Notes: generated by a model not told the origin, from the letters alone. DNA of 64,000 bases from an uncultured Nannocystaceae bacterium (GCA_964384025.1 CAYLJJ010000013.1:46-64045), one strand, 5' to 3'; counted from the first letter of the stretch, positions 1-64,000 are shown. Program-made: numbers and translations.

Positions 1-100
1 CCTTTACAAAGCCCAGATCCTCATAAGCAGAATCACAGTCACACTCCAACACCTCGATAGGGTTGCAGGCCAGAAGACACCCCAGGAAAAAATAGCGCAT
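1..100 (-). CDS. 5' end of a putative lipoprotein running off the left edge (MRYFFLGCLLACNPIEVLECDCDS...)
   Basis: Manual translation of minus strand from ATG at 100; GAGGGA RBS upstream; LLAC lipobox; open to position 1; not in ORF track. Confidence 0.55.
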   Translation of the reverse strand, partial: MRYFFLGCLLACNPIEVLECDCDSAYEDLGFVK

Positions 101-205
101 ATATCCCTCAGCGAATTTCAAAGCCAAAGTAGCAAATCAGAAGCAGCTTGAGCATTCCCAAACCCCTATAATCGAAATCCCAGGGGGAGAATCGGAGTTC
201 TTATT

Positions 206-1909
206 ATGAAGAGCAGCTCTCTAGACACCATGTTGAGCAGCATTGAGCAGCTCACAGGAGGAGTCTACTTTGCGGTAGATGCCGAACAGAATGTCATCGC
301 CTTTAGCCAGGGGATGGAGGCGCTCACTGGACGCAAACGGGAAGAGGTTCTGGGACGACACTGCCTTAACGCCTTTCGCTGTCCCAACTGTTTAAAGGGT
401 TGTCGCCTCTTTGAACGGGGCTCCATCGACTCCTCGGAGATGGAGTTTTTCCGCTCTGATGGCAGCTCCGTCGAAGTGTTTAAGAGCGGCCGACTGATTC
501 AGGATCCAGAGCTGGGGACCTATGGAATCGAGTGGGTGCGCTTGAGCCGGGAAAGTAAAAACGCTCGTTCAGCTTCACCAACACAGCGATTTGATCGACT
601 CTTGGAGAGCCTAAATCGCTCTTTCATCGCCCTGGATGAGAAGTTTCAGATCCTACAACTCTCCAGGAAACTCCCTCAGCTCTTAGGATATCCACTTCAG
701 GAGTTGCTGGGGCTGCCCATCTCTCAGCTGTTGGGGGAGCGTCTCTTGGGAGCAGAGAGCGAGCTGCGCACGTCACTTCTCGCAGGGGAGCGACGTGAAG
801 GTCTACGAGCACTCCTTCCACTGAAGAAGGGAACGGAGACTGTCTCTCTCTCTGCTGCAGCGGTCCAAACCCCTGATGAGCTGACCGAATTCTCGGGGGG
901 TTGTATGGCCAATGCTCGCTATCTATTGATGATCAGGCCCTCAGAGGAGAAACAGGTCCCCCACTTTGAGGGTTTCGTGACTCGCTCTGAGCGTATCCGC
1001 CCCATCTTTCGCCTTATCGATCATCTTCATGGCAATGATGCGCTGATCCTGATCACAGGAGAGAGCGGCACAGGAAAGGAGCTGATCGCCAAGGCGATCC
1101 ACAGTCGTTCTCATCGCGCCTCTGGGCCTTTTGTGACGGTCAACTGCGGGGCGATCCCAGGAGATCTCCTGGAGAGTGAACTTTTTGGTCATGTGCGAGG
1201 GGCGTTTACTGGAGCGATCCGCGACAAACCGGGCCGTTTTCAACTGGCGGAGGGTGGGACCCTCTTCTTGGATGAGATCGGGGATCTCTCCCTCCCCTTG
1301 CAGGTCAAGCTTCTTCGGGTGCTCCAAGAGGGGACCTATGAGGCGGTCGGTGATCCGCACCCAAGACGGGTAAAGGCCCGCGTGGTAGCGGCCACCCATC
1401 GTGATCTAGCTTTGGAGGTCAGAGAGCGGCGCTTTCGTGAAGATCTCTACTACCGCCTTCGAGTGATCCCCATTGAGATCCCTCCCTTGCGAGAGCGACG
1501 TGAAGATCTGGATCTGCTTATTCAGCACCTCCTGGAGCGCATCGGGCTACGACGAGCGCGGGCTCTACGCCTCTCTCCCTCTGCGATGCGCTGCCTGCTC
1601 TCTCACCCCTGGCCCGGTAATGTTCGAGAGATGGAGAACGCCCTGGAGTACTCCACCGCTGTCTGTGAAGGCCAAACGATCCATGAAAATGATCTGCCTC
1701 AAGAGATCAGGGCCTCCACCCTCTCCCTTCTTCCCAAGTCTGAACCTGAGCCTCCCCTTCAAGAAGCAAATCAACAGGAACAAGCCGAAGTTCAGCGTAT
1801 CCGAACAGCTCTAAGAGCAACACAGGGACGGCGTCAGGAAGCAGCTGAGCATCTGGGCATCAGCCGGTGGACCCTCTGGCGCAAAATGAAAGAGCATGGT
1901 ATCCGCTGA
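206..1909 (+). CDS. Sigma54-dependent transcriptional activator (two PAS-like domains, AAA+ domain, Fis-type HTH)
   Basis: Walker A GESGTGKE, ESELFGHVRGAFTGA, LFLDEIGD, WPGNVRE, C-terminal HTH (AAEHLGISRWTLWRKM); Cys cluster CLNAFRCPNCLKGC in first PAS. Confidence 0.95.
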   Translation: MKSSSLDTMLSSIEQLTGGVYFAVDAEQNVIAFSQGMEALTGRKREEVLGRHCLNAFRCPNCLKGCRLFERGSIDSSEMEFFRSDGSSVEVFKSGRLIQDPELGTYGIEWVRLSRESKNARSASPTQRFDRLLESLNRSFIALDEKFQILQLSRKLPQLLGYPLQELLGLPISQLLGERLLGAESELRTSLLAGERREGLRALLPLKKGTETVSLSAAAVQTPDELTEFSGGCMANARYLLMIRPSEEKQVPHFEGFVTRSERIRPIFRLIDHLHGNDALILITGESGTGKELIAKAIHSRSHRASGPFVTVNCGAIPGDLLESELFGHVRGAFTGAIRDKPGRFQLAEGGTLFLDEIGDLSLPLQVKLLRVLQEGTYEAVGDPHPRRVKARVVAATHRDLALEVRERRFREDLYYRLRVIPIEIPPLRERREDLDLLIQHLLERIGLRRARALRLSPSAMRCLLSHPWPGNVREMENALEYSTAVCEGQTIHENDLPQEIRASTLSLLPKSEPEPPLQEANQQEQAEVQRIRTALRATQGRRQEAAEHLGISRWTLWRKMKEHGIR

Positions 1910-1910
1910 C

Positions 1911-1950
1911 TGCACCATGGTGCACCGTGGTGCACCATGGTGCACCATAT
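1911..1950. promoter_or_regulatory. Four tandem 10-bp units TGCACC(A/G)T(GG/AT) forming overlapping TGCACCATGGTGCA palindromes; candidate upstream activator sequence
   Basis: tgcaccatgg tgcaccgtgg tgcaccatgg tgcaccatat directly after the activator stop and ~60-100 bp upstream of a -24/-12 promoter; half-sites match NtrC-type TGCACCA/TGGTGCA. Confidence 0.65.
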
Positions 1951-2008
1951 GCGCAAGTCTCGTTAAGTTTCCCTCTCGTGAGTTCTAGATATCCTCTGCA
2001 AATTAGGG

Positions 2009-2025
2009 TTGGCCTTTATGTTGCA
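2009..2025 (+). promoter_or_regulatory. Sigma54 (-24/-12) promoter of the SQR operon
   Basis: TTGGCCTTTATGTTGCA: GG and GC at canonical spacing (TGGC-N7-TTGCA), ~40 bp upstream of the SQR start. Confidence 0.75.
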
Positions 2026-2063
2026 TCTCCGGCTGATTCAGTCATATTGAAGTGGAGAGATGT

Positions 2064-3293
2064 GTGAAGAAGCTCGTAATTCTTGGTGCAGGCACAGCCG
2101 GAACGATGATGCTGAACAAGCTCTGGAAAGATCTTCATTCTGATGAATGGAAGATCAGCATTGTTGATCAGAGCGAGACGCACTATTATCAACCCGGATT
2201 TCTTTTTATGCCCTTCGGGATTTATAACCCAAAGGACGTAATTAAGCCTAAGAGAGATTTTTTTCCTACAGGCGTCGAGTTTATTCGTTCAAGCATAGAG
2301 GTCATCGAAACAGACAAACAGCGTGTTCGTCTGGGGAATGGCATCTATCTCCATTATGATCTGCTCATCATCGCTACCGGAACAACCACAAGGCCCATGG
2401 AGAATCAGGGCCTTATGGGATCAGGGTGGTATAAGAACATCTTTGATTTCTATAGCTTTGAGGGGGCCAAGGCCCTCAGTCGCAAGTTGAGGAGTTGGGA
2501 GGGGGGCAAGCTGATCCTCAACGTGGTAGAGATGCCGATCAAATGCCCTGTGGCTCCCCTTGAGTTCCTCATGTTGGCGGATTGGTACTTCCACAAGCGA
2601 GGTATTCGTAACCGGGTGGAGATCGAGTATGTCACTCCTCTGGATGGCGCCTTCACCAAACCCCGAGCTTCAGCGATGTTGGGGGATATCCTCGCGCGGA
2701 AAAATATCAAGGTTACTTCAGAGTTCAACTTCTCAGAGGCAGATCCCGAGAAGCGCCTGATCCGCTCCTATGATGATCGTGAGGTTGACTACGACCTCCT
2801 GATCAGCATCCCCACCAATATGGGGAGCGATCTCATCGAGCGTTCAGATATGGGGGATGAGCTGAACTATGTTGCGACACACCCCAAGACCCTCCAGTCC
2901 AAGGAGCATGAGAATATCTTTGTGATTGGAGACGCAACGGATCTGCCCTCCTCCAAGGCAGGCTCGGTGGCTCACTTCCAAGCTGATGTTCTCCATGAAA
3001 ATATCCTTCGTTATATCGATGGCTTAGAGCTGAAACCGGACTTTGACGGCCACGCCAACTGCTTCATCGAGTCAGGCTTCGGTAAAGGGATCCTCATCGA
3101 CTTCAACTATGATGTGGAGCCGCTCCCCGGAAAGTTCCCTCTCCCTGGACTTGGTCCCTTCTCCCTGTTAGAGGAGACTCGGATGAACCACTGGGGGAAG
3201 ATGACCTTCCGATGGGTTTATTGGAACCTCCTCCTCAAAGGTGCTGAGATCCCACTTGAGCCTCAGATGGCGATGGCGGGTAAGAGGCCGTGA
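2064..3293 (+). CDS. sqr: Sulfide:quinone oxidoreductase-family flavoprotein (type III-like)
   Basis: MKKLVILGAGTAG Rossmann motif, HYYQPG, KCPVAP, IGDAT, GHANCFIESG; GTG start at 2064 after GGAGAG RBS. Confidence 0.85.
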   Translation: MKKLVILGAGTAGTMMLNKLWKDLHSDEWKISIVDQSETHYYQPGFLFMPFGIYNPKDVIKPKRDFFPTGVEFIRSSIEVIETDKQRVRLGNGIYLHYDLLIIATGTTTRPMENQGLMGSGWYKNIFDFYSFEGAKALSRKLRSWEGGKLILNVVEMPIKCPVAPLEFLMLADWYFHKRGIRNRVEIEYVTPLDGAFTKPRASAMLGDILARKNIKVTSEFNFSEADPEKRLIRSYDDREVDYDLLISIPTNMGSDLIERSDMGDELNYVATHPKTLQSKEHENIFVIGDATDLPSSKAGSVAHFQADVLHENILRYIDGLELKPDFDGHANCFIESGFGKGILIDFNYDVEPLPGKFPLPGLGPFSLLEETRMNHWGKMTFRWVYWNLLLKGAEIPLEPQMAMAGKRP

Positions 3294-3988
3294 AGGAGAT
3301 GGAACTGAGCGCTGGACAGGGAGATATTCTCCAAGAGCTGAACCGAAAGATGGATCTCCTCTCAGAGCAGATCGACTCCATCCAGAAACGTCATCAGGCG
3401 CTGGAGGAGCTTAAGACAGATATTCAGCCTATCGTTAATGATGGCTACCATCTCCTGGTTGAGGAGTTGGAGCAGGTGGGGGAGGCCTTCACCCTCGATG
3501 ATCTCTTCGAGCTTGGGCGCAGGCTTCTGCGTTCTACTCGAACCCTGAATAAGGCCCTGGAGCAACTCAACAGCCTGGATGGGCTCTTGAGCGACTTAGG
3601 TCCCCTGGGTAAAGAGATCTTCTCTTCCCTCCTAGAGCAGCTGAGCGCTTTGGAGAAAGAGGGGCATCTGGATAACCTCAGAGAGCTGGCCGAGTTGATG
3701 AAGGCTCTGTCAGAGGAGCTGAAGGTTGAAGACCTCTCAAACTTGAGGTCGGCGCTCCCCAGCTTTGTTCAACTCCTGCGCCTGGGCACCCAAACTCAGG
3801 TCCTAGAGCTGCTCAAAGGTTCCCTAGAGAGTCTCAGTCAACCCGCTCCCCCTGCTCCAGGGGTCTTTGGGATGTTGAAGGTGATGAAGGATCCTGAGAT
3901 TCGGCAGGGGTTGGGCTTGGCTCTTCAGATGCTTCGCCAGATGGGTCGATTGAACCAGTATAACAAACAGATCACTCAAGAACAGTAG
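3290..3988 (+). CDS. DUF1641-like helical protein
   Basis: Helical protein ending PAPGVFGMLKVMKDPEIRQGLGLALQMLRQMG; typical SQR partner; 4-bp overlap with sqr. Confidence 0.75.
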   Translation: MKEMELSAGQGDILQELNRKMDLLSEQIDSIQKRHQALEELKTDIQPIVNDGYHLLVEELEQVGEAFTLDDLFELGRRLLRSTRTLNKALEQLNSLDGLLSDLGPLGKEIFSSLLEQLSALEKEGHLDNLRELAELMKALSEELKVEDLSNLRSALPSFVQLLRLGTQTQVLELLKGSLESLSQPAPPAPGVFGMLKVMKDPEIRQGLGLALQMLRQMGRLNQYNKQITQEQ

Positions 3989-4016
3989 AGCGCGAAAAGG
4001 CGCAAAGGAGAGAGAC

Positions 4017-4334
4017 ATGGCAACCATGACCTACGCAGGGATCGATGTCGAGGTTGATGATAAGGGTTTTATGATCAAGTCTGACCAATGGACTCGAGAG
4101 ATCGCTCAACATATCGCTACCGAGGCTGGGATCCCTGAGTTGAACGCAGATCATTGGAAGGTCCTTGAGTTCTGCCGTAAAGACGCTGCTGAGAAAGGTA
4201 AGGTTCCTGGTCTACGGCGCATCTCTAAGCAGACAGGAGTTGCAACTCGCAGCCTCTACACCCTCTTTCCCAAGGGTCCTGGCAAATTGGCTGCGAAGTG
4301 CGCTGGTTTGACCCAGCCCAAAGGCTGTGTCTGA
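4017..4334 (+). CDS. TusE/DsrC/DsvC-family sulfur relay protein
   Basis: VDDKGF...W...HWKVLEF...LFPKGPGKLAAKCAGLTQPKGCV with penultimate Cys. Confidence 0.9.
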   Translation: MATMTYAGIDVEVDDKGFMIKSDQWTREIAQHIATEAGIPELNADHWKVLEFCRKDAAEKGKVPGLRRISKQTGVATRSLYTLFPKGPGKLAAKCAGLTQPKGCV

Positions 4335-4336
4335 TC

Positions 4337-4798
4337 ATGGCTGAAAGAAAACTGACGGTTATCTGCTCTAAGGGCACTCTAGATATGGCCTACCCTGGCC
4401 TGATCCTCGCCAATGCAGCGCGTATGGCAGGTATAGAGGCAGGGATCTTCTTCACCTTTTGGGGCCTTGACTTGGTCACCAAGGCTAAGGTGGACAAGCT
4501 TAAGGTCGCTACGGTAGGTAACCCCTCTATGGGGATGCCGACCATGCTCGGTGGTCTCCCTGGGATCTCCGCGATGGCTTCTAAGATGATGAAGAAGCAG
4601 ATCGAGGAGTTGGAGCTGCCCACTATCCGTGAGCTGCTGGAAGATCTTGAAGAAGCTGGCTGTGAGATGTACGCCTGTCGAATGGCTATGGATATGATGA
4701 AGTTGGAGAAAGATGATCTCCTGCCTCAGGTCAAGGAGATCATCTCCGCGATGGACTTTATGGATATTTCTGAGGACGCCCAGATCGTCTTTGTCTGA
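4337..4798 (+). CDS. DsrE2-like (DsrE/DsrF/DrsH family) sulfur carrier
   Basis: KLTVICSKGTLDMAYPGLILA...IFFTFWGL...YACRMAMDMM; ATG at 4337. Confidence 0.85.
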   Translation: MAERKLTVICSKGTLDMAYPGLILANAARMAGIEAGIFFTFWGLDLVTKAKVDKLKVATVGNPSMGMPTMLGGLPGISAMASKMMKKQIEELELPTIRELLEDLEEAGCEMYACRMAMDMMKLEKDDLLPQVKEIISAMDFMDISEDAQIVFV

Positions 4799-4807
4799 GG
4801 GGAAGAG

Positions 4808-5137
4808 ATGGATGAAATCTCTGAAGCCCAAAAGAACACAGATTATCGAGACCTTGACCTGAGCGAGCTTGCTCTGGATAAAGCAGTTCAGCTCCTCAAG
4901 GCGCTGGGACATAGACACCGCCTTCGTATCGTGGGTTGTCTTATTTCCCAAGAACGCCATGTCGCAGAGATGGCAGAGCTCCTCAAAATCAACCCTTCCA
5001 TCGTTTCTCAGCAACTCCGCATTCTTCGCCTAAACCAGTTGGTCAAGCGACGTTTTGAGAATGGTCGAGCCAATTATCGAATCCAGGATTCCTGCGTAAG
5101 GTCTATCCTAGAGGCTCTGCTCTGTCCCAAAAAGTGA
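4808..5137 (+). CDS. ArsR/SmtB-family repressor, BigR/SqrR-like candidate persulfide sensor
   Basis: LLKALGHRHRLRIVGCL...HVAEMAELL...VSQQLRILR; Cys near helix 2 and at the C-terminus (DSCV, ALLCPKK). Confidence 0.8.
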   Translation: MDEISEAQKNTDYRDLDLSELALDKAVQLLKALGHRHRLRIVGCLISQERHVAEMAELLKINPSIVSQQLRILRLNQLVKRRFENGRANYRIQDSCVRSILEALLCPKK

Positions 5138-5230
5138 GAGAACTCCTCCTCCTTGTTGACTCCCCTTGATTCTGCTTCTACCGGTTCGCTGAACCAGGGA
5201 TTTTCTCGCAATTTTCCTGCTTCGACGAAA

Positions 5231-6838
5231 CTAGTTCAGGAGTGAAAATACGATCAAAGAGAGACCCAGAAGAGCGATAACGCTTAAAAACAGACTCAAA
5301 CCCAAGTTTTCTTTGAGGGCCTTGGGGAAGAATGAGCGTTTCTGAACCAAGCGGGCTGAAGTCAGTCCCCGATTGATGGAATACTCGGAATTTCCTGGGT
5401 TATTTCGTTGTCCTCTTGACTTTGATGGTCTCTGAGGAGGGGTCGAAGGTCGATGGTTACGCGAGAGATTCTGAACTTGAGGGGGAGCTGCTCCTCCAGC
5501 CTTGGAAGGCTGATGAGAGAGGGAGCCTCGGTTTTGAGGAGGAGGGTTGGAAGGCTGATGAGAGAGGGAGCCTCGGTTTTGAGAAGAAGGGTTGGAAGGC
5601 TGATGAGAGAGGGAGCCTCGGTTTTGAGGAGGGTTGGAGGGATGAAGGGGGAGAGGAGCCCGGTTCTGAAGAGGGTGACCGCCTGCTTGGACAGGGAGAG
5701 GCTTTTGACTGGGCGATGCAGGAGTTTGAGAATGAGCGCTGGGAAAGCGTGTCACCAAGCCCCCATAGTGTCCTGGTCGATCTTCTACGAGCGTGGTGTC
5801 TTGATCCTCTGAAGGGGTCGTTGAGGTCCCAAAGATATCTTGGAGTGGCTGCATTGGATCAGATCGAGAGATCTGAACTCGCCGACCGAGGAGCTCTAGA
5901 GCTTCCCACATCTCTCGAGCCTGAGTGAAACGTTGGCTGGGATCCTTCTCCAACGCCCTGAAGATGATCTTTTGTAGATCGGGATCGATACCTGGAATGT
6001 GCCCAATGAGGGGAGGGGGAGGATCCTTGATATGTTTAAAAACCACCGAGAAGGGAGTGTCCCCCTCGAAAGGGGGAGTTCCCTTGAGCATCTCATAAGC
6101 CACCACACCAACGGAGTAGAGATCTGTGGTTGGGCCTGGAGGGGCCAGGCCCTGAGCTTGCTCAGGTGCCATATATTCAGGGGTCCCAAAGACCAAGCCG
6201 GTTCGAGTGAGATTGTCATCGCCCGCCTGCTCTTTGACGATGCCAAAGTCCATGATCGTGGCGTGGCCCTCGGGGGAAAGCATGATGTTTCCAGGCTTGA
6301 TATCTCGGTGGATCAAGCCCTGGTTGTGAGCATGATCGAGACCCTTGCAGATCTGAATGATGATGGAACGGACCTCTTTTGATGAAAAGCGCTCGTTACG
6401 GAGCCTCATCCGATCCAGAAGCTGAGCGATCGTCTCTCCTTCCAGATGCTTCATCGCAAAGTAGTGAAAGTTTTCCTGCTGCCCAATTGCATAGACCGGG
6501 ACGATGTTGGGATGATCCAACCGAGCCATCGCCTGAGCTTCTTTTTTGAAGCGGCTGATGATCTCCGTCTCGGTATTGAACTTCTCAGGAAGTACCTTGA
6601 TCGCTACAAAGCGGCCCAGAGAGGTGTCCTTGCCTCGGTAGACGATCCCCATCCCCCCACGCCCCAACTCTGAGAGGATCTTAAATTTTCCATCAAAGAC
6701 GGCGCCGAGCATAACGGGATTGTTTTGAAGGCTGTTGTGATCCAACTCAGCCTGAACATCGATCCCACAATGCTCACAAAAACGCCGTCCTGGATCATTT
6801 TGCTGACCACAGCGAGGACAAGTTTTCATGAGGTCCAT
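5231..6838 (-). CDS. Hanks-type Ser/Thr protein kinase with N-terminal zinc ribbon, Pro/Gln-rich repeats and C-terminal TM
   Basis: CPRC...FCEHC; LGRGGMGIVY, VAIK, HRDIKPGN, DFG, GTPEYMAPEQ; hydrophobic C-terminus. Confidence 0.93.
   Translation of the reverse strand: MDLMKTCPRCGQQNDPGRRFCEHCGIDVQAELDHNSLQNNPVMLGAVFDGKFKILSELGRGGMGIVYRGKDTSLGRFVAIKVLPEKFNTETEIISRFKKEAQAMARLDHPNIVPVYAIGQQENFHYFAMKHLEGETIAQLLDRMRLRNERFSSKEVRSIIIQICKGLDHAHNQGLIHRDIKPGNIMLSPEGHATIMDFGIVKEQAGDDNLTRTGLVFGTPEYMAPEQAQGLAPPGPTTDLYSVGVVAYEMLKGTPPFEGDTPFSVVFKHIKDPPPPLIGHIPGIDPDLQKIIFRALEKDPSQRFTQAREMWEALELLGRRVQISRSDPMQPLQDIFGTSTTPSEDQDTTLVEDRPGHYGGLVTRFPSAHSQTPASPSQKPLPVQAGGHPLQNRAPLPLHPSNPPQNRGSLSHQPSNPSSQNRGSLSHQPSNPPPQNRGSLSHQPSKAGGAAPPQVQNLSRNHRPSTPPQRPSKSRGQRNNPGNSEYSINRGLTSARLVQKRSFFPKALKENLGLSLFLSVIALLGLSLIVFSLLN
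5502..5636. repeat. Three 45-bp coding tandem repeats (QNRGSLSHQPSN/K..) plus degenerate flanking copies
   Basis: ttggaaggctgatgagagagggagcctcggttttgag starts at 5502, 5547 and 5592. Confidence 0.9.
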
Positions 6839-7012
6839 TTTGTGATGGCTAGAAGTTGCCGAGAATCCAAAAGATCTCCCGAATCGATTTTGGAGTATAT
6901 GTGCAGCTCAAGAGCAGTCGCAATAGTTGAATCTTGAGCATTATGGTCCTCGATCTTTCCAAGACAAACAGCCATCTTCTAAAGTCCTCCCGCTTCCCTG
7001 TAAAGAGAGTGG

Positions 7013-7717
7013 ATGAAGATCTTAATCCTCAAAATGGGCAGCACTCTGCCCAAGCTCCTCCCTCGCTGGGGAGACTTCGAAGTGATGTTCGCCCGTGCTC
7101 TGGGCTGCTCCTTAGAGCGCTTTCAACTTATCGATGCTCAGCAAGAGCCCCTTCCCTCCCCTGAGGGCTTTGCGGGTGTTCTGGTGACGGGCAGCCCTCG
7201 CTCTGTCACCGAGGAGCTGCCCTGGTCTCAAGCGACAGGTCGCTGGCTCCTTCAAGCCGCAGCTCAGGGGCTGCCCATCTTGGGTGTTTGCTATGGGCAT
7301 CAACTCATCGGAGCCGCTTTTGGAGGCTCGGTGGGCAAAAATAAAGCAGGTCGAGAGATGGGGCGCGTTGAGTTAGAGTGTTTAGAGGAGGATCTTCTCT
7401 TTGAGGGCTTATCTCCTCGCTTCTTCGGCTTTGAAACCCATGTGGATGCCATTTTAACCCCTCCTCCAGGGGCGATAGTTCTGGCGAAGAGCGCCCTCTG
7501 TCCGATACAGGCTCTCGCCATCGGGGAGAATCTACGCAGCGTCCAGTGGCACCCTGAGTTTAATGAGGAGATCTTGGCAACCTATGCCCAGGCTCGCGCT
7601 CAGGAACTTGAAGATGAGGGGATCTCAGCAAGGGCTGTCCTGGAGAGCTTGGCGCCCACAGAGAGCGGCCCTCAACTCCTGAGAAACTTTGCGCGCTATT
7701 TTATGGGTTTCCTATGA
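7013..7717 (+). CDS. Class I glutamine amidotransferase (GMP-synthase-like GATase1)
   Basis: VTGSP, PILGVCYGHQL nucleophile elbow, QWHPE. Confidence 0.9.
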   Translation: MKILILKMGSTLPKLLPRWGDFEVMFARALGCSLERFQLIDAQQEPLPSPEGFAGVLVTGSPRSVTEELPWSQATGRWLLQAAAQGLPILGVCYGHQLIGAAFGGSVGKNKAGREMGRVELECLEEDLLFEGLSPRFFGFETHVDAILTPPPGAIVLAKSALCPIQALAIGENLRSVQWHPEFNEEILATYAQARAQELEDEGISARAVLESLAPTESGPQLLRNFARYFMGFL

Positions 7718-8370
7718 GGCAGGTACAGAAAAGAGAAACTCTGACTGGGGCTATCTTGGTCGGGGGGCGTGCCCGACGCTTAGGGGGTCTCAATAAGGGG
7801 CTCTTGAAGTTGGAGGGGCAGAGCCTCCTTCAGCGTCTCTTGAAGCTCCTACGCTCTCGCTGTGACCAGCTCCTCTTGGTGGGTGATCCTAGAGGCCCCT
7901 ATGCCCAACAGGGAGTCCCCATCTATCCAGATCGAATAGCCAACCTGGGTGCGCCAGGGGGGCTCTATACCGCGCTCCATCACGCCGCTCCAGGTTGGCT
8001 GCTCCTGTTGGCCTGTGATCTCCCCCACCTGGATGAAGAGATCCTGGACAGGCTCTTAGAAGCGCGCTCTGACAAAGAGGAGGTCTTGCTCTATGAGGCT
8101 GGAGGACGACTCCAGACCCTCGTGGGGCTTTGGCATCGTCGCAGCCTGCCCCAGGTAGAGCGGATGCTTGAGGAGGAACAGGGCTGCAGTATGCGTCGTC
8201 TCGCGGAGGCTCTGGAGTTAAAGCGCCTTCAGGCTTCCCCTGAGCCCTTCTTTAACCTGAACACCCCTACCGATCTTCGGCGTCTGGGGATCTCGACCAG
8301 AGGATCTGAGCGAAAGCGGAGTGAGCGTGGATCGACTCAAAGTTCTCTGCCCGCACATCCAACCAGCTGA
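7714..8370 (+). CDS. mobA: Molybdenum cofactor guanylyltransferase
   Basis: GAILVGGRARRLGG.NKGLL, GAPGGLYTAL, LACDLP, FFNLNTPTDL. Confidence 0.85.
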   Translation: MRQVQKRETLTGAILVGGRARRLGGLNKGLLKLEGQSLLQRLLKLLRSRCDQLLLVGDPRGPYAQQGVPIYPDRIANLGAPGGLYTALHHAAPGWLLLLACDLPHLDEEILDRLLEARSDKEEVLLYEAGGRLQTLVGLWHRRSLPQVERMLEEEQGCSMRRLAEALELKRLQASPEPFFNLNTPTDLRRLGISTRGSERKRSERGSTQSSLPAHPTS

Positions 8371-9064
8371 TCTGAGGGATCTTCTTGAGGGCGATGAGCA
8401 CATCCCGTACAAGATCCTCTACAAAACGGGGTCGATCATAGGCCATCTCGGTGATGAACTTTTCATCCTCCCGCTTGAGGAGAGCATAGACAGGCGCAGA
8501 AGCCTGCGCCTCCACCGCCTCCACAACCTCCTCAATCCAGACAAAGCCTTCAGCCCGGAGTCGTACATCGATCTGGCTGCGTTGGTTGTGAGCGCCTCGA
8601 TCGGAGATCGCCTTAGAGCAGGGACAGAGGCTCTTGACAGGGACCTTTACCCTGAGGGTGAAGTCAAAGCGCTTCCCCTTGGCTGAGCCGTAGAAGCCGC
8701 AATCATAGCTCATCAATGAGCAGGCTCCGCTGACAGGAGCCTGTTTCTCCATAAAATAGGGAAACTCCAGCTCTAGATAGGCATCCTCGGCGTCTAAGCG
8801 GCGCTGAATCTGGCTGAGGATCTCTGGCATATTGCGGATCGTCATCTCCCCCTTTACAGAGTTGAGGACCTCCACAAAGCGGCTCATATGAGTGCCCTTA
8901 AACTGCCTGGGGAGGCCTACAAAGGCGCTCACCCGCGCCACCGTAGATTGAAGCTCCTCTTGGCGATCTAAAACCTGGATTGGATAGCGAAGATCGTGAA
9001 TACCAACTCGCTCGATATCCAGGGCACGATCATCCGGTAGGCTGGCATGATCTGGAAGGCTCAT
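8267..9064 (-). CDS. folE2: GTP cyclohydrolase IB
   Basis: IERVGI, KGTHMSRF, SLCPCSKAIS, GAHNQRS, FVEDLVR, ESIHAHSA; ATG at 9064 overlaps the queE stop. Confidence 0.93.
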   Translation of the reverse strand: MSLPDHASLPDDRALDIERVGIHDLRYPIQVLDRQEELQSTVARVSAFVGLPRQFKGTHMSRFVEVLNSVKGEMTIRNMPEILSQIQRRLDAEDAYLELEFPYFMEKQAPVSGACSLMSYDCGFYGSAKGKRFDFTLRVKVPVKSLCPCSKAISDRGAHNQRSQIDVRLRAEGFVWIEEVVEAVEAQASAPVYALLKREDEKFITEMAYDRPRFVEDLVRDVLIALKKIPQISWLDVRAENFESIHAHSAFAQILWSRSPDAEDR

Positions 9065-9687
9065 AAAATTCCGATGATCTTGTGGGTCTGGAGAGAGAGG
9101 CGCCAGCGCGGTCGCTTCAGGCAAAGCTGGATCGCTGCGGCTTGATTCTGGGCCTGCTTCTCTCCATCTCTGGGTTGTAGAAAGTAGTGTTTAAACTCCA
9201 GATTCTCCAGCTCTCTAGGTTCCAGGCCAAGCTGAGGATAAACCAACTTTAGCTCATCACCTTGACGCTGAAGCAGGGGGGCTCCCGCCTTGGGGCTTAC
9301 ACAGATCCAGTCCAAACCGTAGGGGACAGGGAGGCTCCCATTGGTCTCGATAGCGGTGTAGAGAGGAGCGCAAACCTCTAAGAGCTGAGCGTCGAGCTGG
9401 AGGCAGGGTTCTCCCCCAGTAAAGACAACAAAAGGTTGGATTTGGGGATCGGGCCAAAGGGAGAGGAGCCGCTCTTTGAGGGCCTCTGCTGTTTTAAAGC
9501 GCCCGCCTCCAGGGCCATTCACCCCCCGAAACTCTGTATCACAGAAGCGACAGAGGGCTTCAGCTCGCTCCTCTTCTCGTCCTGACCATAGGTTGCAGCC
9601 TGAGAAACGACAGAAGAGGGCTGGACGCCCCGTCCAGAAGCCCTCCCCCTGAAGGCTGAGGAAGATCTCTTTGATGAGGTAGGGCAT
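9061..9687 (-). CDS. queE: 7-carboxy-7-deazaguanine synthase (radical SAM, CX14CX2C type)
   Basis: IKEIFLSLQGEG, CNLWSGREEERAEALCRFC, TGGEP, ETNG, WICVSPK, LSLQTHK. Confidence 0.95.
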   Translation of the reverse strand: MPYLIKEIFLSLQGEGFWTGRPALFCRFSGCNLWSGREEERAEALCRFCDTEFRGVNGPGGGRFKTAEALKERLLSLWPDPQIQPFVVFTGGEPCLQLDAQLLEVCAPLYTAIETNGSLPVPYGLDWICVSPKAGAPLLQRQGDELKLVYPQLGLEPRELENLEFKHYFLQPRDGEKQAQNQAAAIQLCLKRPRWRLSLQTHKIIGIL

Positions 9688-10389
9688 TCAGGAGCGCTGA
9701 TAGGGGATCGGATCTTCTAAGCCTGCCGCCTTGAAGCCCTGGAGCCGAAGCTGACAGGCATCGCAGCGAGCACAGGAGATCCCCGCCTCGTTGGGATCAT
9801 AGCAGCTGTGGCTGAGGTGATAAGGAGCGTCTAAGGCGCTGCCCTGGCGAATAATCTCCGCTTTGCTCCAGTGGAGCAGGGGACTGTGGATCTGAAAGGC
9901 TTGCCCCTCAACTCCCTGACGAGTGGCGAGGGTCGCTGTGTGTTCAAAAGCCTGAATAAATTCAGGGCGGCAGTCGGGGTAACCGCTATAGTCAACCGCG
10001 TTAACCCCGATGAAGAGATCTTTGGCGCCCTGAATCTCCGCGACCGCGACCGCATAGGAGAGGAAGAGGAGATTCCGCGCGGGAACATAGGTGCTGGGAA
10101 TCCCTACGCCCATCTCTTGAGCCCCTCGATCTTTGGGCACAGGCGCAGCTCCTGTCAGCGAGGAGCTCCCCAGACGCTTAAAGAGATCCAACTCAAGGTC
10201 GATCTTCTGGATCCCATAGTGGGCCGCGATGCTCTGAGCAGCCTTTAGCTCTGCCTCATGGCGTTGACCATAGCGAAAGCTCAGGCCGAGCACCTCGAAA
10301 CCCTGCTTCAACGCGATGCTGAGACAGGTCGTTGAGTCCAGCCCTCCGCTCATCAAGAGGATCGCTCGTGGAGATCCAGGTTCAGCCAT
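9688..10389 (-). CDS. queC: 7-cyano-7-deazaguanine synthase
   Basis: LLMSGGLDSTT, YGQRH, TYVPARN, YPDCRPEF, SCY...CARCDAC. Confidence 0.96.
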   Translation of the reverse strand: MAEPGSPRAILLMSGGLDSTTCLSIALKQGFEVLGLSFRYGQRHEAELKAAQSIAAHYGIQKIDLELDLFKRLGSSSLTGAAPVPKDRGAQEMGVGIPSTYVPARNLLFLSYAVAVAEIQGAKDLFIGVNAVDYSGYPDCRPEFIQAFEHTATLATRQGVEGQAFQIHSPLLHWSKAEIIRQGSALDAPYHLSHSCYDPNEAGISCARCDACQLRLQGFKAAGLEDPIPYQRS

Positions 10390-11063
10390 CAGAGCACCGT
10401 GTCGAGGAGCAGCTCTACAGCGGCTCCATCCACCTTGATCGCTTGACTCCGCCCCATGATATCTCCAGGGCTTCGGCTCATCGCGTCCTTGTCCTGATCG
10501 ATGCGCGCCTCAACGATCAGCTCACCACTCAAAGGTTTGCCTCGCATCACATCTGCAGGGCCAAGCGCAAATTTGATCGGGAAGCTGGCTCCCTCAAGCT
10601 CGATACGCCGTGCTGCCAATGCGGGAGCAGGTTCTCCTTTGGGGACGACTGGGCGAGCCATCACATAGATCACCGAGCCTGGTTTGGCGCTGAGGCCCTC
10701 CTTGAGCTTGAGGCTGCCTGTAATGGTGCCGCCGCCCACTACACCGCTGCCTGGGGCCATATGCCCCTGTCCGTGAGGCATCGCCCCCTGTCCGTGAGGC
10801 ATCGCCCCCTGTCCGTGAGGCATCGCTCCATGGCCCGCAGGCATCGCTCCATGGCCCGCAGGCATCGCTCCATGGCCCGCAGGCATCGCTCCATGGCCCA
10901 CAGGTAATGCTTTCCCCTGTTGAGGAGAGGTACCGGGTATATGAGCCGTTTGCACTGGCGCCGCTGGAGCCTGAGCGGGTTTCTTTTCGATGGGAGCTTG
11001 CTTATCACAGCCCAGGATAAAAAATAGGGAGAGAGGCAGAAGCCTGAAACAGATGGACATCAT
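10389..11063 (-). CDS. Lipoprotein with His/Met-rich repeats and a CcmI/CycH C-terminal-like domain
   Basis: FILGC lipobox; (PAGHGAM)/(PHGQGAM) repeats; SVIYVMARP...PALAARR...FPIKFALGPADVM...LIVEARID...GD; coupled to ccmH. Confidence 0.65.
   Translation of the reverse strand: MMSICFRLLPLSLFFILGCDKQAPIEKKPAQAPAAPVQTAHIPGTSPQQGKALPVGHGAMPAGHGAMPAGHGAMPAGHGAMPHGQGAMPHGQGAMPHGQGHMAPGSGVVGGGTITGSLKLKEGLSAKPGSVIYVMARPVVPKGEPAPALAARRIELEGASFPIKFALGPADVMRGKPLSGELIVEARIDQDKDAMSRSPGDIMGRSQAIKVDGAAVELLLDTVL
10763..10904. repeat. About seven 21-bp coding tandem repeats in two sub-types
   Basis: cccctgtccgtgaggcatcg-type x3, then ctccatggcccgcaggcatcg x3 plus a partial copy. Confidence 0.9.
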
Positions 11064-11533
11064 TCATCCTCCGCGGCGAGCAGGACTCGGAGTCGTCGCC
11101 GTCGCTCATTTTCATCTTCGTCAAGGGGAGAAAGGTGCTCTGCCCCTGAGCTGCTCCTTTGAGCCTTGGGGCCTCCCCAACGATAGAGCACCCAAAACAG
11201 CAGAACCCCTCCCAAAATGAAAGGCAGGAAGGGGAGGAGCAAGAGGTACCAGGGCTGCTTGGGGTTGACGATCTGTTTATGCTTGAAACGATCTTTTAAC
11301 AGCGCGCTGATCTCCTCATCGCTCATCCCATCTGCGGCCATTTTCTGCATCTCTAGGCGCAGTAGGTAGGCGTTATGGCTTGTGCAGTTGGTGATCGTCT
11401 TACCTGGGCAGAAGGGGCTCAGAAGCTCTGCGGAGAGCTTCTGAACGCGACGCTCTACCGCCTCACTGGTCTCAGCCCGGGCGAAAAAGGGGAGGCTGAA
11501 CCCCAAAAACAGGCTGATCAAGAGCAGGGGCAT
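11060..11533 (-). CDS. ccmH: CcmH/CcmL/NrfF-family cytochrome c biogenesis protein (SxxC variant)
   Basis: Signal peptide; LSAELLSPFCPGKTITNC; LRLEMQKMAADGMSDEEI; C-terminal TM after P..P. Confidence 0.75.
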   Translation of the reverse strand: MPLLLISLFLGFSLPFFARAETSEAVERRVQKLSAELLSPFCPGKTITNCTSHNAYLLRLEMQKMAADGMSDEEISALLKDRFKHKQIVNPKQPWYLLLLPFLPFILGGVLLFWVLYRWGGPKAQRSSSGAEHLSPLDEDENERRRRLRVLLAAEDE

Positions 11534-11724
11534 TGGCTCCTCCTGGGAAATGGGGCGCTAAGTTAATCTCTGTCTTCGCTGAGGGGAAGAGATCTCCTGG
11601 AGTCCCAGAGGGTTCAGCTCCTTGAGCCCAGCTCTAAAACTATGAAGAAGCTCTCCAACGCGGTTTTTCGTCGCTCCTCAATAAACAGCAAAAAGAAGCG
11701 ACCTTTGAGCTCCTCCGGAACTCT

Positions 11725-11742
11725 AACCCTAGCGTAAGGGTT
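11725..11742. promoter_or_regulatory. Dyad AACCCT-N6-AGGGTT, candidate MerR-family operator
   Basis: Perfect 6-bp arms in the ccmH/merR divergent intergenic region, 6 bp upstream of the -35. Confidence 0.45.
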
Positions 11743-11748
11743 GGGTCC

Positions 11749-11777
11749 TTGACAGGGCCCGAGTTGGAGATTAGTTT
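11749..11777 (+). promoter_or_regulatory. Sigma70-type promoter of the merR-isc operon
   Basis: TTGACA-17 bp-TAGTTT, ~20 bp upstream of the merR ATG. Confidence 0.65.
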
Positions 11778-11797
11778 CTGCTCCCTCTGGAGTGCTC

Positions 11798-12268
11798 ATG
11801 TCTCAGATGTTGCGCATTGGAAAATTGGCCCAGTTGAGCGGAAAGAGCGTTCGCGCGCTCTATTTGTATGAGGAGATGGGCTTGCTCTCTCCAGCGAGTC
11901 GCAGCCCGGGAGGCTTCCGCCTTTACGATGACAGCAATATCGCTCGGATCGCCTATATCGAGCGTCTTCAGCGTATGAACTGCAGCCTCTCTGAGATTCG
12001 CAGCCTAGTGCAAGCTTGGCAGGATGAGGACTCCCCTCGAGAGGCGATGGCCTCTCTAGAATTCCGCTACCGAGCACAGCTCTCAGAGGTTCGCGATCAT
12101 ATCGCTTCTTTGAAAACTCTAGAGGGAGAGCTACGGCGGAGCCTTAACTTTCTAGAGGGCTGTCGAAGTTGCGGGAAGGCCATCGAACCTCAGATGGCCT
12201 GCTCCTGCTGTGAACGTCCAGAGATGAGCGGTGGAGTGCCCTTGATCTCAGGATTGGCTGGACGTTGA
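11798..12268 (+). CDS. MerR-family regulator with Cys-rich C-terminus
   Basis: LRIGKLAQLSGKSVRALYLYEEMGLL...GGFRLY; tail GCRSCGKAIEPQMACSCC. Confidence 0.9.
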   Translation: MSQMLRIGKLAQLSGKSVRALYLYEEMGLLSPASRSPGGFRLYDDSNIARIAYIERLQRMNCSLSEIRSLVQAWQDEDSPREAMASLEFRYRAQLSEVRDHIASLKTLEGELRRSLNFLEGCRSCGKAIEPQMACSCCERPEMSGGVPLISGLAGR

Positions 12269-12277
12269 GGAGATGAG

Positions 12278-13489
12278 ATGAAGCTTCCTATCTATATGGA
12301 CTACCAAGCGACGACTCCAGTTGATCCCAGGGTTCTGGAGGAGATGTTGCCCTATCTCAGCGATCATTTTGGCAACGCCGCCAGCCGCAATCACAGCTTT
12401 GGTTGGAATGCAGAGAAGGCGGTTGAGCGCGCCCGAGGACAGATCGCCAAGCTGATCGGAGCTTCTGCCCGAGAGATCATCTTCACCAGTGGCGCCACTG
12501 AGAGCGACAATATTGCCCTTAAAGGGGTCGCCGAGTTCTACGGTCGCAAGGGCAAACACATCATCAGCCAGCCTCTGGAGCATAAGGCGATCATCGACTC
12601 AGCTCGCGCCCTGGAGCGAGAAGGCTTCGAGATCACTTGGCTCCCTGTGGGTTCAGATGGCCGCGTCGATCCGGCGGATGTGGAGCGGGCGATTCGCCCC
12701 GACACCCTCTTGGTCAGCGTGATGCACGTTAACAATGAGATCGGCGTGATCAACCCCCTTAAGAAGATCGGTCAGATCTGTAAGGCCAAGAAGGTTCTCT
12801 TCCATAGCGATGCAGCTCAATCTGTAGGGAAACTGCCTGTCGATGTAGAGGAGATGGGCGTTGATTTGCTCTCCATATCTGCTCATAAGATGTATGGCCC
12901 CAAAGGAATCGGTGCCCTCTATGTACGGCGCAAGAAGCCCCGAGTTCGCGTCGCCCCCCTGATCCATGGGGGAGGACATGAGCGGGGGATGCGCTCCGGT
13001 ACTCTGCCGACCCATCAGATCGTTGGCTTTGGCGCTGCCGCTGAGATCGCAGGGGAGGAGATGGAAGCAGAGTCTCAGCGCTTGGCTGAGCTCAGCGCGC
13101 GCCTCTGGCGAGGGCTTAAGAGCCTCCCTGAGATCTTCCTTAACGGCAGCGCCGAGCATCGCCTCCCTGGCTGTATAAACATCAGCTTTGCTTTTATCGA
13201 GGGGGAGTCCCTGCTTATGGCTCTAGAGGGCCTCGCTGTCTCCAGCGGCTCCGCCTGCACCTCCGCCAGCCTGGAGCCCAGCTATGTGCTGCGCGCTCTG
13301 GGGATCGATGATGAGCTGGCCCACTCCAGCATCCGCTTTGGTCTGGGGCGCTTCAGCACCGAGGAGGAGGTTGACTGGGTGATCAACAAGATCAAAGAGG
13401 CGGTCAACCGCCTACGGGAACTCTCACCGCTCTGGGAGATGCACCTTGAGGGGATCGACCTTAAATCTGTCAACTGGAGCGCTCACTGA
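12278..13489 (+). CDS. iscS: Cysteine desulfurase
   Basis: [40 protein letters not shown]-terminal W..H. Confidence 0.97.
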
Positions 13490-13495
13490 GGAATC

Positions 13496-13885
13496 ATGGC
13501 TTACAGCAACTTGCTCATCGATCACTATCAGAACCCCCGCAACGTGGGTTCTCTAGACAAAAAAGATGCCCATGTAGGGACCGGGCTTGTAGGCGCTCCT
13601 GCCTGTGGAGATGTGATGCGTCTTCAGATCCAGGTCAGCGACGATGGAGTCATCGAGGAGGCTCGCTTTAAGACCTACGGCTGCGGCTCAGCCATCGCCA
13701 GCTCGAGTTTGGTGACGGAGTGGGTCAAGGGGCGCACCCTGGATGAGGCGCTGAGCCTCAAGAATATAGAGATCGCTGAGCATCTCTCTCTGCCTCCGGT
13801 CAAGATACACTGCTCTGTTCTGGCTGAGGACGCCATCCGAGCGGCCATCTTAGATTATAAAAAGAAAAGGGGAGAGTCCTCATGA
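13496..13885 (+). CDS. iscU: Fe-S scaffold protein
   Basis: NPRNVGS, GAPACGDVM, TYGCGSAIAS, LPPVKIHCS. Confidence 0.97.
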   Translation: MAYSNLLIDHYQNPRNVGSLDKKDAHVGTGLVGAPACGDVMRLQIQVSDDGVIEEARFKTYGCGSAIASSSLVTEWVKGRTLDEALSLKNIEIAEHLSLPPVKIHCSVLAEDAIRAAILDYKKKRGESS

Positions 13886-14205
13886 TCACGATCACCGACA
13901 CCGCCGCTGAGAAGGTCGCTCAGCTCATCGCCAAGCGCCCCAGCCCCACCGAGGGTCTGCGCGTCGGCGTCAGAGGAGGAGGCTGCTCCGGCTTCACCTA
14001 CTTCCTGGAGTTCGCTGAATCTGCTCAGAAGGGGGATCGAGAGCTGGAGGAGAAGGGGATCCGCCTCTTCGTTGATCCTAAGAGCTATCTCTACCTCATG
14101 GGCACCACCATCGACTATGTGGATGGCCTTGCTGGAGCGGGCTTTAAGTTCACTAACCCCAACGCTCGCCGAACCTGTGGCTGTGGAGAGAGCTTCTCCG
14201 TTTAG
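13882..14205 (+). CDS. iscA: A-type Fe-S carrier
   Basis: GGGCSG...CGCGESF. Confidence 0.95.
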   Translation: MITITDTAAEKVAQLIAKRPSPTEGLRVGVRGGGCSGFTYFLEFAESAQKGDRELEEKGIRLFVDPKSYLYLMGTTIDYVDGLAGAGFKFTNPNARRTCGCGESFSV

Positions 14206-14240
14206 GGTTTGGTTCTCCTCCCCAAACAGATGGATCCCTT

Positions 14241-14834
14241 ATGAGATGTTGGCAATGTGGGGCTGAGCCCGGTCCCCTCTTCTGTGAAGCCTGTAAGGCC
14301 CTTCAGGCTCCAAATCCTCACTTAAACCATTTTGAGCGCCTGGGCTTAGAGATCTGCTTTGCTCAAGAGGAGGAAGAGCTCCTCAGGGCCTATCGAAAGC
14401 TTCAGCGTAAAGTTCACCCTGATCGCTTTGTGGGACGCTCTCCCCGAGAGCGGCGCCTCTCTCTGGCTCAGGCGACCGCGCTCAATGACGCTCTACGGAG
14501 CCTAAAGAACCCCCAACGTCGCGCAGAGTATCTCCTCAAGCTGAGAGGACGGGTGCTGGATGATGAGCAGCATCCAGTACAGCTCAGTCCCCTCTTCCTG
14601 ATGGAGATCTTAGAGCTGCGTGAAGCCCTCGCTGAGCTCTCTGGTTCAGATGCGCACAATGAGCGCAGCGGCCTTATCTGCGACATCCAGGCTCGCTATG
14701 AGGCTCTCCTAGGCAGTCTTGGAGAGGGCCTTGATACAGGCGCTGAGCTGGATTCTCTGCTTCAGAGCGCAGCGCAGTTACGTTACTTGGCCCGCGTCCT
14801 GGAGGAGTTTCAGTCTCTGGAGGAGAATCTATGA
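14241..14834 (+). CDS. hscB: Fe-S co-chaperone with N-terminal tetracysteine finger
   Basis: CWQC...FCEAC; J domain HPD; LNDA...L..P..RAEYLL. Confidence 0.92.
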
Positions 14835-16669
14835 GCGCCGTCGGTATCGATCTGGGCACGACCCACAGCTTAGTCGCCTGCTTAGAGGGGGGGCAGCCTC
14901 GCTGTCTCCTCAACGCGGAGGGGGATCCCCTGCTCCCCTCTGTGGTGAGCTTCTATGGAGAAGATATCTTGGTGGGCCATGAGGCTCTAGCGGCGGCGAT
15001 AGAGCATCCGCAGGAGACCGTGGTCTCAGTAAAACGCTTTATGGGACGTAGCGCTCAGGAGCTGGCTGAGGAGGAGCTGCTCAGCGTGGCCCTGGAGCAG
15101 AAGGGCAGCGCCCTGATGATCCGCGCCGGGGAGCGCGACTACAGCCCTGTAGAGATCTCGGCTGAGATCCTCAAGGTGTTGGCCGCTCGAGCTGATGCTG
15201 CCTTGGGTGGGGGGGTTGATCGAGCGGTGATCACCGTGCCCGCTTACTTTGATGACGCTCAACGTAACGCCACCCGTCAAGCGGGACGAATGGCGGGCCT
15301 AGAGGTGATGCGGCTCCTGAATGAGCCCACCGCGGCTGCTCTGGCCTATGGCCTTCAACATAAACGTGAGGGCAAGTTCGCCATCTTTGATCTGGGCGGT
15401 GGCACCTTTGATATCAGCATCCTCCATTTGGTAGAGGGGGTCTTTGAGGTCCTCTCCACCGGCGGAGATACCCGTCTGGGGGGAGATGACTTTGACCGCT
15501 TTATCGCCGGAGATCTTCTTCAACAAGGGGGGCTGGAAGCGGAGAGCCTCAGCCCTCAAGATCGCCGAACTTTATTGAGACAGGCGCGAAATCTCAAGCA
15601 ACAGCTCAGCCAGAGGAGGGATCTCAAGTTGGAGATCAGCCTCTCTTCTGGAAGCTTCAAGGCTCAACTCAGCCGCGATCGTCTGACCCTACTCCTCGCC
15701 CCTCTGTTAAAGCGTCTAGAGCTGCCCTGTCGTCGTGCCCTCACGGATGCAGAGCTGCGCCCTGAGCAGTTGGATGGGGTGGTCCTGGTGGGGGGCAGCA
15801 CCCGCTCTCCCATCGTACGAGAGTTTGTACAGCATTTCTTCGCTCAGAGACCTCTGGACAATATCGATCCTGATCAAGTAGTGGCTCTCGGAGCCGCGAT
15901 CCAAGCCGATCTTCTCAGCCTAGAGTCTGAGTTGAGGATCCTGGACGGAGGAGACATTCTCCTCTTGGATGTGATCCCCCTCTCTCTGGGTCTGGAGACG
16001 ATGGGGGGCTTGGTCGAGAAGATCATCCACCGCAACAGCGCCATCCCCAACAGCGTGGCTCAGGAGTTTACCACCTTCCAAGATGGACAAACAGGGATGG
16101 ATATCCATGTCCTCCAAGGAGAGCGAGAGTTGGTGACTGATTGCCGCAGTTTGGCGCGCTTTCGTCTCACAGGTATCCCCCCCAGAGCAGCAGGCTTATC
16201 CCGAGTGCGGGTGAGTTTTCAGGTGGACGCTGATGGCATTCTCCAGGTCAAGGCTCAGGAACTCTCTACTGGAGTTGAGCAGTCTGTCCGAGTGGAGCCG
16301 GGCCATGGTCTGAGCGATGAGCAGGTGGAGGAGATGCTTCAATCCTCACTCGATAAAGCTGAAGAGGATGTGATGGCGCGCTTCCTCCGCACCGCCCAAG
16401 TAGAAGCAGAGCGGGTGATCATCCCCATCCGTAAGGCGATGAGCCAAGACGCTGATCTCCTAGATTCAGAGGAGCATGAGGTGATCGAGGAGGCTCTCCA
16501 AGATCTAGAGAGCGCCCTTAAGGGTGAAGATTTTCGCCTCATTCAAGATCTGAGCGCCCTACTCGATCAGGTCAGCGGGGGCTTTGCTCAGCGTCGTATG
16601 GAGCGCGCTCTGCAACAGGGATTGGAGCAGGTAAAGATAGAAGATCTTGAAAAGGATATCAGCCCTTGA
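14831..16669 (+). CDS. hscA: Fe-S chaperone (Hsp70 family)
   Basis: [51 protein letters not shown]; position after hscB. Confidence 0.95.
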
Positions 16670-16875
16670 AGCTCAAATGGACCGACGTGTATGCCTTAGG
16701 AGAGATACTCTATGAGCGCTTCCCAGAGAAGCCTCCCCTTGAGGTTCGCTTTACCGATCTGATGGCCTGGGTGATGGAGATCCCTGAGTTTGAGGACAGC
16801 CCTGAGCGCTGCGGTGAACGCGTCCTTGAGGCGATCCAGATGGTCTGGCTGTCTGAGTGGCAGGAAGATAGATAG
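16666..16875 (+). CDS. iscX: Fe-S assembly protein
   Basis: LKWTD...VRFTDL..WV...[17 protein letters not shown]. Confidence 0.92.
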
Positions 16876-17054
16876 ATCGGGTGAAATCCGAGCACAGTGA
16901 TATGAGATCATAGGCTGTAATTCTCAATTGCGCACCATTGAATATCGCTAGAACATTAGATTCAAAAAGCCTCAATCAAAAGTCCTTTTAACTCTTGCGT
17001 TTGAAGAAAAAAGGCGCCAAAACACCCTCTATTCTGGGATTTCTGAGGTTCTTG

Positions 17055-18428
17055 ATGGCATTACACCTGATCAAGAAGGGCCTAGACCTCCCCCTGAGCG
17101 GTGCAACAGAGCAGAAGGTCTACGATGGCGCTTCAGTCTCTTATGTGGCGCTCGTGGCGGAAGACTACCCCTTTATGAAGCCGCGGATGTTCGTGGCTGT
17201 TGGTGATCAAGTCAAGCGGGGCCAACTCCTGATGGAGGATCGAAAGGCCGAGGGGGTTCGCTTTACAGCCCCCGCCGCTGGCGAAGTTGTGGCGATCAAT
17301 CGAGGCGCTCGCCGAGCCCTCCAGACGGTCGTCATCAGACTCAGCGAGGGGGAGCTGCAAGGGGAGCCTCCAAGGGAGGAGTTTCAACCTTTTGAGAGCT
17401 ATACAGACAAGGCGTTAGAGGAGCTTGGGGTTCAGGAGATCAAAGATCTTCTTCAAGAGTCTGGGCTCTGGACCGCCATCCGACAGCGACCTTTTAATAC
17501 GGTGCCCTCCCCCGCTGGGAGCTGCAAAGCCCTCTTCATCAACGCCATGAGCAGCGAGGCCCTCTCTGGGGACCCTGAAGTGATCATCGCGGGGCAGGAG
17601 GAGGAGTTTGCTCAAGGGATGAAGCTGGTCAGTCAGCTCACCGAAGGCTCCATCTATCTCTGCCGTAAGGCAGGCTCAAAGATCAGCTTTAAGGGGGAAC
17701 GGGTTCGCGTTGAAGAGTTCTCGGGGAAGCACCCTGCGGGCCTCGTCGGCACCCATATCCACACTCTAGATCCAGTACACACAGGCAAAGTGGTCTGGCA
17801 CCTGGGCTATCAGGATGTGATCGCCATTGGGCAGCTCTTTCAGAGCGGTCGCCTACCGGTGGAGCGGATCATCGCCCTCTCAGGTCCGATGGTGAAGGAG
17901 CCCCGGCTGCTCCGTACCCGTCTGGGCGCGGAGATCGCGCCATTGATCGAGGGGCAGCTCAAGGAGGGGGAGCCCCGAGTGATCGCTGGCTCTATCCTCT
18001 ATGGTCGCAAAGCGATGACTGAGGTGCATGGCTATCTCGGCCGCTACCTTCATCAAATCTCCTGCCTCGTTGAGGATCGCAAGCGGCGCTTCATGGGTTG
18101 GTTGATGCCGGGCGGGAAGATGTTCTCCACAGCACGCATCAGCTTGGCCGCGCTCCTGCCCAAGAAGCTGGCGATGGGCACCAGCACCTTCGGTTCTCAT
18201 CGAGCGATGGTGCCCATCGGTATGTTTGAACGGGTGATGCCTCTCGACATTATGCCCACCTTCCTCCTTCGCGCTTTAGCGGCGAAGGATCTTGAGCGCG
18301 CTGAGGCCCTGGGCTGCTTGGAGCTTGATGAAGAGGATCTGGCCCTCTGCACCTTTGTCAGTCCTGGAAAACAGGACTGGGGAGCGATCCTACGTGAGAA
18401 CCTGTTCCAGATCTGGAAGGAGGGGTGA
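17055..18428 (+). CDS. nqrA: Na+-translocating NADH:quinone reductase subunit A
   Basis: [59 protein letters not shown]; ATG at 17055. Confidence 0.96.
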
Positions 18429-19633
18429 TGCTTCGAGACTTCCTCGATAAGCAAGCCAAGCTCTTTGAGCCCGGAGGGAAGCTGCATAAGCTCTACCCCC
18501 TCTGGGAGGCTCAGGACACGGTCCTCTACACCCCCGGTCATGTGACTCAGGGCCGCACCCATGTGCGTGATGCTCTGGATCTCAAGCGGATGATGATCAT
18601 CGTGGTCCTGGCCCTGATGCCCATCTTCCTCTTCGCGATGTATAACACTGGGCATCAGGTCCATGCGGCGATGGCGGCAGAAGGAGTCCAACCCCTTAAA
18701 GTTTGGCAGACGAGCCTCTTTCAGAGCTTGGGCTTCAGCCATCAGGATGCCCTCTTCAACAACCTGATCTACGGCGCCCTCTTCTTTTTGCCGATCCTCA
18801 TGGTCACCTTCGCGGCGGGGGGTCTCATCGAGGTGGCTACCGCCATAGTCCGTAAACATGAGGTCAACGAGGGCTTTCTGGTCACCGGTTTCCTCTTCCC
18901 TCTGATCCTGCCCCCCACTATCCCACTTTGGCAGGTGGCCTTAGGCATCATCTTTGGGACCCTGATCGGCAAAGAGGTCTTTGGTGGCACTGGGATGAAC
19001 ATCTTTAACCCAGCCCTGACCGGTCGCGCCTTCCTCTTCTTCGCCTATCCTGGGCAGATCTCCGGCGATCAGGTCTGGACAGCGACCGATGGGGTCAGCA
19101 GCGCGACCCTCCTGGGCCAGGCTGCTGCTGAGGGGAATACTCTGGGTGCCTTCGGCAGTGATCTCTGGATGGATGCCTTCTTGGGGAACATCTCCGGCTC
19201 TATGGGAGAGACCTCAGCGCTGCTCTGCTTTGTTGGAGCGTTGCTCCTGATCTTCACTCAGATCGGCTCTTGGCGAACCATGTTGGGGGTGATTTTAGGG
19301 ACAGCCCTGACCTCAGTGCTGCTCAACGCCATCGGCTCCGACTCCAACCCGATGTTTCAGGTGCCCTTCTACTGGCACATGGTGTTGGGAGGCTGGGCTC
19401 TTGGAACCGTTTTTATGGCCACCGATCCAGTCTCTTCAGCCTTTACTGATGGGGGCAAGCTGATCTATGGCTTTGGGATCGGGCTGATGGTGGTGCTTAT
19501 CCGCGTCGTCAACCCCGCCTATCCCGAGGGGATGATGCTGGCCATCCTGTTTATGAACATGTTCGCTCCCTTCATCGATCACTTCTTCGTACAGGGGAAT
19601 ATCCAGAGGAGGTTGGCGCGGCATGGGCTATAG
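18428..19633 (+). CDS. nqrB: Na+-NQR subunit B
   Basis: [34 protein letters not shown]-Thr motif DGVSSAT, GSMGETS, YPEGMM. Confidence 0.96.
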
Positions 19634-20405
19634 CAGCAAATATATCATCGGATTTGCGGGCGCGGTCTGCTTGGTCTGTGCCGTGATCGTCTCGGGAGCC
19701 GCCGTGGCTCTCAAGGATCGCCAAGAGGCCAATAAGGTCCTGGATCGTCAAAAGAAGGTCCTCTCTGTAGCTGGGCTGCTCTCTGCCGGTGAGGATCTCA
19801 ACAGGGAAGCGATTCAGGATCGCTTTAAGGAGCGTATTCGACCCCGCATCATCGACCTCAAGAGCGGGCAGTATGATGAGACGGTCGCGCTGGACAGCTT
19901 TGACCAGCGCAAGGCCACCAAGGATCCAGCGCTCAGCAAGGCGGCGCCCAAGAACGATGGGAAGATCGCTCGCGTCCCCAAGAACGCCCTCATCTATCAG
20001 CTTATGGCCGAAGGGAACCCTGAAGAGGTGGAGATGTTGATCCTCCCCATCGTGGGCAAGGGCCTCTGGTCCACCATGTACGGCTTCTTGGCCTTGGCGC
20101 CCGACACCACCACCATCCAGGGCCTCACCTTCTACGAGCATGGGGAGACCCCTGGGCTCGGCGGCGAGGTGGAGAACCCCAGTTGGTTGGCTAAATGGGT
20201 GGGTCGTAAGGTCTATGATGAGAATTGGGTAGCCCGTATCAATGTTAAGAAAGGGCTGGCTCAGGATCCAAAATATGATGTGGATGGGCTCTCAGGCGCG
20301 ACCCTCACCTGTCGAGGGGTTTCTGGACTCATCCAGTTCTGGTTGGGTGAGAATGGCTACAGTCCCTTCCTGGCTCAGTTCCGAAAGGGGGGCCCTAAGT
20401 CATGA
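19623..20405 (+). CDS. nqrC: Na+-NQR subunit C
   Basis: [34 protein letters not shown] site. Confidence 0.96.
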
Positions 20406-21025
20406 ACGCAAAGCAGAAGGAAGCCCTGCTCGATCCCCTCTTTGACGACAACCCCATCGCGCTCCAGGTCCTGGGCATCTGCTCAGCACTGGCGGTGACC
20501 ACTAAGCTGGAGACCGCCTTTGTGATGTCCTTGGCGGTGATCGCGGTGACCACCTTGAGCAATGTGGCGGTCAGCGCGATCCGCAGCTGGATCCCGCCCA
20601 GCATCCGTATCATTGTTCAGCTGACCATTATCGCCTCTTTGGTGATCGTCACCGACCAAGTTCTCAAAGCCTTTGTCTTTGAAATCAGCAAACAACTCTC
20701 TGTTTTCGTGGGTCTGATCATCACCAACTGCATCGTCATGGGTCGCGCCGAAGCCTATGCGATGCAGAACCCTCCGCTGCTCTCCGCCATCGATGGTCTG
20801 GGCAACGGTCTGGGTTACAGTTTGGTGCTGATCTTCGTCGGCTTCTTCCGTGAGCTGTTTGGCTCAGGGAAGCTCTTTGGGCAGAGCATCTTTAGCCTGA
20901 CCACAGAGGGTGGCTGGTATGAGGCCAATGGCCTCCTGGTCTTGGCTCCTGGAGCCTTCTTCCTGATCGCGATCTTTATCTGGTTGCTCAAGATCTGGCG
21001 ACCCGCGTTGGTGGAGGCAGAGTAA
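20402..21025 (+). CDS. nqrD: Na+-NQR subunit D
   Basis: [32 protein letters not shown]. Confidence 0.96.
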
Positions 21026-21028
21026 ACA

Positions 21029-21643
21029 ATGGAGCATTATATCAGCCTCGCCATCAAGGCGATCTTTGTTGAAAACATGGCCCTGGCCTTCTTCCTGGGG
21101 ATGTGTTCCTTCCTGGCCGTCTCCAAGAAGGTAGAGACCGCCATCGGCCTGGGCTTCGCGGTTACCTTCGTCTTGGTGGTCACGACCCCCCTAAATAACC
21201 TGATTTATAACCTCTTCCTCAAAGAGGGGGCGATGGCTTGGATCAGCTCTGATCTAGCCAGCACGGATCTCTCATTCCTCTCCTTCCTGACCTTTATCGG
21301 GACCATCGCCGCCGCTGTACAGGTGGTGGAGATGACCCTGGACCGCTACGCCCCGGCGCTCTACTCTGCTTTGGGGGTCTTTCTACCCCTCATCGCGGTC
21401 AACTGCGCCATCTTGGGCGCCTCACTCTTCATGGTGGAGCGAGACTACAACCTCGCGGAGAGCACCGTCTTTGGTCTGGGCTCAGGCATCGGCTTTGGGT
21501 TGGCGATCACCGCCTTAGCAGCCATTCGCGAGAAGATGCACTACAGTCACGTCCCCGAAGGGCTTAGAGGCTTGGGGATCACCTTCATCGTCACAGGGTT
21601 GATGGCCGTCGCGTTTATGGCCTTCGCCGGGATCCAGCTTTGA
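21029..21643 (+). CDS. nqrE: Na+-NQR subunit E
   Basis: [38 protein letters not shown]. Confidence 0.96.
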
Positions 21644-21653
21644 AGGAGGCACG

Positions 21654-22877
21654 ATGTCTACGATAATTTTTGGTGTCCTGGTCTTTATCATCTCCATCCT
21701 CTCTTTGGTGGTGATCTTGATGGTGGCCCGCTCCAAGCTGGTCAACACTGACAACGTCAAGCTGCTGATCAACAAGGATCCAGAGAAGACGAGGGATGTC
21801 CCCGCTGGGAGCACACTCCTCAACACTCTAACCGCTGAGAAGATCTTCATCCCCTCCGCCTGTGGCGGCAAGGGGAGCTGTGGAGTCTGTACGGTCGAGG
21901 TTCACTCCGGCGGAGGCGCGATGCTGCCCACCGAGGAGGGACATATCAGCCGAGGAGACGCTAAGAAGGGGGTTCGTCTGGCTTGTCAGCTCAAGGTGAA
22001 GCAGGAGATCTCCATCGAGCTTGAGCCGGAGATCTTCTCCGTCCAGAAATGGAACTGTCGGGTGCGCTCTAACAACAACGTGGCCACCTTTATCAAAGAG
22101 TTGGTCCTGGAGATTCCCCAGGGGGAGGAGGTTCCTTTCCGAGCGGGAGGCTATATCCAGATTGAGGCCCCCAAACATGTGGTTGACTACAAGGACTTTG
22201 ATATCGACGAGGAGTATCGCGGCGATTGGGATCGCTTCAATATGTGGCAGTTTGTCTCTAAGGTAGATGAGCCTGTGACGCGGGCCTACTCTATGGCGAG
22301 CTATCCCTTGGAGAAGGAGCTGATCATGCTGAACGTGCGGATCGCCTCCCCACCTCCTCGCACTCCCAATGTTCCCCCTGGCAAGATGTCCTCCTTCATC
22401 TTCAATCTAAAAGAGGGTGATGAGGTTGTCATCTCGGGGCCTTACGGAGAGTTTTTCGCCCGAGAGACCCAAAATGAGATGGTCTTTATCGGGGGAGGTG
22501 CAGGGATGGCGCCGATGCGCTCTCACATCTTTGATCAGTTCCGACGCCTCAAGACCGATCGTAAAGTCTCCTTTTGGTATGGTGCTCGGAGCCTTAGAGA
22601 GGCTTTCTATGTAGAGCACTTTGACGCGATCGCCGCTGAAAATGAGAACTTCGAGTGGAACTTGGCCCTCTCTGATCCGCTCCCTGAGGACAACTGGGAG
22701 GGTTATACAGGCTTTATCCACCAAGTTGTCTTAGACAATTACCTCAAGGAACACCCTGCTCCTGAGGATGTAGAGTACTATATGTGCGGACCACCGATGA
22801 TGAACAACGCGGTGATCAATATGCTCTTGGAGATGGGCGTCGAACATGAGAACATCATGCTTGATGATTTTGGCTGA
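21654..22877 (+). CDS. nqrF: Na+-NQR subunit F
   Basis: [12 protein letters not shown]...RLACQ [2Fe-2S]; RAYSMA; [12 protein letters not shown]; YMCGPP; LDDFG. Confidence 0.97.
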
Positions 22878-22886
22878 GAGAAGCTC

Positions 22887-23918
22887 TTGAGCAACAAGCC
22901 CCGTCTTCTCCTTCCCATCCTCTTTATCCTCCTCCTTTTTGCTCTTCTCTGGATGCGCCGACCTGAAGGCCCTGTATTTCAGACTTTCAAGGGGCAGACC
23001 ATGGGGACTCACTACACGGTTAAGGTGTTGGGTGCTCAAGAGGGCCTCGCGGCGCTGATCCAGAGCGGCTTAGAGGCGGTGGATGCACGGATGTCAACTT
23101 ACCGTTCAGACTCCGAGCTTTCGCGTTTTAACCAGAGTTCAGAGCAGATCTTCTCCGCCTCTCCCCAGCTTATTGAGGTGATGGAGATGGCTCAGACGAT
23201 CAGCGGGCTCTCAGGTGGTGCCTTCGATATCACAGTGGGGCCTCTGGTCAATGCCTGGGGTTTTGGTCCTAATAAGCGTCAGAACCCTCCTGATGAAGCA
23301 GAGATCCAAAAACTCCTCTCCCGTCTGGGACACCAACACCTACATATAGAGCGGGAGGCGGGACAGCTTCGCAAGGATCTACCTGAACTCTACTGCGATC
23401 TCTCCGCCATCGCTAAAGGCTATGGGGTGGATCAGCTCGCGGAGCTGCTGCTTAAGGAGGGTTATAAAAATTTTATGGTGGAGGTGGGGGGTGAGCTGCG
23501 CGTTGAGGGTCGGAACGCAGAGGGCAAACCTTGGCAGATTGGTATCCAGCTTCCCTCCTCCGAGGAGCAGGCTCTTCAAGAGGTGATCTCCATCTCAGGG
23601 ATCGCCATGGCCACCTCAGGAGATTATCGCAACTACTATGAAAAGGGGGGGGAGCGCATTTCCCATACCATCGATGCGCGTACAGGCAAGCCCATCAAAC
23701 ATCGTCTGGCCTCCATCACAGTCCTACACCCTCGCTGCGCTCTGGCTGACGCCTGGGCTACAGCTCTCAACGTCTTGGGGCCTGAGGAGGGCTTCCGTTT
23801 GGCAGAGCGGGAGAGGCTCCCCGCCTTCTTCGTTATACGTGATCCAGAGGGCCATTTTATCGAGCGCGCGACCCCAGCCTTTAAAAAAATTCGGGACCAG
23901 GACCGAACACTGCAATAA
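22887..23918 (+). CDS. apbE: FAD:protein FMN transferase
   Basis: GQTMGT, MSTYRSDSELSRFN, FDITVGPL...WGF, DLSAIAKGYGVD, ATSGDYRNY, ADAWATAL. Confidence 0.95.
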   Translation: MSNKPRLLLPILFILLLFALLWMRRPEGPVFQTFKGQTMGTHYTVKVLGAQEGLAALIQSGLEAVDARMSTYRSDSELSRFNQSSEQIFSASPQLIEVMEMAQTISGLSGGAFDITVGPLVNAWGFGPNKRQNPPDEAEIQKLLSRLGHQHLHIEREAGQLRKDLPELYCDLSAIAKGYGVDQLAELLLKEGYKNFMVEVGGELRVEGRNAEGKPWQIGIQLPSSEEQALQEVISISGIAMATSGDYRNYYEKGGERISHTIDARTGKPIKHRLASITVLHPRCALADAWATALNVLGPEEGFRLAERERLPAFFVIRDPEGHFIERATPAFKKIRDQDRTLQ

Positions 23919-23948
23919 GATATGAGACCAGTGTTTGATGGAGGCGAG

Positions 23949-24188
23949 ATGGGGACTCTATTACTGACCTTCGCGTTGATGGGGATCTTTATGTTGATGA
24001 TGTCAGTTGGGATTATCTTCTCTGATCGCCCTCTCCGAGGCTCCTGTCAGACAGGCTCCTGCAGCTGTGAACCCAGCCCCAGCACGGCAAAGCCTAACCC
24101 TGATGGGGTAGGGCTCCCTTCAGGCTGGGCTCTAAAAGAGTCCAAGGCGGAGATATTAGAGATCAAACTATTTGAGGGAAGAGGATGA
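23949..24188 (+). CDS. nqrM: NqrM-like Na+-NQR maturation protein
   Basis: N-terminal TM, then RPLRGSC...CSC; directly after apbE; ATG at 23949. Confidence 0.7.
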   Translation: MGTLLLTFALMGIFMLMMSVGIIFSDRPLRGSCQTGSCSCEPSPSTAKPNPDGVGLPSGWALKESKAEILEIKLFEGRG

Positions 24189-24523
24189 GCCAAGAGATCA
24201 TCGATCAAGGAATCCTCATGGATATCTTTGAGGGCGATATGGAGCTTTACGGAGAGATCGTCGAGGTCTTCCTAGAGTTTCAACCAGAGCAACTTGAAGC
24301 GGTCGCCCAGGGGATCGCCGTTCAAGATCCCAAGGCGATCGAGCAAGCAGCTCACCGGCTTAAAGGAGGTCTGGTCAACATCGGCGCTCTTCAAGCAGGT
24401 GAGGCCGCTCGCGTGCTGGAGGAGGCGGGTCGCACTCAACAGATGGGGGGGCTTGAGGAGAAGCTGAAGAGGCTTCGTTATGAGAACAAGCGCCTGATTG
24501 AGGCTCTCAAAGAGATCATCTAA
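24185..24523 (+). CDS. Hpt (histidine phosphotransfer) domain protein
   Basis: IVEVFLE...AAHRLKGGLVNIGA...LE. Confidence 0.9.
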   Translation: MSQEIIDQGILMDIFEGDMELYGEIVEVFLEFQPEQLEAVAQGIAVQDPKAIEQAAHRLKGGLVNIGALQAGEAARVLEEAGRTQQMGGLEEKLKRLRYENKRLIEALKEII

Positions 24524-24554
24524 GCTCAGCCCTTAACTCTGATGAGAGGCTGAA

Positions 24555-25313
24555 ATGATCGCTTTCTTTAGAGGACTCTTGGCGCCCCTAAGAGCGGCAG
24601 GGATCTTTCTCTCCCACCCTGGCTTAATCCTCCTGGCTCTGCTCCCCGCTTTCGCGGCCTTGCTGCTCTCCATCCTTGGGGTCTGGCTGGCGTTGGCCTA
24701 TGGGGACGATCTTTTTCTCTATCTCTGGCCAGAGCCAAGCTCTGAGGGCTTCTGGGGCGTGGCCCTACATAGCGTCTGGCAGCTCATCAGCTGGCTTATC
24801 CAGATCTCCAGCGCCTTCCTGGCTCTCTTTATCACCCCCTGGTTGGTGATGCTCCTGGGGTTGCCGCTCTGTGAACCTCTCGCCGCGCGGGTGGATGAGA
24901 TCTTGGGAGGCAAAACTCGAGAGGGCAGCTTTATTACAGAGATCCTTGGAGCACTGAGCACTACGTTGGGGGTGGTTATTCTGGGTTTGGGGGGCAGCCT
25001 CCTCTTCTCTCTCTTAGGCCTTATTCCTGGAGTGGCTCTGATCATCGCTCCCTTCCTCCTCTTCATCTGGACCCCTCTCTTCTTAACTTTTGATCTCTAT
25101 GACTCCAGCCTCTCTCGTCGTCAGTTGAGCTTTGGACAGAAAATGAAGGTACTGATGACGCAGCCCTTGGAGGGGATCGGCCTGGGACTGGTGGGGACCG
25201 CGCTCTTGGCTACTCCTCTGCTCAACCTCTTTGGTCTACCTGTGGCGGTGGTGGGAGCGGTGTTGCTCATCCGTGATCGAGAAAAAGCGGGGAGCTTGCC
25301 TCTCGCCAAATGA
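24555..25313 (+). CDS. EI24/CysZ-family membrane protein
   Basis: Multi-TM; LCEPLAARVDE; FDLYDSSLSRR; PLLNLFGLPVAVVGA. Confidence 0.75.
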   Translation: MIAFFRGLLAPLRAAGIFLSHPGLILLALLPAFAALLLSILGVWLALAYGDDLFLYLWPEPSSEGFWGVALHSVWQLISWLIQISSAFLALFITPWLVMLLGLPLCEPLAARVDEILGGKTREGSFITEILGALSTTLGVVILGLGGSLLFSLLGLIPGVALIIAPFLLFIWTPLFLTFDLYDSSLSRRQLSFGQKMKVLMTQPLEGIGLGLVGTALLATPLLNLFGLPVAVVGAVLLIRDREKAGSLPLAK

Positions 25314-25346
25314 GCTTCTATTCCCAAGGATCTAAAGAAACGGAGC

Positions 25347-26561
25347 CTAAGGAGCCATAAGGGCTTTGCCCAGGGTATCTTCAGCTTCAGTGAAGCCAGT
25401 CAAAGGGCTTCGATCTTTCCTGAGGTGGCGCAGGAGCTTATCCGCCTCCTCAGGGTAGAGCCGTCGGATACAGATCCCCGCATAGAGCCGAGCCACCCAG
25501 CTGGGCTCCTCCAAGAGCTTCAGAAGCGGGGCACGCACCTTCTCCCTTTGCTGCGCTAAGCGGAAGTCACAGAAGCGCTCCACCTCCTCCTTAAAGCTCC
25601 CCTCCTCCTCAGGCCAGGAGGCATCGGTGGGGAGCGCAGCGAGGGCCTGCTTTAGACGCTTAGGTCCTCCAAAGTCCCAGATCAGCTCTAGAGCCTGAAA
25701 ACGGAATGTGTTGCTCAGGTCGGGCTCATCTGTGGTCAACAGCTTAAAGAGGCCCGGTAGAGCCTTCTCCTTGAGATGATCCCGCGCGGCATCCATTCCC
25801 AGGTTACGAGTCGCTGGGGGCAGATGTTGATCCTGTACCAGCTCTAAGAGAAAGCGCAGCAAAGTCTCATCGCGGTTAAGGAGCATCGCCTCTGCCAGAG
25901 CTGGAGGAAGCTCAGGGTAACGGCGTCGAGCATAGCTCAGGAGCGTTGCGGCCAACCGATGCTGCACCTCGCCGCTCTTGAGGCGACTCAACAGGCGATT
26001 GAACTCCAGGAGAGCGGGCAGGTTTGAGAGCGTCTGGAGGTGGTGATAGATGGGAGGGAGCGCCAGCTCTGGACGTACAGTGGCCGCCGCCAAGAGAATC
26101 TCCAAAAGGCTGCGCTTCTCTAGAGGGGCGGCTGGATCTTCAAGACCCTGAAGGCACCACTCTACGACCCTCTGAAGAGAACTCTCCAGAGCTTCCTTGG
26201 ACATTTTCTCAGCCAACGCCCAAAGGTGAAAGGCCAGGGTAGCTGCTCTGAGCTTCAGCTGAGGCTCCTCCTTTCCCTCCAATACTCCGATGATGATCTG
26301 AGCGTAGCGCTCCAAGAGCGCGCGTTGATCTTTTGGAGTAGCCTCATTGACTACAGCCACCAAGCAGCCCAACTGATCCATCTTCAAGAGGAGGCGAGCG
26401 CTGATGATGCGCAGCTCCATAGGGCGTTCGCTGTCCGCTAGGTAGGCGCTGAGGCGCTTCTCCCCTTGAGCGATCCGCTGCCAGCCGTTGAGCTCCTCGA
26501 CATCGATAGAGCAGGCCAGACAGGAGAGGGCCAGGAGCCCGACACGCAGGGGATGAAACAT
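25347..26561 (-). CDS. Hypothetical all-helical (HEAT-like) lipoprotein
   Basis: 404-aa ORF; LSCLAC lipobox; Leu/Ala-rich helices. Confidence 0.65.
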   Translation of the reverse strand: MFHPLRVGLLALSCLACSIDVEELNGWQRIAQGEKRLSAYLADSERPMELRIISARLLLKMDQLGCLVAVVNEATPKDQRALLERYAQIIIGVLEGKEEPQLKLRAATLAFHLWALAEKMSKEALESSLQRVVEWCLQGLEDPAAPLEKRSLLEILLAAATVRPELALPPIYHHLQTLSNLPALLEFNRLLSRLKSGEVQHRLAATLLSYARRRYPELPPALAEAMLLNRDETLLRFLLELVQDQHLPPATRNLGMDAARDHLKEKALPGLFKLLTTDEPDLSNTFRFQALELIWDFGGPKRLKQALAALPTDASWPEEEGSFKEEVERFCDFRLAQQREKVRAPLLKLLEEPSWVARLYAGICIRRLYPEEADKLLRHLRKDRSPLTGFTEAEDTLGKALMAP

Positions 26562-26693
26562 TCTCAGAATCTCTCGTTCTTCCGATGGTTTGGGACGCTA
26601 GCACCGGCTCAGATAGGCGTCAAGCCGTCCGCCTTGAGTTGAAGCCCCACCCAAGATATCAAGAAGCTTCTCTAACCAGCCAGAGAGTTCCAG

Positions 26694-28169
26694 ATGAGAT
26701 ATCTCCTTGCCATCGATCAGGGCACCACCGGCAGCACCGCCCTGCTGTTGAACTCAAAGCTTGAGGTTCTGGGCCGACATAACCAGGAGTTCCCACAGAT
26801 CTATCCCCAGCCGGGTTGGGTAGAGCATGATCCCGAGGCGATTATCCACTCTGTTCAAGGCGCCATTCAGGGTGCCTTGGAGCGAGCGGGGATCTCCGCC
26901 GAGGAGATCGCAGGCATCGGGATCACCAATCAACGAGAGACCACACTGCTTTGGGATCGTCAGGATGGAACGCCCCTCTATAACGCCATTGTTTGGCAAT
27001 GTCGTCGTACAGCAGCGCGCTGCCTAGCTCTTAAGGAGCAAGGGCATGAGCCCCTCTTCAGGGCGCGGACGGGGCTGCTCTTAGACCCCTACTTCAGCGG
27101 CACCAAGCTGGCTTGGCTTCTGGATGAGCTGAAGGGGGCGAGGAGCAAAGCTGAAGCGGGTAAACTCTGCTTTGGCACCATCGACAGCTTCCTGGTCTGG
27201 CGACTTACGGGAGGCGGAGCCCATGTAACTGAGGTCTCCAACGCCAGTCGCACCCTGATGATGAACCTCCAGGAGCTGAGCTGGGACCCTGAGTTGCTGG
27301 AGATCCTCGATATCCCCGAGGCGATCCTACCGGAGATCCGAGACAGCAGTGAGATCTACGGTCAAACACAGGGCTTTCCAGGGCTGCCTGATGGGATCCC
27401 CATCGCCGGGATGGCGGGAGATCAACAGGCTGCCCTCTTTGGTCAGGTCTGCTTTGAGCCGGGGGAGGCCAAATGCACCTATGGCACCGGCTCTTTTCTG
27501 CTCCTCAATACAGGCTCTCAGGTGATCAGCAGCCAAAATGGTCTACTCAGCACCGTAGCTTGGAAGCGGGGCGATGAGATTTGTTACGCCCTGGAGGGCA
27601 GCGCCTTTGTCGCGGGAGCGGCGGTGCAGTGGCTCCGTGATGGTTTGAAGATCATCCAGAGCGCGCCGGAAGTTGAGGCCCTGGCACGACAGGTTCCTGA
27701 CAGCGGTGGCGTTTATTTTGTCCCTGCTCTTACCGGTCTCGGCGCCCCCCACTGGAGGCCGGAGGCCCGAGGGCTGATCTCAGGTCTCAGTCGAGGGAGC
27801 AGCGCTGCTCACCTAGCGCGGGCCACTCTAGAGGGGATCGCCTTTCAAAATCACGATATTTTGCGGGCGATGGAGCGAGATTTGGGGCAGCCCCTGAGAG
27901 GCTTGCGGGTGGATGGAGGCGCCGCGGCCAATGATCTTTTGATGCAGTTTCAGTCAGATCTTCTGGGCGTAGAGCTGTTGAGGCCGACGCTGCTGGAGAC
28001 CACCGCTCTGGGGGCTGCTTTCTTAGCGGGTTTGGCCTTGGGGATCTGGTCTGATCGAGAGGAGATCCGCCGAGTCTGGAAAGAGGAGCGCTGCTTTAAA
28101 CCTCAGATGCCAGAAGAGGAACTCAAGCAGCGCTTAGAGGGTTGGGAGGCAGCGGTTCAAAGGAGCTAA
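26694..28169 (+). CDS. glpK: Glycerol kinase
   Basis: [60 protein letters not shown]. Confidence 0.97.
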
Positions 28170-28315
28170 CTTGTGGATAAGCTGCTCACCATACCCGTAT
28201 TTTGAAGGAGGCGATGAGTTACGGCTGCTTGGCCCACCCATCCCCACCCTCCTCTAGGCAGCCTCATCGGAAAATTGTATTTGGCCCAAACCACAGCAGT
28301 GGAGATCATCCAAGG

Positions 28316-29485
28316 ATGAACAGACCACTCCGTCTCCTCCTCACCATCCGCAAGTTCTACCCCAGCTACTCCGGTGCAGGGCAACGTTTCCAGGGCTATG
28401 CCCAGGGACTCCGCGCCCGAGGGATAGAGATGGAGGTCCTCTCTGCTGTTGAGGGAGAGCAGCATCTTCAGCGCCTCCCCAGCCTAGAGATCGATGGCCT
28501 TCAAATCCATCAGATCGGCGTCAAGCGGGGATGGAACTCTCCAGAGCACGGCTTCGCTACCCTCCTACGCTGCCTACGGGAGCCCCCCGATGTGGTGCAA
28601 GCGATGGCGGAGTCTCTATTGAGCCCCTGGTTTCTGGGTCTAGGTCTCGCCCAGATTCCGGTGGTGATCAACCACACCATGATGGGGATCCGCGTAAAGA
28701 CAGGGTTGAAGGGACTCCTCCAGCCTCTCTGGTGGCGTCTACCTTTCCAGCTCACTCAAGCCGCTGTGGTCAACAGTCAGGCGATGGCAGCAGCTCTGGC
28801 GGAGCTGAAGATCTCCAGTCAGGTGATCCCCAACGGCGTCAACTTACAGCGCTTCTATCCCTCGGCGCCTGAAGAGCGCGCCCCCCTGCGCGCTCGCCTG
28901 GGCCTCCCCCCCGATGGCCCTCTACTGGTCAGTTTGGGCGGCCTTAACCCTCGGAAATCTCACGATCTGATGCTGGCGGCCTTCCTGCGCCTGCGCGCCA
29001 CTCATCCACAGGCGCGGTTGCTTATCGCTGGACCTCCAGGACCCTCAGCGCATGTTGCAAGTCTCCGACGATTTATCTCTCGGGAGGGCCTGAGTGAAGC
29101 GGTTCAACTCCCAGGGATGATCAAGGAGGTCCCTGAGCTGCTCCGAGCGGCGGATCTCTTCTGTTTTAGCTCTCGGGTAGAGGGCTTGCCCAACGCGGTC
29201 TTAGAGGCGATGGCTACAGGGCTCCCTGTTGTGCTGACTCGCTTCCTGGGTCTCAGCCCTGAGCTGGGTGAAGCGGGGCGGCACTATCTACTCAGAGAGC
29301 GCAGCTCAGAGGCCCTGGCCGAAGGGATGGATCGTCTGCTCTCCAAGCCTGAGGAGGCTCAAGCGATGGGCGCCGCTGCGCGAACCTGGATCGCTGAGAC
29401 CCTGAGCCTGGAGAAATCTCTGGACCTCTACGCAAATCTTTATCAGCGTATGGCTCAAGCCAGCCAGCTCAGGAGAAGCCGATGA
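28316..29485 (+). CDS. GT4-family glycosyltransferase
   Basis: VIPNGV, RKSHD, EGLPNAVLEAMATGLPVV; ATG at 28316. Confidence 0.9.
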   Translation: MNRPLRLLLTIRKFYPSYSGAGQRFQGYAQGLRARGIEMEVLSAVEGEQHLQRLPSLEIDGLQIHQIGVKRGWNSPEHGFATLLRCLREPPDVVQAMAESLLSPWFLGLGLAQIPVVINHTMMGIRVKTGLKGLLQPLWWRLPFQLTQAAVVNSQAMAAALAELKISSQVIPNGVNLQRFYPSAPEERAPLRARLGLPPDGPLLVSLGGLNPRKSHDLMLAAFLRLRATHPQARLLIAGPPGPSAHVASLRRFISREGLSEAVQLPGMIKEVPELLRAADLFCFSSRVEGLPNAVLEAMATGLPVVLTRFLGLSPELGEAGRHYLLRERSSEALAEGMDRLLSKPEEAQAMGAAARTWIAETLSLEKSLDLYANLYQRMAQASQLRRSR

Positions 29486-29751
29486 AACGCCCAGAGGCGA
29501 TGAGCCTCCTCAAATCAACCTTCCAAGAGGGTTTTCCAGATCGTCAGCTCCCCGAGGAGGAGGAGGCCCTCTTAGGGGCTGATGCCACCCTCGATTCTAT
29601 GGATCTGGTCAACTTCGTGGCCGATGTGGAGGAGGCTCTTGAGGAGCGCGGGCAAAGCATAGTGTTGGCCGATGAGCGCGCCCTCTCTCGCAGCCGAAGC
29701 CCCTTTCGCAGCCTCGCTGCGCTGGCGGACTATCTGGTTGAGGTCACCTGA
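29482..29751 (+). CDS. Acyl carrier protein
   Basis: LLGADATLDSMDLVNFVADVEE (phosphopantetheine Ser); SPFRSL. Confidence 0.85.
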   Translation: MKRPEAMSLLKSTFQEGFPDRQLPEEEEALLGADATLDSMDLVNFVADVEEALEERGQSIVLADERALSRSRSPFRSLAALADYLVEVT

Positions 29752-29754
29752 CTT

Positions 29755-30474
29755 ATGCCTCAAGAGGGAGCTTTTAAGGGCCAAACAATCTTGATCACCG
29801 GCGCCAGCCGAGGCATCGGCGCCTATCTGCGTCAGCGCTTCCGTGATCAGGGGGCTTGGGTGGCCGCCTGCGCACGCAGCATGGCGCCCGCTGAGGATGA
29901 GGGGGGCTGGGATTGCCCTCTCGATGTCACCGATGAGGGGGCGGTGCGGGCTTGGGTGCGTGGCGCTCATCGCCGCAGCGATCGCCTAGATGTCCTGATC
30001 AATAACGCCGGCGCCGCTCAGATGAATCATGCTCTGCTCACGCCCCTCTCCGCTCTACGAGGGGTCTTAGAGCTGAACTATCTGGCGGCCTTCAGCGCCA
30101 GCCGAGAGGCCGCCAAGCTGATGCGCCGCGCCCGCTACGGCCGCATCATCAATCTCAGCACCATCGCGGTCCCTCTGCTCCTAGAGGGGGAGATGGCCTA
30201 TGCCGCCTCCAAGGCTGCTCTAGAGACAGCCACCCGTATCCTGGCACGAGAGCTGGCGCCGATGGGGATCACCTGCAATCTGGTGGGACCCAGTCCTGTG
30301 GATACAGATCTCATCCGCGGAGTCCCCAAAGCGAAGTTAGAGGCTCTGCTTGAGCAGCTCCCTCTGGGTAAGATGGCGAGCGTCGAAGATGTAGCCTACG
30401 CTATAGAGTTCTTCGCCCGCCCTGAGGCGGCGCAGCTGACCGCCCAGACCCTCTACTTGGGAGGCGCCTCTTGA
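29755..30474 (+). CDS. SDR oxidoreductase, 3-oxoacyl-ACP reductase-like
   Basis: TGASRGIG, NNAG, YAASK. Confidence 0.9.
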   Translation: MPQEGAFKGQTILITGASRGIGAYLRQRFRDQGAWVAACARSMAPAEDEGGWDCPLDVTDEGAVRAWVRGAHRRSDRLDVLINNAGAAQMNHALLTPLSALRGVLELNYLAAFSASREAAKLMRRARYGRIINLSTIAVPLLLEGEMAYAASKAALETATRILARELAPMGITCNLVGPSPVDTDLIRGVPKAKLEALLEQLPLGKMASVEDVAYAIEFFARPEAAQLTAQTLYLGGAS

Positions 30475-31790
30475 GCTGGCTCCTTGAAGCCCTGGCGCGT
30501 GGCGGTGAGGGGCAGGCGCTCTGGAGCCCTGAGGGGGGGCTCAACTATTCAGAACTCTTGGAAAAGGTGGAGGCCCTACGGCAGCGTCTGCGCACCTGGC
30601 CGGGGCGAGTCTTTGCCTTTCAGGGGGGGTTCTCGGCAGAGCTGATCGTCCGCCTCCTGGCCCTCTTTCTTGAGGAGCGTGTCGCTGTACCTCTGGCCCC
30701 CAGCGTCAAAGGTGAGCTGGAGCAGGCCCTTGACGTGCTGCCTCTGGATGGCTTCTGGCCTGAGGGGACCCCGCTGACAACACCCCCTCAGGCGATGGGG
30801 CCTGCACGACACCCGCTCCTCGACACCCTCTCGGGAGCGGGCCTGGTGATCCTGACCTCCGGCTCTACCGGGCGCCCCAAGCTGATCCTGCATGATGTTA
30901 AGCGCCTCTTCGCTCCTTTGATGCACCCTCGTAACTCCTATCGGGTCCTCTCCTTCCTGCTCCCTGATCATATGGGGGGTATTCAGACCCTTATGGGGAC
31001 CCTCACCTCAGGGGGCTGTTTGATTCCACCCGGCCTACGCGATCCAGAAGGGATCTGCGCGCGGGTAGAGGCAGCGCGAGTCAGCCTACTTCCTGTAACC
31101 CCCTCTTTCCTCAACCTGCTGCTGCTCTCAGAAGCTTGGCGTCGCTTTGATTGCAGCAGCCTCCGGGTGATCTCCTATGGCACAGAGGTGATGCCTGAGC
31201 AGAGCCTTAAGGCGGCGGTGCGCGCCTTTCCGGGGGTCCGCTTCCTTCAACTCTATGGCTCCAGCGAGTTGGGCATCCTGCGCAGCCGCTCTGAGGCTCC
31301 AGATTCTCCCTGGATGCGCTTTGAGGGGGTCGAGCTGCGCGTCGATGAGGGCCGCCTCTGGCTGCGAGGTCCTGACTCGATGCTGGGCTACCTAAGCGGA
31401 GAGCCCAGGGGCTTTGATGCCGCAGGCTGGTATGACACTGGAGACCGTGTGGAGCAGCGTGGAGAGTGGCTCCGGATCCTGGGGCGAGAGCTGGAGCTGA
31501 TCAATGTAGGGGGCCAGAAGGTCTACCCCGCTGAGGTGGAGGAGGTTCTCTTGAGCCTAGAGGGGGTCAAAGATTGTGTGGTCTATGGTAGCCCTCATCC
31601 GCTGATGGGTCAGGTCCCGATGGCACGGGTCTCTCTCTCGACCAAGGAGGGAGCCTCCAGCTTTAAGCGTCGTATGCGCCAAGCTCTCAGGACGCGTTTA
31701 GAGCCATATAAGATCCCGGTGCGGGTGGAGCGAGTGGAGTCGGTGGTGGGGAGGCGCTTCAAGCGCGTCCGAGGTGCTGCTCCTCATTGA
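30471..31790 (+). CDS. ANL-family acyl-CoA/acyl-ACP ligase
   Basis: LTSGSTGRPK, YGSSE, WYDTGD, INVGGQKVYPAEVE, YKIP. Confidence 0.9.
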   Translation: MSWLLEALARGGEGQALWSPEGGLNYSELLEKVEALRQRLRTWPGRVFAFQGGFSAELIVRLLALFLEERVAVPLAPSVKGELEQALDVLPLDGFWPEGTPLTTPPQAMGPARHPLLDTLSGAGLVILTSGSTGRPKLILHDVKRLFAPLMHPRNSYRVLSFLLPDHMGGIQTLMGTLTSGGCLIPPGLRDPEGICARVEAARVSLLPVTPSFLNLLLLSEAWRRFDCSSLRVISYGTEVMPEQSLKAAVRAFPGVRFLQLYGSSELGILRSRSEAPDSPWMRFEGVELRVDEGRLWLRGPDSMLGYLSGEPRGFDAAGWYDTGDRVEQRGEWLRILGRELELINVGGQKVYPAEVEEVLLSLEGVKDCVVYGSPHPLMGQVPMARVSLSTKEGASSFKRRMRQALRTRLEPYKIPVRVERVESVVGRRFKRVRGAAPH

Positions 31791-31821
31791 AGTTATAGGG
31801 CTTTCTTGCTATGTCGCCCTT

Positions 31822-32622
31822 ATGAGTATCCTGCGCACCTCCTGGCTGCCTCTCCTCGCTCTGATCATCGTTGGAACCCTCTGGTGGTTTCGCCCAGGCG
31901 GGATAGAGGGCCCTCGCCCTAAGCCTGTTTCTCCCGAAGGGAAGCGCTTTGAGCACAGCGAATTCAGCGCAATCCTCAAAGGCTTGGCTGCTCAAGAGGA
32001 GATCGACTATGCGGCGCTCCGTCAAGCTCCAGAAGCTCTCGATCACTATCTGGGACAGCTGCGGGCCACCAGCCCCAAAAGCGCCCCGCACCGCTTTAAG
32101 ACCCCTGAAGATCGTCTAGCCTATTACCTAAACGCTTATAACGCTTTCGCTCTGGCGGCGATTCGAGATCACTGCCCTCTAGAGAGCGTCCAGAGCCTCT
32201 ATCTCATGGATGGCTTCTTCTGGCGGATCTCCTTTCTCATGGGAGAGCTGGAGATCACTTTAGGCGATCTAGAAGCAGAGCAGATCTCTGAGTTGGTTCA
32301 AGGGCAAGGGGCGGTGCGTCTGGCCCTGATCAAAGGGGCTAAGAGTTCCCCTCCCTATCTCCCCGAAGCCTATGAGGGAGAGCGGCTCAAAGAGCAGCTT
32401 GAGAAGGCCGCGCGCCGCGCGCTTAAGCGCCCTCAAATCCTTAAACGAGAGGGGGAGGTCCTCAAGATCAACCCCATCTTCTCTTGGTATCAGAGAGACT
32501 TTGGGCAGGATCCAAAGGTCTTTATCAAGGCCCTGGCTCCCGCTGCCCTGGAGGGAGATCCCAGGCTGGAGGAGCAGGACTTTGACTGGTCCCTGAACGG
32601 TCGCTGTAGCGCCACCCCCTAA
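31822..32622 (+). CDS. DUF547-like protein
   Basis: IDYAAL...LAYYLNAYNAF...INPIFSWYQRDF...DFDWSLN. Confidence 0.8.
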   Translation: MSILRTSWLPLLALIIVGTLWWFRPGGIEGPRPKPVSPEGKRFEHSEFSAILKGLAAQEEIDYAALRQAPEALDHYLGQLRATSPKSAPHRFKTPEDRLAYYLNAYNAFALAAIRDHCPLESVQSLYLMDGFFWRISFLMGELEITLGDLEAEQISELVQGQGAVRLALIKGAKSSPPYLPEAYEGERLKEQLEKAARRALKRPQILKREGEVLKINPIFSWYQRDFGQDPKVFIKALAPAALEGDPRLEEQDFDWSLNGRCSATP

Positions 32623-32641
32623 AAGAGATCCTAAAGAGATT

Positions 32642-34006
32642 ATGCGCAAGACCCTCATCCTCTCCCTCATCGGCTTGGCGATCTTCGCCGCCTTCGCAGG
32701 CCCCCGCCTCCTGATCCACAGCAAAGATAACCACTTCGTCTATCTCGCTGATGCCTTCCTCCACGGTCAGACCGAGGTGACCCGTATCCCCCATCACCAA
32801 AATGACTGGGCCACCTACGTTGAGCTTGAACTTAAAGGAAAATCAAAGGAGCAGCATGGGGAGCGGGTCAAAGGCTTCTTTACGCGTCGCTCTAAAAAGC
32901 GAGATGAGTTTCGTTTGCTCTCTGGTGAAGAGATTCAGATCCCTCACCGGGATCGAGGTGAGAGCAAAGATCACCGCTTTGTCTCCTTTCCTCCAGGTCC
33001 TGCCGTCGCCATGATGCCTCTGGTCCTCTTGACCGGCTATGGTACCAATGATGTGATCTTTACGATCCTCTTCTCAGCGATGAACCTGGGGCTGATCTTC
33101 CTCCTGCTCCAGTGGCTCTCCCAAAATGGCCATTCAAAGCGCAGCGAGAGAGAGAACCTCTGGTTGAGCGTGCTCTTTGGCTTTGGTACCGCGCATCTCT
33201 GGTGTTCTGTCCTGGGACGGGTCTGGTTTACTGCTCTGATCCTGGGAGTGACCTTTAACCTACTCTATATCTATTTCTCCATTGGAGCGCGCAAGCCTTT
33301 GCTCGCAGGGATTGCGTTGGCGGCAGCCTTCTCGACGCGAGCGAGCCTGCTCTTCGCGGCGGTCTTCTTCTATATGGAGCTGTTCTTCCCCCCGCGGGGA
33401 GCGCGTCTCCCTCGTAAGGAGCTGCTCCGCAGCCTGCTGCTCTTCTCGCTGCCTCCGCTCTTGGTGGGCCTAAGCCTCCTTTATTACAACTATGTTCGCT
33501 TTGAAGATGCCTTGGAGTTTGGTCACAGCTATCTAGCGGGAGGGACGATCCCTCGCATCCGTGACTTTGGGATGTTCCACCCTGCCTTCCTCAATCGCAA
33601 CCTCACCGCTGCTCTGACCCTGCTCCCTCGCGTCATCGACCACGCCCCCTATATCCAGATCAGCAAACATGGTCTCAGCATCTTCCTGACCACTCCAGCT
33701 TTGCTGCTTCTCCTCTGGCCCAAAGAGCGCAGCAGCCTCGCTCGGCGCCTTGGGATCACGGCGGCGCTGATCGCCCTGCCCATCGCCTTCTATCAAAATA
33801 CAGGTTGGGAGCAGTTTGGCTTTCGCTTCATTCTGGACTTTCTGCCCTACCTGATCCTCTGCTTGGCCCTGGGTGGGGTTCGACTCGGTCGTAAGTTCAA
33901 GGCCCTGATCATCGCTGGAATCTTGGTCAATGCCCTGGGAGCAGGAACCTTTCATCGGGTGGGTAAGCTCTATGCAGACTTCATGTGTGAAGAGCCTCGA
34001 CGCTGA
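32642..34006 (+). CDS. Polytopic membrane protein, GT-C glycosyltransferase-like
   Basis: Many TMs; FPPGPA, YNYVRF, QFGFRFILDFLPY. Confidence 0.55.
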   Translation: MRKTLILSLIGLAIFAAFAGPRLLIHSKDNHFVYLADAFLHGQTEVTRIPHHQNDWATYVELELKGKSKEQHGERVKGFFTRRSKKRDEFRLLSGEEIQIPHRDRGESKDHRFVSFPPGPAVAMMPLVLLTGYGTNDVIFTILFSAMNLGLIFLLLQWLSQNGHSKRSERENLWLSVLFGFGTAHLWCSVLGRVWFTALILGVTFNLLYIYFSIGARKPLLAGIALAAAFSTRASLLFAAVFFYMELFFPPRGARLPRKELLRSLLLFSLPPLLVGLSLLYYNYVRFEDALEFGHSYLAGGTIPRIRDFGMFHPAFLNRNLTAALTLLPRVIDHAPYIQISKHGLSIFLTTPALLLLLWPKERSSLARRLGITAALIALPIAFYQNTGWEQFGFRFILDFLPYLILCLALGGVRLGRKFKALIIAGILVNALGAGTFHRVGKLYADFMCEEPRR

Positions 34007-34077
34007 TTCCAAATTTGAGAATGAGTGCTGTGTAGTTCACTATTGCTTCAAGACCGAGCCTGAGACAGAGGGAGAGA

Positions 34078-35883
34078 ATGCTACGGGATCATCCAAAGAG
34101 CGTCCTGGTCCTTGAGGAGAACCCCAAGATCGCACAGAAGCTGCTTGAGATCCTCAGCCTAGAGGGCTTCCGTGTTGAGAGCGCAGGAGAGGCTCAGACA
34201 GCGCTCGAGAGAGCCCAGGAGTTGCAGCCAGAGTTTGTCTTGATGGAGTACCTGCTCCCAGGTGCGGAGGATGGAGCCCTCATCGAGGCCCTTCAAGTTC
34301 AGAGCCCTAAGAGTCAAATTCTGGTGATGGCCGCTTCTCCCAGCGTGCGAGATCGTTTGATGGCCAAGGGCCTGAGGGTTGAGGGCTTCCTCTTAAAGCC
34401 TTTTCGACGCTTGGCGCTGCTCGAGGCCCTGAAAGATCTACAGGGAGAGCGCTTAGACCCTGAGCTGAGCCCGGTAGAGACCGAGCACGATCTGCGAGGT
34501 TTCCTGAGCCCTATGCGCCCTCTAAACCTGCTCCTCCTGAGGCTGTTGCGGGAGGGAGCCACTGGGATCCTGCGTCTAGAGCGAGATGGGATCTGCCGTC
34601 ACCTCTATCTGCTTAATGGTCTCCCTGTCTCTGCTGAGAGCAACCTCCTCGATGAAACCCTCGGTCGCTATCTCGTTCAACGCAAGATCATCAATGAGGA
34701 GCAGTATCAGGCGATCGAGCGCTATCGTAAAGCCTGGGATCTGCGCCAGGGAGAGGCTCTGTTGGCGTTGGAGCTGCTCAGCCAAGTGCAGCTCTATGGC
34801 CTCCTGAGGGCGCAGGTGAGAGAGCGAGCGCTCCACTGCTTTGCTTGGGAGGGAGCACGCTTCTCTTTTCGGGCAGAGGAGCGCTTCTTGGATGAGCGTC
34901 CTCTCTTTCCGCTCAACCCCATCAGCCTCAGCATTGAGGCGCTCCTGCGCAGGGACTCCTCAGCGCAGTTGGAGCAGCTCTATCATCGCCATCAGAAGCA
35001 CAAGCTCTCTCCAGGCCCCCTCTTGGAAGAGCTGTCTACCTATATCGATCGCCTCCACTCTCCTGGCCTCCTCAGCGCGCTCTTTAGAGGAGGCTGTAGC
35101 CCCGCTGAGCTGTTGAGCTGTCTAGGTTGGAGCCCCTCAAGGGTTCAGGGGATGGTGCAAGCGCTGATGGAGTTGGGGCTTTTGCAAAGCTTTGAGCCTC
35201 TAGAAGAGGAGGAGACTTTAAGAGAGCTGGGGGCTTGCCCTGCGTTCTTAGATCCACGCATGGAGCCTGAACCCCCCGCTGAAGATCCTCAGGCGGCCCA
35301 AGTCTTCAAGGCTTATCTCAGGGGCCGAGGAGATCACTACTCCGCTCTGGGCCTGGAGCCTGGAGCGGATCTGCGTAGCCTCGAGGCAGCTTGGTTGACG
35401 GTCAACCGCAGCTTTCACCCTGATCGACTGGCCAAACATCCGGACGCTGAGGTAAGGGAGCGAGCCAAGGAGGTCTTCTTGAGGGCCAGCTTGGCTTTTA
35501 AGGTCCTATCCAAATCAGCGTCCCGAGAGGCCCATCTGCGAGAACTGAAGTTGAAGTCCAAGGTCCTTCCTCAGATCGACGCTCGCGAGGAGTTTGCTCG
35601 CGGGCAGCATCTGCTCCAGGAGAAAGAGCATCAGGGCGCCTGTCAGGCCTTTGCCCGAGCCTGCTCTGCTGCTCCTGAACAAGCTCTCTATGAGATGCAC
35701 TTGGGCTGGGCGACCTTCCTGGCTGCTGAGGGGACCGCTGCTCAAAGAAAGGGAGAGGCTATCTTGCTCCGAGCTTTAGAGCGAGCACCGGGCTCTGCCA
35801 TTGGCCAGAGCTTCCTCTCCAGGCTCTACCTCTCCACAAAACAAGAGCCTTTGGATAAACCATCAGGAGGGCTCGGTGGCTGA
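34078..35883 (+). CDS. Receiver + DUF4388-like + DnaJ-like + TPR signalling protein
   Basis: N-terminal REC (VLVLEE...LLKPF); ATGILRL...LYLLNG.PV; DHYSALGL...HPD; C-terminal TPR. Confidence 0.8.
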   Translation: MLRDHPKSVLVLEENPKIAQKLLEILSLEGFRVESAGEAQTALERAQELQPEFVLMEYLLPGAEDGALIEALQVQSPKSQILVMAASPSVRDRLMAKGLRVEGFLLKPFRRLALLEALKDLQGERLDPELSPVETEHDLRGFLSPMRPLNLLLLRLLREGATGILRLERDGICRHLYLLNGLPVSAESNLLDETLGRYLVQRKIINEEQYQAIERYRKAWDLRQGEALLALELLSQVQLYGLLRAQVRERALHCFAWEGARFSFRAEERFLDERPLFPLNPISLSIEALLRRDSSAQLEQLYHRHQKHKLSPGPLLEELSTYIDRLHSPGLLSALFRGGCSPAELLSCLGWSPSRVQGMVQALMELGLLQSFEPLEEEETLRELGACPAFLDPRMEPEPPAEDPQAAQVFKAYLRGRGDHYSALGLEPGADLRSLEAAWLTVNRSFHPDRLAKHPDAEVRERAKEVFLRASLAFKVLSKSASREAHLRELKLKSKVLPQIDAREEFARGQHLLQEKEHQGACQAFARACSAAPEQALYEMHLGWATFLAAEGTAAQRKGEAILLRALERAPGSAIGQSFLSRLYLSTKQEPLDKPSGGLGG

Positions 35884-37987
35884 GAAGTCAGATCCAGAGA
35901 TCTCCTTTTTCAAGCGAGATGTTCCTCAAGCTCTTAAACCCCAAGCTCGTGGGGAACGCATTTTAGATTTCTTACCGGATGAAGCTCCCAGCGACGACAC
36001 CGAGGCCTGCCCGCCCCCTCACTTCTTTGAGATCCCCGATCCAGAAGATGATCTGATCCCCAGGGCCAGAAATTCAGGATCTCAGAAGCGATTGGATTTG
36101 GAAGCACCCAAAGCTGAGAAACCTTCAGCGGCGCCTCTCCCCGTGGATCCAGAAGAGCTGTTGGACACCAACGCCTACGAGCCCTGGCGCGCAACTCCCC
36201 TTGTTGTTCAGGAGGCGCTCCCCAAGACTCCTCCTCCTCTCCCTTGGCAGCGGCTCTTTGATCCTTCTGAGCTTTCAGAGATGATCAACATTCCAGAGAT
36301 CAGCGACGAAGAGGCGGGTCTGCCTCGACCTGTTCATCTGGGAAAGCCCGGCAAGCTTTCGAACCTCGATGAGCGCCAGGAGCCCTCTGTGATCTTGAAT
36401 ATGCCTGCGTTGACAGGACAGTTCGAGTTTAAACAGGTGGAGCCGAAGCGAGGGCGTCTGACGGTGCGAGGGGGAGCGCTGGCAGGAAAGAGTTGGTATC
36501 TGAACCGACAACGGACCCACCTAGGGCGAGGAACAGATAATGATATCGTCCTCCTGGATGTCTCTGTCAGCCGCCAACATCTCCGCTTTGAGCGTCACGT
36601 GGCAGGCTTCACCCTCTTCAACCTAAGCGACGGCAACGGGACCCGCTTAAATAACCGACGGATTCAACAGAGTGAACTCTATGATGGTGATCTGCTCCAG
36701 ATAGGAAAGCTCAATTTAGAGTTTAGCTCTCAGGGAGAGGCACGACTCCGAGATCAAGATCTTCAGGGTACAGATCCAGGACCTCAGACTTTCAACCCCC
36801 AAGCCTCCAAGCGCTTCCCCTTCGTTTGGCTTCTGATCTGGAGCTTAACTACTTTTCTTGTGGTCTTCTCCAGCATGTATCTCGCCCGGCGTCTGCTGAG
36901 AGAGCCGGGTCCGATCTATTCTGCAGCAGAGGAGGCCAGTCAATATCACCGCCGAGGTTTGAGCGCTTTAGAGAAGAAGCATTGGCGTCAAGCCCGAGAG
37001 GATTTTCTGGTGGCTCGCAAGCTTTCTCCTGAGCGTTTTCCCTGCCAAGAGGAGCTGCTGCGCGCCGATCAGGAGATGAGCAACGAGCACTCCATCCGTC
37101 GAGCGCGTCTACGCCTGGGAAGGGCTACTTTGGAGGAGATTGAAGACCTCCTCGGTCAAGTTCAGGCAGGGAGCGTCTACGCTGTAGAGATGCGTAAGCT
37201 CAGAGAGAGGGCTCAGGATTTGGATCTCAAGCATCGCCTGGAGGCTGCTGATGAGGCCCTCTCCAGCGGCTTCACTGAGTTAGCGCGCTCTCGTGCGCGG
37301 CAGATCTTAGAGGAGGATCCGAGCAACGGTCGAGCACAGAGCATCCTGGAGGCTGCTCAGGCTGATGAGCAGGAGGTGGAGGGTAAGATCAATCGCCAAG
37401 ATGTAGAGCGAGCCCGTAGAGAGATGAGCCGGGGGCGGCAATTTTATCAGCAGGAGCGTTTCGCTGATGCGGTGGTGCTCTTGGAGCGCGCTGCACGACG
37501 AGCGATTCCTCGTAAGCTGCGGACCCAGGCCCGCAATCGTGCTCGCTGGACTCAGGCTTTCTCCAAAGCCAAGATCCAGGGGGAGGCCGCTTCAGCGGCT
37601 AAAAAACCAAGGGAATCTGCCTTGGCCTTTGAACAGGCCCTGGAGCTGGACCGCAAACTGGGGGGGCACTATCGAGACATCATCCGAGCTTTTTTGGTGG
37701 AGCAGCTCTACTATCATGCTCGGTGGGCTTTCGCTCAGAACCGCTATGGAGAGGCCGCAGTTTATGTGCGTCGAACTCTGAGCTTTGATCCTGAACATCC
37801 TCTCGCTGAAGCTCTCAGGTTGAAGGTGCAGAGCCGCGCAAGACAGCTCTTGGTCTTAGCCAAGGCGGCACAGGAGGGAGATCCAGCGCGAGCACGTCAG
37901 CTCTCCGAGGAGGCGGTCTCAATGAGCGCAGAGGGCAGCGTCCTCTATCTGGAGGCGATCGCCTTGATGGAGGAGCTGAGTCGATGA
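35876..37987 (+). CDS. FHA-domain membrane protein with C-terminal TPRs
   Basis: LGRGTDNDIVL.D.SVSRQH...NGT.LN; central TM; TPR helices; GTG at 35876 after AGGAGG. Confidence 0.85.
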   Translation: MAEKSDPEISFFKRDVPQALKPQARGERILDFLPDEAPSDDTEACPPPHFFEIPDPEDDLIPRARNSGSQKRLDLEAPKAEKPSAAPLPVDPEELLDTNAYEPWRATPLVVQEALPKTPPPLPWQRLFDPSELSEMINIPEISDEEAGLPRPVHLGKPGKLSNLDERQEPSVILNMPALTGQFEFKQVEPKRGRLTVRGGALAGKSWYLNRQRTHLGRGTDNDIVLLDVSVSRQHLRFERHVAGFTLFNLSDGNGTRLNNRRIQQSELYDGDLLQIGKLNLEFSSQGEARLRDQDLQGTDPGPQTFNPQASKRFPFVWLLIWSLTTFLVVFSSMYLARRLLREPGPIYSAAEEASQYHRRGLSALEKKHWRQAREDFLVARKLSPERFPCQEELLRADQEMSNEHSIRRARLRLGRATLEEIEDLLGQVQAGSVYAVEMRKLRERAQDLDLKHRLEAADEALSSGFTELARSRARQILEEDPSNGRAQSILEAAQADEQEVEGKINRQDVERARREMSRGRQFYQQERFADAVVLLERAARRAIPRKLRTQARNRARWTQAFSKAKIQGEAASAAKKPRESALAFEQALELDRKLGGHYRDIIRAFLVEQLYYHARWAFAQNRYGEAAVYVRRTLSFDPEHPLAEALRLKVQSRARQLLVLAKAAQEGDPARARQLSEEAVSMSAEGSVLYLEAIALMEELSR

Positions 37988-37989
37988 AG

Positions 37990-38382
37990 CTAGCCCTGAA
38001 CGCGACCTTGAAGAAGCTTGCGCGCCAGCTCCACGATCTCTCCGATATCGAAGGGCTTATCCAGATAAGCATCTGCGCCATAGAGGGGTGCGGTCATGGC
38101 ATTCACGGCAGGCCCAATGGCAGTTAGCATGAGGATCGCGAGATCGTCATACTCGTTATGGCTGCGAACATATTTGCAGATCTCCCAACCGCTCAGGGTG
38201 GGCATCATCACATCCAGGACGACCAGATCAGGCTGGTTGATGATGATCTGTTCAAGCGCCTCCTCACCATCCTTGGCCTCGATGATATCGCAATCTTCGA
38301 TGATCGAGAGGGCGCGATGTACAATCTTGCGGATCTCAAGATCATCATCAGAGATGAGGATCAGCTTGCGTTCATCACTCAT
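37990..38382 (-). CDS. Single-domain response regulator receiver
   Basis: ISDDD, LVVLDVMMP, LTA, YLDKPF; ATG at 38382. Confidence 0.92.
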   Translation of the reverse strand: MSDERKLILISDDDLEIRKIVHRALSIIEDCDIIEAKDGEEALEQIIINQPDLVVLDVMMPTLSGWEICKYVRSHNEYDDLAILMLTAIGPAVNAMTAPLYGADAYLDKPFDIGEIVELARKLLQGRVQG

Positions 38383-38511
38383 GATTTCGACCTCAAAGCC
38401 ATTCATATCAAGCATTTTAGGACTACGACCTTGCGAGGAGGCTTGTCAAGAATCAGGATTCACCTTTTGGCTTTGTTTGATCTTTAAGAGTTGGGAGTTG
38501 TCGTGAAGGTG

Positions 38512-41478
38512 ATGAAACGCTTGTTGATCTCTGCTGTGCTCTTGAGCGCCTTTTATCTAAGCATCTCCTACCGCTATGGAGATCCAGGGTGGCGGATCCA
38601 TTTTCAGGCTCGGGAAGCGGCGGCTCGGGGTGAACAGTATGATCTTGGGAGCCTCAGCATCCTCTCTCGGACAGTGCTTCATATCAAAGAGAACTACGTC
38701 GATCCTGACCGCATCAATGAACGCAAGATGATCTGGGCAGCGATGCAGGAGGTTCAGAGAGAGATCGCTGAGCTGCTCGTCGATGTTGAAAAAGACAAAG
38801 CTCAGAACCCGATCAGAATCACAGTTCGCGTAGACAAAGCAGAAAAGACTTTCAACCTCTCTAAAATAAAAAACATTTGGCATCTCTCATTTAAATTTAA
38901 GGATATTTTTAAATTCATACAAAAGAACCTAAAGCACCATGAGCGGCTCAAAGATGTAGAGTATGCTGCAATCAATGGTATGCTCTCCACGCTGGATCCA
39001 CACAGCATTCTCCTAAAACCAGAAGAATATCGAGAAATGAAGCTCAGTACTCGGGGCAAATTTGGAGGTTTGGGGATTGTAATCAGCATGCGTGAGGGTC
39101 ATTTAACTATTGTCAATCCAATCGAAGATACTCCTGCTTCACGCGCAGGTCTCAAGGCAGGAGACCGCATCGTTCAGATTGAACTGGACAGTACAGTCAA
39201 TATGGCTCTCAACGATGCTGTAGATATGCTTCGAGGAAAGCCCAACACCAAGGTCGCGATCTGGATCTCTCGCAAGGGCTGGAAGAAGCCGCGCAAATTC
39301 AGCCTCAGCCGCGCCAACATCAAGGTCAAGTCAGTGCGCTTCAAGCTGCTGGCAGGCTCCATCGGTGTTCTGCGCATTCGTAACTTCCAAAACACCACCC
39401 GAGATGAACTGGAGCGGGGGATCCGCGAGCTGAGTAAACGCAGCAAGGGAGGAAAGCTGCGGGGTCTGATCCTGGATCTACGCGGCAACCCTGGGGGGCT
39501 CTTGGATCAGGCGATTCGAGTCTCAAATCTGTTTATTCCCAGCGGCCCTCTTGTGACCACTGTGGGCTTTGGAGATAAGGTACGAGAGCCCAAGATGGCG
39601 ACCCGCAGCGGTACAGAGCGCCTCTATCCCTTGGCGGTGCTGATCGATTCCTCCAGCGCCAGCGCCAGCGAGATCGTCGCGGGGGCTCTGAAGAACCACC
39701 ACCGTGCGCTGATCATCGGTCGTAAGAGCTTCGGCAAGGGCTCGGTGCAGGTGATCTACGATAACAAGGACGATTCAGCCCTCAAGCTCACCATCGCTCA
39801 ATATCTCACCCCCGGAGATCTCAGCATCCAGTCTGTGGGCATCACCCCCGATCTAGAGATGCGACCAGTGAGCATCGAGGAGGAGAGCACTCAGCTCTTC
39901 CCCTACAAAAAGAGGCGCGCAGAGAAGGATCTCCCAGAGCATCTAGAGCATGAGAGCGCTAAGCGCTCCGTTCAGGAGAAACCGATCCACAGCCTGCGCT
40001 ACTTACGAGATCCCAAGCTCTTTAGGCGCATCCGAGAGAACCCCAACAAGATCATCCTGGATTCAGAGCTTAAACTGGCACGGAGCATCTTAGCGGCTAC
40101 TCGCGCAGGGAATCGTGAAGAGATGCTTGAAGATGCTGAGAAGGTGATTCACAAAAACAGCGCGCTGGAAGAGGAGCGTATCATCTCAGCCCTAAAGAGA
40201 AGAGGGATCGACTGGAAGGATCTGAAGCTCGAAACAGGGCTGCCCAAAGCAGAGATCACCCTACGCACAGATCGCACTGCCAACCGGGTCGAGGCGGGAG
40301 AGACGATCATTTTAGAGGCGGAAATCAGGAACAAAGGCAAGGCTCCCTTTAGGCGCCTCTGGGCGCGAACCCATTCAGACAACCCCCTCTTTGATGATTT
40401 GGAGCTGCTCTTTGGCAACATCCCCCCAGGCGAACGTCGCAGCGCCAAGCTTCCCATCAAGCTGCCTCGCAGCGCTCTGAGCCGTCGAGATCTGTTGCGG
40501 TTGGAGTTTAAGGAGGCTCTGGATCATGCCCCTGAGGAGCGCAAGATCAAGGTGGAGGTACAGCAGCTCCCGCGACCTCGCTTTGCGCTGCGCTACCGCA
40601 TCGATGATCGCCAGAGAGGCAACGGAGATGGGCTCCTTCAACATGGAGAGGATGTTGATCTGCTGGTCTGGACTGAGAACCGAGGTCAGGGGCCAAGCTA
40701 TGGGCTCCTGGTCTCGGTGCGCAATGATGATCGCGACGCTCAGCGGGGGATCTTTATCAAGCGAGGGCGCATTAAGGCTGAGGGCCTAAAAGTGGGAGAG
40801 GGCAGCGAGCAGCGCTTTAAGATCCAGGTCAAAGGGGGCGGCGCAGCTCCTCAGGCGCCGGTCTCTCTGCTGATCAGGGCGGTGGCTCCTGAGATCGGAG
40901 AGTGGAGCCAACGCAAGATCTTGCTGCCCACCGTCAGCCCTCAAGAGAAGCTCAAGCCGGTCTCCCTGATCCTCAGCCCCAAACTGGGAGATCAGATCGC
41001 CCTGCGTGCGCTCAAGGGCTTAGATCAGGCGATCGCTCAAGCACCAAGGCTCTGGGCTGACGCTCGCCTGGGAGCTTGGTTGCGGGTGCCTGCTCAGGAC
41101 CAACTCTTCGCCTGGGTCCCCAGCGCTGAGGTGATCGTAGATTCTGGAGAGGAGATGCCCAACCGCCTCCAGATGCGCCCCCCCTCTGCTCCCCCTGAAA
41201 TTCGCTTCGATGAGTCCAACATCAGCGTGGAGATGCGGCAAAAAAGCCTTCGACTCAAGGGAAAGGTCTCTTCAGATAGACCGGTAAAGGACCTACTCAT
41301 CTTTCTCAATGATCGTAAGGTTTTCTTCAAATCTGCCGGCAGCGTGTCGGGAGATCGAGATCTGCCCTTCTCCGCAAAGCTGAAGTTGGATAAGGGGATC
41401 AACCACCTCAGCCTCGTCGCTCGGGAGGAGGATGATCTCTCCTCTCGCCGCGACCTTATCATCCATAGGCTTAAGTGA
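38512..41478 (+). CDS. S41 (CtpA-like) C-terminal processing protease with PDZ and long C-terminal extension, MXAN_5808-family-like
   Basis: LDPHS, FGGLGI, PA.RAGLKAGD, LDLRGNPGGLL, SASASEIVAGAL, SFGKGSVQ, LKLTIAQYLTP. Confidence 0.9.
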   Translation: MKRLLISAVLLSAFYLSISYRYGDPGWRIHFQAREAAARGEQYDLGSLSILSRTVLHIKENYVDPDRINERKMIWAAMQEVQREIAELLVDVEKDKAQNPIRITVRVDKAEKTFNLSKIKNIWHLSFKFKDIFKFIQKNLKHHERLKDVEYAAINGMLSTLDPHSILLKPEEYREMKLSTRGKFGGLGIVISMREGHLTIVNPIEDTPASRAGLKAGDRIVQIELDSTVNMALNDAVDMLRGKPNTKVAIWISRKGWKKPRKFSLSRANIKVKSVRFKLLAGSIGVLRIRNFQNTTRDELERGIRELSKRSKGGKLRGLILDLRGNPGGLLDQAIRVSNLFIPSGPLVTTVGFGDKVREPKMATRSGTERLYPLAVLIDSSSASASEIVAGALKNHHRALIIGRKSFGKGSVQVIYDNKDDSALKLTIAQYLTPGDLSIQSVGITPDLEMRPVSIEEESTQLFPYKKRRAEKDLPEHLEHESAKRSVQEKPIHSLRYLRDPKLFRRIRENPNKIILDSELKLARSILAATRAGNREEMLEDAEKVIHKNSALEEERIISALKRRGIDWKDLKLETGLPKAEITLRTDRTANRVEAGETIILEAEIRNKGKAPFRRLWARTHSDNPLFDDLELLFGNIPPGERRSAKLPIKLPRSALSRRDLLRLEFKEALDHAPEERKIKVEVQQLPRPRFALRYRIDDRQRGNGDGLLQHGEDVDLLVWTENRGQGPSYGLLVSVRNDDRDAQRGIFIKRGRIKAEGLKVGEGSEQRFKIQVKGGGAAPQAPVSLLIRAVAPEIGEWSQRKILLPTVSPQEKLKPVSLILSPKLGDQIALRALKGLDQAIAQAPRLWADARLGAWLRVPAQDQLFAWVPSAEVIVDSGEEMPNRLQMRPPSAPPEIRFDESNISVEMRQKSLRLKGKVSSDRPVKDLLIFLNDRKVFFKSAGSVSGDRDLPFSAKLKLDKGINHLSLVAREEDDLSSRRDLIIHRLK

Positions 41479-42755
41479 TGAGCAAGCTCAAGAGGCTGGA
41501 GACCCAGCAATTCAACGCCGATCTGGTCGTCAGCCGCTATACCCTCACCAATGGCCTTCAGGTCCTCCATCAACCAGATCATGGCTCTCCTGTGTTGGCC
41601 TATCAGAGCTGGTTTCGGGTGGGCAGCGCCTACGAGCGCCCAGGTCGAACCGGTATGGCGCATCTCTTTGAACATCTGATGTTCAAAGGCAGCAAGAACC
41701 AGCCTGAAGGGGCCTTTGATCGTCGCTTGGAAGAAGTTGGTGCGCGGGTCAACGCCGCCACTTGGTTGGACTGGACCTTCTACTATGAAGAGATCCCCAG
41801 CGCCTTTTTTCCTGAGTTGGTCGAGTTGGAGGCTGATCGCTTAGAGAATATGCGTCTCAACACCGAGCAGTTGGAGTTGGAGCGTAAGGTCGTGATGAAT
41901 GAGCGTCGAGAGCAGGTGGAGGATCAGCCCGACAGCCTGATGAGCGAGCACCTTTGGGCTTTGGCCTTTAAAGAACACTCCTATGGCTGGCCCACGATCG
42001 GGTGGATGGAGGATATCCAAAGCATCAGCTTGTCAGATTGCCTGGAGTTTCAGCGTCACTATTACAGCCCCAATAACCTGATCATCTGCGTGGTGGGCGA
42101 TCTCCCAGCCTCGGAGCTGGAGCGGATCGCAGCCGCCTATGGCCACCTCGAGCCTCAGGAGATCCCGCCTCTGCCACGATTTGAGGAGCCTTACCAAAGC
42201 AGCCCCCGTCGCGAGGTGCTGAGTTTGCCTCTCAGCGGCGATCGTCTGTTGATGGGCTTCCCCGCTCCTGCTGCTCTGGATCCTCTTCACCCCGCCCTGG
42301 AGGTCCTGAACGAGATCCTCTTTGAGGGGGACTCAGCGCGGCTACAACGCAGCTTGGTCACTGAAGGGGAGCAGGCCAGCGGGATCTTCTCCTTTGTACC
42401 CCTCTTTCAGGCCCAAGGGCTCTATGAGTTGGGTGTAGATCTACGCGCTGGGATCCCCGCTGAGGCCGCTGAGGTTCAGATCATGGAGGCCCTTGAGCGC
42501 ATCCGCTGTGAGGGCCTCTCAGAGAAGGATTTGGAGAAGGCATGCAATAAACTGGAGACGCGCTTCTATCGCCAGCTTCAGTCCAACCAGAGTCGAGCCC
42601 AGAGCCTAGGCTTCTGGCAGGTCTTAGGAGACTTCCGCCAGATGTTTCGACAGGCGGCAGGCTACCGTCAGGTCAACAGCGCCCAGGTTCAGAACCTCTT
42701 GGAGCGTTTCCTTCGCCCCGAGGCTTGTAACCTCGTCATCGGGCGTGCCTCTTGA
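41475..42755 (+). CDS. M16B zinc peptidase, catalytic subunit
   Basis: GSAYE..GRTGMAHLFEHLMFKG (HXXEH), NAAT, YSPNN. Confidence 0.92.
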   Translation: MMSKLKRLETQQFNADLVVSRYTLTNGLQVLHQPDHGSPVLAYQSWFRVGSAYERPGRTGMAHLFEHLMFKGSKNQPEGAFDRRLEEVGARVNAATWLDWTFYYEEIPSAFFPELVELEADRLENMRLNTEQLELERKVVMNERREQVEDQPDSLMSEHLWALAFKEHSYGWPTIGWMEDIQSISLSDCLEFQRHYYSPNNLIICVVGDLPASELERIAAAYGHLEPQEIPPLPRFEEPYQSSPRREVLSLPLSGDRLLMGFPAPAALDPLHPALEVLNEILFEGDSARLQRSLVTEGEQASGIFSFVPLFQAQGLYELGVDLRAGIPAEAAEVQIMEALERIRCEGLSEKDLEKACNKLETRFYRQLQSNQSRAQSLGFWQVLGDFRQMFRQAAGYRQVNSAQVQNLLERFLRPEACNLVIGRAS

Positions 42756-43996
42756 GGAGCGCTGCCGCCGAGGGCTCAGTTTTGGGCTTAAGAGGCCCCA
42801 TCCTGACCCTTGCCCTCCCTCAAGCTTGCATAGGAGAGCAGCTTCGCCTGCCCTGCGGGGCTCTCTTAGAGGTGGTGGGCTTCTCTGGAGCCGAGGCCAC
42901 GGCCTTAGCGCTGGAGCATTTCCAGATCCTAGACTCAGGCTGCCCCGTTCGCCGCGCTCCTCAGGCCGCGCTGTTGCCGGTCGGCTCTGAGATCATCGGT
43001 CGGATCATCAATAGCCTGGGAGAGCCCCTTGATGGTGCTCCTCTTCCTCCTCCAAGCTGGCCTTTACGGCGACGCGCTCCTGAGCCCTTGAGTCGTCGGC
43101 CTGTCGATCAGCCTTTGGTGCTGGGGCTGCGCTGTATCGATGGCTTATTGACTCTGGGCCGGGGTCAGCGCGTTGCCTTGGAGGCGGGGCCTGGAGCGGG
43201 CAAGAGCAGCTTGTTAGCATATATCGCCGCTCAGGCTGACGCGGAGGTAGTGATCATCGCCCTCATCGGAGAGCGAGGTCGTGAGGTGGGAGAGTTTCTA
43301 AAGCGCCTCAGCCCTCAGGCCCGCGCTCGCAGCATTCTGGTAGTGGCGCGGGCTGATGATCCTCCGATGGCCTGGATCCGGGCCGCTGAGACCGCCACCG
43401 CCTTAGCTGAATATTTCCGAGGAGAGGGGCGGGATGTGATTCTGCTGGTGGACTCCCTCACGCGGGTGGCGCGGGCGATCCGCACTGTGGGTATCGCCGC
43501 AGGAGAGCCGACCACTCGACGCGGCTTTCCTCCCTCCCTCTCTACCCGACTCTCAGAGCTGCTGGAGCGCTCCTCCAACGATGAGCAAGGCACGCTGACT
43601 GCGCTCTATGCGGTCTTGGTAGAGGGTGACCAACAAGATGATCCTGTAGCTGAGGAGGCTCGGGCGCTGCTGGATGGGCACCTGGTCTTGGAGGCTAAGC
43701 TTGCAGCGGCGGGGCGCTTCCCTGCTCTGGATCCGCTGCGCAGCATCAGCCGCTGTATGAGCGCGGTGAGCACCCCAGCCCAACGTCGCGCGGTGCGTCA
43801 ACTCAGAGCATGGCTCGCGGCTTTGACACACTATGAAGATCTCTTGCGGGTGGGGGCCTATAAACCGGGCAGCGATCCTCTGCTGGACAAAGCCCTTAAA
43901 CGCCGGAGCGCGATTGAAGCTTTCCTGCGCCAAGGGTTGGAAGAGCACAGCAGATTTGATGAAACACTGAGATGTTTGGAGGCGCTGGCGCGATGA
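42752..43996 (+). CDS. FliI/SctN(YscN)-family export ATPase
   Basis: IDGLLTLGRGQR, AGPGAGKS, ALIGERGREV, AETATALAEYFR, DSLTRVARA.R, GEP.T.RGFPP, VLVEGD...DP. Confidence 0.9.
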   Translation: MRSAAAEGSVLGLRGPILTLALPQACIGEQLRLPCGALLEVVGFSGAEATALALEHFQILDSGCPVRRAPQAALLPVGSEIIGRIINSLGEPLDGAPLPPPSWPLRRRAPEPLSRRPVDQPLVLGLRCIDGLLTLGRGQRVALEAGPGAGKSSLLAYIAAQADAEVVIIALIGERGREVGEFLKRLSPQARARSILVVARADDPPMAWIRAAETATALAEYFRGEGRDVILLVDSLTRVARAIRTVGIAAGEPTTRRGFPPSLSTRLSELLERSSNDEQGTLTALYAVLVEGDQQDDPVAEEARALLDGHLVLEAKLAAAGRFPALDPLRSISRCMSAVSTPAQRRAVRQLRAWLAALTHYEDLLRVGAYKPGSDPLLDKALKRRSAIEAFLRQGLEEHSRFDETLRCLEALAR

Positions 43997-45273
43997 CAGA
44001 GAGCTGGATCTCAAGAGCCCTGATCCTGGTGGAGCAGCGCAGCCTGCCCTTTGTACACATCAACCTCTTCTTTCAGTTTGGTCCCATCTTTGATCCTCCA
44101 GGGAAACAGGGGCTCAGCCAGCTCTGCCACCGTATGTTGATGCGGGGCACCCAGCGCCGCGATCGAAGCGCTTTTGAGGAGGCTGTTGAGATCTTAGGGA
44201 CAGAAGTACACAGCCTCTCTCAGCAGCACGCTCAGGGCATCGGGGGCTTTCTGCTCTCTCGTAAGCTGCCTCAATTTTTGGATCTCTTGGGGGAGATGCT
44301 CACCCAACCCGCCTTTGAGGAGGAGGAGATTGAGCGGGTCAAGCGAGAGATGTTAGCAGAGCTGGAGACCGCTCAGGATGAAGACTCGGTGTTGGCGCGG
44401 ATCTGGTTTCAGCGCCTCCTCTTCTGGGAGCATCCCATCGCCTATGGAGTCTCCATCTCCAAAGAGAGCTTGGCCGCGATCCGGCGAGAGGATCTCCTAG
44501 AGCATTTTCAGCGCTTCTACCACCGAGGCTGCCTCAGCATCGGCGCGGCAGGTGATATCTCCCGAGGAGCGTTGGAGGGGATGTTGACGCGGAGCTTAGA
44601 GGCTCTGCCTGAAGGGCCTCCAACTTCCTGGGAGCTGCCTCCTCAGAACTCGCAGGAGGGACCCAAACTCTTCCTCCTGGATCGAATGGAGCGGGGACAG
44701 ATTCAGCTCTTCTTGGGGCAGCCCAGTGTCAAAGCAACTCACCCAGATCACAGCGCTCTGCGCTTAGCGGTCACCGCCTTTGGGGGAACCTTTACGGCGC
44801 GGCTGATGCAAGAAGTGCGGGTCAAGCGTGGCCTCAGCTACGGAGCCTATGCGCGCTTGGGCACTGAGCGCTTTGGAGCTTCTCTGATGATCAACGCTGT
44901 CCCTGAACGCAAGGACGCGGTCCAAACTTTGAGGCTCCTGCTCAGCGAATACCGACGCTTTATCGAGGAGGGTCTCAGCGATGAGGAGATCAACTTCGCC
45001 CGAGGCTATCTCGGCCAAGCGCAGATCTTCGCTATGGAGACCGCGACTCAACGCGCCGCTCTTCAGACCCGCGCTCGCCTCCTGGGGCACCCTGACGATT
45101 TCCTAGAGCGCTACCTAGAGCATCTGAGCGCCTTGAGCGCTGATCAGGTGAGGGCAGCGGTACGCCGCCACCTTGATCCTCAACGGATTCTCGCGATCAT
45201 GGTAGGCAGCCTCGGAGAGGTAGAGCAGGAGCTGAGCGCCTTGGGGCTGTTCTCCTCAATCAAGAGAGTTTGA
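43993..45273 (+). CDS. M16B peptidase, non-catalytic subunit
   Basis: DPPGKQGLSQLCHRMLMRGT (no HXXEH), FGGTFTARLMQEVRVKRGLSYGAY; ATG at 43993. Confidence 0.9.
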   Translation: MTESWISRALILVEQRSLPFVHINLFFQFGPIFDPPGKQGLSQLCHRMLMRGTQRRDRSAFEEAVEILGTEVHSLSQQHAQGIGGFLLSRKLPQFLDLLGEMLTQPAFEEEEIERVKREMLAELETAQDEDSVLARIWFQRLLFWEHPIAYGVSISKESLAAIRREDLLEHFQRFYHRGCLSIGAAGDISRGALEGMLTRSLEALPEGPPTSWELPPQNSQEGPKLFLLDRMERGQIQLFLGQPSVKATHPDHSALRLAVTAFGGTFTARLMQEVRVKRGLSYGAYARLGTERFGASLMINAVPERKDAVQTLRLLLSEYRRFIEEGLSDEEINFARGYLGQAQIFAMETATQRAALQTRARLLGHPDDFLERYLEHLSALSADQVRAAVRRHLDPQRILAIMVGSLGEVEQELSALGLFSSIKRV

Positions 45274-45300
45274 GCCGGGTTTGGGACCTGGAGGAATATC

Positions 45301-45396
45301 ATGGGCACAGCCACCCAACTCAGCCTCAAGGCTTCAGCTCCGCTGCGTGGTGATTTGCTCGAGCCTGGGATCTCAAGCAGCTTCGCTGTGTGTTGA
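45301..45396 (+). CDS. Putative 31-aa small protein (MGTATQLSLKASAPLRGDLLEPGISSSFAVC)
   Basis: GGAGGA 5 nt before the ATG, 27 bp after the M16 operon; below ORF-track cutoff. Confidence 0.3.
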   Translation: MGTATQLSLKASAPLRGDLLEPGISSSFAVC

Positions 45397-45431
45397 TGAT
45401 TCTTCCGTGTCTATGACCGGTACGGCTGACC

Positions 45432-46169
45432 TCAATTGATCGATTGAGTCTGCCTCTCAAGGAGCGCGATCAGCTCATCTGCGCCGCCAATGTGCTTTCC
45501 GTCGATGAAGACCTGAGGGGTTGTACTCTCAGCAGAGACCGCACGTAGGCTGCGTGGGTTGGCAGTAAGCTCTTCATATTGAAGCCCCCGCTCTTTTAAT
45601 GCAGACTTGGCACGGGCGCAGTGCCCGCAGCCGGGCTTAGTGAGGAGGAGGATGTCTGAGGGCAACTTGGCTTCTGGGGCTAGATAGTTGAGCATCGTGT
45701 CGGCATCAGAGACCTCGTAAGGATCACCCTCAATTTGAGGCTCGATGAACATCTCAAGGATCACTCCATCATCCACCAACATAGAGTAGCGCCAAGAACG
45801 CGCACCGAAGTTCAGATCATGCTTCTTCACAAGCATCCCCATCCCCTTGGTAAACTCTCCATTGCCATCGGCCAGGAAGCTGACATTCTCAGCCCCTTGA
45901 TCTTTACGCCAAGCCTCCATGACGAAGGGGTCATTGACCGAAACACAGATGATCTCGTCGATCCCTTGAGCCTTGAACACTGGTTGCAGCTCGTTATAGC
46001 GCGGTACATGGGAGGTTGAGCAGGTGGGTGTAAAGGCGCCTGGCAGGGAGAAGAGGATCACCTTGCGATCTTTAAAGAGCTCAGCGGTCTGAATCTCAAC
46101 CCATCGGCCGTCGCGACGCTGTCGTAGGAGAAGATCGGGGATCGTCTGGCCTTTGCGGTTCTCAAGCAT
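45432..46169 (-). CDS. Hybrid peroxiredoxin-5/glutaredoxin (PGdx)
   Basis: LPGAFTPTCS, VSVNDPFVM, DGNGEFT, SWRYSM; C-terminal CGHC...TPQVFIDG. Confidence 0.95.
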   Translation of the reverse strand: MLENRKGQTIPDLLLRQRRDGRWVEIQTAELFKDRKVILFSLPGAFTPTCSTSHVPRYNELQPVFKAQGIDEIICVSVNDPFVMEAWRKDQGAENVSFLADGNGEFTKGMGMLVKKHDLNFGARSWRYSMLVDDGVILEMFIEPQIEGDPYEVSDADTMLNYLAPEAKLPSDILLLTKPGCGHCARAKSALKERGLQYEELTANPRSLRAVSAESTTPQVFIDGKHIGGADELIALLERQTQSIN

Positions 46170-46241
46170 GTTTTGCTCCTTTGTCGTTGAGATCTCAGCT
46201 TCTGAGTAAGGATCTTTTGCAGAGGACGTTCCAGTGTTTGG

Positions 46242-46250
46242 ATTGTAACA
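46242..46250 (-). promoter_or_regulatory. Candidate extended -10 (TGTTACAAT) for the Prx5-Grx gene
   Basis: TGnTACAAT in AT-rich intergenic DNA ~70 bp upstream of the ATG. Confidence 0.35.
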
Positions 46251-46597
46251 ATATCAGTGAATTAAATCTGTGGCATCCAGAAAGCACGAGATTTCGTCTG
46301 TTGGCAACGAGATATAAAGATGTTGACGATATTTCAATAGTTATACACCGTGCTCAAGCAGCTACCCCGCTGGATTCTGTGGTTCCCTTAACCTCTTCCC
46401 CTTTAGAGGCGAAGCCCCCTTCAGAAAGCTCGGCTTAAAGTTTGATAGAGGAGGGGTGGTGCTGTAGGCGATCAAGTTCGGAGGGCAAAAGGAGATGAGA
46501 GGCAAAGTGACGGTGAGGGGTGGAGGTGAAAGCGCTCCCCAGCACGGGTCACCACATCATTTACATCGAGAGCAGCGCGGCCCCAACATCTGAGCGT

Positions 46598-47638
46598 TCA
46601 GGAGAGTGGCAGATGGATCGTAAAAACAGCGCCCTCTCCAGGTTGGCTCTTGACCTCAATATGGCCCTGATGATCTTGGATGATGCCCTGGGCCAGGGCT
46701 AAGCCGATCCCCAAGCCCGTGCTGGAACTCCCTGAGCTTCCCACTTGATAGAAGCGATCGAAGAGGAAGGGGAGGTGCTGTTGTGGAATTCCAGACCCAT
46801 CATCTCGCACTGAGAGCAGAACCTCAGCCCCAGCGTGCCACTGAGCTATATGGATATTCTTCGCTTCAGCGTGCTTGATCGCGTTCTCCAAGAGCTGCGC
46901 GAGGGCTTGTTCAACACGGATGGCGTCCAGGTTGAGAGCGCAAGGATCGAGGATATCTAGGGAGAGGTTCAATCCTGCTTCCTGAGCTGCGCTCCGATGT
47001 CGCGCGATCACCCCCCCAACCAGCTCCTCCAGTTGAACCTGCTTGCGTTGATAGTTGAGCTGCCCAAGAGACTGACGAGAGAGATCCATCATGCTCTCGA
47101 TCAGCCTGAGGAGACGATCACTCTCCTCCAAAATAACGCCCAAGAACTCTCCACGAAGCGCCGGCTCCAGCTCAGGATCCATTATCAAAGTTTGAGCATA
47201 GCCACGGACATTCGCGAGGGGTGTCCTCAGTTCATGCCCCACCGTACGCAGCAGCTCCGTCTTCATCCCTTCTAGGCTGTTTAGCTCCTCATTAAGGTTT
47301 TGAAGGCTCCTGTTTTGGCGGATGAGTCCCTGTACCAAACCAGCATAACGCAGGAAGAGCCTGAGTTCTCCCGCCGCGTCCTTTAAGAGCAGCTGTTCCT
47401 GATCAGAGAAGGCAGCCTTTCGAGAGACTGAGATCTGCCCCTCACCCCCCTCAAGCTCCAACTCCAGATGATACACTTGGGGTTTTCCCAAGCTGAACTC
47501 TCCACAGCTCAAAGAGACGCAGCCCTGAGCTGCATTGAGAGCCTCCATGATGGGCCCCAAAGCGCGCTGAGCCAGCAGCTCGGGAGGACAGTCCAGTAAA
47601 GCAGCCCGCAGGCTGTCTCTCAATCTCAGGCGTGACAT
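46598..47638 (-). CDS. Cytoplasmic sensor histidine kinase
   Basis: GHELRTPL H-box, LLENAIKH, DDGSGI, LFDRFY, GLGIGL. Confidence 0.93.
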   Translation of the reverse strand: MSRLRLRDSLRAALLDCPPELLAQRALGPIMEALNAAQGCVSLSCGEFSLGKPQVYHLELELEGGEGQISVSRKAAFSDQEQLLLKDAAGELRLFLRYAGLVQGLIRQNRSLQNLNEELNSLEGMKTELLRTVGHELRTPLANVRGYAQTLIMDPELEPALRGEFLGVILEESDRLLRLIESMMDLSRQSLGQLNYQRKQVQLEELVGGVIARHRSAAQEAGLNLSLDILDPCALNLDAIRVEQALAQLLENAIKHAEAKNIHIAQWHAGAEVLLSVRDDGSGIPQQHLPFLFDRFYQVGSSGSSSTGLGIGLALAQGIIQDHQGHIEVKSQPGEGAVFTIHLPLS

Positions 47639-47647
47639 GAACAGGCT

Positions 47648-48187
47648 TTAGGGTTGGATCTCTACAACAGAAGAAGCCAGAGAGCGGCGCTTCTGAGCAG
47701 AATTGGACCAAGCGATCACGTAGACTACATAGCGAACACCCAACTCCAATTTAAGATCGCTGTGACTGCGTTCGGTGTGTAGAACCTCACTGCGCCGAAA
47801 GAGGAGAGGCTTCTCTCCGCTGATCCCCAAGATATGGATGGAGTAGTAATCGGCTCCCTCAATCGGCTCCCAGTCGAGCAAAAGCACATCGGCGCGGGGC
47901 TGTTCGATGGAGACGAGAGGGGTGTCTAAGAAGCCGGTCTCTCGACCACAGACGGGGCACTCTTCCAAGGCGATGGGGGGGAGTTCTGAGTTTGAGAGGC
48001 TGCGCTCACCCAGAGCGATCATCACTTGACAGGCGAGGCTTAAGCAATCTCCCCCCTCTTGAATTTCTGGAGAGGCTTCAAAAAGCCCCTGAGCTTCAGA
48101 GTTTAGATCAACCGTAGAGCTTAAATCGCTTTCCAGCTCTCCACAGGCCAGAGAGAGCAAGAACAGAAACAAAGAAAAAGCGCGCAT
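47648..48187 (-). CDS. Hypothetical lipoprotein with FN3-like C-terminal domain
   Basis: MRAFSLFLFLLSLAC lipobox; LDWEPIEGADYY...YVVYVIAW. Confidence 0.6.
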   Translation of the reverse strand: MRAFSLFLFLLSLACGELESDLSSTVDLNSEAQGLFEASPEIQEGGDCLSLACQVMIALGERSLSNSELPPIALEECPVCGRETGFLDTPLVSIEQPRADVLLLDWEPIEGADYYSIHILGISGEKPLLFRRSEVLHTERSHSDLKLELGVRYVVYVIAWSNSAQKRRSLASSVVEIQP

Positions 48188-48194
48188 CTTTTCC

Positions 48195-48911
48195 TCACTT
48201 AGCTTGGGGGACAGGAGCGCTGCCCATATAAAGAAAATAAACCTCAGCCTCATCCTCCGCCTCGACACGCTCTTCCAGTTGGGTGGATTGGCTGCGAAGG
48301 AAGTGAAGCAGATCCTTTTGGAAGCGCGCCATATCTTGAGGACGAGCGCGGAAGCTGAAGGTGCGCGCGGTGGCGCGCTCAGGCTTGCTGTCGAGGAAGC
48401 GTTGACGGATCGTCTCTGTCACCGCCTCTAAGTGTTCATAGAGGGCATCGATGCGCAACTCCCAGTTATCGTCTGTGTAGAGGTTGTGGTGGCGCTCTAC
48501 AACTCGATAGCGGGGCCTAAGTTGCTGCCCTGGAAGCTCTTCGACCCGCCCCTCTGAGAGCAGAGCCTTGAGAGTCAGGCGGGCGCTATCAAACTCATTG
48601 CTGTGAGGGAGACGGGCTGCCAGTTCATCTAAGGTCATAGGATGTTGGCGCAGTAGATCTTCCATACGGCGCATCAGGTTGGTCTCGGTCATCTCAAAAT
48701 AACGCCCTTTGTTAAAGCGCGCTGAGAGGGCCTTAACCGTCCGCGTAGACTTGCCAAAGATCAGCGAGATCAGGTTGATGGTGGAGTGCTTGCGCTTGGC
48801 CTCCCGCCAGAGCGCGAGGGTCATCATATCCTTGACTGTGTCCAGGGGGTAGTTAAAGTCCACCGCCATCTTGACTGCAGGGTAGAAGGTGGCAAAGAGG
48901 ATCCGAAGCAT
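48195..48911 (-). CDS. Hypothetical DNA-binding protein, DUF6502-like/winged helix
   Basis: P.VKMAV...LALWREA...INLISLIFGKSTRTV; wHTH-like MTLDEL...LKALLSEGRV; family assignment from memory only. Confidence 0.55.
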   Translation of the reverse strand: MLRILFATFYPAVKMAVDFNYPLDTVKDMMTLALWREAKRKHSTINLISLIFGKSTRTVKALSARFNKGRYFEMTETNLMRRMEDLLRQHPMTLDELAARLPHSNEFDSARLTLKALLSEGRVEELPGQQLRPRYRVVERHHNLYTDDNWELRIDALYEHLEAVTETIRQRFLDSKPERATARTFSFRARPQDMARFQKDLLHFLRSQSTQLEERVEAEDEAEVYFLYMGSAPVPQAK

Positions 48912-49034
48912 ATACTCCGGATAAGGGATCACACTGGGAGTTTCAGCTTTCTTCTGCAATGTCACCTCACCGCTTTATTTTCGAAGCCATCCTAGCAAGA
49001 GAGTCAGGTTCTTGTGAATGGGATCTTAAATCCG

Positions 49035-49052
49035 TCCAAACAAACGTTTGGA
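49035..49052. promoter_or_regulatory. Perfect dyad TCCAAAC-N4-GTTTGGA in a divergent promoter region
   Basis: 7-bp arms, 4-bp spacer, between the DUF6502-like gene and the MYXO-CTERM gene. Confidence 0.45.
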
Positions 49053-49112
49053 ATGGCCTCGATTTGAGGATACCCTTCCACATATCAAATCCCTAGAGAT
49101 CCTGAGTCAAAA

Positions 49113-50759
49113 ATGCTTTCACCCTCCCACTCCCCTCTAAGACACCCTCTGAATGTTTCGCTCTTGGCGCTGACCCTCCTTAGTTTGGGATCTCTAAACC
49201 CCCAACGCGCCGAGGCCCAACTTGAACATCCAGAGGCTTGCACCGGCGCTATGGTGGATATGATGACCGACGGGATGGTCTTTATCTATCTGCACACAGC
49301 GGATCTCTGCTTTGGTCTCTGTGATCAAGCGATGGGCGAGTTCTTTATGATGGTCCTGGACAATAAGTCCCTGACCATGGACTTCATGGCCTGTGCTGAG
49401 TCCAACCCTGAGCTGATCAAGATGATGATCCGTGTGGTCTCTACCAATTCGGAGATCCTCCCTCGTATGGCAGAGATCATGGCTGAAGATTGTGACTTTC
49501 CAGCGACCTTTGTCTCGATGGCGAGTTGGCATGGGGAGCTACGAAGGTTCTTCTTCAACGCCCTAGACGATCAGCTCTATCAAGCTCTCACGCGTTCTAT
49601 GCTCTGTGAGCCTCCAGATATCGTTCAGATCTTGGGGAGCATCATGGAGGAGGAGGCAGCCCTGGAGATGCGGCGAGGTCGCCCCTTCTGGGAGGTCTAT
49701 ATGAACTTGGGCTCCTCCGCCTTGGATACAGATGCCAACGAGTTGGCTGATGAGCGGATGTTTTATGCTTTTCTCCACAACACCACCGCCGCGCACTCTA
49801 TGTTCAGAGCGATGGGCAGCATGGGGGAAGCTGAGCAGGCCGCTGTCCTGGATTTTATGTTCTTGGGTCGCAGTCACGGTCGGGCAGGGCCGCAAGAGCA
49901 TCCTCGGCAGGCCTACTTCAATATCTACGCGATCACCGAAGCCTTTATGACAGGAGTAGCGCCTCTCTATGAGATGGAGGCCCCTCCTGATCCTCAGAGC
50001 GAGAACCCCGCCAACGCGCTCTTAGGGCGAATGCTCCAGTTCCTGATCCAGATGGATGAGCAGGGACAGATCATCAACTTCAGCCCCTATGCAGCGCTCT
50101 TTTTTCGCGCCCTGCGCTCTGGTGCGGAGATTCACTGTGATCCCTATAGCTTGGGGATGATGCAGTTTATGGCTGGGCTCTTTCCTCTTGAGATCTTCGC
50201 GACCTTACCTCCCCCCAATCCAGATGCTCCCAGTCCTCGGGACTATAAAAATCTGGGGGCTCCCCTTGATTATCAATGCCCTGCTCCTGAGTGCAGTCTC
50301 TTTGCGCCGATGCTCTGCGGCGATGAGGCGAGTTGCCTGAGCGCAGGGCTGAGCTGGTGTGGGGGAGAGTGTATGCCTCTGAGCCGATGTCCTGAACCTG
50401 AGTGTGGTTCACAGAGCCCCGAAAGCTGTGGAGATATCTGGAGTTGCTATGCGATGAACCTCTCCTGGTGTGAGCAGGGCTGCCAAACGGAGCCTTGCCC
50501 CCTGCCCGTCGCTCCTGACTTGGGACCTCCTGTAGATATGGCGCTGCCTATAGATATGGGTCTACCTGAGCGGTTCACGGACACAGGCCAGGGAGAGCCA
50601 GAGGAGCTTGGAGGGAATCCAGACTCAGCTCTCCATGAGCCTCTCCCCTCTGGACACCCCAGCCCTGGCTGTCAAACACAGCCAAGAGCGACCCAGCTGA
50701 GCGGGCTCCTGCTCCTCCTGTCGCTCTTGATCCTGAGAAGGTCTCGAAGAAAACTCTGA
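49113..50759 (+). CDS. Secreted Cys-rich surface protein with MYXO-CTERM-like sorting signal
   Basis: Signal peptide; repeated C..P..CG...C...L.WC modules; D(M/L)G linker; tail PGCQTQP...LLLLLSLLILRRSRRK. Confidence 0.7.
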   Translation: MLSPSHSPLRHPLNVSLLALTLLSLGSLNPQRAEAQLEHPEACTGAMVDMMTDGMVFIYLHTADLCFGLCDQAMGEFFMMVLDNKSLTMDFMACAESNPELIKMMIRVVSTNSEILPRMAEIMAEDCDFPATFVSMASWHGELRRFFFNALDDQLYQALTRSMLCEPPDIVQILGSIMEEEAALEMRRGRPFWEVYMNLGSSALDTDANELADERMFYAFLHNTTAAHSMFRAMGSMGEAEQAAVLDFMFLGRSHGRAGPQEHPRQAYFNIYAITEAFMTGVAPLYEMEAPPDPQSENPANALLGRMLQFLIQMDEQGQIINFSPYAALFFRALRSGAEIHCDPYSLGMMQFMAGLFPLEIFATLPPPNPDAPSPRDYKNLGAPLDYQCPAPECSLFAPMLCGDEASCLSAGLSWCGGECMPLSRCPEPECGSQSPESCGDIWSCYAMNLSWCEQGCQTEPCPLPVAPDLGPPVDMALPIDMGLPERFTDTGQGEPEELGGNPDSALHEPLPSGHPSPGCQTQPRATQLSGLLLLLSLLILRRSRRKL

Positions 50760-50770
50760 CGAGCCGCAGT

Positions 50771-51766
50771 TCACTCCTCCAGATGAGCAGCGCCGGGAGA
50801 GTCCATCAAGGCATGGATACGAGCCCGCACCGCTTGAGCCCGCTTGAGGGCTTGGCCTTGGTTGGCATCTTCCAGAGGGTCAACGCTGCGGTCCAACCGC
50901 CCTCGAGTGGCGGCCAGCAGCTCAAAGGCGGGCGCAGAGAGGGACATCAGCTGCCGCAGCCCAGTGAGAGCGCGGCCCAGGGCGGCGACCTGGGAGAAGC
51001 GCCCGGTGCGGTTGGGGGAGAGGCCCTTAAGGAGGATGGTATGGAAGCAGCTCTCCAGGCGACGCTCGAGACGCTGCCCTGAGGGAAGGAGAGGCCAACC
51101 ACTACCATCAATGGGACCGTGGAGGCTCATGGTTGAGGGGGCGACCCCGAAGATCATGGAGTGAACCAGGGCGGTGATCTGGAAGATATCATCGCGAGGA
51201 TCTGGAGGCTCCCCTGTTCGAAGTTGAGGGGCTTGGTAGAGCTGAGACGAAGCAGCATGTGAGAGCAGTCCCCTGTAGAGCCGCTGGAGCCCAAGATCAA
51301 CAATGGAGACCCTCCAATGTCCTCCAGGGCGCTGATCTAAGATGATGGAATCAGCTCCTGGGGGTAGAGGAAAGATGTCGATGCTGTGGATACGCCGCGA
51401 TAGATCGCAGAGCTGTATCCCGATGGAGAGCCCCTGATCGATGCTCAGGGGGTGCTGCTCTTTAAAGAGGCTGGAGAGCGAGACCCCTTGTGGACGCTCA
51501 ACCACCACTATCGCTTCCCCCTCCTCGCTCAGCTCCACCGCCTTGATGGTGCAATAAGGGGTCTCTCGAAGAGGTTTACAGCGCTCAACCTCAGGCTTCA
51601 TTAGGCTCAGGAAGCGCTGAGGGCTGATCCTTGAAAGCTTAGGAAGGAAGAGGGTTACACGCCCTCCTAAGAGACGATCTACAGCCGCAAAGAAGCGCCC
51701 TGAGAGCTGCTCTCCCAGCAAACGCTCTACCAGATAGCGTCCGTGGGTGTTGGGAAAATCTGACAT
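50771..51766 (-). CDS. Ser/Thr kinase-like protein lacking catalytic motifs (pseudokinase)
   Basis: GRYLVERLLG, IVDLG, YQAP, DPRDDIF; no VAIK Lys and no HRD; ATG at 51766. Confidence 0.65.
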   Translation of the reverse strand: MSDFPNTHGRYLVERLLGEQLSGRFFAAVDRLLGGRVTLFLPKLSRISPQRFLSLMKPEVERCKPLRETPYCTIKAVELSEEGEAIVVVERPQGVSLSSLFKEQHPLSIDQGLSIGIQLCDLSRRIHSIDIFPLPPGADSIILDQRPGGHWRVSIVDLGLQRLYRGLLSHAASSQLYQAPQLRTGEPPDPRDDIFQITALVHSMIFGVAPSTMSLHGPIDGSGWPLLPSGQRLERRLESCFHTILLKGLSPNRTGRFSQVAALGRALTGLRQLMSLSAPAFELLAATRGRLDRSVDPLEDANQGQALKRAQAVRARIHALMDSPGAAHLEE

Positions 51767-51875
51767 CAGCCTCGCTCTCAGAGTCCTCAAGATCGCCGCT
51801 AAGGGCCAATCAGCTTGAGGGGAATCCCCCCATCGCTTCTATCTCCTGAGAGTACGCGAAAGATCAAGTTTTCCC
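51767..51875. repeat. 109-bp direct repeat, left copy
   Basis: Aligns ungapped to 57143-57251 with 7 mismatches by manual count. Confidence 0.92.
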
Positions 51876-52436
51876 GATTTTGAACACCGTTTCGCTTATG
51901 AGGGATCATATGAGCGCTGACCGTTTGCATAGGATCGAGGAGCCGCAAAGGCTCCCACGCCACCCTCGTTTTAGTCCACTGGATGTAGATCCGCCGAGTT
52001 TACTGTAATTAGAACGCCGTGAGCGGCAAGATGGCATATTCCGCGCGCTTGTGGTGAGCGCCCTGGTGCGGATGGAAGCGGAGGCATGGCAAGGCCACGT
52101 CGAGCATTCCAGCTGTGCCAGGGTGCCGCTACGGGTGATGTGGCTATGGTAGATTGCTGCTCACGGCGCTCTACTGTTGTTTTACATTCAACATGGATCA
52201 TAAAACCTGACAGTGAAGCTGATGTGAAATGTGTGCTTTCGGTACGTTAGAGGTGATATTCACCGATCAAGACCGTCTGGCCGCCGGTTGAGGCTCCCAC
52301 GGTCTGACCTCGCCCTGTTTGGACAGATAAGCCCTCCATTCAACGCTCAATCGCCAATCTCACCGCCCTTCGATCGCTATGTTTCCTGAGACAAGGATGG
52401 CAATATGGGCGCTCTCAAGAGAAGGAGCCTGGACAG

Positions 52437-55145
52437 ATGAAGCAGGAGAGTAGAGGAGGGCTCAAGCGTTTCGCTCGACGCCTATTTGTGGACATCATCG
52501 CTTTGGGGCTCACCCCAGGAGCGCAGCTCGCGATCGCCACCGCCCAGAACCTCAACGAGAACCTCCCAGGGGCGCTCCCTGCCCCGGCGCGGTTGGCGAT
52601 CACCAGCGCCCAGCGGCTCTATGAGATCCTCCTGGGCGCGGCGCCCAAAGATCGAGCGCAGCTCAGCGAGGAGGCGCGGGCGATGAGCGCGGAGGAGCGA
52701 CGCGCCTTTGCTCTAGAGATCCTGGGGACAGAGCAGCCCCCCGAGCTGCGCGAGGCGGGGTCGCGGGCCATTGAGGGGATGTTGCAGACCCTGCGCGCCT
52801 CGCCCAAGCGGCATCAGCTGCTCCAGACCATCAATCAGCAAATGTTGAGGGGCACAGGGCAGACCCTTCAGCCGTTGACGCTCTCCCCTCAACAGCGGCT
52901 GCTGGGCGCGGCGGTGGCCTCCTCTATGATGGCCCCCCCCAAGCTGAGCGCGCAGAGCCCGCCAGAGCCCTCAACTTGGCCCCAAGTGCCTGGCTTTAAG
53001 ATCCGCTCTCTCTTAGGCCAGGGCGCCTTTGCGCATATCTACTTGGCCCACAGGCTCAATAAGCAGGGCGCGGTGATCGGGAGCTGCGCCCTCAAAGTAG
53101 GCGCGCTCAACAACCCAAAACGCTTCCGCAGCGAGGTGAAAGCGATGCAGGGCGTCTCTCACCCCAACCTGATCGACTACCTGGACAGTGGGGTAATCCA
53201 GCACCCAAACCGCTTCTGGATCGCGATGCCCAACCTCAGCGGCCTGACTCTCCGGGGGCTGATGGAACAGGGCCTGGATCTGGAGCAGCGGCTGCTGTTG
53301 GCGGCGCAGATCTTAGAGGGGCTCAAGGTGCTGCATGGCGCGGGGATCATCCATCGAGATCTGAAGCCAGAGAACGTCCTGATCACCGACGACGCCCAGC
53401 CCCTGTTGAGCGACTTTGGGTTGAGCCGGAGCAGCGAGGGCGGCCAAGCCTCGACCATGACGCAGCTGGGCGTGGTGATGGGGACGCCCAACTATATGAG
53501 CCTTGAGCAAGCGCGGGGGCTGCGGGTTGGGGCGGAGGCGGATGTCTGGGCCTTTGGGGTGCTGCTCTATGAGCTGCTCACCGGCGGCCTGCCCTTTGAG
53601 GGGATCTCGGTCACTGATATCGCGATCAACATCATCAGGACCCCTCTAAACTTTAAGCAGGAGAGCATCCCAGAGCCATTGCGCCCGATCTTGACGCGCT
53701 GCCTTGAGCAAGAGACCCAGCGGCGCTATCAGAGCGCGGCAGAGCTGGCCCCAGAGTTCTTGCCGGTGGCTGAAGAGCTGCGGCGCGAGCTGCGACACGA
53801 GCGCTATCAGGGAGGCTGGAGCCAAGTGATCGAGGGGCGGCTGCTTGAGGCCTTCGCGGCGCGCTGTCAGGGGCGGCTGCCAGACTCTCCAGCGGAGCAG
53901 TTTGTCATCAGCTATCCAGAGCTGCCTGAGCTGGATATGGAGCGCCTGGATAAGGTGTTGTCTCAAGTGTTCAAGCTACAGCGCGAGGTGGAGCGGCTGC
54001 GCGCCGCTCTGCCCCCTGCGTGGGATTGGGAGGAGGAGGTTAAGCAGGCTGAGAAGCGGGCTCAAGATGCGCTGAAGATCAGGAGCATCGAAGAGGCGAT
54101 GGATCGAGCAGCTGAGGTGGTGCAAGCGCAGCAGATCGCACGGGCTGCGGTTGAGAAGCGCCGAGCTGAGGCGAAGGGGCAGGCGCGTAAGGGGAAGGCG
54201 GCGCTCACCAAGGCAGAAAGGCAAGTCGCCAAGGCCGTTCAGCAGACGCTGCGTCGAGAGATGGAGGATTATAAGGAGCTGAAGGCGCGGGAGGCTAGAC
54301 GGGAGGCTGAGGCGAGGGCCAGACGAGAAGAGGCTGAGAGGGAGAAAATAGGGAAGGTGATCCTTGAGAGGAGCCCTGAGCGACCGGCCTTGGTCTATAT
54401 CCCCAGCGGCAGCTTTATGATGGGGAGCCCTGATGGAGAGGGAGAAGATGATGAGCATCCTCAGCACAGGGTTGAGCTGACGCGCCCCTTCTTAATGGCG
54501 GCGACGCCGGTGACTCAGAGGCAATATGAGGCGGTGATGGAGAATAATCCCTCACATTTTAAGGGAAAATCAGATGGTTCCAGGCGTCCTGTCGAGTATG
54601 TGAGTTGGTTTGATGCTGTACGTTACTGTAATGCTCTATCAGCCAAGGAGAGGTTCAAGCCCGTATATCTGATCAAGGGCAAAGGCGACAAGCAAGAGGT
54701 AACAGAGCTTGGTGGTGATGGATATCGCCTACCGACGGAGGCAGAGTGGGAGTATAGCTGTAGGGCGTGGACCGGTACCGCATACTTTTTTGGTGATGAT
54801 GCTGGAGAGCGATCTAAGTATGCTTGGTTCGGTGAAGGCTCTGAAGGTTCAACTCATCCAGTGGGAGAGAAAGAGGCGAATCCCTGGGGGATGTATGACA
54901 TGTATGGAAATGTATGGGAGTGGTGCTGGGACTGGTACAGCGGCGCCTATACCTCCGATCCAGGCGGCACATCCGTTGACCCAAAGGGAACGCCTGAAGG
55001 CCCGTATCGCGTCATCCGGGGCGGCTCCTACTGGGGCACCGCCTCCTGGGCGCGCTCGGCTTTCCGGTACAGGAGGTGGCCCTGGAGCCGGTACTGGGGT
55101 CAGGGCTTTCGCCCGCTGCGTTTTGCCCTCGGCTCAGATCTTTGA
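52437..55145 (+). CDS. Ser/Thr kinase + coiled coil + FGE-sulfatase (CLec-fold) protein; putative DGR target
   Basis: LGQGAFA, ALKV, HRDLKPEN, SDFG, GTPNYMS; IPSGSFMMGS, DEHPQHRV, YRLPTEAEWEY, NPWGMYDMYGNVWEW, RVIRGGS...GFR. Confidence 0.92.
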   Translation: MKQESRGGLKRFARRLFVDIIALGLTPGAQLAIATAQNLNENLPGALPAPARLAITSAQRLYEILLGAAPKDRAQLSEEARAMSAEERRAFALEILGTEQPPELREAGSRAIEGMLQTLRASPKRHQLLQTINQQMLRGTGQTLQPLTLSPQQRLLGAAVASSMMAPPKLSAQSPPEPSTWPQVPGFKIRSLLGQGAFAHIYLAHRLNKQGAVIGSCALKVGALNNPKRFRSEVKAMQGVSHPNLIDYLDSGVIQHPNRFWIAMPNLSGLTLRGLMEQGLDLEQRLLLAAQILEGLKVLHGAGIIHRDLKPENVLITDDAQPLLSDFGLSRSSEGGQASTMTQLGVVMGTPNYMSLEQARGLRVGAEADVWAFGVLLYELLTGGLPFEGISVTDIAINIIRTPLNFKQESIPEPLRPILTRCLEQETQRRYQSAAELAPEFLPVAEELRRELRHERYQGGWSQVIEGRLLEAFAARCQGRLPDSPAEQFVISYPELPELDMERLDKVLSQVFKLQREVERLRAALPPAWDWEEEVKQAEKRAQDALKIRSIEEAMDRAAEVVQAQQIARAAVEKRRAEAKGQARKGKAALTKAERQVAKAVQQTLRREMEDYKELKAREARREAEARARREEAEREKIGKVILERSPERPALVYIPSGSFMMGSPDGEGEDDEHPQHRVELTRPFLMAATPVTQRQYEAVMENNPSHFKGKSDGSRRPVEYVSWFDAVRYCNALSAKERFKPVYLIKGKGDKQEVTELGGDGYRLPTEAEWEYSCRAWTGTAYFFGDDAGERSKYAWFGEGSEGSTHPVGEKEANPWGMYDMYGNVWEWCWDWYSGAYTSDPGGTSVDPKGTPEGPYRVIRGGSYWGTASWARSAFRYRRWPWSRYWGQGFRPLRFALGSDL
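54371..54608 (+). repeat. 238-bp FGE-domain 5' segment, inverted copy at 55918-56155
   Basis: 3 mismatches in 238 bp by manual comparison. Confidence 0.92.
55005..55121 (+). other. Putative DGR variable region (VR)
   Basis: YRVIRGGSYWGTASWARSAFRYRRWPWSRYWGQGFR at the canonical CLec VR position; many NNC codons where a TR would carry AAC. Confidence 0.55.
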
Positions 55146-55259
55146 GGATAGACCTATGATCTATAGAGACAGGGGTGTTCCGGGAACAGAAGGAGGAGTT
55201 GGGCACAAGAAGAGATCGCTTTCGGAAACAAAAGCTTGGGAAACATGCCGCAGACGTTC

Positions 55260-55299
55260 CGATGTGCCTTTTACAAAGGGAGCAGAGAAAGGCACATCG
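55260..55299. terminator. 12-bp inverted repeat hairpin between convergent target and RT genes
   Basis: CGATGTGCCTTT (55260-55271) / AAAGGCACATCG (55288-55299), 16-nt loop; could be a terminator or a DGR cis-hairpin. Confidence 0.55.
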
Positions 55300-55336
55300 A
55301 AACAGCAGCTGGCACTGCTCGAAAATGTGAGTTATC

Positions 55337-55920
55337 TTAGAAAAGGAGCATTCCTTGATAGGAAGCCAGTACTCGCTCCCAGCTGGGCTCCCCTGTCTTG
55401 ATCGCCTGAGCCATCCTCCTCTGAAAGCGTCGCCTGACACGGGGGAGCGGTCGCCGGTCTCCTCTGGAGACGCGATAACCCAGACCATCAAGGGTGTTAA
55501 AACAGGAGAGGATTGGGGCCTCCGGTCGCTTCAGCCTGAGCCCCCGCTTCTCCTCTACCCAAGCTTTGATCTCAGCCCGCCAAACTCGCAGCGCCGCCCG
55601 TTTCGGCGAGAAGAGAAAGAGGTCATCAACATAGCGCACATAAAAGGGCACACGGAGCTGCCGCTTGATGAAATGGTCAAGCGCGTTGAGATAGAGATGG
55701 GTGGCCCAAAACTGACTGGTGCTGCCCATCGGGAGCCCTCGTCCAGCGGGGGGCCACTCCGCTGAAAGGGCGATATGTCGCCGGATGTTGGGCCGCTGAT
55801 AGAGCGCCTGTCCAGTCTCCAAGAGCAGCTCAATGATCGCTAGGATTTGAGGAGAGCGGATCTTGCGTTGAAGCAGCTTCAGCAGGATTTGAGGATCGAC
55901 CGAGGCGAAGTAGGATTCCA
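55337..55920 (-). pseudogene. 3' half of a DGR-type reverse transcriptase (N-terminal RT domains missing)
   Basis: SYFASVD, RGLPMGSTSQFWA..LYLNALDHFIKRQL, YVRYVDD, LDGLGY, LASYQG; sequence upstream of ESYF belongs to the FGE gene. Confidence 0.85.
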
Positions 55921-56991
55921 ACTCACATACTCGACAGGATGCCTGGAACCATCTGATTTTCCCTTAAAGTGTGAGGGATTATTCTCCATCACCGCCTCAT
56001 ATTGCCCCTGAGTCACCGGCGTCGCCGCCATTAAGAAGGGGCGCGTCAGCTCAACCCTGTGCTGAGGATGCTCATCATCTTCTCCCTCTCCATCAGGGCT
56101 CCCCATCATAAAGCTGCCGCTGGGGATATAGACCAAGGCCGGTCGCTCAGGGCTCTTCTCCAGCATTAACTCTCCCGCCTCGGGCTGCTTAGGCGGTGGA
56201 GGTGGCTTAGGAGAGGGCCTAGGCGGTGGTGTAAGTGAGGGCAGCAGCGCCCCAAGCGCCTCTACCATCGCGGCCCGCGTCCAGCCCTTCATCCCCTGGG
56301 TCCAAACCGGCGTCTCGGGCCTCAGCATCCCTGTCTCCTCAAGCTGGGCCTTCTTAAACGGCCCTTGCTGCTCTCCCCCAAGGTGCAGCCACCACCGTGG
56401 CTCGCTTGAGCGCGCAGCTGAGCGATGTTTGGGCAGCCCCCAAACATCGCTCCCCAAGCTCTGCGCCTCCCCCTCTGTCCCTGCCATCAGGAGGCTCTGA
56501 AAGGCGAACATCGGCATCTGTAAGATCTGCGGTTGCTCCTCTAAGCGCAGGAAGAGGGGCATCATCCCCCGCTGAATCGACTCCTCCGGCTTGAGGAGTT
56601 GGCCGTAGGCTTGTGGATTCTTGAGCAGCTCGCTGTAGTGGCGATTGTCTTGCAGCATCCCCTCGAAGACCCCCACCATGTACTCCTGAGATTGCATCTC
56701 TACAAACTCTCGCAGGGCCTCGCTGAGCACCTCTGGTCTCAGCCTCGGCTGGCGCAGCTCATCCAACAACTCTAAGAAGACCTCCTTGATGATCCCCCGC
56801 TGTCCACGCTCAACACGGGTCAGCCCAGCCTCAACTGCCTTGATCGCTGCTTTGTTGTTGAGCTGAGCCCGTTGGTTGGCGACCCCATCCCAGACCTCAA
56901 CCACCCGCCCCGCGACGGGGACCGACTTCAACGCGCAGAGCAAGCTCTGCTCAGCGGTTGTCTTGATGGTCTCAAGGCTGACTCCAAACAT
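55879..56991 (-). pseudogene. Second putative DGR target: helical N-terminus + GYF_2(DUF4339)-like domain + Pro linker + truncated FGE domain
   Basis: ATG at 56991 after GGAGGAAGG; WWLHLGGEQQGPF...TPVWTQGMKGW; FGE stops at PVEYVSW (55918), then runs out of frame into RT DNA. Confidence 0.8.
55918..56155 (-). repeat. 238-bp FGE-domain 5' segment, inverted copy of 54371-54608
   Basis: Manual reverse-complement alignment, 3 mismatches. Confidence 0.92.
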
Positions 56992-57142
56992 CCTTCCTCC
57001 AATCGCCGTAAGCCCAACGCTCCATCTTCTCAGCGCTGGACAGCGCCCATGTATATGCTCTCTCTCCTCGCAGGCGCACTGAGAGGACGACAGGTGTACC
57101 CCTAAGCTGATCGCTATCGCCAAGACCGCTTCTTCCCCCCAC

Positions 57143-57251
57143 CAGCCTCGTTCTCAGAGTCCTCAAGATCGCTGCTGAGGGCCAATCAGCTTGAGGGGAA
57201 TCCTCCCATCGCTTCTGTCTCCTGAGAGTACGCAAAAGATCAAGTCTTCCC
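57143..57251. repeat. 109-bp direct repeat, right copy
   Basis: Matches 51767-51875. Confidence 0.92.

Positions 57252-64000: not shown

Follow-up and report, generated by a model that had tools for sequence, protein, structure and literature searches.

A probable degenerate diversity-generating retroelement cassette with an intact kinase-CLec gene in an uncultured Myxococcota genome

An RT fragment lying between two genes with FGE-type CLec domains raises the question of whether the locus is what remains of a diversity-generating retroelement (DGR) and, if so, how that element came apart. To answer it, we analyzed the surrounding 64-kb stretch of DNA, here termed the window, from an uncultured Myxococcota genome. 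Our reading, to which we assign a probability of roughly 0.8, is that positions 52437–56991 are a degenerate DGR cassette made up of three parts: an intact Ser/Thr-kinase/FGE-type CLec gene, the 3' 60% of a DGR RT, and a GYF_2 gene with a cut CLec domain. The features of the locus are as follows:

52437–55145, plus strand: kinase-CLec target gene, intact (902-aa ORF; Pfam)
54998–55128, plus strand: VR of the kinase gene (alignment with the sister-locus TR, L002 1876–2007)
55337–55921, minus strand: RT remnant (194-aa ORF; 96% amino acid identity to residues ~133–328 of P0001)
55461–55622, strand not given: 13-SNP patch within the RT remnant, with sister-locus alleles in the window
55879–56991, minus strand: GYF_2 gene with truncated CLec (370 aa as called; Pfam)
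54355–54608, plus strand: inverted-repeat arm A, N-half of the kinase-gene CLec domain (254 nt, 97% complementary to 55918–56171)
55918–56171, minus strand: inverted-repeat arm B, the sole surviving part of the GYF-gene CLec domain
55918–55922, minus strand: deletion junction (comparison with L002)
51764–51875, plus strand: 112-nt direct repeat, left copy (93% identity between copies)
57140–57251, plus strand: 112-nt direct repeat, right copy

The Pfam assignments and the match to P0001 bear out the first-pass annotation of the locus, which had placed an RT fragment with DGR signatures between a kinase-fused and a GYF_2-fused CLec gene. Both CLec genes are indeed present, but the CLec domain of the GYF gene is itself truncated, which leaves the locus with one usable VR. 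The same annotation had reported no local TR, Avd or intact RT, and our searches of the 64 kb agree: blastn (word size 7) returned no TR-like repeat of the VR anywhere, and tblastn detected no second RT and gave only E > 1 for the sister-locus Avd and HTH proteins. A single deletion, described below, explains these losses. The cassette is bracketed by the two copies of the 112-nt direct repeat (0 expected by chance in the window), the left one overlapping a minus-strand gene (50771–51790) at its start codon and upstream region, and the right one sitting just upstream of the GYF gene.

The kinase gene encodes, in order, an N-terminal domain (52437–52991), a Ser/Thr kinase domain (Pkinase, residues 188–433, about 52998–53735; Pfam E 3.8e-41), a long charged linker of roughly 200 residues, and a C-terminal FGE-type CLec domain (FGE-sulfatase, residues 650–892, about 54385–55112; Pfam E 2.7e-50). 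The translation contains the kinase catalytic motifs HRDLKPEN and DFG, and comparison of the kinase domain between the window and the sister copy yields a dN/dS of 0.13. The N-terminal domain is rare (1.84 billion proteins contain 9 representatives), and a kinase comes after it in every case. The VR (residues about 854–897) lies at the C-terminus of the CLec/FGE-type fold, and among PDB structures the CLec part is matched best by TvpA, a DGR variable protein (2y3c, E 8e-40). Since no membrane segment separates the kinase from the CLec domain, the protein is predicted to be a cytoplasmic sensor.

The RT remnant carries the GRGLPMGSTSQFWATH, LDHFIKRQL and YVRYVDD motifs, and its score against RVT_1 is weak (25 bits, below the cut-off) because the ORF is a fragment. 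Alignment with the full 328-aa RT P0001 (E 6.9e-119), whose cassette holds a TR and VRs, shows that the remnant spans codons 134–328, from motif 2 (SYFASVD) through the C-terminus, so that residues 134–328 only are left of a complete RT with motifs 1–7. Its frame differs from that of the upstream GYF ORF, and nothing in frame connects it to a start ahead of motif 2. The GxxxSQ motif, which reads LPMGSSTSQ in P0001, has lost one codon in the remnant (GSSTSQ to GSTSQ, near 55712–55726). The native sequence of the remnant, taken from contig L001, shows a dS of 0.23 and a dN/dS of 0.09 relative to the sister RT; the open frame, this dN/dS and the one-codon motif deletion would fit a recent loss.

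The sister locus, assembled from the same metagenomes on contigs L002 and L087, carries a complete cassette in which a GYF-CLec gene is followed by orf59 (a 59-aa ORF), HTH_17, bAvd, the TR and the RT, with a kinase-CLec gene in the opposite orientation at the far end. Avd and HTH are both present there (PF22296, NF033474), and it is flanked by IS66/IS21, unlike the window-type locus. Mismatches between its TR (L002 1876–2007) and its VRs fall almost entirely on adenines (17 of 18 for VR1 and 11 of 12 for VR2).

The 64-kb window holds no same-locus TR, and the adenine test was conducted with the TR of the sister locus as a surrogate, the RT remnants being 93% identical at the nucleotide level. 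The test was positive: with the sister TR as reference, 14 of 25 TR adenines are changed in the window VR, compared to 6 of 107 non-A sites (Fisher 3.6e-8), and all 14 changed adenines occupy codon positions 1 or 2. Within the VR core (54998–55102), non-A differences from the sister TR are limited to 1 of 80 sites; at non-A third-codon sites the count is 0 of 34, as opposed to 30% in the flanking CLec sequence. The disparity between adenines and core non-A sites argues that the VR was written by mutagenic retrohoming; judged by its sequence, the kinase VR bears the footprint of this past process, in the form of A-specific substitutions in a core that is identical to the TR in all other respects but one site. 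As a point against this reading, five of the six non-A differences are crowded into the VR 3' tail (55103–55129), which is not diversified but divergent (5 of 27 nt, or 18%, mismatched to the sister TR), exactly where the VRs of the sister locus show no mismatch to their TR. Downstream of the VR, positions 55095–55215 folded as DNA gave a z-score of −0.4 against shuffled sequences and no stable hairpin, and an IMH was not definable. The VR proposed in the first-pass annotation (55005–55121) agrees with ours to within a few bases.

The presence of an intact sister cassette raises the possibility that the window VR is still a live target, with a sister DGR in the same genome providing RT, Avd and TR RNA in trans, a scenario that we regard as conceivable but doubtful. 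Sister cassette and window-type locus co-occur in both checkable samples (JGI 3300009008, with L002 and L085, and ENA SAMN10231913, with L087 and L001), although co-occurrence does not put both in one cell. The 13-SNP RT patch swaps between the two loci depending on the assembly, as exchange between them would produce, but it is equally explained by assembler bubble merging of two strains. None of the 34 non-A third-codon sites in the VR core departs from the sister TR, in contrast to 13.5% of third positions between the RT remnants (P about 0.007), and the 18% divergence is confined to a tail that would not have been transferred; nonetheless, TR conservation might stem from constraint instead of recent trans-homing, and the 5 mismatches in the 27-nt tail may block priming. 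The lack of flanking synteny indicates that the loci are paralogous or differently located, and not allelic, and trans service has a precedent in the degenerate loci of Thiohalocapsa (PMC10907252). VR variation is absent across four assemblies (window, L001, L085 and L086), which speaks against ongoing diversification in trans, but this identity is uninformative on activity, since the VRs of the intact sister are equally invariant between its two assemblies in these samples (L002 and L087). The first-pass account is accurate as regards the missing local TR, Avd and intact RT, but with an intact sister DGR co-occurring in these samples the locus may be only partly orphaned.

The first-pass annotation missed an inverted repeat of 254 nt, made up of the N-halves of the two CLec domains (54355–54608 and 55918–56171), in which the longest exact run is 148 nt. 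The start of the RT fragment coincides exactly with the end of this repeat, and its arms are 97% identical in the window, versus about 85% in the sister locus. Inversion of segment 54609–55917 through the repeat, swapping the one remaining VR-bearing CLec half between the kinase and GYF modules, would agree with the homogenization suggested by these identities and with a 2540-nt contig (L084, ENA SAMN10231914; encoded protein P0169, 736 aa) that runs from the kinase gene through the repeat into the EYVSW–RT junction, an arrangement that is exactly the inverted isomer. We nevertheless consider inversion improbable. The evidence is one short contig, which also has sister-type SNP patches and is therefore a mosaic consensus, and the 148-nt exact run exceeds usual assembler k-mers, making a path-switch artefact easy. 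Moreover, the reciprocal product (GYF plus full CLec) was absent from a search of 5.8 billion proteins, and the standard orientation is found in four other assemblies.

Our preferred reading, that of a degenerate cassette, draws in part on the structure of the GYF gene and its junction with the RT. The GYF gene is 91% identical to the sister copy on contig L083 (dN/dS 0.19), has an alternative upstream TTG start at 57123 (55879–57123, 414 aa), and contains a GYF_2 domain at about 56254–56394 (E 4e-13). Its FGE-sulfatase match covers only profile positions 3–99 of 255, corresponding to a CLec stub at about 55915–56142 that is cut after about 84 residues (EYVSW) and followed by 12 out-of-frame codons of RT DNA and a stop. 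At the junction, which reads GAGTATGTGAGTTGG directly followed by AATCCTACTTC, CLec codon about 84 (EYVSW) meets RT codon 134, with a microhomology of 3–4 nt, TTG(G/A). Between the window and L002, CLec homology ends at EYVSW and homology sets in again in the RT at nucleotides 2518–2522, thereby defining one deletion, with ~2289 nt absent from the window relative to L002 233–2521. This single deletion of ~2.3 kb stripped the locus of its template and most of its DGR machinery, leaving the sensor kinase intact. Five assemblies (window, L001, L085, L086 and L084) from at least four samples share this junction. It is highly improbable that faulty assembly produced the deletion and fusion while the true genome has an intact cassette: repeats in the region demonstrably upset assemblies, as the 13-SNP patch and L084 attest, but the junction lies at microhomology with no long repeat, recurs in assemblies from NCBI, ENA and JGI, and coexists in the same samples with an intact cassette assembled apart with other flanks (IS66/IS21).

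The origin of the RT remnant is illuminated by its family, which comprises 332 relatives in GTDB genomes. Adenine-biased TR/VR pairs were found right beside the RT, near Avd and CLec genes, in 54 of the 81 loci examined, and the CLec targets of the family (TIR-NACHT-FGE, trypsin-NACHT-FGE and kinase-FGE) usually occur one on each side of an HTH-Avd-TR-RT arrangement. The best PDB match of the RT is 8ub7 (E 1.4e-33), which we take to be the BPP-1 bRT, as opposed to 1e-17 for a group II RT and 3e-12 for a retron-type RT, and Rfam searches detected no intron or retron RNA in 51000–59000. On sequence grounds, the remnant belongs to the DGR RTs, which upholds the DGR reading of the first-pass annotation, as does the TR partner in a close relative, which differs from the VR almost only at adenines. 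The idea that no DGR is involved, the RT piece being a retron, group II intron or Abi/DRT relic and the FGE proteins ordinary formylglycine-type enzymes or PvdO-like, has a negligible likelihood and is contradicted by the evidence, for although the FGE-sulfatase family is broad and generic RT models give weak matches (in PADLOC, RT, UG17 and UG4 alone), NCBIfam scores fall far under curated cut-offs (97 vs. 300 bits for group II TIGR04416, 45 vs. 200 for Drt3a, 31 vs. 235 for retron St85 and 26 vs. 250 for AbiA), the full-length relative P0001 adjoins bAvd/NF033474 and a TR whose mismatches to the VRs are adenine-specific, 8ub7 and TvpA are the best PDB matches, and most related loci are DGRs.

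The ancestral cassette would have worked like the prototype, the Bordetella phage BPP-1 DGR (Mtd, Avd, TR and bRT): Avd and RT act as a complex, the TR precedes the RT, and A-specific mutagenesis is copied into the VR of a C-terminal CLec; the present element differs in being cellular instead of phage-borne, in its two convergent targets and extra HTH gene, and in that an IMH/hairpin is not definable. Treponema denticola TvpA (2Y3C) likewise has an FGE-type CLec fold that ends in the VR, but TvpA is a surface lipoprotein and lacks a kinase, whereas the window protein is apparently cytoplasmic and fused to a signaling domain.

The decay of the DGR reported here is of an already known kind and does not constitute a novel system, since both degenerate DGR loci and kinase-CLec targets have been published. 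Thiohalocapsa PB-PSB1 and other multicellular bacteria harbor degenerate DGR loci and clade-5 cellular DGRs with kinase/NLR-type CLec 'antigen sensor' targets (Dore et al. 2024, PMC10907252), and kinase-CLec targets are therefore on record outside the cyanobacteria, from which the first-pass annotation had them mainly. As in those systems, the cassette is chromosomal, with two CLec-ending multidomain targets flanking Avd-TR-RT; RT-family targets carry TIR-NACHT, trypsin-NACHT or Pkinase; intact and degenerate loci occur together, with IS elements involved; and the host phylum is social and multicellular. The likeness to clade-5 DGRs (Roux 2021; Dore et al. 2024) is one of target architectures only, namely CLec fused to STAND NTPase, kinase, TIR or peptidase, often two per locus. 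Distinctive here are the conserved HTH_17/excisionase-like gene before Avd, the exactly reconstructable inactivating lesion, and the GYF_2-CLec partner target, an architecture found in 0 of 80 related loci and in none of the papers discussing DGRs. For cyanobacteria, Vallota-Eastman et al. (2020, PMC7517822) describe Ser/Thr-kinase-CLec paralogues with remnant TR-VR homology and no RT nearby, as well as a degraded cassette, and propose that the diversifier is lost after fixation of a good variant. These proteins share with ours an N-terminal Hanks-type kinase and a C-terminal CLec VR, and differ from the Myxococcota locus, which has longer proteins with the rare N-terminal domain and the charged linker, and an HTH accessory gene in its RT family.

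The history of the locus can be reconstructed as follows. The ancestral cassette, of which the sister locus preserves the layout, comprised GYF_2-CLec, the 59-aa ORF, HTH_17, bAvd, TR and RT, with a convergent N-domain/kinase/linker/CLec target downstream. Illegitimate recombination at the 3–4-nt microhomology then joined the middle of the GYF-gene CLec to RT codon 134, removing VR1 (the VR of the GYF gene), orf59, HTH, Avd, TR and the N-terminal fingers domain of the RT. Having lost TR, Avd and the RT N-terminus, the locus alone can therefore no longer make mutagenic cDNA. In the surviving protein, whose ligand, kinase substrate and physiological role are purely conjectural, the variable CLec face would bind a ligand and so gate or direct the kinase; recognition of kin, prey or phage, which the first-pass annotation suggested, is a speculative role for it. 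With the DGR dead, the specificity of this kinase-CLec protein would be fixed, unless the sister DGR of the same samples acts on it in trans.

Three reading frames lie between 52437 and 57123:

52437-55145, plus strand: kinase gene (902 aa), with a Hanks-type Ser/Thr kinase domain at residues 188-433 and a C-terminal FGE-sulfatase/CLec domain at residues 650-892 (Pfam)
55337-55921, minus strand: reverse transcriptase (RT) fragment (194 aa), SYFASVD...GRGLPMGSTSQFWATH...LDHFIKRQL...YVRYVDD
55879-56991, minus strand, with an alternative TTG start at 57123: GYF gene, encoding a GYF_2 domain and roughly the first third of an FGE/CLec domain

The catalytic motifs of the kinase gene are intact, and the RT piece, being incomplete, scores only 25 bits against RVT_1. 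An inverted repeat of 254 nt with 97% identity (54355-54608 and 55918-56171) is made up of the N-halves of the two CLec domains, and the base at which this repeat stops is the first of the RT fragment. No Avd, HTH or second RT gene was found in the 64-kb window, and blastn searches of it (word 7), using the variable region (VR) of the kinase gene and the intergenic spacer as queries, returned no template repeat (TR)-like copy of the VR beyond chance. The features that the first-pass annotation had seen at 52437-56991, where it proposed a remnant of a diversity-generating retroelement (DGR), are thus borne out in every particular. No significant fold was obtained for a hairpin downstream of the VR, a promoter and terminator scan was uninformative, and PADLOC matched no specific defence system, returning only generic RT and kinase similarity (PD-T4-6, mad6).

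The missing part of the RT is found in a close relative. Residues 133-328 of a full-length RT of 328 aa (P0001) share 96% identity with the RT fragment, and the gene for this protein is sited on a 9.4-kb JGI contig (L002) and a second time on an ENA contig (L087), both times within a complete cassette composed of a CLec gene, a 59-aa ORF, genes for an HTH_17/excisionase-like protein and bAvd (PF22296, NF033474), the TR (132 nt; L002 1876-2007), the RT and a convergent kinase-CLec gene with 83% identity to that of the window. On L002, 17 of the 18 mismatches between the TR and VR1, the VR of the upstream CLec gene, fall at adenines, as do 11 of the 12 between the TR and VR2, the VR of the kinase-CLec gene; this relative therefore qualifies as a genuine DGR. 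The upstream CLec gene is identified as the GYF gene by another contig (L083), which together with the L002 cassette gives GYF-CLec > orf59 > HTH > Avd > TR > RT < kinase-CLec as the ancestral order. The sister GYF-CLec gene is interrupted by an insertion sequence (L083 2883/2884, L002 113/114) whose terminal inverted repeats are 15 nt long (GAGC[C/G]TGTTGTGAAC) and which is accompanied by a TTA target duplication. The GYF-CLec gene is thus broken in both loci, independently and at different sites, and the sister cassette also adjoins IS66 and IS21 fragments.

Comparison of the window with L002 shows that one deletion of ~2.29 kb accounts for the whole architecture of the window locus. Homology on the CLec side stops at ...EYVSW, equivalent to L002 232, and on the RT side starts at RT codon 134 (L002 ~2522). 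The sequence across the junction is GAGTTGG|AATCC, and both parental sites contain TTG(G/A). Lost in the deletion were the last two thirds of the CLec domain encoded by the GYF gene, VR included, as well as orf59, HTH, Avd, the TR and residues 1-133 of the RT. Past the junction, the GYF frame enters RT DNA, runs out of frame for 12 codons and then stops. The same junction occurs in five assemblies (NCBI, ENA, JGI) and is therefore real and did not arise in assembly. Relative to the divergence of the two loci, the deletion seems recent, because the native sequence of the RT remnant differs from the sister RT mostly at synonymous sites (dS 0.23, dN/dS 0.09) and its frame is still open, with a one-codon deletion already present in the GxxxSQ motif. 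By itself, the window locus cannot generate mutagenic cDNA.

The wider RT family supports the assignment of this locus to the DGRs. Relatives of the RT number 332 among GTDB species representatives, in Acidobacteriota, Myxococcota, Planctomycetota, Chloroflexota and others, and an A-biased repeat pair is present in 54 of the 81 loci examined (L002 included), the TR lying directly beside the RT and the VR closing an FGE-domain ORF. Within the nearer clade, the order 'target > HTH > Avd > TR > RT < target' recurs, the targets are TIR-NACHT-CLec, trypsin-NACHT-CLec or kinase-CLec proteins, and this architecture is like that reported for the clade-5 DGRs of multicellular bacteria (PMC10907252). 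Among solved structures the RT matches 8ub7 best, with group II and retron RTs far behind, and the CLec domain is closest to the DGR variable protein TvpA; scores against curated group II, retron, Abi and Drt3a models fall far below their cut-offs. The RT is hence of DGR type, as first proposed, grouping with neither retron, group II nor Abi enzymes and having TR partners in its relatives. The HTH_17/excisionase-like gene, a predicted clade-specific DGR accessory gene, is kept directly upstream of Avd in nearly all closer RT relatives (L003-L048), across several phyla, and more distant loci of the Chloroflexota type, in which the TR lies downstream of the RT, lack it. Our search for papers mentioning PDB 8UB7 or the sample accessions found none.

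The surviving VR of the kinase gene (54998-55128) was aligned to the sister TR on L002 rather than to a TR from its own genome, and in this alignment the VR carries substitutions at 14 of the 25 TR adenines, each in codon position 1 or 2, compared to 6 of the 107 non-A positions (adenine bias, Fisher 3.6e-8). Five of these six non-A differences fall in the last 27 nt of the VR, a clustering without certain explanation. In the VR core (54998-55102), only 1 of 80 non-A sites differs from the sister TR, and none of the 34 non-A third-codon sites does, compared to 30% of third positions in the adjacent CLec sequence against the sister (P ~5e-6). This third-codon identity beside divergent flanks, together with the near-restriction of changes to adenines, shows that the VR core was not inherited with its gene but replaced by a TR copy mutagenised at adenines. 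Furthermore, the A-site substitutions of the window VR are unlike those of sister VR2, indicating that the two diversified independently. The lone non-A change in the core, CGG>TGG (Arg>Trp, ~55092), is common to the window VR and L002 VR2, which may reflect a recent T>C change in the TR or, alternatively, selection on this residue. Identity of the VR across samples was considered as proof of inactivity and dropped, the VRs of the intact sister being equally invariant.

The sister cassette and the window-type locus occur together in both samples that could be checked, and divergence is lower between the VR core and the sister TR than between the RT remnants (P ~0.007). This closeness leaves room for the sister DGR to act in trans on the window VR, which we consider unlikely.

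Other assemblies of the window-type locus (L001, L085, L086) differ from the window over 12-15 kb only at 13 clustered SNPs (55461-55622), to which the JGI contigs L085 and L086 add three differences. At all 13 sites the window has the alleles of the intact sister RT on L002 and the other assemblies the 'native' ones, while the ENA sister assembly L087 has native-window alleles at the same sites. The patch, at first read as gene conversion, may be either that or assembler bubble merging, the latter being at least as likely given the mirror-image swap in L087, and at 55461-55622 the window probably departs from its native sequence. The three further differences lie at 54437-54445 in arm A of the inverted repeat (E670R), so that the arms are 11 mismatches apart in L085 and L086 and 8 in the window, a hint of homogenisation or of assembly collapse between arms.

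A real inversion of the segment between the repeat arms is very improbable: a 2.5-kb contig (L084; ENA SAMN10231914 scaffold_100138) does represent an inverted isomer, joining window 52378-54608 to 56160-55609 and cutting the kinase gene at EYVSW to continue into the RT remnant (P0169, 736 aa), but it is a single, mosaic contig, and the arms share a 148-nt exact run through which an assembler path switch could yield it. The two proposals can be read jointly, the remnant then being not dead: an intact, IS-flanked and possibly mobile sister DGR in the same genome would rewrite the orphan kinase-CLec VR in trans, and the 254-nt inverted repeat would flip the sole VR-bearing CLec half between kinase and GYF modules. 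To this joint reading we assign a probability of roughly one in eight; if true, one mutagenic engine would serve dispersed, recombinationally reshuffled intracellular sensors.

The kinase-CLec gene is intact, and a dN/dS of 0.13 in its kinase domain shows that purifying selection has acted on it. Its product would be cytoplasmic, and binding of a ligand by the variable CLec face may activate the kinase or direct it to a substrate, both of which have been proposed for cyanobacterial homologues (PMC7517822); with the DGR gone, this specificity would be frozen. In their N-terminal regions, the kinase and GYF proteins do not resemble each other, and neither region contains a Pfam domain. The first 185 aa of the kinase protein (52437-52991) form a very rare domain, with just 9 representatives (E <= 1e-3) in a set of 1.84 billion proteins. 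In all longer matches this domain precedes a Ser/Thr kinase, the C-terminus there being CLec or Sel1/TPR repeats, a distribution that would fit a kinase module with exchangeable C-terminal sensors.

The whole cassette is bracketed by a 112-nt direct repeat with 93% identity (51764-51875 and 57140-57251), of which the 64 kb hold only these two copies. Each copy spans the upstream region of a minus-strand gene, the left one also covering its first 9 codons (MRTLRARLM), and neither an Rfam family nor a fold better than shuffles was found for the repeat, which may have arisen on cassette insertion, as a long target duplication or by duplication of a promoter. A tRNA-Gly(GCC) (58539-58617) and a DUF7873 gene (57418-58203) directly adjoin the cassette. 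Genes for tRNAs are common integration sites, but no integrase was seen. On the left flank, a minus-strand ORF of 339 aa (50771-51790) resembles Pkinase only faintly and below threshold (E 0.08), and may represent a decayed pseudokinase. To the right, a string of minus-strand genes (58656-63920, continuing past the window end at L001 6810-13299) encodes a 428-aa Ser/Thr kinase, a 289-aa ORF, a 1155-aa AAA_16/STAND-like ATPase and, just outside the window, an 819-aa FGE-sulfatase-domain protein whose FGE domain shares only 31% identity with the DGR targets and does not match the sister TR; this string may constitute a separate conflict or signalling system.

The description of the genome as myxobacterium-like finds support at phylum level, the proteins nearest to the window HscA (59-65% identity) being labelled Myxococcota, Myxococcales or Bradymonadia. 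The window also encodes nqr genes, sigma-54 activators and several Ser/Thr kinases, and no close genome exists among GTDB representatives (best RT identity 52%). A degenerate TR/VR exact-pattern scan of JGI metagenome contigs gave 0 matches despite the pattern matching L001, L002, L085 and L086; the scanned collection therefore lacks these samples.

Degenerate DGR loci beside intact ones and Pkinase-CLec targets have already been described (PMC10907252), as have remnant cassettes and loss of the diversifier once a variant is fixed (PMC7517822). New here are Myxococcota as a phylum for kinase-CLec DGR targets, the GYF_2-CLec target architecture, the conserved HTH_17 accessory gene of this RT clade and the reconstruction of an inactivating deletion to base level; the locus reveals no new mechanism. 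It also illustrates that paralogous DGR loci corrupt metagenome assemblies, through a swapped SNP patch and possibly a false inversion, which is relevant to VR diversity called from MAGs. Taken together, the locus is a clean and fully reconstructable case of cellular DGR death, in which a single microhomology deletion took the TR, Avd and the RT N-terminus and spared the diversified signalling target, supporting the published idea that hypervariable sensors may be frozen once useful.
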